Positions 1 to 64,000 of a stretch of DNA of 64,000 nucleotides are shown piece after piece. The stretch covers positions 6,324,001 through 6,388,000 of the forward strand of contig CM102288.1 of NCBI GenBank assembly GCA_046563655.1. The letters are read 5' to 3'. A model generated the notes under the pieces. It was not told the origin of the DNA. It was given only the letters and a program-made list of their open reading frames with translations, and ran no database searches. The DNA is from Yuukianura sp. NJ FZ-2021 (Eukaryota). Both the position numbers and the translations under genes were made by a program. Every line of letters begins with the position of its first letter. The first letter of the stretch is position 1.

Positions 1-1310
1 GCAGAAGGGTTTGAATATTTGATGAGCAGAAAGTGGAGTTAGTAAGTTCTACTTTCTGTGAAACTGGAGGGAGTAACTATTTCTCTCCACTTTCTGTGAA
101 AGTGGAGGGAGTAACTACTTCCCTCTTAGTTTTGTACCTCAAGTGTCACTCTTCAGTTGCGGTGGAGCAGAAGAGACATTTGTTGTTATGTCAAAGGTGA
201 GACAGGGATTCACTCTCTTCGTTGCATCACACAAATGATGACCTCCATTATTAACGACAAACCTCCGCAAAAGTTGGAGGCCATTAAAAGGCATCCAGAC
301 ATCTCACTTTCTCGGACTAAAAGTTTGGAATTTTTTGCCACCTACTTCCTGCCGGGGGAAACTAAAAGAAAAGTGGCCTCCTGAAACAAAAAGTGGCTTG
401 TATATATCTTCAGATTTGAGAAAAATTATCGTATGAAATGAAAAAAAAATTCGGCGTTCTGTCAGCTGTTAAGATAGTTTTTATGCCAGGGTTTTAAGAA
501 TTTTGGAATTTTTGCCTCGTGCATTTCTGACAAAAAAAATCAGATCAAACTTGGCTTTCATGTTTGTTTTCCTCAAAAGTTTGGAATTTTCGCCATCCAG
601 GATTGGCCGGCTAAAACTTTCTCCTAAAACGCTATTTTTTTTTAAGAATTAGGGAATTTAAAGTTTTCAGATCAGCTCCACAGGCTGAACTGAATTTCAC
701 CTTTTTGTTAGAAAAACATAGAAAGTAAAAAAAAATGGCGGATGGAAGAAAATAGTTTTTTTCTTTCTGTTTCTGCCGGCAAAACTACGGTGAAAGTTTT
801 GGGCCGAACCGGCGGTAAAGTGGTTGGCTAAATTTTTGAATTTGTTCCGTACGTGAGTATGTGTTGTTGGTATCTCTCTGTGTTTGAAATCCCAGTGTAA
901 TTAATTACTAATGTCACACTTTCTCTCTGCTCAAATGCAAATGGAATTGTCTCGTGATAGCCACTTTGTCTCATATCTAAGCCTCAACAGATACGACCAC
1001 TTTCTCCCGCCGAAATTGGGGATTCAGAAGGCACTTTTTAGCATTACCTACCATAAAATAGCCTAACATAACAAAATAGTCTAAAATAGCCTAGGTTTCA
1101 CTGCCAGCAGACTTTCACCTCCACAATTATTCCAAGTCGGTGGGAAAAACAAAATTTTGGGGGGCTCTAAAGTATTTTGTTTGGAGCTTTAAAATGCAAA
1201 ACGGTTTTGTGAATACCGTGTTTAGCTCTGGTCACGTCCCACTTTTGGTGGAAAACTTTCACAATTTCACACAACATAAAAAAACTGGAGTGGGAATGGA
1301 ACTGACTTAC

Positions 1311-4300
1311 CAGGTGGCTTGGGAGGGAGCGTCGTCCATTAGGACACGAGCGATGTAGAGGGCGCAAGTGAGTAGTTTGAGTACCATTCTGATGATGCGC
1401 AGACGCAGACTGGATCTCTGGTTCTTGACAAAGTACAAGTACAGCCGCTCACGCACCGTGTTCTCGTTCACATAGTACTCCACCCGCACTCTAAAACCAA
1501 CATTCAACCACTTTTAGACACAGTAGAATGTGGAGAGGTCATGAAAGGTCAAGGTCATTTGAGTATTTTGGGAGTGTCATGGAGAATCGATAGGCTGGTG
1601 CTCCCATTAGTTTCAGTCATTATCCATATCCTACCCTTAATTGCCTCGTTTCTCCTCCAGATAAGATACACTTTCACCGACTCACAAAACCACTCTCCTG
1701 TACATCCATGTTCATTTTTGCCATAAGCTACTACTTTTTTTTGCTTTCAAAGCAAAAAAAGTAACAATTTTTGCAGCAAAATATTTTGCGTTTCAATTTT
1801 ACAGTGAAGGATTTTCCCTTAGTAAAAGATTCCGTCCTCACTGAAGCAATTTTGCATTTTAAACTTTACAACAAAAAGAGTTTGCCGTTAAACCATACAG
1901 CAAACATTTTGCCTTTAGATCCTTCTATCAGAACAAACTTTGCCCTTGAAAGCCTACAGCAAAAGAAAACTTTGCCCTTGTAGTCCACAGTAAAAGAAAC
2001 GCTATAAGCCAAATGTTTTTCAGTCATATGTAAGTAATTCGGTTTTTGCCTGCAGCAAACATTTTTTGCCTTTAAGGCAGGCGTATTTGAAAATTTGTTT
2101 TTTTTAAACTGATTTTTTTCTTTTGAAATTCGGGAACTCGCCTGCGATGAAGTCATTAGCAAAAATACTAACGATCTGCTCATTTTACTTTAAAAAAGGC
2201 TTTTGAAAAAAGTTTTAATAGCCGACGTGATTAAAAATGTGAATAGGTTTGGGCTAAATCTGGCGTCAGAAAAGGGCGGGAAATTTGAATGGAGCTTTGA
2301 AATGTTGACTAACATGACATTGAAGTGAATGGGGTGAGTGACATATCGTGGTCCATATTTGTTAGGCTAAGGTACATTAGGTTAGTTTGTTAGGTTGACT
2401 TAAAGTAGTTGAGGAAAGGGTGGGATTGATGTGGCTCAATTTGTATGGATGAAACTCTCTCTTTTTATGATTCCCCGCCGTCGTTCCATGGGAAAAGTCA
2501 AGTTTTCTCTTTTTGGAGCAGCTCTTGAGCTAGAATCCCCATTTGTCAAACACATCTTCAAAGTCCATCGCTCAACTTACGCAATTCCTTCCACTTCACT
2601 CCGCAAAAACTTCCACTCAACTCCTCTAGAACATCCTCTTCACAAACATATGCTAAATACCGGAAAACTACTGTTAAACGCCCCCGGCGCTTATTTTCTA
2701 CCTCCTTTTTGCTCAAAAATTGTTGTTGGAGGTAAGGTTTTTTTTTATTAGGTTTTTTTACTATTCGAAAAGTTATTTTTACTTTTCGACTATAAGGCTA
2801 GTGTGTTTTTGTCATAGTATTTCAAGGTTTGGTGATTGATTTTGAGATGTTTTACGGTGTGTGGACGAAGAAAAAGAGCGGAGATTTACGGTATTAAAGA
2901 GAAAGTTAAAAGGAGTGACTTGAGCAAACAGCAAACAACTTCATTGAGCCATTCAATCCCTCTCAAACTTTGTCCCAAATGTCTTCCTTTGAGAGCGGAA
3001 ACTTCAGAAAGCCCGCCAAATTTCAAATTTTACAGAAAGAATTTAGATAAAAAAAATTCCCTCTTTTTCTCTTTTTCCTGGCTTTCTTCAAAACGCTCTC
3101 TCTCGAGGAGTTCCATTGAAATAAGAGTCCAAATTCCAAATAAAATGGCGGAAATCCTTTATTAGGCTCAACAAAGGAGGGAATGAGGGGCGCCAACTTG
3201 AAAAATTGAAAAGCAAACGTAAGAGAGAATGGTTGGTTTGTAATTTGTACTTTTGTGGTGGGTCTCCGGTGGGACTTGGAACGGAGCCACCCACTCCGTC
3301 AACAGCCCAATTAACTCCTCATTCACTCCTTTCTCCCATGTCCACAATTCATTTCTCTCCGACCACAGAGTGGCTTTCACTTGGCACAAACTCAACTCAA
3401 AAGCACACTTTCACCATGGTTAATACAATTTCAGCGACACCCAAATCAGCGACAAATGCCGTTTCAGTCACAAAACGACAAATTTCTGAAACTTTTGACA
3501 ATAGCAAAATTCTAATTGATTCAACTGCAGTTGGTTCGAAAGCATTTCGTCCAGTAGTAAAAATAGTTGGAAATTCATTTCAGGGTTTGGTATGGCTAGG
3601 TGCTTCTATAGTTTCTTAAATTATGACCAATTTACTTTTTGAACTTTTTCATGTATAATTTTTCAATCCATTTGAGTTGAGCTTGAGCCACTTCTTTTGA
3701 TCCTCTAGCATTCAATTTATTTTGAACCAACGTAGTTTGAACCAAAGCATTTTGAATACTTTTCGAGCCACTTCATTCTAAACAATTTCTTTTGACTTTC
3801 TATCAATGTTTGGATAACAGTTTAACCTGTTTGTGTTCCTGTCCTTTTGTATTTTGACTGTTTGAGTTTCTGTAGTTTTGTATTTTGACTGTTTGAGTTT
3901 CTGTAGTTTTGTATTTCGACTATTTGTGTTTCGGTTCTTTTGGAAGTTGGCCCAGAACAATGACGTTTGTTGAGCCAACAAAAACTGAGAGAAAGTGACA
4001 CATTCATCAGAGCCAAATTGCAGAGTAGAGGCTCCAATGTCCCTGGAAACTTCGTCTTTGTTCGGCTGGTGAAATTGAAGGGGCGGAATATTGGAAGAGC
4101 TATGCTCCACTTGTGTATTTGTGGAGGGAGTAACTAATGGAGAACACACTCAAAACAAAGGTTGCCACTCACTTTCCAATCTCATCTGCAGACAACTTTT
4201 AATCGAAATGCAGATTCTTCACTCTCCCCCCAAGTCAAACTACTTTCTTTTATGCCTTTGATCAGCTTTTCATTATTAAGGTTACCCTAACTTTTCATTT

Positions 4301-7300
4301 CTACCTCTTTTTATGTTAGCCTAACTTTTCTTCTGTCAAGGAATGAAGAGCTTTTGGAAATGAAAAAGAAGAAAGACAAACAGGCTGAATAAACATTTAT
4401 TCACAACCTCCGTCTCGGTCACGAGGAAAAGAAATTCCTGACCTCCTGACCTCACTTTCTCTTTTTCTCTCATCTTAGGTAATGGTTAACTTTTTAGTTG
4501 TGAAGCACAAAGATCAACATGCCAGTGGACTCCGTTGTCATAAATTTCAAAAGTTGTGTGCTTCCAAAAAAAAGTCATGTTTGCTTTCTAATATTTTAAT
4601 AACTTTCTCTATCTCATTTTTTTCACTTTCACTCTTTGCTTAAAGTCTCGCTTTCGACTAAAAACAAACTGAAACTTGAACTTTTTATTCATTTTTTTTA
4701 CTAAAAATTGCATAGTTACTTTTGCTTCTGTTTTGAAACTTTCCGCTTCTGATTTCCAAATAGGGCCGGAAAATTTTATAGGCTCGGGAAATATTTTTTC
4801 CATTTTGAGAATACGTTTTGTTGTGTAAAATCAGAAGTTTTAAAAAATTGAAGTAGTTTGAAATTTTTGATGAGAAGTTGTGTTTTTTTTCTCGAAATGT
4901 GAGATGGGAATGTGAGTGCGGCGGAGAGATTGGAGTTACAAATGTTGATGTTGGAGCCATTTGGTGGTGAAATCTTTTGAATAAATTCCAAATCCCACTG
5001 AAATTCCCTCTGGAGTTGAGTAGGTGTCGTTTGGGTGGTGGGGCGGGTGGGGCCGTGGGGCTCATAAAATGAGATGGGTGAGATTTGATGAGATAGTTGG
5101 ACACTTTTTCCAGTGAAAGTGAAGATGAAGTTTCTTTCTCTCGAATTCCGATTCGGCGTTTGTGTAATCCGGCCGAATCCAATCATTCCGAATCTTCCCC
5201 CATCCCTTCATTCCTTCTGCATCTTCATTCCACACGCCCTTGACTTCCATCAACTTGAGACACGGGCTTTAGAGAATCATAAGTCTGTCGCTTTTCATGA
5301 CTCCCATTTGCCTCTTTCATTAGACACAGAATACGCCAATCGATTAGGCACAATTGAGAGGAAAGGTTTCGTTATTCCATGGAAATTAATAGACTTGGGA
5401 CCAGGGACCACCAAAAGTGGCCATGCACTTCCTTTTTGTGTGACAGGAAAGTTAATGACACAGGAACATTGTGGATTCATTAGACTTAGGATGGGATTCG
5501 AACCCACGACTCTCAATTTCAAGGTTACAACGCATACCAACACGCTCATGTACATAAACGTTTTTTGTGGTTTCCCTATGCGAATTGTGTAGAACTGTTT
5601 CCATAGTCCTTGTGTTTTTTGAGCTGTATTGTCTTGAATTGTTTGTGATTGTGACATCTTAATGTACTTTTTGGGTTAGCCTCTTTTGTCTTGTGAGTGA
5701 AAACGATTGTGAATGATCCATTAATAATTGAGTGACACTAAAACGTAAGTGGGCACTTGGAAGGCTGTGTGAATGTGAGTGGCTTTTGGGGGAGAGTGTT
5801 TGAAGGGGGCATTAGTTGGCATTGTAAAATTCATGTAAGGAGTTAGGCTACGCAGTCTAATGTGAGGTTGTCAGTTGGGTTTTATGGGTCACTGGAGTGT
5901 GGTGATCAAAGGACTCATCTGTCTTTTCTGAGTTTTAGTCCGTGTGGACTAATTAAACTCGCACAATGGCTTCATTTCAAAGGAAAAAAACAGGGTCTGA
6001 CTAATTCTCGGAATAAAGACGACAGTCGGATGGAGATGTCAATCTCTCTCTTTCACTCTTTTTCCACAAATCTAAATGAGAATCACAGAATACACTAACG
6101 TAGTCTTACTTTCCCATGAAAGGCTTCCTTTTACTGCCGTTGGACAAAGGAAGAAGAGAAATGAGGTTCTCTTTGTGCGTAATTCTTGGGAGAAAGTTAG
6201 GGTAAACCTATATTAAAATGGAAATTAAGTTAGTTTTTTGGGTTTGCTATGATTTAGGAATAGGAAAGGACTAACAATTTGTTGTGTTAACGGTCATTTG
6301 TTGTGTCATATTTTAGCTATGAAAACTTATCACAAGAAAAAAAAACAGAAAACGAAAAAAAAACGTTTTTTTAACGAAAAACAAATTTTGAGTTTCTTCA
6401 ACATTAAAATTTCATATGCCAAGAATTTGCATAGACTTTCTTTTGAATGGAAAAAATATGCCATAATAAAAATCAATCAATTGGAGCACTATTTTGATAA
6501 AAAAATATTTGTGAGAAGTAGGTGAGTGGTACTGTGCTGAGGATAGAACTACGTCGTTGCTGGTTCGAATCCTGCCTAACTAAAGTCTTTTTTTTATGTT
6601 GAAAACTATAGCTTGGTTTGAGCAGTACACGTTGTGATGTACAGCACTAGGTTCAGTGGATGGTTAAATCGTGCGTGAATGTCGTTTGTTTTCAGCAGAG
6701 TGTGAAGGAAAGGGGGAATGGAAGTTTGAATTTGTCGTTGTGTCTGAGGCGGTATTTTTGAATTTGTGTTTGATTTGAGTGTTGGAGTGTTTAGTAGTGT
6801 AGGTTGGTCCTTCACACCTCATCAAATAGAGGGGAAGTGGCATTTGGAGTTATGAGTGTCCATGCTTTCACTTCCTCTCTTGTTTTCACCATCAAACCCC
6901 GAGTGTTTTTTGCACTTCAATGCACTGACCATCACCCTCACTTATTCCACCGGAATTGATTCTTTCTTCTCCAGGGAATACCAGGGTCAGACTCAATTTG
7001 ACACAATTTCAATTTCAAAAAAGATGAATCGCAAAGAGCGGGAAAAGACGAGTCTTTCAAATCCCACTTTCCCCCTTGCATCTATCAAACATGACGGGAT
7101 CACCATGAACTATAACCACAAGCCTTAACAACAAAATAACCCTGTTACATGCTCACTTTTTCTGAAAAGTTAAAATTTTTCAAACCTGATTATCGTGCAG
7201 TTTTTTAAACAATTGATAAAAAACGAATTTTTTTTTTTATAAATTTAAAAAAAATCTCAACTTGCCCCAATCGAAGCTCCAAAATCAAAGAGAAAGTTGA

Positions 7301-10300
7301 CAAAAACTGGAAAAGTTGACATAATTTTTTTTTTGAAAATTTTCGCTTTTGGATGATCAGCTAGTAGAAGAAGGCTGTTTTTTTTCTTTCCTTGTAGGGA
7401 TTAAGTTAGAGTCATCGTACATGGGATTAGGAGGTGAGTGAAATCCGTGATGTTTTGAAAGTGCAGTTTTGTGTGACCTTTGAGACTGTGTGCACAGGGC
7501 TTAAGCCTGATAAAATTGGGTAGTGTGAAGGGGGCTTAAGGGGGGATGGGGATATATTAGGTCCTTATTGGATGCGTTAATAAATAATTTGATGTTTCGC
7601 CTTGTTGGCGCGAGGATTTGAATTCCTGGCTTAAGGATCCATCCATCCAGTTCAAACTCAATTACAGGGAACGTGATCCCCTAACATATTAAAACATAGT
7701 CTACCATAATACATAGTCTAAACTTTTAGTCTAACATAGTCGCAGTGTCGCTCAAATCATTACGTTCAAAACCTCATTTCCTCTTAGCGTGAAAACAGAC
7801 GGAAAAAGACGCCTACGCTGCTCTGGAAATTTGCAAAATTAAATTCCACTCTTCGCTTGCCCAGGAAAAGCTTCCAAATCCACCCATCTCTTTTCCTACA
7901 ACTTGAATTACATTTTGAACATTTCGAAATTTCATTTTCAGAATTTCCAAATGTCATTTGGAAATTGTGTTTTGAAGTTGTAATCAAAAACAAAAGTACA
8001 TTTCCAGTTTCCAGTTTGAGTCACCCTAAACTTGAAAACTTATATTTCACTTTGGGGCAATTTGAGATTTCTCTTTTTCTTTCTCTCTTTTTCTTCGTTT
8101 TCTCTCTCTCTGGAGAAGTTAGGTTTATGTTTCGGATTAATAATCTCCCAGAAGACTTTGCGGCACTCCAGAACACCAAATTGGCAAAAGTTGGAGGTCG
8201 GGGGGTGGTGGTTTGGGGGGTTCGGAACTGTGGGTGGTGGGGATTAGGCCACCCCTTATGGATTTGGGTTTGTTGGTCAATTACTGGCCCACAGACAGAC
8301 ACTTGAGCATCAGTTGGAGAGTGTGGTTGGAGGTTTGTGTTGACGCGGGAGATTTAATTTGATGGTGGTGGGATCTTGATGTGCTTTTGGATTTGTTTCC
8401 ACAACTCGCCTTCTGGCGAGAACGACAAAACTAAAGTCACTCATGGATTTCTCTTTTTTTCAAAAGGCCAAGCAAACGAAACACAATTTTGGAAATTGAT
8501 TTTCTGCCGATTTTCTCAGTTTCTCCGGTCAAACAATAATTGTTTGTGTTGGATTTTCTAGAAACTAAACGCAGGTTTTGGCAAGCGAAGTCAATTTTTA
8601 AGAAAAAGTGCTCAAAATTCAATAAGAAAAAAATTAAACCGAAAAGAGTTTTAGAGCGAAATTGAAAATTTTTACACTTTTGTGACGTAGTGCTTTGGTT
8701 TTTTTTTCTGCCATTGGTCCAAAACTGGATTTGGTTTAAAAAAGATATTTGGTAAGAAAAAAAAGTGAACTTAATATCTAAAGTTGAAATTTGGCCAATT
8801 TTACCATTGAGCCGAATGTTTTCGAACCTTTTGATTCGAACCAATTGTATTTCGAACCAATAATTATGTGTTGCGACATTGTTTTAACAGCTGTTTTGAA
8901 TGTGAAAGTGATGTTTGTGAATGCGGGTGATTTGGGGCTAAACAAAGCCGTAAAGCTGCCCACAACTCAAATATTTGGAGAGGGAAAAAGAGAAAGTTCA
9001 AAGTTGTGAAACGCCGCTTTAAAACAGAAAGCACTTTGGCATCGTTACGGCAATTACGCCATACATGACACACTAACATGTGTACAGTCTCACTTTGCCC
9101 CATTGATAACATCGCATACTCCAAAGGTCAGTGACCTTTGACATTCAGTACAGCAAAATCTAGAACCTTTGACCTTAACAGCCACAAAAGCAAAGATCAA
9201 ACAGCGTCTTTCTTTCTACTTTTATCTTTTTCTATCTTTTTTCTTCATTTTTGGAAAATTTAATTGAGTGCCTACTCGGCCTTAAATTTTTTGATTTCAC
9301 GAAAACTTCAATTTCGTTGCTTTTGTTCTTAACTTTGATTTTTCCAAATTTTGTTTGGACCAGCATAAAACCTTTCAAAATTTTGGTTTTGGATGGATTT
9401 TTAATTGGCCAATTAACTTTTTGTAGCAAAAGTCGATTCTGAAATCGATCTGGGGAATGACGCGACTCCACCCAGCGTCTATCTCTTTCAGTTTCTCTCA
9501 TGTTCATCACAAGCTCAGTTTACCTTTGACCTCCAACTGACAAAGCAAAAAGAGCAAAAAATAAAGGAGCAAAAAAAGCAAAGGAGCAAAAAAAAAAAAG
9601 AATAAAGGCAAACGAGAGGACAAAAAGGTTCCTCTTTTCTCGGAAAAATTGAGGAACCTGTCTGATTTTTAAAGTTTTGTATAAAGGAAAAATGTGAAAA
9701 GAAAGAATGAAGTGAACTGAAATGCAGAGATAACCACGAAGATGTTTCGTCAAGGTTTTGAAACCCCAAAAATTTGAAATTCAAATTCCCGCTCTTTTTC
9801 TTCTTGCGACATTTTTTAACTTTGAAAGGTGGATTTGACAGTTGTGTTTGTTGAGTGTGGAATGGTTTGTAGTTGGAGCATGTAGGTTTGTGATGTTGAT
9901 TTTTGTGTAAGTTGTTTGTGATTTGGTGTGTGGAAGATACTGCGTGTGGATTGTGGAATTGTGGATTGAGGGGTGGAATGGAGAAAGCAGGTAACAGGGG
10001 GAGTGGAAGACAATAATCGTTAACTTTCTTCCCTTCCGCACCTCTCTCCCTCTGTCCATCGCTCCACGTTTCACTCCAGAGGTGTCCTACGGCTTTTGAG
10101 GACATCCTCAAACTCAAAATCCTCAACACCATTAATAATATATTAACAGCAGTAACTAAAAACTCAAAAAATCTGGTTAGAATTTGATCACAAAAATTGC
10201 ATACTTTCTTTTTTCTCTGTGGAAAATTTCTCCTCTATTTTTTTTTTGTATTTTTCAACTTTTTTTTTTAAATTTCAGTTTTTCGTTTTTTCTGTACTGT

Positions 10301-11970
10301 TTGAGAAACATATTTTGAAACATTTTTTTAAAGTTTTATTTCTGTGGAAAACCCAAATTGTTGAAGTATGCTGAAAAAGACTATTTTTGAGTTTTATTTA
10401 AAGTGTTTTCTACAGTTTTGTTTTTGAGGTTTTTGATTTTATATTTGTTGAAATTGACTGAATTGCTATTTTTTGAATTGACATTTTTCTATGCCTCTGC
10501 ATTATGAAGTATGAAATTGAGGATATCCTCAGAGGGTGAGTGGAGGGTCTGGTGAGGTGGAAGTTGTGACGTAGCCCTCCCCCTGCTCAATGCCAAATAT
10601 TTCCAGGTTTTTGGGGAAAAAAGAGAGAGTTGTGGTGGAATCGGAATTAAAATATCCAGTCCAAGTGGATCTACGTGCACAAGGCATGGGGGTTTTCAAT
10701 TAATATTTCAAACCAATCAATACTCTTCATCCCAAGCCATAAGGACACACACTTCCCACTTTACCCAGCAAAATCTAACAAACTTAACCTAAATATTAAG
10801 CACATTACAAAAGAATTTGAAAAAGGCGGAGATACCAAGGTCAAAGCTCCAAATTATTTAAAATCTTTAAAATTAACAGAAAAACTTTGGTTTTCTTTTT
10901 CCAGCCGACAGAGTTTTAAACTAAATTTTGAGCGGGTAGAGAGAGAAAATCGGATTTTAAAAATTAAGGTCTTTCAACATACGCTTTTCAGCCCATACAT
11001 TTCCGACCCGTTGAGTTGAAAACTTGCATTGTGTTTGTGTATGTGTTTTTTGGGTTTTGTGGGTGTTCAAATATGCTGGCGCGTGTTTGAAATTACATGG
11101 GTTTAGTTGTTACTTGCTTAGAAAATGAGGCTGCTCGGGAGAAAAAAGGACTTTCTCTCAGAATTTTTGAAAACCCTGATTCAAAACTGAATCTAAAAGT
11201 TTCCTTTGAAGTTTCAAACGATTGTTAACTCTGTCTTTTCTTCCATGGTTGAAAGTCCATTGTGTTATTATTGTGTTGCTGTGTTACGGGTGTTATTTCA
11301 AGCGTTGCTCAGTGTTATTGTTAGTCCTAAGAGGATTTGGCTAGTGTACTGCGTAGTATTGCCAGTGGTGGTTCGTTCCAGTCCTACCGGTGTTACTCTG
11401 AACTGTTACGGGGTGTTACAGAATCTCTATTTTGAAACCCAGAGTTCACTGAAGAGTGTTATTTTGACTAATGTGGGTGTTATTTCCAGTGTTCTTGTGC
11501 TATTCCGCGTCACGTTGACTATTATTGCAATTGTTGCGAGTGTTATAGGGTGTTTTAATCCTAGAGTTGAGTGTTTGAAAAGTGTTTTTGACAGCTTTAA
11601 GGGCATTCTTGGGCGTTTAAAACAGTTTGTCAGTGTTTTAAGGGTGTTTTCCAGTGTTTTAAGCGTGTTTTCAGTGTTTTTTGGTGTTTTTAGTGTACTA
11701 AGGGTGTTACTAAAGCAGTTACCTGGGGATCTGCATCTCGACCTCATCCAAACTGTCGGTGGGTGTGGGCGGTGCCTTTTCGAAGAGGCGTCCAGGAGCC
11801 AGGGTCAAGTGGTTGCAGGACTTGAGATGGGCCCACTGAAATCTGGAGGCTCTGCGCTGCCCCTTGCGGTTCGACGTCTGACTGAGGCACTTCTGCTGCT
11901 CGCGCTCTCGTCGTCGCTCCTCTTCCCTCCGCTGCAGGTTGTGAAGGCGGAAAAAGAAGACGTTGGACAT
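1311..11970 (-). CDS. SLO2: Slo2/KCNT1-like Na+-activated K+ channel, 5' part: probable exon 1 at 11723-11970 and exon 2 at 1311-1490; the gene continues left of the window
   Basis: Exon 1311-1490 reads [49 protein letters not shown], matching the KCNT/Slo2 N-terminus and S1. It has ttttag acceptor and gtaagt donor sites. The ATG-initiated exon 11970-11723 ends CCC AG|gtaac (phase 2), compatible with the A GTG CGG start of exon 2; this link across about 10 kb is inferred. Confidence 0.85.
3837..3915. repeat. Short tandem repeat, about 31-bp unit x2.5
   Basis: tttgtattttgactgtttgagtttctgtagt repeated directly. Confidence 0.8.
5483..5553 (-). repeat. Degenerate tRNA-derived element (SINE head or tRNA pseudogene)
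   Basis: Minus strand has gtgggttcgaatcccat (T-arm/B box) preceded by a weak A-box-like segment. No complete cloverleaf. Confidence 0.45.
6517..6580 (+). repeat. Degenerate tRNA-derived element
   Basis: taggtgagtggta (A-box-like) followed by ctggttcgaatcctg (B box) and a T-rich tail. Confidence 0.4.
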
Positions 11971-12917
11971 CCCAACCCCCTCAATTACCAGTAATTACGC
12001 CAGCCCCAAACATCCACAAGCCACAAGCCACTCCGCACAATCAATCCACGGAAACTCAATCGAACCCCCTTCACTCAACTTTCTCTCTTTTCTCCTCTCT
12101 TTCCCAAAAGTCACTCTCCCAAGTTCCCGCCTTGGAAATGTGTGGAAAGTTTCCTCTGGAAAAGTTACCAAAACTTGTGATTTTTGAAGAATTGGAAATC
12201 AGAGGTACGTACTTGAGCACGTCCTCTATTCCTTCTCTTTTGTGAGCGAGGACAATGGAAGTGACGCTTGAAGCGATGTGAAGCGATTGACGCTGTTTTA
12301 AGGAGCGATGTGGAGGGAGGGACGCTGGAAGTGAACTGGAACGGAGGCGCCCTCCTCACTCGCTTTTTCCTTTCTCCAGTCGCGGGGAAAGCAAGTAGCT
12401 TCTGTTGGGCTCAATCCGAGTCATCTCCGGATTAGCCAAAATCCATCAACATCCAGCATCCCCTCCACTCTCACCTTCTCTTCAACCAATCACAATCCTC
12501 CCCTCAAACTGGGACAAAAGATTCCTCTGACCTTTGACCTTTCACAGGTCAAGGTCACAGCAACTGGAATTATACACTTCAAAAGCCGGAAGCCGCACTG
12601 GTGGTTCAAGCTTTGACAGTTCAACAGATCAATTGGTTCGAATGAAAAGATTCGAAAATAATTGGTTCGAAAAGTAAAGTTCGAAAAATTTATGTGAATT
12701 TAATTTATAACTTATTATTGCATTCGAGTAAAAGGTAATTCTCATGTATCAGTTTCCATCCAATTGCTTTTGATTAAATTCTTTCTGCCAAATTTCTTTG
12801 GATCAAGTTCTTTAGACCCAATTCCTTTTGATGAACTTGTTTCGAACCAATTCCTTTTGATCAAATTCTTTCGAACCAATGTCTCGGCTGATGAAGTTTT
12901 AGGTTGAGCTGTTGAGT

Positions 12918-14758
12918 TTATTGTGCTTTCTTTTGGTCCTGTTCCCACTCCTTCCGGGTTTTGTATTTTTGGGTGGAGATTGTTCCAGCTTCCTTTAGTT
13001 TCTGAACTACTTGTTCCAGTGGACAATTGGCCAGGTCAGGCGCCTTGTCTTCTGCATAGGGTGCCAGAGGTTGGTTTTCTTCACTCAGAATCCACTCTTC
13101 AACTTCTGTAAATTTAGTACAAGTGATTTGCTCAGTCTCACTTCGAATTGTCCAGCAAATATCGTCCAGAGGCTACAAATCAACATGTTCAACTTACAAA
13201 ATCAATTTTTCACATTAGGGAGTTTGCATTTTATAAATCATTTATAGAATTTATAGAAAGTATAGAATTTACGGTGAGGAGTGGCGTCACTTTTTAAACT
13301 TTTTGGATTTGCAGAATTTATAAACACATTTATAAAAATTTGTAATCCATAAATGAGAAAACTTTGGAAAGTGACGTCACAGATTTCAAAATCGACAAGT
13401 GGCGGGAGCCGTAACAAAACGAATGACAGCGGGTGAACAGAGTGTTGCTAAATTGTATAAATTCTATGAATGTTTTGAAACGCAAACTATTTTTTCAAAA
13501 TTTGAAAAGTTGAAAAATTTCAAAACAGTTGAAAATTTGGTGTAACCAGGTCATTGTCGCCGTATCCAAAGGGGTGTTCAATTTCCCATCCGATTTGTAG
13601 GATTCCCAGCAAACAGAATGAAGTGAACAGGAGACTAAAAAAAAACAAATATTTTTTTAGACGTTTCTAATTTCGAATTGCTAATGCAAAACTGCGTTAA
13701 AAAAATTTGAAAAAAAAAGTTTTTAAAACAAACTTTCAATTTGAACAACCTTGGGATTGTCCAGTATTGCAAAGTGCTCACAAGTTGAAACGGAAGTGTG
13801 ATTAAGTACAAAGCAACGAAATGGTGAAGATGTGCTGCGTAGGAAAGAGGAAGCGGAGTACGCAGAATCCTCTCAAAGTGACCCAGAGTGTTGACGAGAG
13901 TTGAGACTGCGTCGTTGACGAAGTGTGTTGCTGATCCATCGAGGTTTCCGTTCATGACGACTGACTTGACATAGGTGGACAAGTGGTATGCAATTTCCAT
14001 GGGGATGTTAGTGGGCGTGGTTACGTCGTACGCCAAAATCCGGGCATTTTTGACATGCGTAGAAGCTTCCGGGTCGGCCGAACTCCCGCCGAATTTCGAA
14101 ACTCCGCCTATCAACGAGGCCATGTCGGCGTAGTCATACTTGTACTCTCCACGCAGGTAGTGCTTCGTAGCAAACGAAAACGCAACTCTGGAAAAAAAAT
14201 CCAAACAGTTTTTCAGTTTTCAATTTAGTTTTGAATTTTAAAGTTGAATTTCAAATTTTGAATTTGAAATTTTTGGCAATTTGAGACTTACGCCAAATTG
14301 ACGGCGGATTTCTTTTCGACGAGGTCCTTTGCTGAGTTTTCTTTGGCGAAAATCCAGACGCAGCGAGTGAATTGACGAATTGCGTTTGCCAAGTTGGTCC
14401 ACTGGCGTCGAGCTTCCAAGTACCTACAAAAAGATACCATTTTAGTTGAAATTTTAGTTAAAACTTCAGTTGAAACTTTAGTTTTTGGGTTAAAACTGGG
14501 TTAAAATTCGTGAATTCGTGTTGTCTTTAACAAATGGAGACTGTTTTTGTGTTACCGTTCATGTGCAATTGATGCTCTGAAGGCCAGTAGGAGTCCGAGT
14601 AGCACACCCAGAATTCCCGCCAGTGTTTGGTCGAAGATGATTGGTTCAACAGTATCATGGAATACACAAATTGCAACCGTGTACAGTGTGTACAGAATCA
14701 CTTGCCACCAGATCTTCGTGATCACGGTTCCACGGAGACGGAAGAACAGTTTGGCCAT
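12918..14758 (-). CDS. Bestrophin-family anion channel of fungal/bacterial type (UPF0187/YneE-like), 5 exons, about 371 aa
   Basis: Exons 14556-14758, 14292-14423, 13750-14187, 13547-13634 and 12918-13172 join in frame (1116 nt) with GT-AG introns. Motifs: LGLLLAFRASIAHERYLEARRQW, EKKSAVNLAVAFSFATKHYLRGE, FERILRTPLPLSYAAHL, GWEIEHPFGYGDNDLPLDDIC, WILSEENQPL. Confidence 0.9.
13220..13489. mobile_element. MITE-like element with imperfect terminal inverted repeats, in bestrophin intron 4
   Basis: Left end agtttgcattttataaatcatttatagaatttata resembles the reverse complement of the right end (agtttgcgtttcaaaacattcatagaatttata). Confidence 0.55.
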
Positions 14759-15810
14759 TTCACTCCTAAGTGCGTAGCTCGTCTGGAACTTAAAATCTCA
14801 TGAATTCTGTTTCCGCAAATTCCTCAGCAGAATTCCGTCATCCCGAGTCCTATAAAAGAAAAGGTTAGTGTTTTCTGTTTAGGTTTCTGCAAAACGTGTT
14901 TAGTCTATTTTTTTTACTTTTGAGTGAAAACCAGTTTTTCAGAGTGGCTATAGTAGACCTACCCATTTCACTTGCATAATTGACAAATTTGTCTTCGAAA
15001 TATTTTGAGTACGAAAGTTAAAGTCACGAGAGGTGACCTTCATGACAAAATTACTTTGAATTTAATTTAAATCTAAGTGATTTAAGATGTGTTTTTACTA
15101 AAAATTAACTTTTTATAACTTTTTTTTTAAAAAGTTGCAACTTTGTAATTTATTAGAGGAATATGCAAAAGAATCACACGTTCAACAATTTTATTCCGGT
15201 ATTTTGAAAAAGTGAAAAATTATAAATTGGTGCGAAACTACAAAAAAAACTACAATAATTTAAATTAGTTGATTTAAAGTTGATCGTTGCGTGAAAGCGA
15301 TTTTTGAATGCTTAAGATTAGTGCCATTTTAAGAAATGTTGGCACTTAAGAAATTTGGCTCACCGGTATTTTTTAAAATCTTGAACTTTTAAATGTTTAA
15401 AGTTAAATTTTAAAAATTTGTAATCTTATTCTAACCGTATTGTATAAAGTGATTAGGCCTTTGTGAAACTGCCGGGAGAAAGTGATTACTCCCGCTTAAA
15501 ATTAGTTAAAAGCTTAATTCCTAAATAGAAAATCTCCTTGGGTCTTAATATGGAAAGAATATTAGGGGTGGGTAAAGGCCAACCATTGGTTCGAAATGAA
15601 AAGGTTCGAAACTAATTGCGTAAAAATTGGAGCGAAAACGGTTTCAGGCTGACACAAGTAATGATGCTATGCTGCCAGCTTTTTCGACTCGGACTAATAT
15701 TTCCATTTCACTGTTGAATCAATTTAGTTGTTGATCCAATTGTTTTGGAACCAATGGCAGGGAACCTTGGGGTGATATGGATAACAATCATAAAGTAGAA
15801 AATGGAAAAG

Positions 15811-18800
15811 TTAGTGAATGAGTTTGGACAGAGTTTCGACGACTTGCGTAAACGTTGGGCGATTGCGTGGACAGAGTTGACATGCGTCTTTGAGTAGCGT
15901 GACGAGTGGAGGTGGTAGGCCCTTGAAGTCCCACTGAGGCTCCTCCCTCCTCTCCCATTGACCAATGAGGTCGGGTTCTGTCAACTGTTGCCATGGCAAC
16001 GCCGCTTGGTGACTCACTTCCCACAGTAGACATCCGAAAGACCAAATGTCGGATTTCGTAGAGTAGTCGCCCTCTAGCAACGCTTCTGGCGACAACCATC
16101 TCAGAGGCACAAGCTATCAAAGGAAGTTAAACGATTACTGCAATCTGATTAATCGATTAATTTTGTTGTTATCGAGTATTTTTACCTTATTCCTGAACAA
16201 AGAGTACTCGTTAGCATAAGTGTCTTTGCATAGACTTGGATTGGCCACTTGAACTCGAAATCCAGAAGCAATGAGACAATTTCTGGTAGCGAGGTCTTTG
16301 TGTACAAATCGAAGGGATGCCAAGTGATCCATGCCGAGAGCCACTTCGGAAATAACGTTCAGCACTTGCGAGGGAGTGAGACGAGGGGGTTTGGGGGTCA
16401 TGGGGTGGTCAGGGCGGGTGGCCAGCAGGAACTGTTTCAAATCTCCCTGTAAAAAAGTATTGAATCCATTCAATTGGAATTTCAATTTTTATTCATTAGT
16501 CTGTTCCTAATTAAGTAATTGAATTGATTTTGGTGTTACCCAATCGCTGTACTCCATGATCAAGTAGTGAGGATCCATTTCGCGACATAGGCGAACAAGG
16601 GCAGAAACGTTTTCATGTCGAACTTTACTAAATATTTCAATTTCCCGCCTGAATTCGGCTAGAGCTCCGCCCTCTTTTGTTTGTAAAGCTTTGACCATAA
16701 GTAGTCGTTCCGTTTCTTCCACTCGCCCTTTAGCCAGGAACACTTCTCCGTAGTTACCGTGACCTGTCACAGTTAAGTTAACAATACACTTAACACAGTT
16801 GAAATTATCTTAACTTCTAAGTTTAAGTGAGATTTTAATACTTACCAAGGAGCATGACGAACTGGAGGTCTTTCCTCTCTCCAGAAATCTCTTCGTAGGA
16901 TCGTTTGGATTGTGTAGAAGCATGTGAGCGGTGACTGACGAGAGACGGAGGGCCAGAGCCACTTTTCGTTTGGCCATTGCCTAATAAAGAACTGTGGGTG
17001 GATCTCCCAGTCTCCCCATCGTCAGATCGAACACTCCCTGCTCTTGTGTTGGTAGTTTTTGGAGTCATTTCCGTTGGCACGGACAAACCGTCTTTCAGTT
17101 CCGTTTCCACCAACTCGGCACGAACTAAACATCGCAATCGGTGCTTAACTTTCAAGAATTGACTAACTTCGATTTATGCCTGGCATGCTTCCTTACTGTC
17201 AGCGAGATAAGCCGTTTTTCGTTTGAGTTGTCGATAGCCACACCAGAGCATGAGACCGACGACAAGCAGCATGTAGCCAGCAGCCACACTGAGGGTTATC
17301 CAAACAGTACGAGTCATTACCCCACTCTGCTCTGGTGACATGTAGTCTTCGTTTCCTTAATTAATATAAAACACAGTCAGAATCTGAATCAATTGAACTA
17401 TAAATTTATAAAGTGTTGTAATTGGGCTTAGCTTACGTGCCACGATGAGCTCCACTTCTTCTCGTTTGAACCCACCGCTGTTCCCTGCCGTGCATCCGAA
17501 TCTCCGTCCATGATCGTCCAGACTCACTTGGCGAATGTATAACGATCCGTTGTCGAACAGCAGATACCTGAAAGTAAAAAGTTATCATTGCAAAAGGTTT
17601 AAAAAAGATTGGAAAATAGAATTTTGAAAAGTGCCTTGCCCGAAATATGTGACATATAGCGTTGATCAGTTACCTTTGCCCGCGTGTGTTTACTTAAACG
17701 CATTCTGATTAATCTAGCTTTCTAATTTAACTAATCGATTAATTAAATTAATCATTAATCGACTTCCTAAAATTTGGTGCGGAGGTTAACTGTCAATGTT
17801 GTAAACAACAACAGCTGTTTTTGGATTTTAGCGGCAAATCAATAGGTTTCTCAAATATCCCTCCTGTCTTTCACTTTTACCACATCTGGGCAAGTAAATG
17901 ATTAATAATTATTTTTTACCATTAAGTTATTAATCAATGTGTTAATTAGTTAAATACTATTACAAAACACTTGGCAGAGTTTACTGACCAAAAGTGAAGC
18001 AAAGGTTACGTTTATAATTTTAAATATCATCGTTGTGATTAATAATATTTTATTTGCCCAGCACAACTGAGGGGTTGCTGGGGTAAAGTGAGACACCTTT
18101 TTCATTTGCTGAGTATAATTCCCGCGCATTTCAAATTTGAAATGACGTGACGCTATCCAGAAAAGGGACTCTTTTTCTTCTTTGTTCTTTCTTCGTTGCA
18201 TTTTTTAAAGTAAACTAATAATTAGTTAACAATTAATGTTAATTTATTTAGTGGCTCACCGGTCGTTGATGATGGAAGAGGCATCTCTGTCTTGGTCCCA
18301 CTTGATGGTGGGAAGTGGGTCTCCCTCGGCCCCACAGTCCATCCGCAATGGCTCCCCCTCTATCGCCTCCGTCGGATTCTTCGGTATAACGACGAATCGC
18401 GGTGAACCTAATCCCAACAGATAATCAGAAGGTAAGACAAAGATTATGTCAATCGTCAATCTAAGACATTCTAACGTTGGTTGTTTCTATAGTCTTACTG
18501 GACACAGTGATGGTGATGGTGATGTTGATGATTCCTTGGGCACTTGTTGCCAGACACATGTACTCTCCCTCGTCACTCTTGTCAATTGGACTGAAATGCA
18601 AAACTCCATTGTCTTCTGTGATGTGCTTTGGCCACCCGAACTTCACGCCTCCAACCTAGTAACAAGCATTTCACATCATCTGATGACCTTAAAAATCCAG
18701 CACTTCATCAATTACAATGAGTTACATAAACTCCATCATCAATTTCATAACAAAGGTAAGTCCAACATGGCTTACATAATCTAACTTATCCCAAGCATTA

Positions 18801-21800
18801 CGATTACGTTACGTTAGAGATCATGATTGTTATGTTTAATATGTGTTTCTCTTAAATTCTTGATCCAGGTTACCTTGATCCAGTTGATTGTGGGCGGAGG
18901 GTCACCCTGGGCCTTGCATGGTATTTTGTAGTTGAGTCCCAGTTCCAGCCGTCTGTCCACTGGATGAGACACAAACTTGAGGCGCTCTGTCCAGAAATTT
19001 AACAAAATTACATTAACAACGGCCACTTCACTTGTCTACTTTTCTGTTTCCGAATTTCCAAATTCCCATCACGTCCACTCTTTTTGTTCTTGTCCAGTTT
19101 GGCAGGAAATAGGCTCACGAGCATCCACAAGTAACAGTGTTTACTTCGTTAGCCTTTTCTGGAATATCTGGAACTGGAACTACAATTTTCTGAAACTCTT
19201 CGTCAGCAATACTCACATGAACCTAAACTTAATGTACAATTTTTTGTTATGTTTGTTCTTACGTCTTACTCGGAGGAGAGCTTCCCTTGAAGTGACGATT
19301 GGTTGGCCTTGTGTCGCCAGTTGACAGGCATAGGCTCCCTGGTCCTCCAGTTTCGCTGCTTCCAGTGACAGAGTCCCGTTTTGTTCCATGTTGAGGATCC
19401 TGTGATGGTGACGAGAATTGGGACTTGCATGATGGACATGTCTCAAAGGACCTTGGTTGTGTGTCCATGTCACACGAGTCAGTGGCCATGACGATCCACT
19501 AAACGGACACCGAAAGACTGCCGTCTCTCCTTCTTCTACGTCTTGACCTTGCGGCTGAGCAGTGAGTTTTGGTGGTTCTAACAAAATAAATCACGATTAA
19601 CAGCAATTGAACTCTTTAGGAAGTGTTCAAAAATCAACACTTTTGATTCAAAGACAAGAATTATTCGTTTTTGAATGAAAAATTTTGATTTTTAGGATTG
19701 TGGCGGGAAAAGAATCTTACAATCCATATTTTATGTTGGAAATACTGCCACGCTGCGCATGTGCTGTACGAAGTTGGTGGTAATTTCATGAACTCCAGTT
19801 TTTATGTATTTTTTTTTTCTGTTTTTTCGGTCATAAACATTGCAAGGAGGGTCGGAGACAATGAAAAGGTTAGACTTTCCCTCTCTGGAGACTTCGAGAC
19901 ATGGAGGAAGTCAAGCAAGAAATGAACCACCACATCAAAAAACAGGAGGGTTAGGCTTTCCAAATGCCCGCTATGTGCTGGAGGGCATTTTCAAAACTTA
20001 TCTCCCTTGCATTGTCGGGGCGGATGGCACTTATTTTTCTAAAGATTTTTAGCCATTACTAAAAACTTAATTTTGCTTACTGGTTATGACCAGGACGAAG
20101 GAAACTGCACCGGCTCCGGCGACATTTTCTGCTCTGCAAGTATATCTTCCGACATCGTCTGGCGACACTTTGGGGAAAAACAGAGTGTGGTTGTCACGGA
20201 CACTGGCGACATCGAACGGACCTTCCCACCAGACGCGTGGAGGTGGCAATCCTGCCGGTGGAGAGCAAAATACTTCGACTTTGCTGCCAGAGGCAAATCC
20301 AAGCTGGTCGGGGGTCAAAGGCCAAGGTTTAGGCAGCAGAGAGTCCACGGTTAGCGGTTCAATCGCTGAAAAAAGTAAGATTCAAAATTTCTAAAATTTC
20401 GAATTTTGAATTTGAACATTTTGAAACCCTGGATTGGTTTTTTAGAGTGCCGAACGAGCAGGACTCACAAGCGATTTGAATTTCGGCGGCAAAAGTGAAG
20501 TGGTTTTTGGTTCTGCTGCGACACTTGTAGATTCCGACTTCGTTTGAGCTGAGTTGCGTAATGAGGAGACTTCCGTTGGTGAGTAGCCTCCATCTGAAAT
20601 TCAAATTCAAAAATTGGCGGGGTTTCAAGTACTTGTTTCGCATTTGAATTTGCATTTGACTTTATTTTTCTAAGGGAAAATGGAGTTGGAGTTTTCTCTT
20701 TTCTGTTTCTGAGAAAATGAGATCCAGAGTTTTCTCCTGAGGATTCTTCACTCTTCAGAATCTCAATTGAAGAATAATCAAATTAAAGCTTTCCTTGTGC
20801 TGCACTTTGCCAATATTTGAAAGTTGGCGCCAACACTGCCTCATCAAAGGAAAGTGCTGGACTTCCCCCGAGGATGCTGCCAGCATCACCACCAGTTCTC
20901 TCGTCATAACTCAATCACCTTTCCAGCACACGCAGCATTTCAACACTCCTCTCACACCTAGCACTTTTGAGCTATCACGCCTTTTAGTTCAACTGGAAAA
21001 AGCTCAAAAGGAATTGGTTCCAAAACTTTTCGTCATCACTCAACAGGTAAACTTGAGCAAAAAAAAATAAAAATTAATGTAGAACATGATAATAAGTTGC
21101 ATTATGTAGGCTGCAGTATTTTTTGACCAATTCTCCTTTTGAACTTAAATTCTAGTTTCGGCCCCATCCGATCCTTTTTCGGACCAATTGTACTTTCGGA
21201 CAAACCAACTCGCCATTTGCACCAACTCTAGATACTTTGGATCAATTCTGCACTCGGACTAGCTTATTGACCAATTGGTAATTCGAACAAATTGGTTTCG
21301 AACCAATTGATGCAACGGACTTTGAGGACACTTCGACGGCAAGAGTAAGGAAAAAATGAATTAGAAGAACGTGTGGATTATGATCTCAGTTTTTTTGTAA
21401 AATATTGGTATTTTTTTGAGAAGTAGTGAAATGTGGAGTGAAGATGGTGGATGTGCTGGAAGATGCTGGATGTGCTGGAGATTAGAAGAGGAATAATGGA
21501 TATGGAGGAACGTGTCATAAGGAACACAGCTTCCAGGACGCTTCTTTGTCCTCTGATGGAATTCCTGGTCTGAATTCTAATCTCCCGCTTCTCCTTACAA
21601 ACAACTACTGGTCCCAAATATGCCAAGGACAGCCGCTGCCTTCCAGATACTGGCAGTATAAGTACTGCCAACTCCTGACATCGAATCTACGCAGGTCAGT
21701 TTGAAAGTTACTAAGACTTTTGCTGTTTGATCACGTGGTTTTGTTAATGGTGGACTAATTGATGCGTAGGGAACAAAAAAAAAAGAGCGGAAAGTGTCCA

Positions 21801-24800
21801 CTTTCTCTTTTTTTTTTCGGTCTAAAACCAAAGTTTGGCGCTTTGATCTTGATCCTGAAGATGAGAAATCCGAAAGGGAACTTCGTGCCTAGGATTCTAA
21901 CAATTCAAACACCATTTCTCCAAATGTCTCACAAACTGACAAGCCCTTCGGAGTCTGTCTAGACTTGGACCCACGTTCAACTTGGCCCCACCAGCATAAG
22001 AACCCACCACACACAACAAAATGTAAGAAAAACTACTGAAAACAAAATTCTAAATGTGGAAACGATCTTTGACCTCCAGCACATAAGTTTTCCATTTTCT
22101 GGAATTCCGGACACTTTTTCAACTGCAAAGACTTAAGAAACAAAAAAAAATGAAATCCGCATTTTCGAAAAACTTTTTTTCATTTTGTACAACAGATCCT
22201 GAAATGCTGAAATAGAGGGCTGTTGTGTATTGCTGTCTGTTGTCATTTTGTTTGTGGTGACATTTGAGTTGGATGTGGCTGGAGCTGAACTAATTGAGCC
22301 GTTGGAGTCTCAATTAGTCCAGAGCTTCCACAATTACTCAAGCATCGCTACATTCTCCACAAGGAGACGCCAGACACATGGTCCATGTCTCATGGACAAG
22401 CGAACGTCCAAGTACTTTTGAGTTCAATTACTTTCTCTCAGCATTTTTCACTTTTCACTTAAGACTTGAGTAGCACGATGTCCGCACCATTTACTTTTGG
22501 ACACAAAAATACCACTGACCAAAAAAAACGCAGCTACCAAAAGGTCAATGTACTTCGAATTTCGAGGATTTTCTGAATTTCTTGGTTTCAACACTTTTTC
22601 CTTCTTTTTTCGACTTCAGATTTGTTTTTAGAAAGCGTTTTGGTTTTGGACTTCATTTTTTTTGAAATTGTGTTTTAGAATGGGGAAAATACTGACCTGG
22701 AGCTGTTCTGGACAAAATTCTGCTGGAAGATCCATTCGAGAGGTGTTTGGCCCAAGACGCAGTTGATTGTGACTGGAGTGTTGACTGGAACGACTTGGCT
22801 CGATGGTAGAAGGAAATCCTGGACATCGTCATCGTCATCTGCCAAAGACATAAGAAAGGTCAACATTCATTAAATCTTGATTCCTAAATTGTTAATTTAC
22901 GTTAACTTTTTAATTGTGATTTTAGTTGACCTGGAATGAGTAAGTGGAAGAATGGAGAAGATACTTTTCCTGCATCGCTGGAAGCGTCGCACTTGTAGGA
23001 GCCACTGGACTCAACGCCCACTCCACCAAGGTTCAGCTTCTTCCCGGATCCAGTTTCCACTTCTCCATTTCTGGTTCAAAAACATTCCATCAACAAATGG
23101 TAAGGAAAATGTAATCAAAAAGCTAAACAGCAAAAACCTACACAAGAAAAAAACTAAACATTTCACTAAAGCACAACCGAAAGCAAGCACCGAACCTAAC
23201 AAAAGGTGAGAGAACTACATTTCATCATTTCTTGTGCTTACGTTTTCGTGTTTTAAGTTATTTTCCTGCTAATATAATTGTACATAGACTATGATCTGTG
23301 TTCGACAGACTGTAAATTCTAAAAAGAACATAAGCTTATACACTTACCGATGCCATTTGAACTTGATTTCGACGCTTCCCTCCACTTCACACTCCAGAAT
23401 GACCTCTTGACCCCTAACAACTTCTCCTCCCTTCGGTTTCACAACACGCACTTCCGCTTTGTCGCTCAACCCTAAACAAGTAATACGATATAATATATAA
23501 TATGGTAGATGACCCAACCATGTTTTAACTATGTTTTAACCATCTTTTTCTAGTGTCACGCGCATAAGATCAGAGGCTCAAGGAATTAGTGAGATATGAA
23601 ACCATTTCTCTTGATTTCCGATCCAATCCAGGGATCAATGCAAGGTGAAAGTTTTTGGATTTCTTTGGCGGGAAAGTGGATAGTTGCTATGCGCAAAGTG
23701 GTCATGTGATGAGTATTTATGACAGGATTTTGAAAAAGTGTGAGATCCAATTCATTTTTATTAGAATTCAGAGTTGGGCTCATGTTCCAATTTTGGACAG
23801 GAGAGGGAAAGAGTGTGTTGTCACTTTCCGTTTTGCATTCAAATCACACTCTTTCAAAATCCCCTCTCTTTTCCCGCCACGTGCGGACCAGAAGGCATTT
23901 TGAATTCCTCTGATCTCCCGCCACTCACACGTAAAAAAACACCAAGCACAATCTTTGTTTACTCAAAGGCACAACTCAAAATACACAAAGTAGAACCATT
24001 CATCCCTCTTTTTTCTTTTCTGGAAATACAGAAACAAAAAACGAACTGAAAATGCTAAAACTGAAATGAACACGGAAGTATTTTTAGTCAGCAAAAACTG
24101 TCTGTCGTGCCTGTATTCACTTCACTTCAGCATCATAATGTCACCACAGAATATATAAGCAACACAAATCTAAGCACAGAAAGGTTAAGTTAAAGTAAAA
24201 AACAAAAAAATCTAACAGCAAGCGTGAGTAGAAACTAAAAGTTAAAAAATTTCAATACTGAAATTTTGATGTGCTTAGATATTGATGTGCTTGGATTATT
24301 GCGATTCTCATATTTGCAAATTTTCTGACTGCTTGTTTGTTGTTTAGGCTTTTGGTGTGTAGATCATTGAGTTTAGATAATTGTTGTTGATGCAAAGTGT
24401 ACTTGGAAGTTGAATAAGACTTGTGAAAAAGTGGAAAGCCCATAATGGCTGAAATCGGGGCATTGTGAGACATTTGTAATTATGAGTTGAGGGAAGTAAT
24501 GTGTTGATGAAATGGGTGTTGAGGGAGTCGTAAGGCCCTGGTAGCGTCGTTTCTCTAATTTTCTGGCTCGGTTCCCATGCTCTTTCTAATTACGGAATGT
24601 GAAAGTTTATAGTGCATAACGCTCAATATCCTTAAGTTGTCGAATTCTTGGAAAAACGGGGGAAAGTTTGGATTAATCTTTGATTTGTGGACTTACAGAT
24701 GAAGTTGATCCTGATTGGTGGACTGGTTCGACTCAAGCCAGTCTCCAGTTCTGTCACTACGCAACGGAATTCTCCCGTGTCAAGGTTGCGTACGAGTCTT

Positions 24801-27343
24801 GAAAAGTGTAAGTTTGAGCCCACTTGACTTCTGCGTCCGTCGTCATGGACAACGTAGTTCTGGAGTGTCCACTGGAACTGGACTAACTGTGGATCCACTG
24901 TCACTCCGCATGGCAACACCACGTTTCGATCTCCATCTAGACGCGTCACCACTCCGCTCATGGCAACAAATTCAAAATCGGCTGTGATCTTGCCTGTAAA
25001 TTGGAGTTAATTTGTAAGTCAATTTACTTATCGGTTTCAGTAGTTGGTAAACAACTTTTTACGGTTTTACGTTTTTACATTTACAAGAGTGGCAGGAAGA
25101 TGGTCATATTTTGGCGGATGAGGATGGGGGGTAGGATTTTGGGGGATTTTGAAAGTAGTGGTGGTGTGTTTTGATTGAAAATGTTGTGCTGGGGAGATGC
25201 AGACGCTGTGTTTTGGGAAGGGGGAGATAAAACGTCTATGGTAATAAACTAGGTTACATTAAACCCCCTCTTTCTCCCTCTCAATTTCACTCTGGCACAA
25301 ATACCACTTATGTTTCTGCCGGCTAAAAGTGGCTGCAATGGAATGTCATAGTGACTAGCCGGCTAAAAGCGGCCAGAAGCAAAAACAACGCTGCCCAAAG
25401 CTGCTTAAAACTTTTGTTGTTATCATGGCTGTCAAAAATATGTATAAGAATTTCATAAATATCTCCTTCCACACCTTAGTTAAGCTTGGAAACGTTAACA
25501 AATTTCTGATTACTGCAAGCATTTCATTTCTGCCGGCTGAAACGTGACTTTTGAGCAGCGTATTTTGCAGATATTTTTGCTTCCTCTGATTATTATGAAG
25601 TTGCATTTTTGGCCGGCAGAAACTTAACTCTTGACTACAATACTTTGCACATATTTTCGATACCTCTAGTTATTACAAAATTTCTGTTTTTCTCGCAGAA
25701 GCTTGAGTTTTGACCAAAGAAAATTAAATTACTTAATTCCCGAAACGTTAAAAATTTAGTAGGAAAATCACTCTTACTAAATAACACAATTCCAAATTCC
25801 AAAAAGTTAAAAATTTAGTAGGAAAGGAAAATCACTCTTTCTAAATAACATAATTCTAAATTCCAAAAAGTTAAAAATTTAGTAGGAAAATCACTCTTTC
25901 TAAATAACATAATTCCAAATTCCAAAAAGTTAAAAATTTAGTAGGAAAATCACTCTTTTTAAATAACAATTCCAAATTACAAAAAGTTAAAAATTTAGTA
26001 GGAAAATCACTCTTTTTAAATAACATAATTCCAAATTACAAAAAGTTAAAAATTTAGTAGGAAAATCACTCTTTTTAAATAACATAATTCCAAATTACAA
26101 AAAGTTAAAAATTTAGTAGGAAAATCACTCTTTTTAAATAACACAATTCCAAATTCCAAAAAGTTAAAAATTTAGTAGGAAAATCACTCTTACTAAATAA
26201 CACAATTCCAAATTCCAAAAAGTTAAAAATTTAGTAGGAAAGGAAAATCACTCTTTCTAAATAACATAATTCTAAATTCCAAAAAGTTAAAAATTTAGTA
26301 GGAAAATCACTCTTTCTAAATAACATAATTCCAAATTCCAAAAAGTTAAAAATTTAGTAGGAAAATCACTCTTTTTAAATAACAATTCCAAATTACAAAA
26401 AGTTAAAAATTTAGTAGGAAAATCACTCTTTTTAAATAACATAATTCCAAATTACAAAAAGTTAAAAATTTAGTAGGAAAATCACTCTTTCTAAGTAACA
26501 TAATTCCAAATTCCGAAAAGTTAAAAATTTAGTAGGAAAATGACTCTTTTTAAATGACATAATTCCAAATTTCAAAACGTTAAAAAGTTAGTAACGAGCA
26601 TTTTTCGGATATTTCTGGCCGCTCTGATTACTATACAACTTCTTTTTTGCCGGCAGAAACGAGAGTTTTGACCAGAGTTTGTGGCGGAAAGGGGAATGTT
26701 GGAAGAATGCCGTGTTTAGTTGGAAAATAGACTGCGTACCCCTCGTGGGTTAAATTTTATGAGCGGGTGAGTCATTGGTCGTAAAAGGAGGGCTTTCACT
26801 TTGGTTGGAGTGAAAGTGGGCCATTAACATCCGAATGGAGGGGATTGATTACTGCGGGAGGAGGGAGGGGGTAAAGAAACCCCCTCCGATTGTTGGATCC
26901 ATGTAGCATTACACCCTCCTTCCAGATGCTAGTGTCTTTTACACATGCACTCCAAACTAGAATGAGCAAGGGGGAAGTTGAATGACTTTCACAATCTACA
27001 CAAATCCATCTCAGCTCAAAAGCTTTTTCCTTACACAAACACATTTTGCAAATGGATTACACACGGATTTACAACAAAAAGTTTCATTTCATACTCTTCA
27101 CAGTCAAACTTTTTTCAAAATTTTTTGGCTCTTTTGAATTTGGCTCTGAAGAAGAGCAATTTTCGAGTCGTTTTGGGACTGAAAGGTATAGGTTGAGGAA
27201 TGGAATTCAAAAATTTGTTGAAAGTGAGTGGACTTGGAAGTTTGAAATTTCAAATTTGAAATGGTGAAAATTAAAATTTTGGGATGCTTACCGAACAGAA
27301 TGAAGAGCGTGATTGGTTGAAGTAGGGCAGGAGTTGAGAACAT
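15811..27343 (-). CDS. PTK7: PTK7/off-track-like receptor tyrosine pseudokinase (signal peptide, multiple Ig domains, TM, pseudokinase), about 17 exons
   Basis: Signal exon 27292-27343 (MFSTPALLQPITLFILF|gtaag) joins in phase to an Ig exon near 24698-24993. Further Ig exons lie near 23.4k, 23.0k, 22.8k, 20.5k, 20.2k, 19.4k, 18.9k, 18.6k, 18.3k and 17.5k. TM exon reads TVWITLSVAAGYMLLVVGLMLWC. Kinase exons contain GHGNYGEV, HKDLATRN, ANP in place of DFG, and PLRWLSPEA..KSDIWSFG. Confidence 0.92.
25312..26660. mobile_element. Inverted-repeat-bounded non-autonomous element carrying an internal tandem array (PTK7 intron 1)
   Basis: gtttctgccggctaaaag at 25312 and ttttttgccggcagaaac ending at 26660 are inverted copies. 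Further copies of the motif occur near 25527, 25610 and 770. Confidence 0.55.
25747..26594. repeat. 59-bp minisatellite, about 14 units, with a 416-bp (7-unit) higher-order repeat
   Basis: Unit gttaaaaatttagtaggaaaatcactctttttaaataacataattccaaattacaaaaa. Diagnostic variants (cttacta, +5 ggaaa insertion, -2 deletion) recur 416 bp apart. Confidence 0.97.
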
Positions 27344-27977
27344 TGTCCTAAAAGCGAGTAGCTGCGTGTTTTAGTGAGTTGTGTGTGGGGCTGCTCCACG
27401 AATGCAACTGATCTTCCAGCGTGACGCTGCTTCCTGCTTTCTTCTTTTTCTCGGAGAGAAGTTGGGCTAAAGCGGAATTCGGAGTTTTCGGAGTTTATGG
27501 AAGTGGGGAGTCTTGTGTTAAGAACCCATTCATAATTATTACCCTCACCACCCTTCGCCATGTACTCTCCGTCAACCCTAGAAATCACACCAAAAATTTC
27601 CAAGGACAGGCATACCCTAACCAATTCTTCAAATTTCTGCAAAAAATTCAGAACGATTTCAATTTTCTTTTAAAGTTGCTTTATGCTTTCCTTGCTTCTT
27701 GTTGCATTTTCACTGCGAGGTCACCGGAAACTTGAAGGAAAACGAAAATGGTGAATTTCAGGAGAAAATTTTGCAGTTCCTGCTGTTGAAGGAAAAATGT
27801 TTGGTGTGTTTTCCTGCATTTGAAACCGCATCCGGCTTTTGAGGGATTTTGAAGGAACAGGAGATACTATAAGTAGATGCGGAAATTTCAGTTTCTTTAG
27901 GTGCAAAAAAGTTTAGAAATTTTCCATTTTCGAAATTTTTTTTTTAAACTTATATTTTTGATCTCGACTGTGGAAAG

Positions 27978-28329
27978 ATGAAGACATGCTTAGTGATTCT
28001 GGTGGTTTTTGCGGTGGCACTGATGGTGGTCCCATCGGAAGGTCAAAGTTATGGCTATCGACAGCGTAAGACAATGACTGTTTGAGTTTTATTTTAAATG
28101 TGAATTATTTAAAATGTAATCTAAATTGTTTAAAATGTGGTGTAAATTGTTTAAAATGGTGGTTATGTGCATGGTAGCTCCAAGATATGGAGGATGCCCA
28201 ACGTTTAGAAGCGGTGGACCGTGTGACTATTCGTACCAAGTCGGACACTGCAGAAACTCCCGCCAATTGGCATGCAGGCCAGGTCAGTCCTGTTGTCAAG
28301 ACAACTGCGGCAAATGGAATTGCTACTGA
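27978..28329 (+). CDS. Secreted single-WAP (four-disulfide core) domain peptide, crustin/waprin-like, 79 aa
   Basis: Exon 27978-28065 (MKTCLVILVVFAVALMVVPSEGQSYGYRQ, signal peptide) joins exon 28178-28329 (PPRYGGCPTFRSGGPCDYSYQVGHCRNSRQLACRPGQSCCQDNCGKWNCY*). The 8 Cys follow the WAP pattern GxCP..C..C..C..CC..CG..C. Confidence 0.8.
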
Positions 28330-29250
28330 ACATCACTTTTCACATGTCAAAATCAAATTCAAATTCAAAATTTAGTTAAATACGGTCATAATTCAATTAA
28401 AATGTGAAAACCTTACTTGCAAACCTGCGAAAACTAAGTTTGTTTTGCATGAAAATTTTTGAAATTTAGGAATTTTTTTTTGGAAATTCACTCCCACGAC
28501 TGGTTGTGGTGTCAATAAATTTCCCAAGGTTCTATGCCACTTCAAGGTCACTTCTCAACTCAAAAGTTAACTATGAATAAAATTTGGGAAGTTCCGGCGA
28601 AAAGTTCATTCTTTTGAGGAAAATTTAAAAAACAAATCTTAAATGGACTAATTTAGATTAGTCGATTTAACTTTTGGGCATAATTATCCTGGTTTTCGCA
28701 ATCACCAGAAGTGTAATTGAGTTCGATGCATATCACTAACTTCACAGAGGAATTCCAACGCATCAGTCTAAAAAAGAGTTTTTTAGTTCGAATCTTGAGG
28801 TAAAATCGAAGAAAATATTTCGAGGTTTTAGACAGGAAAAATTAAAAACGATTAAAGTTTTCCTTGATAAAGCGTTAACGGATTGTACATTTCCAAAATT
28901 TTGAAATTGTAGAATGTGGGAATGTCCAATTCAAAGATTTTATTTTCCGCATCATATTTGCATAAGAATTTGTTTTTTCACACCGTTAAAATCCATTTCG
29001 CAACAAATCTCAAAAAATCTCCATGAAGTTGTGGGAAAACGTTTCCTAAATGAGTGTAAAGTTACGACTTATTCACAGTTTACTAAAAAGCTTTTTGTAT
29101 AAAAGCTCAATTTTCAAAATTCAGCTCCACCACAAAGCTTCAAAACCAAAACCGTAAAGAGTACTAAAAATTTCTTAAAATTTTTATACCAAAACCTGTT
29201 TTAAATTATTATACTAAAGAATTCGAAAAATCTTAAAAACAACTAAAACT

Positions 29251-30585
29251 ATGCAGTGGACATTGAAGATCGATTTGGGGTCAATTGAGAATTCCAAGTA
29301 CGGGAGTGCCTTAAACCTCAAAGCGGAGATTCCGCTGTTACCGAATTCCACATTCGAGTATCCCGATATCGTCAAGGACACTGAGCGGTTCGACCGAATT
29401 GCTTCGAAACTGATCACCAAATTTGAAAAGTTGGCTGGGAAAACGAAGGATGTTAAATTTGAAAAGCAGATTCGGTCTGCCATTTGCATGGCAGCATGCC
29501 AATCGTCCCAGAGCGACTATGATGAGTGTGCTGGACTGCGGGCCATGATCGATGTCAACGTGATGGGCTTTGTGATCGACGATGTCGTGGATGCGATGAT
29601 TCAAATTCAAAATGGCACAAACAACTACAAAATGTTCGGCGCGTTTGCTCAAAATTTGGGCCGTGAAGATTTGGACTACGGGAAGTACATGGACGGAGTG
29701 ATCGGAAACACGAATGGGTCCGAAGATGCCGGTTGTCTGGACGAGTTCTTCCGTCTGTTTGGAATGTTCAACGCATGTGCAGTGGAACTGATCAAACATG
29801 CTTCCAACCATGACGAAATCCAGCATCTGAAAAGAGAGTGGATCGACTGCGCAGAAGCACACTTCTTCCATTTGGCTGGAAAACTCTCTCCTGCTGAGAA
29901 CTTTTCACACATCAGCTACAGCCGGCAGCTGAGCCAAGCTGTACATGGAATGCGTTGGACACTTGCCCAGGTTCTGCTCTACACTCCAGGTCAGTTTTGA
30001 GTAGAACATGATAGCTCAGTGGTTAGAACTCCTCCCGGATTGAACAGATGTGGGTTCGAGTCCCACTCGGTGCTTTAATTTTTCTGCACTGTCATTCTTT
30101 GTCTCTCTAGTAGTAATGTGAGCCCTGAATCTGACAAATCCAGAAATCCTAAAACTGGAAATGAAATGAGAATTTTTGAAATGTTGGCAGGGTGTTACGT
30201 ACCGGAGGATGTGAGAAAGACGCTGCTGTTCCGAATGATGATGAATGCACATGGAAATGGTACTGCATTTATCAATGCTATCATTGGTATGCGTAAAGAT
30301 GTGGAAGAGGATACTCCGATGGACACTCCGATCCTGCATAACGTCATTGGCCGTGGAATGACTCTGCAGCAGGCTTTTGACGATGCTGTGAACTGCATGA
30401 AAGCGGAGATTAGTGACCTGCACTTAGCTCTGGAGATCATGGGTGCTACGTATGGAGATGTCGAAGGAGTGGACGAGTATCTCAAAACGGTGGAACTCAA
30501 CTTCATGGGTACTTGTTTGTCTTATGCTTTGGCACCGCTCATGGCACGATACCCGGGTGTGTCCGTCGTGGCAACCAAAGAGTAG
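29251..30585 (+). CDS. Microbial-type class I terpene synthase-like protein, 2 exons, 377 aa
   Basis: join(29251-29989, 30191-30585) is in frame with a phase-1 GT-AG intron. It has DDVVD (DDxxD), a candidate pyrophosphate-sensor R in YSRQLSQA, an NSE-position variant NAIIGMRKD, the GMTLQQAFD helix, and a C-terminal RY. Confidence 0.8.
30004..30073 (+). pseudogene. tRNA-like sequence (pseudo-tRNA or SINE head) inside the terpene synthase intron
   Basis: A box TAGCTCAGTGG at 30012 and a perfect T-arm gtgggTTCGAGTcccac; anticodon and acceptor arms are degenerate. Confidence 0.65.
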
Positions 30586-30758
30586 GATTTGTCTCTTTAC
30601 ATTCCTTAGGTAAGTTTGATCATGAGTTTCATGAGTAATTGAAACATTCGATTAATCTGAACCCAAAAGAGTAAATTTGACATGATTTATTTACCGAATT
30701 CATGAATCACCTGATAATAAAAGTGGAGTTAATTAAAAGTAGGAAAGAATGAGAGTGT

Positions 30759-31239
30759 CTAGTACTGTTTGGTGGCCAGGAAGGCTGAGATGGACTGTAC
30801 TTGTTGAGTGATTTGGAAGGCAATGTCCTTGGCAATGTCGTACTTGTCGTCTTGATCTTGAGTGGCGTTCATGAGGTCCACACGTCGCATGATCTCAGCC
30901 AGTCTCCTTGGGGTTTCAATCCAGTCGAACGTTGGAACCGTTCCTTCTGCTGGCTGACGAAAAGTGGCAGATTGATTGTTCTCTGCATCTGAAAAGGCAT
31001 AAAAAGTGGTGAAAACGGCAGGATAAATTAAACTTTCTTGACCTAAGCTATGCATAAAACATCGCAATTTGAATAGCAGATGTATCTTCGAACAATGGTT
31101 AGAATTAAGCGATGATCCATGCAATGTCATGTAATGCTTGGTGAACCTTACCGCCACCGCCAGACTTTGTCGTGGTAAACTCCACCAGCTTCTTCAATTT
31201 TTGTCCCAGATCAACGGCTTGCCCTTCCTTTGAGGTCAT
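30759..31239 (-). CDS. Small hypothetical protein, 2 exons, about 105 aa
   Basis: Exon 31152-31239 (MTSKEGQAVDLGQKLKKLVEFTTTKSGGG, G|gtaagg) joins exon 30759-30988 (ttttcag|AT GCA..) in frame. No family recognised. Confidence 0.6.
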
Positions 31240-32011
31240 TTTGGTTCCTTGACTTGGCAATCGTTCAATTAATCGATTAATTCAGGAAGAAGAAACACGG
31301 AGGGAACGAATACGAACGTTGTACGGTCCAGTTGTTCTTCAGATATGGATTTGAAATGGAGAAATCATCAGCGTGGTTGTGGTTGACAGGACGGAACCCC
31401 AATTATTGTAACCATACAGTTTCACTAGTAAGTGAAGTGGTAAGTGTATTGTTATACTGTAAGGTAAAGTAATTGTATTGTTACATTGTTAGGCAAAGTA
31501 AGCGTAATGCTGAAGTAGTATTGGACTTATCTTGAAGTTAAAAATTTCACTGCTACTAACTGGAGGTGGCTACCCTGGTGAGTACAATTAGTACCGGTAA
31601 TGCTTGAGTCAAGCGACTCATGAGTACTTGATACGGAATTTCACACTATTCTGAGGAATAGTGAACTCATTTGAACTATATAGTAATAGCAGCTGTACGT
31701 ATAGTTCAAATCAGACACCTTTATACTAAACAAAAATAAGAAAACAAACATTAAGTTACGTCAAGTATCCGTCATCGCTCAATTAATTACTAATTGGCTT
31801 CACTACTCAACTATGTAGTAAGGTGAAAGTCCTATTCATCTGGTGTCTTTGGTCTTATAGGGTAAGGTTAAGTATGTTCAAATATCCAAGACCTCATTTT
31901 TATCAACGAAGTTTCACATTCTGAATTCTATTGGTTTTACAGGACTAGAACTGCAGCATACTGTACTAAGAATGACCATTGGCTAGGAACCAGGACAGGG
32001 AAAGGACCAAT

Positions 32012-35000
32012 ATGGCGGAGGAAGGGGAAGAAGACAAGTCTTTTGCCAAGTACCTCAAGAAGCCTTTGTACTACTGGGTAAGTTCAAGCTAAGTAATCAG
32101 AGTACTCGCTCTTTAGTTGTAAGCTTATCACTTTAATCACGTTGTTTTACTCTAATTTCTGATCCAATGGTATTATTGTTGTTCCAGATCCAGCCTTTCG
32201 TTAGCTTTGACCTATTACGGGAGGACACTTTAGCCGCTATCGCCGGGAGCGATGTTCTACAACAAGTCCTCCAGTTTCTGTAATTTTACTTGCAACTTCT
32301 GAACAATTGAACTAATTGAATAGTTACTTGATGTTAACACTGTTTATGTCTTCACAGGGAGATACAAACAGCTGAGATACCATCAGATAGTTGGTTGTCG
32401 TCACTTCCTGGATCATTTGATGAAGACACGGCAAGTGTCCACTCTGGACGTCCAAAATTCGACAATAATATTAGGGAGAAGACCAGGAAGCTGAGTGGAA
32501 TTTGTAAACTCGTACGTCGGCACTACTTTGACCAATTTGACATTTTGCTCCTCGTTCCACCCCCAAACGTTCTACAAATTGCCACTTTGTGTGAAAAATG
32601 TGGAGTTGCTGAAATGGAAAACGTGCTTCGTTTGCTCCTGGGAGCAGCGGTTTACGGACATAAGAAGCAGGAAGTCATGAGGACAATCCGAGGGTTCCCG
32701 TTTGGTGTTCAGGAACAACTTATACAGGAAATCAAACAAGTAAGTCAATCAATCAATTTTTATAGCAAATATTGGAGGTTCTAACATCAAAAAACACCTT
32801 TAAAACCTTTTACTCTCTATTTTTAAGATCACGGAGTCACCTGACTTGGTTAAACTGAAGTCGTGGACTGACTTTCGTGCTTTGCCTGAAGCTGACCAAC
32901 AACAAGTTTATGAAAACATGAAACGACAATGTCAACTACTCGTGGGAGAGAGGGATGCGTCAATTGAAGTAAGAACCAACGTTTAATTAACATTTAAACC
33001 GATAATTATTTCGAGAGACTCGTATTTCAAGCATTTACTTTATTCAGCGTCTACGATTTGTGGAATTCGGTTTTGGAGTGACAAAGTGTGAGGCGATGGG
33101 GAGCCATCTGAATCAATATGACTTCAACAAATCACACGACTTGGACAAAGGAGACAAAAACAACTGTGGAACTCTGAGACAACTTAAGGAAGAGCTGTAA
33201 GTTTCCTTTACGTTGATTATTCTTATAATTATTATGAATTAAAACTTTTAATTACGTGTAATTACTATTTAAAACTTGTTTTTTTGACAGGTCAGAGAAG
33301 TCTGAGTTGCTCAAAGAATGTCGTCATGAGTTGGAGGTTACCAAATCAAAATTAGACGAACTAAACCAGGAAGTGAGCATAAACAGCTGATTTGCCAACC
33401 ATAAATAACAATTTTACCGCAACATGTAACTTTCACTTGCTAACTTAATCTTTTGATTTTTTTTAGATGAACGAAATGCGGAGTCAGTTGAAGAGCTACA
33501 AGTCGAGTCGTGATGAATTTGATATTTTGAGGGAGGGGCAAGAGAAGGCTGTTCGACTCGAAGCCGAACTGAGCCGAATGAGGAAGAAGTTGGAGGAGTC
33601 TGAGCAATACTACGAACAGACACAGATTCTGGAGAATGAAAACAAGTAAAACACACATTATTTAAGTACTAGCTAATTGATTTCACAAAACTTTACAAGA
33701 TTTAACTCCTGTTTTGTAGAGTGTACCAAAGGAAACATGCGATTCTGACTGACAGGATCAACGTCCTCACAGTGGAGAACGAGCGGCTGGAACTTTCACT
33801 TCTGACCCACCAGTCCCACCGGAGTCCATTTCCACACATCAGTTCTCCCTTCATTTCATTCGAACAACCACCTACAAGTATTTCTTATACACCGAATCTC
33901 AACAGTTTCACGGAGGAATTACTGCTGGACTCGGATGGAGATAGAGCAGCTACCAAAACGGAAACGAAACTGCAATCTCTGGATTCCAGTCCTGATGTTC
34001 AAAAAAATGAAAAACCTTCGTCGTCAAAACCAACAGCTCCAGCATTGAACTGTGAAGAATCAGAAAAGCGAAATGTGGAATGTGAAACGCCAACTTCAAA
34101 GTTACGACCACAAAAAGAGAGAAAAAACGCTGGACCGAAACGGAGTAAACGCAGAAGCGGTGCAGTTCATGGGAAGAGGACCAAGAAAACATCGCTGTTT
34201 CCTCCAGCGAAGGTGACGCTGCAGAAAGTACGAGCACTGGAACAACTGACCACAAATGTGCAGCAGCATCCGCCATCTGAGGTAAGAAAGTTTGAATGTA
34301 CTAAAAAATTTTATGTTGTTTTTATTAAATTTTTTAGTATTCGGATTTGTGAGGGATGCCTAATCCACTGATTTTTTTGACAGGAACCGAAATTCATTAC
34401 GTCCATGGACAAACACGGCATTCGAGAACCTGAAGTCATAGTTACCTCCTCCATTGGATCCAAAGATGAGCAACGGACAGAAGAAACTCATAGAAACTCG
34501 GACTCCAAGCACATCATCCATGATTCTGAGAGTGACGCTGATGCCGAGCTGAGTCAAAGTCCACAACGCAGCGATTCGGATTTTGAAATCCCAAAGTTGG
34601 GCCGACGTCCAGCGCAGGTCCAACAATCGCTTGAACCAGAAGGATTTGGAAGTGAAGATGAACTGTTCTTCGTCTGCTCCACCAATCAGGCTCCGTCCAT
34701 CGCCGTCCATCCGTCCATCGCCAGAAATGTCAGAATCTTCGGTTCGTCCAGAGACTCATCCGTCCTATTTCGTCCTAACCAGAACCAGTCTGGACGAGAC
34801 ACACTTTTGGGCAGTCACTCACTCATGTCACATCCCACTGTCCCACTTTCTGTCAACATTCAGTTGAAGCAGAGACAGGAGTTGACTGTAGGCAGAGACA
34901 TAGGTGGGATTAGTTCAATTCAAAACCATCCAATCACAGATCAGGATTCGTTCATCGCCCGGGAGAATCGAACTGGCGTCTGCGGAATCACGACGGACGA

Positions 35001-35043
35001 GGAAGATGACGACTCCATTTGGTACGAGTATGGATGTGTCTAA
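32012..35043 (+). CDS. Girdin/Daple (CCDC88) Hook-related protein, shortened and divergent, about 9 exons
   Basis: Hook-like domain (EMENVLRLLLGAAVYGHKKQEVMRTI..VQEQLIQEIKQIT), Girdin-like coil (SSRDEFDILRE..RLEAELSRMRKKL) and the Daple-type C-terminal PDZ-binding motif IWYEYGCV*. Confidence 0.8.
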
Positions 35044-35448
35044 TAGAAATAAGCGCACAGCACAGCACAATCTAAACTAAAACTAATTACGTAATTACTA
35101 AGGAAGCAATTCCAGGTAATTAACTGAGTAATTCAAGTAATTACTGGAGTAATTACACATTGTAGTGAGTGGTAGGAATCAGTACTTTTTTTACATTTTG
35201 GGAATAAATGGTGTCAATACAGTTGAATGAAGGTGTTTCTGTCCGGGGAAATCTGATTGTAGACTCGGATTCAGCGACTCAAAATCTATGTGAATACACT
35301 TTCAAAAATGGGTTTTTCAAATTTCCGTTTTTCTAAAAAAACTAGTTTCGAATTTCAAAGTGAAAAAGTTGAGTAGAAAAGCGAAAAGGACATCCGTGTT
35401 TGAATTTTGATTCGAATGCTAATTTATTGAGCGTAGGAAACTATACTA

Positions 35449-36109
35449 CCGTATTTCCTTGACTACAAGCCGCGGCTTTTCTAAGAAATTTCGGAAAATT
35501 TTGAAAAAAAAACTTCCTCTTTTCCTGAAAACTAAAGATTTTTTTAATCAAGAGTAGGAATTGTGTGAGAACATACTAGACTCTACGTTAAACTGTTCAA
35601 ATCTAGTGTCAATTCATCAAATCCATCAAATAATTCGTGATGTTCTTGGGTATCTGAGTCTGTCTCTTCCTCCGACTTATCAGAATCTGCTGGCAAAATA
35701 TTTTTCTTTTCGTAGATTTGTAGTCCAGCTTTATTAAAACCATTTTGGATTGCTGGAACACTGATAACTGATCTCCTTCGCAGACAGTCGAAAACCCTGA
35801 AACTTTTTTTCTCAGAGCCAGTGGTAACCTAGGCTCTCCGACAGACCAGAAGCTTAAATTCTGCTGTGTACGATTTGCGAGTTACCTTTGGTGTCACATC
35901 CATCGTTAAAAACTTAAGAGTTATACTGATGTTGGAAATTAATTATATTAATTAATACTAAGAAATTAACTTGACCGCAAGGGTAAGAAACCATGTGTGA
36001 AATCTCAGTTCTTAACTTTAAACTACAGGTTTTCGCGCTATTAAGGTATTTTTGAGAATTTCTTGGTGCGGCTTATACACGAGTGCGGCTTATAGTCAAG
36101 GAAATACGG
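35449..36109 (-). mobile_element. Internally deleted pogo-like (Tc1/mariner superfamily) DNA transposon
   Basis: TIRs CCGTATTTCCTTGACTA(C/T)AAGCCGC with TA on both sides. Minus-strand remnants: MDVTPKVTRKSYTAEFKLLV (Brinker-like DNA-binding start, then a stop) and IQNGFNKAGL..DSDKSEEETDSD (transposase C-terminus-like). Confidence 0.9.
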
Positions 36110-37934
36110 TAATTGTTCATCTTCTCTGGGATTCTGACTTGGTTTCTGTGATCCTGTGGCCAATTGAGAAACTGCGTTTCACTGTCAACCTCAACTCCTA
36201 GTTGGCGTACCGGCGGAGCATTTGGGTCAGGGGTCAAGATAGCTTTGGTCACTGAACTGGAACTATGAGATGTTTCACCACTTATGAGCACCTCATTGTC
36301 GGGTGAATTGGATCCACTGTTGAGTAAACTGTCTTCGGAATCCTTATCTGCTACTGGAGTCAAGTCGTCAGTGGGACCGAGAGGAGACTTGAGTGTAAAC
36401 AGAACTGAAATGTCTTTGCCGAGACGAGGATTCGTCCGCTCCAGAAACCGAATCCAGGACAGAACAGAGTCCATTGACGACGTCCCGGTTGCACAAACGC
36501 CCAGAATTACGCCGTCTTCTTGCTCGTGAACACTCGGGACAGTTGCTACTTCTTTTTCAACGTAGTCTTCTGCGAACAAACTCCGGATAAACCCAACATC
36601 TGCAAAGAAATAATGATAAACGCATTATACATTGATGGAAATTGCTAATCTAGTCACAATTAACTAATTTACTAACTTACCGTCGATGTCCTTGGTACTC
36701 TTGAGTGGTGGTTTAGGTTCAGTCCTTAGAATGAAATAATTTATGCAGCATCGTCGCAACCAAAGACGGAAAGCTCCTTCGACGTAGATTGGTTTGTCTG
36801 CTGGAAGTTGATTGATCAGCTGCTGCTGGGTTTCGCTCTGGCCACTCACAATCCATGTCGGGTCAATCGAATCTTCCAGTTCTTCTAACGGCTGAAAATA
36901 GTTATAGATTTTATTATTATGTTATGTTGGAACTCGCGTAAGTGAAGTTAATGTTAAGTTAATTAAGGTAGAGCTTACAAAGAAACAGGAAATTTTGGTA
37001 TTCAAATCAACTGATGTGATTCGCTCGATAGCTAGTTTGGCAATATCGATCGAATGATCTGGAAGTGGATCCGGAACGGGCCAAGGTGACAAGTTCCTAA
37101 ACTTCGGCATCCAGTACATCATTCTCCGGAACTTCCGTAGCGGAAAGGCATGATCTCCAAACACTTTCATCAGCATAACCTCCGTTTCAGAATCAGGCAT
37201 CACTCCTTTGAATTTCGAAAAAAAAATCAAAATTAAAATTTTTTTCCAAAAACACTTTATAGTAACAGTCTTGACTGAATCTAAAAACCTGACTTTTTCT
37301 TACCCAAGTATTCCATTTGTTCGAGAAGAGCAATGCAACATTCTTGTTGTTTCGGGAAGTGCATGAACTCCACTTGCCAGAGGTTGGAAGCGATGAACTT
37401 CCCCTTGGGGAAAACGTCTATCAGTTTCTTGTACACTTCCAGGTCACGGTGGACTCCGAATGTCTTCATGTGCTTCAAAGCAGACAGGATGAACTCGACG
37501 TGACCCCGTGCATGCTTGTCTTTGTTGTTAAACACTTCGATGGCCATTAAAAACGTCTCTTTGTTCTTGTTGTTGAGGCTGTCAAAGAAGTCTTGCTTTA
37601 TCAGCGCACTGCTTCTCTTCCGTTTATCGTTCGATCCTGATCCGGATCCAGAACTACGATTGCTATTGTCATTGGTGGGTTCCAGTGAATCTCTTTCTGA
37701 CTGAGGTTTGGAGGAAGCAGACGTAGAAGAATACCGGAGAGATACTGGAGGTAGGATACCGACGGAATCAGACTTCGGAGAACTTGTCAACGTCTTGAAA
37801 CCACGTCGACGCAGATACGACAGGGACTGTTTAGCGAAGAATCGACTCCCGACGTCCGTTGAAAACGAAACCAGTCGATGACAACGGCAGAACGACATAT
37901 CTGTGTGTGTAATCGGCCAAATCCTATTCAGCAA
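36073..37934 (-). CDS. ECSIT: ECSIT (mitochondrial complex I assembly / Toll pathway intermediate), 4 coding exons; start codon uncertain (ATG at about 37898 or upstream)
   Basis: RGHVEFILSALKHMKTFGVHRDLEVYKKLIDVFPKGKF..FMHFPKQQECCIALLEQME, GVMPD..RMMYWMPKF, YVEGAFRLWLR, SVHEQEDGVILGVCATGTSS. Confidence 0.95.
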
Positions 37935-38119
37935 GTGCGAATAATCTTCTCTGCTACTACTTCACATTTACATTGCCTTTGTCCTTTGATGTATTTCGTA
38001 CCGGTACGGTAGATTTCCCTGAAATAAAATAATACAAATTAATGTACAAATAGAATTAATTTCATTACAACTTATTGCTATAATTTAATCAATTCATTAA
38101 AATTTATATTTACATACAT

Positions 38120-38520
38120 ACCTTTAAAGTTTAAACTCAACTCCAACAGCTGAGATGCAACGTTGGTTGAGGTGAGGTTGACGTGATCTGTGGTTTTTCG
38201 CGGTGTAGCCACTTGGAGTGCGACTGTCGTTTGTCGCTACGGTTGGTGGCTACAAACTTCAAGATTGATTAGCATAGAAATCTAAATTAAAGCGGTAACA
38301 AATGTTGCTACATAGGTTAGCCACCAATAATGTCGTTGTACTCTCCTCTAGTTGCTGCAGAGTTCACGTGGGTGATTGAACCTCACTTCAACCAAGAATC
38401 TGCGAATCGGCAGAATCAGAGTATTCGCAGCCCCCTTTTAGTTAGTCTTCTGAAAGTTGAAATTGTAAACAAAGAAACAGTAGTGGTGATGTGAACGAAG
38501 TACTTAAAGTTAGAAGTTAG
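38120..38520. promoter_or_regulatory. Probable bidirectional promoter between head-to-head ECSIT and MRE11
   Basis: Short divergent intergenic region. Inverted motif pair ttggttgaggtgaggtt (about 38163) and aacctcacttcaaccaa (about 38378). Confidence 0.5.
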
Positions 38521-38528
38521 CATATAAA

Positions 38529-41500
38529 ATGGATGTCGACGGAGATGAATTGGTTGATTTAGTGCAGGGTGCTGCTCCTCCTGAAGATGAGACGTTCCGT
38601 ATCTTGATATCCTCGGACAACCACCTCGGAGTGTATGACACTAATCCACGCAGAGGTACGTTGCCGGCTAAAGTCAATTTGTGTCATGCTGCGTCACTAA
38701 TTAAGTAATTTGTTTTTTTATTTAGAAAATGACAGTTTCGTAACGTTTGAAGAGATTCTGCAACTGGGAAAAGATGAGGGAGTTGATTTTCTGCTTTTGG
38801 GTGGTGACCTCTTTCATGACAACAAGCCAAGTCCGGCCACTTTTCAGCGAGCAGTGGATATTCTCCAGAAGCACTGTCTTGGACAACGGTAAGTTTTCGA
38901 TTCGTTGACATAACGTTGAGATTTGAATTCGTTTTGGATACGACATTCACATTTTGTGATCGATTTAATGTGTTGATTTGCTGTTTTAGACCGGTCAAGT
39001 TTGAGTACTTGGGGGATCCAGCAGTGGATTTTCATGGACAAGCAGAACCTTGTGTCAACTACTACAATCCAAACATCAACATTGACCTTCCTATCTTCAC
39101 TACACATGGAAATCATGATGATCCCATTGGTACTTTAACGTTTTTACTAACTTTTAGTTCGGTTTACGACTGTAAATTCAGATCTTCACTTGACTTTTTC
39201 CAGGGATAAAAAAGACAAGTGTGATTGATCATTTAGCGGCAGCTAACCTCGTTAATCACTTCGGAAGTGTCAAGGATTTAACAAATATTGAAATCCGACC
39301 AGTACTTCTACGCAAAGGTCAAACGCTACTGGCTCTCTACGGTCTAGGATATGTCAAGGACCAGCGTCTCTATCGCCTCATGAAGGACTCCAAGGTATGA
39401 CAAAATTGAACTAAAAACTTTCACAATTTCATTGAATTTTGAAAAAATGCAAGTTTTTTTAAAAACATTTTGACTATTTAGGTGCGATTCTTGAGACCAA
39501 CAGAGGATCAGGACAAGTGGTACAACATTTTCGTCATTCATCAAAACCGGGCTCAACATGGCGCCACCAACTACATTCCAGAGAACTTCATTCCTGGCTT
39601 CATTGACCTCGTATTGACACAATAACATAAAATATTATAAATAATATTATATAATATAATATAAATATAATATACTATAAATATTATAATATATAGGTCG
39701 TCTGGGGTCACGAACACGAGTGCAAGGCTGACCTGGACCAATTGAACAACACGACTCAGTCTTCCACGAAATGTACGATGGTCATCCAGCCTGGAAGTTC
39801 CGTTGCTACGCAACTTCAGCCAGGAGAAGCCGTCCAGAAGCACGTCACGATTCTGACTCTGTTCAAACGAAATTTTAAAGCAGACAAATTCCTACTCAAA
39901 ACCGTCCGACCCTTCATCCACACCCATGTCATGTCCAAGGAAATTCTCAAAGGGAAGACTTCAAGCACTAACGTTGAGAAAGTAGTGGAATCTTACTTGG
40001 GAAAACAAGTAAAAAAGTTGATTCAAGATACCAATGCCCTGTTAACTGGACACGAACTGCAACCGATTGAGCCTCTGATTCGAATTCGCCTGTTTCACCA
40101 AGATGATCTTGGTTCCTTCCATCCATCTCGGTTCAATCAGCTGTTCCAGACGGAAGTTGCCAACGACGAGATCGTCATTCTCAGCAAAGTGAAGGAAAAG
40201 CAAAACGGGGCTTCGGATGTCATGGATCTTGGCGACATTGGAGAAATGTTTATGGAGACAGATGAGGTAATGAAAAAAAAAAGAATTTGGGTATGACTAA
40301 TCCTCTGAAAACTTAGAATCCTCACAATTTTTTGGAAATCCTGAGAATACTATGAGTTTTCAAGTAACTGAAAAATTCTTAAGTTAACGAGTTTTAATAA
40401 GATGTTTGATTTTGTTTTTAGGAAACCGACCTTGGATCTCATGTTGAAGACATCGTTGAGCGTCACTTCCGAGGAGAGAGGGAAAAGGGAGACGGAGGCA
40501 ACTTTCTTAAAATTCTTTCCGAACGAGGACTGTCGGAAGGAATTCGTGCTGCAGCAGAAAAAGATGACCAAGAAGCTATCGCGCTCATTATTGAGTAATT
40601 CATCATTTCCTTTATCATTTACATCACATCATTTACTTTCTACATATCATGCATATCAAGTTATTATATGAAATTAACTGTGTTTAGCTCTCAAATGGCG
40701 AAGACTATGGAGTACCTGGAAAGTAAAAAAGTGATGGACGAGGATTCGGTTGCCTTTGAACTTGCTGCCTTTCGGGAAGCTCGTTACGCCGATGCAGATC
40801 GAGAAACCGCGGAGGTAATCCTCGTTTTTTCCAATGAATTCATTAAAAACTTAGTTAATGTTGAAATTAAGCTGCGGGAGAATGTATTCGATTGTAAAAT
40901 ACCCGCGTATCGCATACTTCTGTGATATCCAACATTTCTGCCGATTAGGCTGACTCTTAACACTACGCTTGGCAAAGAGGAGATTGATCAGCTGCTTTGT
41001 GGTGTTTTGTTGATTTTCAAAATCAAAATTTTGAAAAAAAAAACCTTTTTTTTTAAATATGAAATATGGTTGGTTCTAAAGTGAAATTGTACAAATTGGT
41101 CAACTATGAACCCAATACGAACGAACTTCGAGTGGAAGAAGTTGAAGACGTCAACAACATACTCTTAGACAGCGATACTCAGTTCGCCACTACCGAAGAT
41201 GGAACGATTATCCAAATCACACCAATTTCAAGTACTGATGGTGACACACGGCATGTACTGCTCCAGCATCATGATGGGCAGTCGTCATCACAGTTACAAC
41301 TGCCAGAGTACTTGCCAGTATCAGAGCAACAAGACGCTCAAGAAAACGTTTCGTTCCAACTTCAAATGAAATCGTTCCAAGAACGTTCTGAAGATGTGAC
41401 AGAAGACGATATGTTGCAGGAATTCGTCCTCAGCGATTCAGGGCCCCAGCATGGACAGGAACCTAGACAGTACATCCAGATTTACACTGAAGGAGGTGAC

Positions 41501-42507
41501 GAACCGCTGGAAATCAGCATCGACGATCTGGATCCACTCGTTCGTCAGAGTTTGTTTGACGCTGCTTCAGCGATGGGCAGCACTTTGATGCTGGAAGAAC
41601 CACTGGAACAACCTGCCGTGGAAGAAAGCAAACCTTTACCCAAAGAACCTTCGACTGCTGCTGCTCTTGATCTGGGAGCAGAATGGAGTTTGGTTTTGCC
41701 GTTTGGGTTTCAAGGTCAAGAACTGGACGACCGATGTCATAGACTGATCCTCAACGTGTGGCACTACTTTAAGAAACTCAAAAAATATCCAGAACTGCTC
41801 AATGATAAAAACGCTCAAGGGTTGGCAGGGGATGCACTTAACGTCGGCACTAAAACGATCGGCCGGATTGGCAAAACGTTCCGGAGAGGGATGCTCCAAA
41901 GTTATTTCAAGAAACCGAAAGTTTCTAGAAAGGTTTCCAAAAAAAATGAACCAATCAGCTGTTATGAATTTGTGTTTCGAACCAATTGGATTTCGAACCA
42001 ATATTTCCAATATACTCATTTAGAGTTTTTATTTTGAATTTTTGAAAAAGTTGGTTTTGAAAAACTTTTTTTTTTGTTACAGGCACGGAAGGAGTTGGAA
42101 GAGAGAGACCGAACACGGCCGAACGCAAGGCGAAAGCCGTCGGACGAAGCTTCCTTTGAAAATGACAATGAAGAAATGACTGTCATAGACTCCGCTGACG
42201 ATGACGAAGAAAGTACTGTTCCAGCATCCGGTAGAGGTCGAGGACGCGGGAGAGGAAGAGGACGTGGAGCTGGAACTGCAACTCGTGCAAGAGGTCGAGG
42301 TGCTGGCACGCGAGGGTCCAGAGGCCAAGCAGCTTCTAGCCGATCTTCTCCAAGAGTGAGCCAAAACCGTTTTTTAAAAGTTTTTTGTAGAGATTTTAAT
42401 TGCTGAAATTTTTTTCTTGACGTTAGAACACGTTGCCAGTGAAGGTGAAGAATCCTGGTCGCTCCTGTTCGGTTCAATTTGATGATAACAGTGACGACGA
42501 CTTCTAA
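38529..42507 (+). CDS. MRE11: Double-strand break repair nuclease MRE11, multi-exon
   Basis: Phosphoesterase motifs [28 protein letters not shown] and [21 protein letters not shown]-terminal RG-rich GAR region. Confidence 0.97.
41066..42037 (+). CDS. Long ORF nested in an MRE11 intron (acidic region followed by a possible HTH)
   Basis: ATG-initiated 323-codon ORF with coding-like composition, lying inside the MRE11 intron 40815-42082. Confidence 0.6.
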   Translation: MVGSKVKLYKLVNYEPNTNELRVEEVEDVNNILLDSDTQFATTEDGTIIQITPISSTDGDTRHVLLQHHDGQSSSQLQLPEYLPVSEQQDAQENVSFQLQMKSFQERSEDVTEDDMLQEFVLSDSGPQHGQEPRQYIQIYTEGGDEPLEISIDDLDPLVRQSLFDAASAMGSTLMLEEPLEQPAVEESKPLPKEPSTAAALDLGAEWSLVLPFGFQGQELDDRCHRLILNVWHYFKKLKKYPELLNDKNAQGLAGDALNVGTKTIGRIGKTFRRGMLQSYFKKPKVSRKVSKKNEPISCYEFVFRTNWISNQYFQYTHLEFLF

Positions 42508-42944
42508 AAACCGAGACTGATTTCACTCCTTGCTTTTCTTACGTTCTGGGTTAAGTTGACCTGACCTCAGTTTATAAATTAGTTTTCCACTTCAAACCGA
42601 ACTATTACGGTTACAAAGTATTTAGGTTTTGTTATAAAAGTTATTCAGAATTGCGATTTAATTAAATTTTTAAAAGTAAATTATCTACATCATTATGTCA
42701 TGTTTTTGCGTAGTACTCTTTCGTGAGTCTAAAATATAACTCTCGACGTTAATAATATTATTGAGCACCTCAACCCCAACTTCAACGGTTGCAACAAACA
42801 AGCATCCTCGTGCTGCCCTGATGACGCTGATGTACTGATGCTGCGCTGATGTTGCACTGATGCTGGATTTTGAAAATGATACTGCTGCTGCACTGATGCT
42901 GATGATGTTGAAGTGTAATTGTGATGGCAAAATGGGGAAGTGAA

Positions 42945-44340
42945 TTACTTGAGTCCAAGGGCCTCCATCAGCTGTTCGTACACAGTCCAGGACATGGCTG
43001 CCACGAGAGTGCGACGAATCGTCCTCGGCATAAGGCCCTTGAAGTACCCCTTCACTCCGTAAGTCTGCAAAGTTGAAAAATGTTGAAATAGAAACCAGAT
43101 TGAACTCAGAAGTTTTGAATTTGAGGAAATGTGAGTTGACTGACCTTATAGACGAAGGGTACTACTTGGAAGACGCTGTGGAACTTATGAGGATACAGTT
43201 GTATTTTGGTTTTAATGACATCGGCAGGTTGAGTGACCAAACTAGCCCCGAATCCAGCTAAAATTCCGCAGGAGAAGCGGACATAAGGGCCATAGGAAGA
43301 CTGGATCCAGTCTGAAGGAACTCCCTGCTTAGCACCATTGTACATCATCAGATACAGGCCAGAGAACGGAGCATCTCGCAGCAACGTGGGCAGCAAACCA
43401 CACGTCAGACCTCGCATTCCTACAAACACAGATTCAGTAATTAGTTTCATCAATTAACTTCACCAATTGGTCAATTAATCAATTACACAATGTCCAACTC
43501 ACCTTCGTATTTGTAGATGACCCACAGAGCTTCTCGAATACTGCGATATTGGTAAGCTTTACTCTGAAAACAACAGTCAGAGGAATCCGAGGATTAGTCA
43601 GGTCCAGTCAAAATGGAGTGGAATTGGAGGAAATGGTTAGTAAAGGTAATTGAAGTTAATTGATTAACTTAATTGACTGACCTCGAACCGTGTTTTGATG
43701 ACTGTGAATGGAATCAGGATGACTGCGCTGATGCACCTAGCGCCGACTCCGATGACTATGGACTGGAGAGGAGTAGCTTTCTGTTGATCAATTCCAGCCA
43801 CAATGTGCATCCAGTGCATGCTGGCAAAGTAGAGCCCCACTCCAGGCACACAGCGACTCAGCGACTGGCAAATACAAGGCAACGATGAACATAAGGGCCG
43901 CAAGGAATGGATTCATCCATTCCATTATGGATTCATCCATTATGGATTCGTCAATTACCGGAGTCGTCCCTTTCCACAGGCCAAGTAACTTCTCTGTCCT
44001 CAGGATGTTGCCAGCAGTCGTCAGGAACCCTCCAGTCCCAGTTCTACACAAATTTAATTCAATTATACAATTATAGATAGAACAAAGTTAATTAATTGAC
44101 TAATTAACTAATTAATTGATTGATGAAAGTGTTTTACATGGATGAAGGTGCCTGGATCCTGGTTTTGAGGAGATCCAGCGGCTGAAACAGGACGGTCGAA
44201 CATGTTCCTGAGATGGATCCAGCGATAAAGGCCTTGATTACAGGGTGCTGCAAAGAACAACCAATTAATCGATTAACGGATTACTTAGGCCTTATTTGCG
44301 TAGTTCCTAAGTTAAGACTTACGAGGTGAGTTACATCCAT
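42945..44340 (-). CDS. SLC25A38: Mitochondrial glycine carrier SLC25A38-like
   Basis: [85 protein letters not shown]; three carrier PX[DE/T]XXK repeats. Confidence 0.93.
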
Positions 44341-45368
44341 AAATTGGTGGGCCGTGGTTGGTGGATTGGTGGGGCGTGGTGGCTGCGTGTCAATGTCAAC
44401 TGAGGTCAAGGTCGTTGTCTCTTTGCTAAGATAAAAAGTGTCTTATTGAGTGGATCGAACGATGATGTGACGATGATAAAGGTTACTTCACTTCTGGCAT
44501 TCAAGATTAGACTGGAATTGGACTTGATAATGAGCTTCTTGGGTACACTAATCCTCAGAAAAATCAGAAAATTGTACAAAAAGACGCATTGAAAGAAAGA
44601 AACCAAACCTCCTCTGACGTTTGTGAAATACTGGACGAACAGGCCATAAATCTTAATTTTGATGACGTACTTTAACATTTAGAATGTCAAAGGTCATCAC
44701 TTTTCCAAATGCGATGTGCAACGAAGCACACTCTTCATATAAAATTTTAGTGACGATGGTTAAGCTTCTAAGTGATAGCCATCTGTCAACGTCAATTAAT
44801 TTTTTACACCATTTTATTTATGTTTTTAAAAATAGGTTGAATTGGTTTCAGTAATTTTTCCCTAATGCATAACCTGTCCATTGTAGTGAAATTTTCAAGG
44901 TTTTTCGTACAGCAATAATTAAAAAAAACTTGGAATTTTGCATAACATAAAGTTTTTAACCAGAATGGCTCTACACTTCAAAAATTTTGGACAGAGCAGA
45001 AAACTACATGATTCTGATCATGTAACAAGGGGCTAACAAAGAATTTTATGGATCCAAATCCAAATAAGGAAATATCAGAATTAACAATAAATAAACATAA
45101 CACCTCGCATCCTGATGCTTGATAAGCATAACATAGCCTGACATGAATTTATGTAAGTTACATGAACTGAAGTAAGTTACAAGAATTTGTGTAACTTACA
45201 TGAATTGATACAGAATTAGCATAACATCAAACCTTACATGAATTAATGGAAGTTGTTATTTCTGAAACCTGTAATGTTTGAAGCCTCGCTCAAATGTAAC
45301 TTGTACCACTCTCACCATAACTCATTTTGTCGTCCAATCATGTCGCAGAACGACAGTTTTTAGTGACT

Positions 45369-48367
<2,999 letters not shown>

Positions 48368-48878
48368 TTTGTGATGAACGATTACCAAAAGTTACTAAAA
48401 CAATCGATTAAAAATCTTCTAAATCTCTCCTTGTCTCATGAAACGGCTCTCATTCAAATTACTGCAACTTTCGGTAAGCTATATCTATAGCTAACGTGAC
48501 CACCACTAAGTTAGACTGGCGTTTTGGAATTGGGGTGACTAATCCTCAGAAATTCTGGGATAAACACATTTCAGTTTCCTTTCGCACTAATCGTCATCCA
48601 CCCTTCGTATGTGCACTCTCACCGAATACAGCACAACCCCTCTCTTCCCCTGATAACTCAGAATCGCCTGCGAATTGATTTTGCGGTTGACACAAGGTTT
48701 AACAGGCACAATTGTAGCCACTGGACGCCTTCGTAAATCCGCTGAACACTCCGGGTTTGACGTTATTTATTTTATATTTTACTTATTTTATATTTTGTTA
48801 TATATTTTACTGTTACTTTAAGTAAAAGCTGCAAATTCGGAACGTTTTGTCGATACTTAGAACGTGTTTAAGAGACTA

Positions 48879-51702
48879 CTAAACGGACCAGTATATTTTC
48901 TTGCGATGAAGCCAGATTCCGATCATTGTCCAAAGTGTAGTAGCCCAAATGTTTTCTACGAGACGGATGAAATGTGTTTGCATTTGACCATCGGACCATC
49001 TCCAAGGGAGACACGAACTCAGAATGCTGTGTCCCATGTACAGTAGAATGGAGTTCATCCCGGACTCGAAAAATGGGGACCCCGACCACCACTTACGCAT
49101 GTCAATCACAAAGTACATCACGCACAGAAGGACGTTGGCAAAACAGGAAGTCACCAACACAAACGAAATAGACCTGAAATTACACAAACCAATAGTTCGA
49201 TTATGAGAACGATTACTTGGCTTAAGTCAGGAGGTAGTAATTGAATCAAAGTCTTTTGATGTGTGATGGGCTTACCACAAGTTTTTGTTTACTGGAATCC
49301 AACCTCCAGTCATCTTGCCATGACACAAAATAGCTCCGATTCCTCCAGCCACCAACCCCCAAATGCCCCATCTTTTGAGTCTGCTCCAAGGTCGAGGATA
49401 CACCAACATCGTGGCTCCCGTTTGAACACCAAGCCACGTCTGGAAAATGGAGGTCAAAGTGCCGAGGAGCCCTTCAGGGTCATAAGGACCGGTCAGGAAC
49501 GTAGCCCTTGCAGTGGGGTGGTTGTAAATGTGACTGGCGCTGAGGACTTGCAGATCGATGTAGCCAGCAGCTCCGCCGATGCAGTGTGCAGTAATACTTG
49601 CATTCATGTTCAAATCCAGTCCGCCCGGCCCCAGGTAACCTCTGGAAGATAAACAAGAATTCATAAACCAGAATTCATAAATATGAATTCATAAGCAAGA
49701 ATTCATGAACAAAAATCTTTAAACTAGAATTCGTCAAGAATTCATTAAAATGAATCCGTAAACGACAACTCATCAACAAGAATTCATAAAGAAGTCATAT
49801 AAAATTCATAAAGAATTGATAAAGAATTCATATAAGGAATTCATAAACAAGAATTGACACAGAAGAATTCATACAAGGAATTCGTAAACAAGAATTCGTA
49901 TGATTCATGCACACAACACATCAAAATTTCAGAAAGGTATTGAAAATCATAGTTGCTTGACATACGTTGGACATCCTGGAACAGGAAGGAAGAAGGTGAG
50001 CAGACAATGGGCCACCACAATTCCCAGAATGGGTATCCATGACACCCAAAGCACAGAAATATCTTGGACGGCTGCTCTCAGTTTCCCCTACAATTTCAGT
50101 TCAAAAATTTTCAAAATCCATACTTTGAAGCGATTTTTAAGAAATGAGCGATTACTAACCGCAGTTCCATCTGGTTTAGAAAAATTGATGTGCATGAAGC
50201 AGAGGACGAGCGTTGAGCAAACGAAGTAGCAAACACCGAATCGCTGGAGCACTCCAGGCACACGTAGATTTCCGTATTCACCAAACTGAACTGGGCCTCC
50301 CAAAGAGTTGAGCAAAATTCCGAGTCCAAACAACTTCAGTGATCGGATGACGATGGTTTTGAAAATCCGAATTCGGGGAGTTGCCCGTTTCACTTGGGAT
50401 TTGATCGACAAAGGGATGCACACACCCATGATCCACAGAAACCTTGGCAAAACACAAATACATTTCTATGAGTTCTTTTCAAAAACGGTGGTTTCAAAAA
50501 ATCACCTTGTTGGAAAAAGTTCTAGAAAAAAATAAGTTTTTTGCAGTTTTGTTTATGCTGAATTGACATACCAGGGAAATACTAAGTCAGCCACAGTGAG
50601 TCCGTCCCAAATGGCGTGTTCAAAAAACGTGTATTTTCCTCCTCCGTAGTTTACAAAGATCATGACCACGATGGAAAGGCTAAAAAACAGAAACATCGTC
50701 AGGTCAAAGGTCAAGAGATGTTATCAAATTCTGGAAAAGTGACTTAAGTACCCTCGAAATGTGTCCAAAGATCTCAATCGCTGTCTGTTGTGTTGACTAG
50801 ACTGTGTCGCAGCATTTGAAGTTGATCCTGCGTCTTTTGGTGGTTGTGACGATACAGATTGGGATCTGGAAGAAGATGCTTCTCCAGTGGAAGGCGCTGC
50901 TGGAGAAATTGGAAAATTGTCGCTGGAGGAGGATATGGACAGTTGACTTCGTTTTTTCCATCGCTTCCAGCATAGGGCTATCACAAAGGCGGCTAGTCCA
51001 TGAATCAAGAATAGGCAGACGGCAATCACCAACGCTACAATAATTGTCAAAAACTTCACTTTAAAACAAATCATTTTGAAAAAATAGTACAAGTTGTAAG
51101 TTTTTGTTTCGTACGGTAGTAGATATTGACCGGTTGTGCTGCGACAGTGACGACACAACTGGCGGAAGTTCCAAAGTTTCCAGTAACATTGACATTGTAC
51201 ACTCCAAACTCCTGGAAGGACGGGGCTTGTCCAAACTCACAGAAAGTATACCTAGAATCACATTCACAACATCACAATTGATTCAATTTGTGATTGATTA
51301 ATTAATTGATGAATTAGTTAGCTGACTCGTCATTCTCGACACTGCTGGAAGTATTGGATCCTTCAATCCTGAATCGATACGTCGTGGGCCATGTCGTGTC
51401 AATCGTCGTGGACCGATCTCCAAGGTGGTAAGGCACTTCGTCAACTCTTGTAAAGGGACACTAAAAAAACATACGTATAAAAAACGAAATGAACTTTAGA
51501 AAAAAAACGTTTTAGGAGTGTTTTTTTAGAAAGAAACGTTTTGTGGACGTTTTACCGAGTAACACGACGATGTGAGTGCGTATAACCAGAGAGGACTGGA
51601 GTGACTGGACGTGACGTTGAGTATGGCTTGGTCAACTTGAAGTTTTGACAGGTCAAAGGTCCCAACCTGGTCTGCCGCGGGTTGTTCTGTCCATGACCCC
51701 AT
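48879..51702 (-). CDS. HGSNAT: Heparan-alpha-glucosaminide N-acetyltransferase, copy A
   Basis: [84 protein letters not shown]. Confidence 0.95.
49660..49900. repeat. Degenerate AAGAATTCATAA-type short tandem repeats in an HGSNAT-A intron (shorter version near 53460-53595 in copy B)
   Basis: Many imperfect gaattcata units. Confidence 0.75.
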
Positions 51703-51992
51703 TCTGTCGTAACTGGGACAAACATAAACAGATGCAAATTCAGACCAAGTCTGAGGAATAGTCAACCCCTTCTGACACCAATAAGTGAGCCACTCACTGG
51801 TGTTAATTAGTAATTGAAAGTAAGTGTTTGATAACTTACCTCAGCAGAGATTCAATTCAGAATGGTGTATGATTGTAATTGTAAATCAATCAGACCATAC
51901 GGCAACATAAGTGCCTGTTGACCTTTATCTAAATCTGTAGCTTTTGATCCATTTGGAGATAAAACTAACCAATGTCAAACACAATCTCTTAG

Positions 51993-52218
51993 CATGCCAT
52001 TTCATCGAATGAATTACAACGAACCCAATTTCCCCGAAACTATTCCAACGAAAGTGGGATTACCACCCGCCCCCAAGCCAATTTCAACGAATAAGTTACA
52101 ACGAAACTGGAATTACAGCGAAAGTTGAATCTTTCAACCCCAACCGGTAATTCAACTTTCGTTGTACTTGGTTTCGGGGAAATTTGCTTCGTCGTAATTC
52201 ATTCGATAGAATGGCGTA
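51993..52218. mobile_element. MITE-like palindromic element between the HGSNAT copies
   Basis: atgccatttcatcgaatgaattacaacgaacccaatttccccgaaac is close to the reverse complement of the right end (acgccattctatcgaatgaattacgacgaagcaaatttccccgaaac). Confidence 0.75.
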
Positions 52219-52654
52219 GTAGTTCCGTCTGACGTGATTGATGATAGCGATGTGACAGACAATGAGAGCCTGGTTCCAATTAGTAATTACAATTAGTCAA
52301 TAATCACTCAAACACTAGTATTTCCTAATACCATCCACAATTTCCTTACTGGACCTTACTTTAATTATATGATTATCCCAGTATGCAAGTATATCGAATC
52401 GAGGTATACCACTCACTTCCAAATTGCTCAAAAGTACTTAACGTAAAGAAGGTCAAAGTCAAAGTGGCGACACAGATTGAATGCCCCACTAATCTTGCAC
52501 AATCCCTTCAATTCTCACCAAACGACACGCCAAGTGCACACACCCATCTTACAGCAAGTGTACACTTAAGTGTACCACTGTTGGTTACTTAGTTTACGTA
52601 AGAGCTGTAAATTCGGAACGTTTTGTGGAAACTTAGAACGTGTTTCAGAGACTA

Positions 52655-55378
52655 CTAAACGGACCAGTATATTTTCTTGCGATGAAGCCAGATTCCGATC
52701 ATTGTCCAAAGTGTAGTAGCCCAAATGTTTTCTACGAGACGGATGAAATGTGTCTGCATTTGACCATCAGACCATCTCCAAGGGAGACACGAACTCAGAA
52801 TGCTGTGTCCCATGTACAGTAGAATGGAGTTCATCCCGGACTCGAAAAATGGGGACCCCGACCACCACTTTCGCATGTCAATCACGAAGTACATCACGCA
52901 CAGAAGGATGTTGGCAAAACAGGAAGTCACCAACACAAACGAAATCGACCTGAAATCACACAACAAACGATTAGTTCCATGAGAACGATATTAACCGTCA
53001 ATTCATTAATCGATTACTTGGCTTAAGTTAGGAAGTAGCAACTGGAGCAAAGTATTTTGATGGGCTTACCACAAGTTTTTGTTTACCGGTATCCAGCCTC
53101 CGGTCATCTTGCCATGACACAAAAGAGCCCCGATTCCTCCAGCCACCAACCCCCAAATGCCCCATCTTTTGAGTCTGCTCCAAGGTCGAGGGTACACCAA
53201 CATCGTGGCTCCCGTTTGAACACCAAGCCACGTCTGGAAAATGGAGGTCAAAGTGCCGAGGAGCCCTTCAGGGTCGTAAGGACCGGTCAGGAACGTAGCT
53301 CTTGCAGTGGGGTGGTTGTAAATGTGACTGGCACTGAGGACTTGCAGGTCAATGTAGCCAGCAGCTCCGCCGATGCAGTGTGCAGTAATGCTTGCATTCA
53401 AGTTCAAATCCAGTCCGCCCGGCCCCAAGTAACCTCTGCAACATAAACAAAATTCAAACGTGAATTCATAAAAAAAATCCGTAAATGAGAATTTATCAAT
53501 TCATGAAGAATTGACAAAGAAGAATTTATAAACAAGAATTCCTAAAGAAATCTTAAACAAAAATTCATAAAGGATTCCTTAAAAAAAGAATTAGTACGAT
53601 TCACGCACAGCACAAATCAAATTGTGTAAAAAATCATTGAAAATCGTTGCTGCTCAACCTACGTTGGACATCCAGGAACAGGAAGGTAGAAAGTGAGAAG
53701 ACAATGGGCCAGCAGAATCCCCAAAATCGGTATCCATGGTACCCAAAGCACAGAAATATCCTGGACGGCTGCTCTCAGTTTCCCCTACAATTTCAGTTCA
53801 AAAATATTTCCAAAATTCAAAATTTTGAATCGCTTTTGAAGACTTGTGATTGTGAGAGATTACTAACCCCAGTTCCATCTGGTTTAGAGAAATTGATGTG
53901 CATGAAGCAGAGGACGAGCGTTGAGCAAACGAAGTAGCAAACACCGAATCGCTGGAGCACTCCAGGCACACGTAGATTTCCGTATTCACCGAACTGGACT
54001 GGGCCTCCCAAAGAGTTGAGCAAAATTCCCAGTCCAATCAGCTTCAGTGATCGGATGACGATGGCCTTGAAAATCCGAATTCGGGGAGTTGCCCGTTTCA
54101 CTTGGGATTTGATCGACAGAGGGATGCACACGCCCATGATCCACACAAACCTTGGCAAAATACATAAACATTTCTATGATTTCTTTTCAAAAACCGTGGT
54201 TTCAAAAAACCTCGCTTTTGGAAAAAAAATGAAAAAAAGAAGTTTTTTTGAAGTTTTGCTGAATTGACATACCAAGGAAATAGCAAGTCAGCCAAGGTGA
54301 GTCCGTCCCAAATGGAGTGATCCAGAAAGCTGTATTTTCCTCCTCCGTAATTTCCAAAGATCATCAACACGATGGACAGACTGAAAAGAGTTTCGTCAGG
54401 TCAGAGATCATCGTAGATTCTCAAATTTTGAAAATTGGCGTGATTACCCTCGAAATGTGTCCAATGATCTCAATCGCTGCCTGTTGTTCGAAGGAGATGC
54501 TGCGACGACTGGTGTTTGCGAAGACAAAGATTGGGATCTGGAAGAAGATGCTTCTCCAGTGGATGGCGCTGCTGGGGAAACTAAAAAATTGTCGCTGGAA
54601 GAGGATATGGACAGCTGACTTCGTTTTTTCCATCGCTTCAAGGTCACAGTGCTCACACTAGCCACTAGTGCCAGAATCGTGTACAGGACGACAGCGATCA
54701 CCAAAGCTACAATTGTCCAAAACTTCAATTTAAAAAAAATGATACTTTTGAACAGAATTTTGAAACAATTGTACAAGTTGTAAGTTTTTTGTCGTACGGT
54801 AGTAGATATTGACCGGTTGAGCTGCGACAGTGACGACACAACTGGCGGAAGTTCCAAAGTTTCCAGTAACATTGACATTGTACACTCCAAACTCCTGGAA
54901 GGACGGGGCTTGTCCAAACTCACAGAAAGTATACCTGGAATCACATTCACAACGTCACAATGCAATTTGTCATTGATTAACTAATTGATTAATTAGCTGA
55001 CTCGTCATTCTCGACGCTGCTGGAAGTATTGGATCCTTCAATCCTGAATCGATACGTCGTTGGCCATGTCGTGTCAATCGTCGTGGACCGATCTCCAAGG
55101 TGGTAAGGCACTTCGTCAACTCTTGTAAAGGGACACTAAAAAAACATACGTATGAAAAACGAAATGAACTTTAGAAAAAAAAACGTTTTAGCAGTGATTT
55201 TTTAGAAAGAAACGTTTTGTGGACGTTTTACCGAGTAGCACGACGATGTGAGTGCGTATAACCAGAGTGGACTGGAGTGAGTGGACGTGACGTTGAGTAT
55301 GGCTTGGTCAACTTGAAGTTTTGACAGGTCAAAGGTCCCAACCTGGTCTGCCGCGGGTTGTTCTGTCCATGACCCCAT
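52655..55378 (-). CDS. HGSNAT: Heparan-alpha-glucosaminide N-acetyltransferase, copy B (tandem duplicate)
   Basis: Same exon series and motifs as copy A; FGNYGGGKYSFLDHSIWDGLTLADLLFPW. Confidence 0.93.
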
Positions 55379-55480
55379 TCTGTCGCCAGTGGACACTCCT
55401 AAATCTAGCAACAAGATGTCCAATATCACCAAGTCTCAGTAGTTAGTAGTTAATAATTGAATTAGGAGTTGGGTAATTAG

Positions 55481-55677
55481 CAGACCTGCCAAAATTATGT
55501 ATTAAAAACTAGCGAAATATTTAAATAAATTCAATATTTAGTGAAAATGTGCAAAATATTTACGAACTTCACTTTAAGGGCATGGGTAAATAAATAAATA
55601 TTTAGTAACAAAAAGACCCGAAATATTGATTTTGTTAACATTACAGGCATGGGAACTAAATATTTTTGGCAGGTCTG
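55481..55677. mobile_element. hAT-like MITE, 197 bp
   Basis: TIRs CAGACCTGCCAAAA and TTTTGGCAGGTCTG. Flanks gtaattag and gaaatcag match at 6/8 positions (possible decayed 8-bp TSD). Confidence 0.7.
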
Positions 55678-56286
55678 GAAATCAGTAATTGAGAGGAAGA
55701 TTGTTGGTAAATGGTAACTTACCCCAGGAGTGACTCAATTCAGAATCACGCCGTTGCTAGCCTAGCCTGAAAGCCTGACCTTTGCCTTAATAAAAGTGTA
55801 GCTTTTGACCCAGATTGAGAAGAAACTAACCAATGTCAAACTGAGCCTCCAGTTTCCCATCATGAATTTCGATTAGTCAATCACTCAAACACACCCTATT
55901 TCCTAATCCCTTTCATAAAACGATTAATATGAACGAATTAGTATTCAAATATTCCAATATGCAAGTATCCAACACACCAGCACATCATCTCCTCAGAGAT
56001 CCTTCTGTTTGATCTTTGGATCGTATAACCAGTATTTACTCCTCTCATATAAATAAACATCTCTTCACCAGTCTACAGCTGAACCCTAAGCTTTGTAACC
56101 CCTAACACAATTAATCAACTAATTAACTCAAAGTATAACTCACATGTGACATTGTCCAATGGTCAAAATATACAAGATTTAAGTTATCCACATATCTAAC
56201 CTGTACATGGATTCCAGAAGACAGTAAAGATTCAAGAAGGTTGTGATAAGTTCAGATCATGCGCAGATCCTTCGATGAGCAGCGAT

Positions 56287-58126
56287 TTACTTTTTAGGAA
56301 CCAAGTAGATTTCTCGAATGAGCGTGGAAGTGATGAACGGAATCTGCTTCTTCTGGTTCATGTGAGGCAACGATGGAGTATTCGACTCAAAGTTCAGAGC
56401 AACCTAATGTCACAGCAAAAAAAAATTAAAGTTAAGGCTAAAGTTTAGGCAGATTTATGTTTCGGAAGAGGAAAAGTGTGAAATTGCTCACGTCGCGAGC
56501 AGCAATGGTCATCATAGCTAGAAGATCCTTTTTGGTGGAGTACTTTTGAAGCACGGAGCAAATTGCTTGAATAAACCAAGATCCATTGGTCGTGTTCCTC
56601 CAAGAATAGAAACCTAACATGAAACAGTATTTTTAAACTAATTAATTAACAATTACTATCGAGTTAATTGTAATTTAATTAATTAAGCTAACCTGGAACA
56701 GTGCTGAAGGCAATGAGGAAGTCTGCATGATTCGGTATTTTATAACTTTGTGTATTTGAGTCCGTTTCTGTCCGATTGGTCACACGGACTAGTTTGCTCC
56801 CTTCGTCAAGTTGAGACCCTTGACAAGCCTACAGACACACATAAACATGTACATTTCATTAGATTAGATCAAGGTTAAGAGTCATGATACCGTAAGTTTA
56901 AAGCAGTGTTGCTGGATGGATAAAATGTTTCTTCCACCAACCCACCATTCTCGAAAGTCGTGGATATATCCGGATTTTATTAGTTTCTTCCGGATAAAAC
57001 TCAATTTCGTCCGTAGGAAACTGGATTTTATCCGGTTTTATCCATTTATCCACTGGATGAAATGCTAAAAAAGCGGATATCCAGCAGGTTCAGAGCAGTT
57101 TAAAGTGACCTCGGACTGACCTGGATGAAGAATATTTTTGGCTTTCCGGCCAGAGAAGGGCACTTGTCGGCTGTGAATGAATTCCAGAGGACGTCTGGCT
57201 TGTAAGAGTAGTCCTTGGCGTACATGAGCTGTGTATCGCCATGAGATAAGACACACATCAACAGACAGTCACGCTCCTTGTGATCATCACGAGTAACTAA
57301 ATTCAAAAACAAAGGTTTAAAATATAATTTTCCAAGTATTTCTCAATTAGCTGCAAATAGCTTACGTTTTTCCACTTCGGCTCTCACTTGGACGAAGGTC
57401 AAATCATCGAAAACAGTCACGTCAAATCCCAGAGCAGTGAGGGTGGCCTTTAAATTCAACTTGTCACGCTCTGTTCCATGGCGCCTTCCAAGGTCCAAAT
57501 GCGAATCGAAATTCTGGATGACAAAAAACAAAAAACATTTCATTTCAAAGTTGCGCTAACTTTTTTAAAATTCCGAAGATGATTCTTATGAAAACTGGCT
57601 TACTTCATGATTGAAGATGACTGCTCTGCCTCGGTGGTGGTGTCCCATGTTGTAGATTTCCGAATCCCGGTGGACCGGCATCACAGCCTTGTTAGACGGG
57701 CTAACTCCAGGCCTAACCAAAGAAGACATCAATTAAAACTCATGATTAACTTAACATTTATCAAATGAAGTGGAATTCTAAAACTATAATGTGCTTTGTG
57801 GAAACTACCTCGAGAAATCCCCAAGCCTGACAAAGGGGCGTTAAGAAAAACATGATAAAACGATTGACAAACGTTGACAAAACTGAACGAAATGAGTGCA
57901 AATTGGTATGATTTTTGCATTTTACTTACCAGAACTTGTTCGTGTCTCCAGCATCAAATCCCATGAACAATTGGTGCCCTTGAACAGAAGGAGTTTCATG
58001 TCGAATGAAAAGTTGCGGGGGACTGCCGTTGCCATTGTCCTGTCCTAGTGTCACTGGCGCTGGGATCTTTGTGATTCCTTCAGCAACTGGGACTTGTACT
58101 GCGTGACCTTCTTCATCAACATCCAT
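56287..58126 (-). CDS. Effector caspase (drICE/Dcp-1/caspase-3/7-like), about 7 exons
   Basis: YNMGHHHRGRAVIFNHE, RHGTERD, VLSHGD, SLAGKPKIFFIQ|ACQG (catalytic QACQG split by an intron), PNHADFL, YSWRNTTNGSWFIQ, KKQIPFITSTL. Confidence 0.95.
56904..57097. mobile_element. Decayed hAT-like insertion in a caspase intron
   Basis: Begins CAGTGTTGCTGGAT, with a partial inverted match ATCCAGCA near the right end; gtttaaag is present on both sides. Confidence 0.45.
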
Positions 58127-58923
58127 ACTCAAATAAGTTAATCCTGGTTGGAGATGGATCTAATTAGTGCAATACACGAAGTACAACTGATTAGTGGAAC
58201 CGCAATTGATTTGATGTATGTTGAGGAGCATGAATTCCTCGAATCCTGAATAATTTAAGTCTAATACCTGTACCAAGTCTTCTTCCTGTCCGCTTTAAGG
58301 TTAATTAATCAATTAATCAATTAATTAATTGACTTCGAGGGAGCAATGGACAAGTCAATGTTAAATGTTGGTTTTGCTTATTGTGAGTGTCGTAACGTCT
58401 TACTCACCCACTTTGTTTACTGTCAGCTGTAAAAAAAGAACGACAGAAACCGGGAGACTAAAACACTGAAACGTAGGAATTCTCCGCAGACTGCGAAATC
58501 ACGTGAATAATAACCCTGTGAATTAATGCAAAAACGAAGGTCGCTAATCTTTACTTCAACCGATTATTCCCAACGGACAACATTTTCTTACCGGTGAGCT
58601 CTCACATTGTGAAAAAAAAAGTAAACAAATCAGACGCAACTTATACCAATTGCTTCTTCCACCTTGATTGGTGTCATTGATCATTTTGTCATATTAGCTC
58701 AGAGAAGACTTGATTTGACGACATCTTAGCTTGTGGTTGCTTGGACGATGGACTGGAGACAAACGGCACTCAACTGGGTAAGTCCGCAAGTCTTTCCTTG
58801 TTACTCCATGTCGTAACTCAATGTTTCACGATTGTGTCTAACCCTAACGATGTTATCATTTGTAGGTCAAGTCGCTTAAACTTAACGGCGACAAGGACAT
58901 TCAAAAGATCGAGGATCTCCAGA

Positions 58924-61900
58924 ATGGATTCTTCTTTGGACAAGTTTTGGAGCTACTGTTAGTCTACTACTGTTTTCGACAAAACTATTTCAGAAAACGT
59001 TTTCTTGAACTAACTGGTTTGCTTTTTGTGTGTAGGTTCAAGAGAGGGAAAGGAATTGCACTAGACCGGGTTTACCGAATGCTTCAGAATGTCCTTACTG
59101 GTACAACTTCCAAGTATTTTCAAATTTTTTTGAAAAACTGAAGTTTTTTTTTGAATAACAGATTTGTACTTACCCGCTGATTGGATCAACTTCGAATTGG
59201 CTCAGGTCGGAGATCCAAATGAGCTGGAGAAAATTGTAGCCGTTATCATCGGAATTCACCTTGGTCAAGTCAGTACTTTTCGTTTTTACTTCAATTAAAC
59301 TTTTACTTTTTAACATCAGTTTAACTTACTTTTGTTCCTCTTGTTAGGAAGGGGCTTCCCACTTCACTGTTCTCCCATCAGAGACTTTGTCTCACACATG
59401 CCAAGTGCGGATCAAAGATTTCATTCTTTATGTCATGAAACACGGAAACATCGTCACTTCCGATGCATTGCAATTCATCAGAACTTACGAGATCAACGAA
59501 TCTGGCACCACTCGCAGTTCTACCATCGAGCCACGCGTACTGTTCCCCTCCATTCCAGAAGATTGCGAACAAGAAGATCACTTTGGTGATAAAGGAAATG
59601 AAAACTTCCAGTCTCCTCTCCAGGCACTCAACGAAACTTTTTCGTTTCCAAAGATTCGGGTAACTCAGCTCAAAATTTTGTACCAACTCTGTTTTTAGTT
59701 CAAAATTAAAAATATTTTTTTTAAACCTTTTTTAGTCCTCTGCTGTTTTCACTACCAAGCGACAATTGTCTGCGTCCAGAAACGAGGTAACTGTGCTCCG
59801 TCGTAAAGTTTTTGTGCTGGAAAAGTGTAACCAGGATTTGGAGGAACTTGTGGAAGAAGAACGTGAGAGTCGTCGCAAAACAGAGGTGGAGCTGGATAAG
59901 GAAAGAGAGAATCATAAGAAAACGAAACAAAAACTTGAGAATGCTGTTTCACAACAAGAGATGAATGAGCAGCAATTGTCAGTTTTGTTAACTGAGCAGA
60001 CCAGTCTCAAGACAGAACTGAGCGTTGCCAAGTCCAGATTGGTGGCCACTAGAAACGAAACTACCTCCAGCAACCGAATTACTGCCGAACTGGAGAAGAA
60101 GATCAGAGAACTCGAGGCTCAGATGACCCTGCTCAAGCACAAGTTGGCCACAGCACAAAATGCTGCCAGTACTTTGGACGCTGAAAAAGAAGAACTGGAA
60201 ACCATGCTTCAGAAAACTTCTAACGAACTGGCTTGGACTCAAGCGGAGCTGAAATCGCTGGAATCTCGGCTCAAAGTTTCCGAAGACGTTGCACAAGGGG
60301 CTCAAGAAGAGCTGCGAGCAGCTTTAGCCAGCAACGAATCGCTCAAGCGCATGCTGGAATGCAGGATCAAAATGCTGGAAACCGCTGATCGCAATCTGTC
60401 CAAGGCACTGGAGGCTGAATCAGCTGCGAAACTTTCTGTTCTAAGGGCCCAGGAGGACTTAGCTTCTGCCAAAACCGAAAACGAGACCCTTAAGGGCCAC
60501 TACCAGCATGTCACGGATCAGCTGACTGCCGAACTGATTGAAGGGACCGAACTTCTTGTACAAAAAAGGGACCTGCAACGAGGAATTGAGCTATTGGAAG
60601 AGAAGATTTCAGCGATTGAAAATCAGGCTGCAAGCGATATCCGAGTACTGGAAGCTCAACTTTCAAAAAATCAGCAGGAAATGCACGGACTTGGCTTGCA
60701 GTTGGCAGAATCGCAGCGATTCAGCGATTCCTTGAAGTTTCTAAAAGAAAAAGAAGTTGCTGAACTGGAAGCTGCGCTGAAGAAAAGTATTGAAGAAGCA
60801 CAGGAACGCGGAATGAGAGAAGAGCAACTGAAGCAATCGCTGGAAGCGATTCAACTCCGAAGCGTCCAGGAAATCGCTGAATTGCAGACGGAAAACGCTG
60901 TACTGAAAGCTGAAGTTGAAGCGATTGAATCCAAGACGCGGGAAACCACAAAAGCTCAACTGCAGAAAACTTACACTGCTTCGTTCGAAGAGGCCAAGAA
61001 GCATTTAATTTCTGTTTACCGTAGAGAAATGGAGGCTATCCAGGAAGAAGTAAGAAATTCAGCGATTCAGCGATTGATTATTGTAATTTTCAGCGATTTA
61101 TGATGAATTTTTGAAATTTTCCAGATTGAGAAGCACAAGCGTGAGAAGATACTGCTACGTGCCAATGTCGTGGAGCTGTCAAACAAAGTTTGTGCCTTGG
61201 AACAAGCCAGTAGAGAAAAGGATTTGAAGTTGGCCAAACTGGAAGAGAAGATAAAAGAATTGCAGCAGCAGTCGGCTGCTGAAATCGCTGCGGCCGAGGA
61301 ATCGCTGAATCGTCGCTTGTCCATCCAGTCGACCGGAAGTGGCCGAATGAAGGTCGTTCCGAATGGATCCGGATCTCTGTTTCCGTGTGACGACGAAGAG
61401 GAGTTTCCTTTTAACGAATCAAACTTCGAGGAGCAGATGAAACCACGACGAGGAGGAAACGACATTCCGCAGTTTCAATTAGATGACAAACGAATCTCTG
61501 AGTTGCAGAGACGGAATTCGCTCGTGCCGCCGCATCTCAGATCTGTCTATTCAGTCGAGTATTCAACACTCGGATCAGAAGTTGGACTCAACGAAGAACA
61601 GTTTCGCGTAAGTTAAACAAAAATCAATCAAGGTCAAAAATCTTAGGGAAAAAAAGATTTCCTTTGATAAATCAAAGTTTTTTCCTGAGATTTTGGAAAT
61701 TTTCAACTTTTTTTTTTTTTTGGAAAACTGTGATTTTCAACTTTTTTTAGGCACCGTCTGAATTGGCTCGATCGCTGATCAAATCCGTGAGCGCTCCAAT
61801 CACTGCGAGTATGAATTCAGCTACTACACAAAAGCCTCATCTTATCAATGTAACGAAAGAACAATTGCCGGTAAGTTCAAAGTTTAACAATTTTGAATCC

Positions 61901-62281
61901 CATATTCCAAAAAGTGTAAAAAGTAGAAAGTAAAAACTAAACAATTGAAATTTTTACACAAGTTATGAATTTTTGTGAATTTTAGGGCCCAACTCCGAAG
62001 AAGTCGGCGTCTGTCGCTAGTGCAACCAGAGCTCCCCTGTCTCCGTCCACTTTCAATGTAAAATGCCGCCAGCGTAGTCAGCCACCAGCTAAAACTTCAC
62101 AAACCAAAACCAATTCGGTGAGAATTCACAACATCCAAAGTTCATTCGGCGTTGACCCTCCAAAATTTGACCTTTGACCTGACTAAAATCTTGTTTTTTT
62201 TAGGTTCGTGGTTCGTCCATAACTCAACCAAAGACTTCCACTCCCAGAGGAGGCTTCCTTCGAAATCTAAAGTTTGAATGA
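58924..62281 (+). CDS. NuMA/Mud-like spindle-orientation coiled-coil protein
   Basis: Short N-terminal exons (ELEKIVAVIIG, Hook/CH-like), a long coiled-coil exon near 59737-61048, and RISELQRRNSLVPPHLRSVYSVE resembling the NuMA/LIN-5/Mud motif, followed by an S/T-P-rich basic tail. Confidence 0.75.
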
Positions 62282-62795
62282 AAAAGTTCCACTTTTTGAA
62301 GCCAACAAATCATCATCCTGTCTGGTCACGCTTCAAAACTGCATCTGATGCATGTTCTCAATTAATCATCTCAATTAGTTAATTAATAATTTTACTTAAC
62401 CATCACAGTTCCTCCTACTTTGTAAAGTTCCGAATCCATTTTGTTAAAGCAATGTCAATTTTTTAAGGAATGCCACTTTTGCACTTTGAATTTGAAACTT
62501 CTTTGTTTCTTGTTTTTTAAAACTTCTTTGTAAAATTACTTCAACTTCCCATGTCTTCCAACTTTAATTTGAATTTAATCAGCTTACTTTTTATTTTGAA
62601 TACAATTGATTTTCTTTCTCAAATTCCGAAACACACTCTCCTGCCCTCCGATTGGTGAACTTTCAATTCAGAATTCTGAAAATCAATGTTCAACTTTTAA
62701 ACTTTTTTGGCAACTTTACATTTTTCTGAGAATGAGAAAGTAAATTGGAGGCTTACTTTTGAATATGCTGCCAATGGTGTTGATTTTTGAATTTG

Positions 62796-63933
62796 CTAAG
62801 ATACTTGACTTAGATTCTCCAAAAGATTAGCATAGATCTGCACACCGTCCAGAAAAACTTTCTCATTAAGAAACTCGTCATGGTCGTGCAGAAGTACAGG
62901 CGTGTTGATCATCGGTGAGAAACCGAGAGCGGGAATTCCGATCTGCCGAATATAACGAATGTCAGTCGCTGCAGGGAAGATCTTCGTCTTTGCTTTCAGT
63001 TTACTAAAACAATTTAACACAAAAAACAAAGTTAAAAACTAAAAAGTCGAACCTGGCGGAGGAAGTTGGCGTCAGTTCTGGCCGGAAAAATCTTTGTAAT
63101 GGCCCTCTTCCCTCTGTGCAATCACAACAACTTCAAAGGCGGCAAAATTCAAAATGAGAGGTCAAAGGTCAACTTACAGTTTGTCCAGAGTGGCTTTGAA
63201 CGTGGTCCACCATATATTATCGTCTGTGAGTGCAGTTGGAGTCGTTGCGTCTGCGTAGTTGCTCCGGACAGAGGTGTAGGTCACTCCTGGACCAGCTTCT
63301 TCACAAAACCTGTTGAATCTCTGCCGAAGTTCTGCGAGATCCCAGGTAGGACACACACGCATGTCAAACACAACGGACAGTTCTGGAGGGACGATGTTCG
63401 CTTGCAGTCCACCCTGCAAAATTTAACAAATGTTTTGAATTTCTAGAATTTTGAAGTTCGGAATTCAAATTTTAACATTTTGAAATTCAGAATTTTGAAA
63501 TTTTGGAACTGACACTTAGCATGGTCATGTTAACGGAAGTGACATCGCCGAGGTCGACATTTGGTCCAGAGTTGAACAGCGCTTTTTGCTCAGCCCGAAT
63601 CGCCAACATGCGATTGATGATGTGGTGGATCTTCTCGGCAGCGGTGTTGTCCGGCAGTAAACTGGCATGTCCAGTTGCTCCGACAGCAGTGAACCGAATT
63701 TCTGGGAATTTAAAATTTTGAAATTGGATTGAAAATTTGATCAAAATTTTTGAAAAATCAAAAATCTTGAAAACTGAAACACTTACGCCAGAGCGTTCTT
63801 TCTCCGTAGTAGACGAGGTAGTTGTCGTCTGGACTGGCAATTCCTTCGTCCAGACCAAATCCAACGTTGAGAGCAGCGAATTCCGGAGTTTTCACGAAAC
63901 AAGCCATTCCCTTCTCACCACCAACCTCCTCAT
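62796..63933 (-). CDS. ACY1: Aminoacylase-1 (M20 family), 3' part; the 5' exons lie right of the window
   Basis: [84 protein letters not shown]. Confidence 0.95.
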
Positions 63934-64000
63934 CTACTCAAACAGCCAAACATTAAAGTTATGTACATGATGTAAATTTCATGTTTTATGTAACTATGTA

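Follow-up and report, generated by a model that had tools for sequence, protein, structure and literature searches.

The terpenes of animals have long been attributed to their symbionts or their diet, and to our knowledge synthases encoded by the animals themselves have come to light only from about 2018 onwards and in no more than a handful of lineages. The IDS-derived synthases of insects stem from isoprenyl diphosphate synthases (IDS), and an IDS has two aspartate-rich motifs. A sequence-only reading of the gene described in this work had named octocorals and some mites as the kind of animals from which microbial-type terpene cyclases are reported; however, this list is outdated, as such synthases have also been published for sponges (PMC9992776), sciarid flies (PMC11665903) and springtails (PMC13638087). 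For the sponges, 12 of the 13 characterised type I terpene synthases are reported to carry the motif NDXXGXXXD together with an RY pair (PMC9992776), and the same report describes seven sponge enzymes as active sesquiterpene synthases and states that the standard HMMs detected the sponge enzymes weakly (Wilson et al., PNAS 2023, PMC9992776). A Gly and an Asp at these places of the motif are, according to this source, known in active enzymes of both sponges and plants (PMC9992776). In Acanthella cavernosa, NDxxGxxxD and RY are described in 9 of 10 enzymes (Adv Sci 2026, PMC13483135), and one intron-bearing member from this species has instead NNxxGxxxD and SY (PMC13483135). The sponge genes are depicted in that report as mostly intron-less, and none of those it covers is clustered with tailoring genes (PMC13483135). 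Among the arthropods, synthases of the PF19086 type are reported from trombidid mites (PMC6275457), sciarid flies (PMC11665903) and springtails, and in the latter 152 of the 277 synthase genes are stated to have at least one intron (PMC13638087).

The gene of interest is located on the forward strand of the window, by which we mean the whole stretch of 64,000 nucleotides that was analysed. The explanation that we favour, with a probability of roughly 0.65, is that it is a gene of an animal genome, transcribed and spliced, which codes for a class I terpene synthase with the alpha-domain as its only domain, a member of a very divergent family. The sequence-only reading had spoken of a microbial-type terpene synthase, and this description is retained in so far as the protein is best read as a single-domain class I terpene synthase akin to PF19086.

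The gene consists of two exons, 29251-29989 and 30191-30585, which together encode a protein of 377 amino acids, and joining of the two by their coordinates using a script gives a CDS of 1134 nt (viz. 377 codons plus the stop codon) with no internal stops. The start codon ATG (29251-29253) is the first ATG past an in-frame stop codon at 29215-29217, and the reading frame of exon 1, which encodes residues 1-246 and ends with the first base of codon 247, is open up to 29989, where the donor GTCAGT is found. It is followed by a phase 1 intron of 201 nt of the GT..AG type (29990-30190), whose acceptor TTGGCAG finishes at 30190, and by exon 2, in which the frame continues from the remainder of codon 247 through residue 377 to the stop codon TAG (30583-30585). 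Two observations support this splicing. First, in tblastn searches the protein P0003, a relative with an uninterrupted reading frame, matches exon 1 (E 1e-30, on 29275-29991) as well as exon 2 (E 7e-29, 44% identity), and shows no gap relative to the spliced product. It aligns with exon 1 up to the residues TP and with exon 2 from the next-but-one column, leaving exactly one residue, which fits the split codon 247. Second, a contig of the run X4 (626 nt, depth 12.7) links 29989 to 30193 with the intron absent; the two letters at the joint are AT in this contig vs GG in the window, and the frame is kept. The X4 contigs span 29162-29752 (a contig of 591 nt) and 30193-30626, and they give minimum extents for the 5' untranslated region (29162-29250, which contains no ATG) and the 3' untranslated region (30586-30626), as the true transcript end is not visible from contigs. 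The run X4 carries the label "DNA?", which is a guess; it is not on record as RNA, and no run recorded as RNA is listed. X4 nevertheless behaves as cDNA, because, of the four runs compared, it alone shows six GT..AG joints in the gene located at 32.3-33.7 kb, as well as a joint of 169 nt in the adjoining gene (30.7-31.5 kb). The gene is thus transcribed and spliced, with the evidence for expression coming solely from the cDNA-like behaviour of X4. The intact frame of 377 codons with one GT-AG intron, recognised earlier from the letters of the DNA, is therefore reproduced.

The intron contains a tRNA-like dispersed repeat on the forward strand at 30010-30068, which matches the Rfam tRNA family with a score of 21.6 bits (E 0.031; gathering score 29) and is not called as a tRNA by ARAGORN. 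In the runs X1 and X2, the bin 30006-30272 has a depth of about 6300-6600 vs about 100-440 elsewhere in the gene, and many loose contig ends are found at 30033-30107. Due to this roughly 30-fold depth and the many loose ends in X1 and X2, the element is understood to be a dispersed repeat of the host. A second copy of it is absent from the window.

The surroundings of the gene are those of an animal chromosome. The neighbouring reading frames contain the Pfam domains ECSIT_N/ECSIT_C, Ig with PK_Tyr, HOOK_N, Mre11_DNA_bind, Mito_carr and RRM, the neighbouring receptor, PTK7 in the sequence-only reading, combining Ig domains with a tyrosine-kinase domain, and in sequence searches of the PDB two further neighbours match HGSNAT (E 1.6e-23) and U2AF65 (E 5e-17). 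The window has the look of a compact animal genome, with introns of 74-201 nt. A Bestrophin_2 domain, which is called bacterial/fungal by Pfam, is present 15 kb from the gene. By Pfam, no P450 or similar tailoring gene is found in the window, and no RNA genes are found in it either by ARAGORN or by Rfam at its gathering scores. The CDS has a GC content of 0.48 and a GC3 of 0.57, compared to 0.43-0.50 and 0.40-0.54, respectively, in 16 neighbouring reading frames; the composition falls at the top end of the values of the neighbours, has no foreign look and is host-like.

These observations bear upon the explanation that the gene is a contaminant or the product of an assembly error, in which a microbial gene was stitched into an animal scaffold. 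Nothing in favour of such an origin was found; the DNA contigs of X1 at the gene are short (278-595 nt), so that none of them reaches from the gene into a neighbour. The depths of the X1 contigs on the gene (165, 203 and 184) equal those on its flanks, which are 216 and 195 on the upstream side and 189, 166 and 128 on the downstream side. Further, the gene has a spliceosomal intron containing a repeat found genome-wide, it is represented by a spliced transcript contig, and the transcript of the adjoining gene begins only about 75 nt past its stop codon. The gene is also present in X5, a run from a second study, where it differs at 16 of 641 letters and at 10 of 441 (an identity of about 97.5%). 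We regard contamination or misassembly as extremely improbable; the gene is part of the genome of the animal itself. The earlier statement that it lies among ordinary animal genes holds, the neighbours being animal by Pfam and PDB and the depth being that of the flanks.

The aspartate-rich metal-binding motif DDVVD is found at residues 110-114 (29578-29592), the sequence NAIIGMRKD at residues 275-283 (30274-30300), in the place of the NSE/DTE triad, and an RY pair at residues 366-367 (30547-30552), all on the forward strand. When the spliced protein from the window is compared with P0003 and with a second relative, P0005, the pairwise identities among the three are 33, 24 and 26%, and only 50 columns are invariant; the invariant set takes in D110, D111, V113 and D114 of the first motif, N275, A276, I277, G279 and D283 of the second, and R366 and Y367. 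All three motifs named in the sequence-only reading are thus present, and their conservation across the three proteins is more than chance. The candidate sensor arginine named in the same reading has fared differently, as neither of the two candidates is invariant, R225 being replaced by K in P0003 and R235 by E in P0005. The motif NAIIGMRKD is placed 165 residues past DDVVD and 91 residues ahead of RY, and all three proteins agree in the arrangement of their motifs and in the distances between them, with 158-165 residues from DDxxD to the N and 88-91 residues from the N to RY. In the bacterial and fungal class I synthases, the canonical spacing from the N to RY is about 90 residues and that from DDxxD to the N is about 125-140 residues. 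The window protein resembles these enzymes (e.g. aristolochene, pentalenene and epi-isozizaene synthases) in the order of its motifs and in that its best Pfam, ESM and Foldseek leads are to them. However, it differs from them in the longer distance of 158-165 residues between DDxxD and the N, in having NAIxGxxxD in place of NDxxSxxxE, in scores that lie below the Pfam cut-off and in the lack of a match to PDB sequences.

In relation to the triad (N/D)Dxx(S/T)xxx(E/D), the sequence NAIIGMRKD retains the metal ligands N at position 1 and D at position 9, and it has Ala at position 2 and Gly at position 5. It had earlier been described as a rewritten NSE motif. This description needs to be divided, as the Gly and the final Asp constitute the published signature of the sponge enzymes (PMC9992776, PMC13483135), and what appears to be new in the motif, judging from these sources and the aligned sequences, is only the Ala at position 2, which is fixed in this small family. 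The changes of S to G and E to D match the sponge signature and would therefore be compatible with activity. With the sponge type I synthases, as these are described, the window protein shares several characteristics, viz. that it is encoded by an animal, probably has a single alpha-domain, contains a DDxxD motif, the middle Gly, the final Asp and a C-terminal RY, is detected weakly by standard HMMs, bears an intron as a rare member among them does, and has no tailoring genes clustered with it. It is distinguished from them, in a comparison based only on published motif descriptions, by Ala in place of Asp/Asn at position 2. The microbial-type synthases of arthropods are likewise reported from animal genomes, are of the PF19086 type and often bear introns, but the springtail enzymes, unlike the window gene, are described as having the canonical NDXXSXXXE and a conserved sensor Arg (PMC13638087). 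The terpene cyclases of octocorals are similar in being animal-encoded class I enzymes with an RY pair (PMC9992776); by description they differ in forming a separate clade and in that some of them are clustered with tailoring genes (PMC13483135). The IDS-derived synthases of insects are comparable in that they also make terpenes in animals; in contrast to what is expected for their ancestry, the protein described here has one DDxxD, and neither it nor its relatives match the polyprenyl synthase family of Pfam at E values of up to 10.

Sequence searches indicate that the protein family would be both very divergent and very small. When the exons from the window were searched against Pfam with E values of up to 10, the matches were limited to DUF4734, UCR_hinge and DUF7750 (E 0.08 or worse). 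They gave no match in NCBIfam, none in the PDB with phmmer and nothing in a word-indexed search of 5.8 billion proteins. When exon 1 was compared exhaustively by phmmer with the 1.84 billion cluster representatives, three matches were obtained: P0003 (367 aa, E 8e-23), which is matched over its full length and is an uninterrupted reading frame; P0004 (273 aa, E 2.6e-5), in which the match is confined to residues 5-94 and the sequence then diverges; and P0005 (414 aa, E 6.6e-4), again an uninterrupted reading frame, which is 26% identical to P0003. A further sequence, P0006, is a near-copy of P0003. The relatives originate from environmental or run assemblies. A profile of the family recovered only P0003 and P0005 among 8000 scored candidates, with no microbial relative among them, and P0003 as a query found itself only in protein searches and nothing in metagenome contigs. 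A degenerate DNA pattern, MMM-x10-NAIxGxxxD, was also tried on the metagenome contigs, and the three loci which it matched are due to chance, being the antisense strand of genes for bacterial ATPases or a stretch of poly-Asp. The tblastn search with P0003 of 72,556 plasmids gave two chance rows only, and PF19086 was not found in a Rhodococcus plasmid or in the control genomes. Against the sequences in the PDB, the family profile matched only adenylosuccinate lyase (E 0.5-0.7), and no terpene synthase was found with P0003 or P0005 singly.

Although the window's own exons fall outside the curated families, the relatives are more informative. For P0003, P0006 and P0005, the best Pfam match is in each case PF19086 (Terpene_syn_C_2), over the stretch bearing NAIxG, with E values of 3.4e-4, 3e-4 and 2.7e-3 and scores of 20.9, 21.0 and 17.9 bits, respectively, none of which reaches the gathering cut-off of 23.7 bits. 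In addition, P0005 matches the isoafricanol synthase family of NCBIfam with an E value of 0.027. By ESM Atlas features, exon 1 of the window obtains a score of 0.92 (173 of 256 features shared), and 25 of its 30 matches belong to three sets. Two of the sets carry PF19086 (77% of members) and TRI5 (26%). The remaining set, which is the largest (13 matches), is automatically named as an aristolochene synthase family and is without a common Pfam family. For P0003, the corresponding score is 0.95 (207 of 256 shared) and all 30 matches are in the PF19086/TRI5 sets. A search of folds was likewise made. The AlphaFold model of P0003, which is of low confidence (mean pLDDT 47.0, pTM 0.40), is all-helical and places DDIVD, NAIVGFKRD and RY at helix ends. 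In a Foldseek search of the PDB with this model, 39 of the 40 matches listed bear the title of a terpene synthase or cyclase; that of the fortieth (8ii9) is silent in this regard. The best of these rows has an E value of 0.089 and a probability of 0.82, the TM-scores are 0.28 or less, and no match was obtained at E 0.001. The model of exon 1 from the window is also of low confidence (pLDDT 39.5, pTM 0.42), and in the search with this poor model a single terpene synthase appears among the 44 rows listed, at rank 38. As the alignment had only four sequences, the structure test is a weak one. The fold comparison that had been suggested earlier thus favours the terpene synthases in nearly all of the rows listed for P0003, but it does so from poor models and with no row at E 0.001.

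Two other explanations of the protein need to be considered in the light of these results. According to the first, the protein is helical and lineage-specific but has no kinship with the terpene synthases, and its motifs and weak matches are coincidental. The fact that the window's own sequence passes no curated or conventional threshold, and that both structural models are poor, is in keeping with this. However, Pfam (for two relatives that are 26% identical), NCBIfam, ESM (for two proteins) and 39 of the 40 Foldseek rows listed all agree on the same kind of enzyme, the motif residues are invariant, and their order and the spacing from the N to RY are canonical. Hence, we consider a coincidence of this kind to be quite unlikely. 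Several separate weak lines, taken together, converge on the class I terpene synthases, and a terpene-synthase fold appears very probable. The second explanation accepts the fold but holds that the protein is no cyclase, being instead a pseudoenzyme, a binder of prenyl diphosphate or a prenyltransferase-like protein in which the metal motifs are kept. Three motifs typical of class I cyclases, among them RY, are nevertheless invariant among proteins of 24-33% identity. DDVVD is present once in the 377 residues, and the second metal motif, NAIIGMRKD, is not an aspartate-rich DDxxD, so that there is one DDxxD and not two; the leads from Pfam and ESM are all cyclases. Furthermore, among the nine best-supported differences between runs listed for exon 1, six are synonymous and three are not (K53E, V68A and H187P), and none of the nine is in an invariant column. 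A protein that has the fold but lacks the cyclase function is therefore unlikely in our assessment, and the protein from the window is probably active as a terpene synthase, as judged by analogy with the characterised enzymes.

The sequence-only reading had further proposed that the enzyme was domesticated and probably acquired horizontally. If the gene had been acquired recently from a bacterium or a fungus by horizontal transfer and then domesticated, one could point to its architecture, which is that of a single alpha-domain of the PF19086 type, to P0003 and P0005 being uninterrupted reading frames, and to the Bestrophin_2 domain 15 kb away. However, among the 1.84 billion representatives there is no microbial protein within E 0.001 of exon 1, the 8000 candidates scored with the family profile include no microbial match, and the 72,556 plasmids contributed nothing beyond chance. 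Further, the composition is host-like in both GC and GC3, and a repeat of the host resides within the intron. In addition, the synthases of sponges, octocorals and springtails are each reported to form a clade of their own, with their origin left unresolved in these reports (PMC9992776, PMC13638087). A recent horizontal transfer is not supported by these results and seems to us quite improbable, and the earlier proposal in this regard finds no support. An ancient transfer and vertical descent are indistinguishable with the present data, and on present evidence this gene should not be interpreted as documenting a horizontal transfer.

For a class I terpene synthase in an animal genome, which is the explanation that we favour, a mechanism may be proposed by analogy. 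The enzyme would bind a prenyl diphosphate in its single alpha-domain, and the size of the protein, together with the sponge enzymes, suggests FPP as a first guess for the substrate. D110, the first Asp of DDVVD, would hold two Mg2+ ions, and a third Mg2+ may be held by N275, D283 and a water molecule replacing the side chain that is missing at G279. The diphosphate would be gripped by R366/Y367 and a further arginine (either R225 or R235), and its loss would produce a carbocation, which the helical pocket could steer to a linear or a cyclic terpene. The activity, the substrate and the product are in this scheme all inferred from the comparison with known enzymes.

Based on these considerations, the gene is best viewed as a divergent addition to the known animal-encoded class I terpene synthases, with a second motif that is sponge-like. 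What makes it valuable is its extreme divergence, its near-orphan status and its being a candidate that is ready for assay. It illustrates how a gene of this kind can escape the standard searches, as it has no match to a curated family and yet its catalytic motifs are kept and it is expressed. It also provides a concrete candidate for expression and assay and, if activity is kept, a natural experiment on the extent of drift that the second motif tolerates, with Ala at position 2, Gly at position 5 and Asp at position 9. The family could further serve as a seed for a profile, which could uncover more hidden synthases in animals. More tentatively, and with less than even confidence, the gene may give a first view, at the level of a genome, of a deeply divergent clade among the class I synthases of animals, which would be marked by the invariant NAIxGxxxD and a conserved N-terminal SKYGSAxNLK, would lie under the thresholds of the HMMs used in surveys, and would so far have this genome and three environmental sequences as its only known sources in about 15 billion proteins. 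If this is the case, and if the host belongs outside the sponges, a further animal lineage would have terpene synthases of its own, and the existence of such a clade would suggest that these enzymes are wider among animals than the surveys show.

Immediately downstream of the terpene synthase gene lies a convergently oriented gene (window positions 30661-31463, minus strand), which is represented by a transcript contig from X4, a run that was guessed to be DNA but behaves as cDNA. This contig starts 76 nt past the stop codon of the synthase and it is spliced across positions 30986-31154; a Pfam search with the ORF of the convergent gene gave no match. The neighbouring HOOK-like gene is spanned (31631-32892) by a single contig of 1269 nt from X5, the run from the second study, at a depth of 170 and with 79 differences, and the X5 depth over the remainder of the stretch is 3-7. 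This high-depth contig may derive from a more abundant related organism in the X5 sample, or it may represent a repeated copy there.

Among the environmental relatives of the synthase, the protein P0004 (273 aa) matches the window protein only in residues 5-94, with 35% identity, and is divergent beyond this region; a possible explanation is that P0004 is a family member whose copy here is frameshifted or mis-called.

At positions 13523-14797 (minus strand), three ORF pieces in differing frames match collinearly the Pfam profile Bestrophin_2, covering its positions 6-78 (E 3e-10), 122-244 (E 2.7e-22) and 241-273 (E 7e-6), and they look like one gene with introns. The profile carries a microbial label in Pfam, viz. 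"Bacterial/Fungal Bestrophin protein". The distance from this putative gene to the terpene synthase gene is 15 kb.

Two multi-exon copies of an HGSNAT-like gene are present in tandem on the minus strand (48879-51236 and 52655-54980), one exon of which matches human heparan-alpha-glucosaminide N-acetyltransferase (E 1.6e-23). The copies are closely similar, and in places the translations of their ORFs are nearly identical.

Lastly, a tandem repeat with a 59-bp unit (14.4 copies, 92% match) occupies positions 25735-26593. As its depth in the DNA runs X1 and X2 is 10^5 to 3x10^6, whereas that of single-copy sequence is about 200, this repeat is a major satellite of this genome.

Follow-up and report, generated by a model that had tools for sequence, protein, structure and literature searches.

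Two tandem copies of a 61-nt coding segment lie near the 3′ end of a gene that, by homology, is the 3′ part of aminoacylase-1 (ACY1, peptidase M20A), and they probably constitute a pair of mutually exclusive exons whose use requires an internal splice acceptor at 62943/62942, within the last exon. We refer to the upstream, proximal copy as copy A and to the downstream, distal copy as copy B, and to the whole 64,000-nt stretch of DNA that was analysed as the window. If the junctions are used, a housekeeping deacylase of springtail-like hexapods would exist in two versions, distinguished only by a loop lining the substrate pocket. Weighing the evidence below, we consider it somewhat more likely than not that this species makes both forms.

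The 3′ part of ACY1 and its duplicated segment

ACY1 occupies the minus strand of the window, running from beyond position 64000 to a TAG stop at 62798-62796 (Table 1). A tblastn search of the window with a Folsomia candida protein (P0042) matched every exon in order, with 45-76% identity per segment. The first exon lying entirely within the window corresponds to residues 142-191 of that protein with 76% identity, and its splice contexts are gtag/AT and TGGC/gtaagt (the slash marks the exon border); the exon that follows is bounded by cccag/AA and AGT/gtcagt. The third exon, e3, has a donor that leaves two nucleotides of a split codon. Its 78 residues include the final part of the M20 dimerisation domain, which is inserted in the catalytic domain, and score 25 bits against Pfam PF07687, for which the cut-off is 21. 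The whole last exon extends from 63003 to 62796, and the 174-nt intron between e3 and the last exon contains copy A.

The identity of the gene is supported by the last exon as well. Its 68 residues match the Peptidase_M20 family of Pfam (PF01546) with 28 bits against a cut-off of 24.6 (E=2.5e-6), and when they were used as a query, 145 of 166 candidates were found at E<=1e-3, the named ones being almost all aminoacylase-1 or N-acyl-aliphatic-L-amino acid amidohydrolase. The relative with a solved structure is human Aminoacylase-1 (1q7l). The gene contains the C-terminal LLHDHDE block, whose histidine is invariant in alignment A1; the N-terminal metal ligands fall outside the window, past position 64000. 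No second copy of ACY1 was detected in the 64,000 nt by tblastn with the Folsomia protein, and the neighbouring plus-strand open reading frames matched no Pfam family.

Table 1 Features of ACY1 within the window, in the order in which they are transcribed
Feature	Position	Strand	Details
ACY1 exon	63787..63933	-	ends GERTLW; first one entirely within the window
ACY1 exon (…NMTMLS)	63514..63701	-	tblastn match to P0042 residues 191-253, 65% identity
ACY1 exon e3 (…FKATLDK + CT)	63178..63413	-	contexts tgcag/GG and AAACT/gtaagt
Intron between e3 and copy A	63114..63177	-	64 nt; GT 63177-63176, AG 63115-63114
Copy A, 61-nt alternative exon	63053..63113	-	1 nt + 20 codons; cacag before, gttcga after
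Spacer between copies A and B	63004..63052	-	49 nt; shortest intron of ACY1 within the window
Copy B, first 61 nt of the last exon	62943..63003	-	acceptor ttttag; ends CAG; without own donor
Candidate branch point CTGAC (Thr-Asp codons of B)	62961..62965	-	from sequence only
AG of the proposed internal 3′ splice site	62943..62944	-	only in-frame junction replacing B exactly
Rest of the last exon (…SQVS) and TAG stop	62796..62942	-	Pfam PF01546; homologues

Both copies are 61 nt long, open with the third base of the split codon and close on a codon boundary, and they are identical at 31 of 61 nucleotides and 11 of 20 amino acids. An earlier note on this DNA had given their coordinates, length, phase and peptides, all of which proved correct when re-read from the sequence. 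It had also claimed that the copies are paralogous, and this claim held up in an ungapped BLOSUM62 six-frame scan of the window with the peptide of copy B (127,882 positions; mean -20.7, sd 9.5), in which B itself scored 99, A scored 54 and the next best position scored 26. A segment of 20 residues is short, and its likeness to B could in principle be a chance similarity within intron sequence that holds no exon. Set against this are the score of A, which compares with a maximum of 26 elsewhere among all positions scanned, the exact agreement in length, phase and splice dinucleotides, and the same arrangement in L002, a metagenomic locus described below. The scan and the arrangement in L002 led us to rule chance out, and its probability is negligible.

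Read in the phase set by the end of e3, copy A is open throughout, with AG before it and GT after it. It is the only member of the pair that has both an acceptor and a donor of its own; copy B continues, free of any intron, into ATC GGA (IGIPALGF), and the distal copy in L002 lacks a donor in the same way.

Proposed splicing of the two copies

Four ways of joining e3 to the rest of the gene were compared. When e3 is joined to copy B (63178 to 63003), the frame is open to the stop at 62798-62796. When e3 is followed by copy A and then by 62942 onward, the frame is open to the same stop and the product has the same length. The inclusion of A together with the full last exon leads to an immediate TAA (63003-63001), and when e3 is joined directly to 62942, with both copies skipped, the frame shifts. 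It follows that the AG at 62944-62943 is the only route by which copy A can enter a full-length enzyme.

The immediate stop also bears on another reading, in which copy A is a poison or regulatory exon that is spliced to 63003, the TAA then giving a truncated protein or an unstable mRNA and so tuning ACY1 output. The acceptor of B, ttttag, looks stronger than the internal acceptor, which would favour such a junction. However, an exon of this kind has no need of a conserved peptide, yet A keeps the invariant residues of the family and shows coding-type divergence from B. The stop after double inclusion also differs between loci, being immediate in the window and following 13 codons in L002, where a 34-nt spacer moreover makes an A-to-B splice unlikely, and gene models of Folsomia join the alternative segment in frame. 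We therefore consider a regulatory role of this type to be very unlikely.

Our preferred reading is that A and B are exclusive alternatives, and it can be set out as a sequence of steps. The ancestral 61-nt exon encodes a strand-loop-helix unit of the catalytic domain, bearing the FPAATDxR pocket loop, and is present here as two tandem copies. Distal copy B no longer has the intron that followed it and forms the start of the last exon, and proximal copy A retains the ancestral acceptor and donor. In the default mRNA e3 would be joined to 63003 and A skipped; in the alternative mRNA e3 would be joined to A, and the donor of A (63053/63052) to the CAG at 62943/62942, replacing B residue for residue. 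The A isoform would thus excise 63052-62943, which amounts to 110 nt. The joining of A to the acceptor of B would be disfavoured by the very short spacers (49 nt in the window and 34 nt in L002) and unproductive because of the immediate stop, and the length of 3n+1 would make double inclusion or double skipping unproductive. For this species, the use of both junctions, the branch point, the steric exclusion and the change in specificity are what we infer. The full account, in which the pair outlived the loss of the intron of B, the CAG of the old junction serves as an internal acceptor, an unexcisable spacer forces the donor of A to that site and the two pockets differ by a moved arginine, has in our estimate an even chance of being right.

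The earlier note had likewise proposed mutually exclusive isoforms that use the internal acceptor. The proposal gains from the finding that this is the only in-frame route, from the layout of L002 and from a pair of Folsomia isoforms, X1 and X2; it is weakened by L004, the nearest relative found, in which there is no A copy.

The position of the internal AG coincides with the site of a phase-0 intron in 15 other loci. No marked pyrimidine tract precedes the internal acceptor; among the constitutive acceptors of L002 are gagaacag and aaaattcag, which indicates that a weak pyrimidine tract is normal in that locus. The Gln codon at the junction position is CAG in five of the five sequences compared (the window and L001-L004). 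CTGAC, the candidate branch point, precedes the internal acceptor by 20 nt, with no intervening AG, and its counterpart is CTGAT in L002 and CGGAC in L004, which is without A. Across these three sequences, the role of CTGAC as the branch point of the internal acceptor is suggestive at most. L002 has two GAG sites on the stretch from the candidate branch point to the CAG.

The remaining ACY1 introns in the window measure 85, 100 and 64 nt, and an intron of 49 nt, the length of the spacer, may be spliceable in this organism. Folding of 62920-63180 (z=+0.55) and of positions 3808-4085 of L002 (z=-0.98) revealed no unusual RNA structure, and hence no sign of docking-selector pairing.

Mutually exclusive exons derived from tandem exon duplication were defined by Pillmann et al. 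in 2011 (PMC3228551) and have been surveyed in human (PMC5740500) and in C. elegans (PMC4165533). The C. elegans survey reports five clusters whose intervening introns are too short for excision, with introns of <40 nt flagged (PMC4165533). The human survey describes 57 clusters with a donor-to-branch-point distance of <50 bp, and states that in 60% of clusters the exon length is non-3n, so that double inclusion or skipping shifts the frame; candidates overlapping annotated terminal exons were set aside in it (PMC5740500). An intervening intron of insufficient length and a non-3n exon whose double use shifts the frame are both described in these surveys as means by which exclusivity is enforced. 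Copies A and B resemble the classical pairs in being neighbouring, homologous, equal in length and phase, of non-3n length and separated by a very short spacer. Unlike in classical pairs, B is not free-standing; it is fused to the terminal exon, and the inclusion of a cassette together with an internal 3′ splice site is needed. Tandem-duplicated mutually exclusive exons are thus well known, and this particular swap is already present in the database isoforms of Folsomia; a distal member that lies within the terminal exon is unusual.

If the proposed scheme is true, the exclusive choice of exons survives terminal-exon fusion, with an old junction re-used as an acceptor. A layout with a fused terminal exon would escape screens in which exons must be internal and free-standing. 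In terms of annotation, ACY1 models here should have two isoforms, and 63113-63053 should not be treated as plain intron. Our literature search found no paper on mutually exclusive exons in an aminoacylase, and none on the aminoacylase of Folsomia candida.

Related isoforms, related loci and the age of copy A

The nearest known counterpart of the proposed pair comes from Folsomia candida. The RefSeq proteins XP_021957852.1 (X1) and XP_021957853.1 (X2) are both 404 aa long; their 9 differences all fall in residues 331-350, the segment homologous to A and B. They therefore share with our pair the protein family, the 20-residue swap and the equal length of the products. The alternative segment of X2 reads KMQLNSSIFPASTDIMFIRE; in it the second Ala of PAATD is replaced by Ser, the Arg of TDxR by Met, and Tyr by Phe. 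The GenBank model OXA50220.1 (402 aa) has the alternative segment too, joined two residues further downstream than in RefSeq. Copy B matches the family consensus and is identical to the X1 segment at 13 of 20 residues. On the other side, the Folsomia isoforms are database models, and the alternative peptide of the window is identical to that of Folsomia at only 8 of 20 residues. The NCBI pipeline builds extra isoforms from transcript alignments.

Among the 20 protein clusters that we read, the A-type form appears only in the cluster of Folsomia, and the other members that show the loop are B-type. Transcript-derived relatives showing the loop all have the default form, the Folsomia models excepted (120 matches and the members of the 20 clusters). 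A search with residues 321-360 of Folsomia X2 matched only its own cluster, in a protein database collapsed at 90% identity and thus with isoforms hidden.

Isoform models of two other animals were compared with the Folsomia pair. X1 and X2 of Macrosteles quadrilineatus (XP_054275221.1 and XP_054275222.1) belong to the same family, are both 404 aa long and differ in one contiguous block; however, this block spans residues about 298-337, which belong to the neighbouring upstream exon, and the FPxxTD segment is identical in both. X1 and X2 of Ostrea edulis were rejected as a parallel, as their differences are scattered and do not form one exon block.

Metagenomic contigs were scanned with the last exon, giving 54 loci. 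One of these, L053, was discarded as a chance match of 18 residues lying in unrelated sequence, and the weak matches L052 and L054 (E=3e-4) were left out. In 15 insect-like loci of the 54, these 1+60 nt form an upstream exon of their own with AG before and GT after it, and in 19 of the 54 the match begins only at residue 20 or 21 of the last exon. The separate exon in these other loci shows the ancestral state to be a 61-nt unit followed by a phase-0 intron, and by comparison with them copy A retains the ancestral exon boundaries.

The fused layout recurs in the genomic contig L002, which carries a gene with 71% identity to that of Folsomia over 150 aa. Its e3 ends in TT/gtaagg and is followed by a 94-nt intron and by a 61-nt upstream copy, A′ (ttag/A…GAG/gtcagt), with the peptide DLKINSRIFPAGTDMVFIRE. 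Downstream of A′ come a 34-nt spacer and B′, a 61-nt copy with CAG at its end that is fused to the last exon (LGIPAFGF). The seven other introns of this gene measure 82, 91, 141, 70, 92, 78 and 94 nt (range 70-141), so the spacer is less than half as long as the shortest of them (70 nt). A′ is identical to the segment of Folsomia X2 at 12 of 20 residues, compared with 14 of 20 for the B forms of the two and 71% for the 150-aa region, and the agreement of A′ with X2 indicates that the alternative exon is conserved between L002 and Folsomia. Copy A of the window is identical to the alternatives of L002 and Folsomia at 8 of 20 residues each, and to the B forms at 9-11 of 20; pairwise identities over 20 residues give no resolution between one and two origins of the alternative exons.

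In our phylogeny, the window, L004, L002, Folsomia, Allacma and eight transcript-derived proteins fall into one group, with a support of 87/96 that is below the star threshold; by this topology the ACY1 of the source organism groups with springtail sequences. L004 is the nearest relative found and is sister to the window in the 27-row tree (support 96/85; 69% amino acid identity over 147 columns). Its 84-nt intron contains no A copy, and its default copy is fused to the last exon, which indicates that one lineage or more can do without A. L002 carries a further ACY1 paralogue upstream, and this too is without a duplicate copy. The conservation in relatives to which the earlier note had looked is thus partial, being found in L002 and implied by X1 and X2 of Folsomia, and failing in L004 and in the upstream paralogue of L002.

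The lack of A in the sister sequence raises the question of whether copy A is a relic, that is, a former mutually exclusive exon that is now unusable or unused here, for instance after the loss of the intron behind B, and is drifting. As B has no donor, A depends on a putative internal acceptor. The peptide of A has two residues that are absent from 109 distinct family segments, and the transcript-derived relatives outside Folsomia are, as described above, of B-type only. A drifting exon contrasts, however, with the open frame of A, its exact length, its intact AG and GT, and the presence of all invariant residues, as well as with third codon positions that are saturated next to first and second positions that are kept. 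In addition, L002 retains the fused layout along with an intact alternative exon that resembles Folsomia X2, which shows the fused state to be compatible with long-term keeping of such an exon. On balance, we consider it unlikely that A is a relic.

The codon positions provide a measure of the age of copy A. Copies A and B are identical at 14, 12 and 5 of 20 first, second and third codon positions, so that first and second positions together (26 of 40) exceed the third (5 of 20; Fisher p=0.0057), and the third positions are at the level expected of unrelated sequence. Saturation at third positions with conservation at the first and second shows that A is old and has been retained as coding sequence. 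The default copies of the window and L004 are identical at 19, 18 and 12 of 20 positions by the same count, and judged by this comparison the duplication long predates the divergence of the window and L004. In L002 the codon-position test of A′ against B′ is only borderline (24 of 40 against 6 of 20, p=0.054).

The loop and the substrate pocket

The constraint on the segment was read from a family set of 109 distinct versions of its 20 residues, obtained from 191 of 228 fetched proteins. The loop conservation in ACY1 claimed by the earlier note is borne out among these segments. Copy A keeps every invariant or near-invariant position (I/V8, F9, P10, G/A11, T13, D14, Y/F17, I/V/L18 and R19), its residues there being I8, F9, P10, A11, T13, D14, F17, L18 and R19. 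Two other positions of A are without precedent in the set. Arginine at position 12 occurs in 0 of the 109 segments, 108 of which have G or A, the sole Ser being the form of Folsomia X2; asparagine at position 16 likewise occurs in 0 of 109, with Arg in 95. For Arg12 and Asn16, relaxed constraint could be an equally good explanation.

The AlphaFold model of Folsomia X2 has a mean pLDDT of 93, with 94 and 92 in the segment block. A helix (318-329) precedes the segment, which is modelled as a strand (334-339), a loop (340-344, PASTD) and a helix (345-349). As the alignment behind the model is almost all B-type, its confidence is not independent; the model speaks for compatibility of the alternative segment with the fold, and is no proof of it.

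A distant M20A homologue, DapE, offers a view of what the loop may contact. The phmmer alignment pairs FPAATDIRF of ACY1 with TGGTSDGRF of DapE (as printed for 1vgy_A), with low posterior confidence there. Combining this printed alignment with the offset of 17 in the alignment range of HiDapE 3ic1_A places the second Ala of PAATD at residue 325 and the Arg of TDxR at residue 329. Thr325 of HiDapE is described as contacting both the scissile amide of the substrate and its proximal carboxylate (PMC5919655), and Arg329 as hydrogen-bonding docked ligands (PMC10815964). In the HiDapE loop Thr325-Ser-Asp-Gly-Arg329, the aligned counterparts of these two residues are exactly the two positions that A-type exons change, although the two enzymes are aligned here at low confidence.

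All three alternative copies, from the window, L002 and Folsomia, change both aligned positions (Ala to Arg, Gly or Ser; Arg to Asn, Val or Met), and all three have Phe for Tyr at position 17. Copy A of the window has Arg for Ala at the position of DapE Thr325 and Asn for Arg at that of DapE Arg329, as if the arginine had moved from position 16 to position 12. Since the loop is conserved in the family and is aligned with the substrate-contacting TSDGR of DapE, a change in specificity is a reasonable reading of these replacements, and the alternative enzyme probably has a different substrate preference. If both junctions are used, the pair would constitute a compact natural experiment on substrate specificity in M20A.

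At one of the invariant loop positions the solved human structure departs from the family, as 1q7l_B has G in place of T13; this chain is presumably the T347G mutant.

The 61-nt unit across ACY1 loci

On the metagenomic contig L002, ACY1 is present as two tandem paralogues, and the upstream copy of the 61-nt unit is restricted to the downstream paralogue, which matches the ACY1 protein of Folsomia candida (P0042) more closely than the upstream paralogue does. In the latter, the unit is single and fused, reading GLKILPKISPGSTDMRYLRP. At the insect-like locus L005, the unit likewise runs straight into the last exon (SIKLKPSIFPGGTDSRYVRE/VGIPALGF). Because fusion is found there too, the intron behind the 61-nt exon may, judging from these sequences, have been lost more than once.

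In L004, the nearest relative of the window found, copy A, the putative alternative exon, is absent. At approximately the place that copy A occupies in the window, an acceptor-like site is followed at once by a donor-like site (gcgcag/gttaagt) within an 84-nt intron, which could be the scar of an exon loss or could have arisen by mere chance.

Features of the ACY1 loci and of the surrounding window
Feature	Location	Strand	Remark
ACY1 paralogue, upstream	L002:14-1539		one fused copy of the 61-nt unit
ACY1 paralogue, downstream	L002:2270-4222		carries the upstream 61-nt copy
61-nt unit fused to last exon	L005:2947-3147		insect-like genomic locus; preceded by ag
gcgcag/gttaagt site	within intron, L004:434-518		acceptor-like directly abutting donor-like
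ACY1 introns	window 63415-63513 and 63702-63786	-	low-complexity repeats
Pair of long open frames (455 aa, 169 aa)	window 59736-61616	+	E/K/L/Q-rich

Isoform models in relatives

Both Folsomia candida models, P0121 and P0122 (RefSeq and GenBank), use the alternative segment. Their downstream joins lie two residues apart, FIRE/LEIPAF in RefSeq versus FIRE/IPAF in GenBank, as would be expected if the acceptor were located within an uninterrupted exon that contains several AGs. The Macrosteles quadrilineatus ACY1 isoform models X1 and X2 (P0015 and P0137; 404 aa each) differ only at residues about 298-337, corresponding to the exon immediately 5′ of the FPxxTD exon. Comparison of this pair suggests a second, independent exon swap within the ACY1 family.

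Surroundings of ACY1 in the window

The two ACY1 introns listed consist mostly of repeated ttcaaaatt or aaattt-type motifs. The two open frames, convergent with the ACY1 3′ end, matched no Pfam family at E<=0.01; they are coiled-coil-like in appearance.
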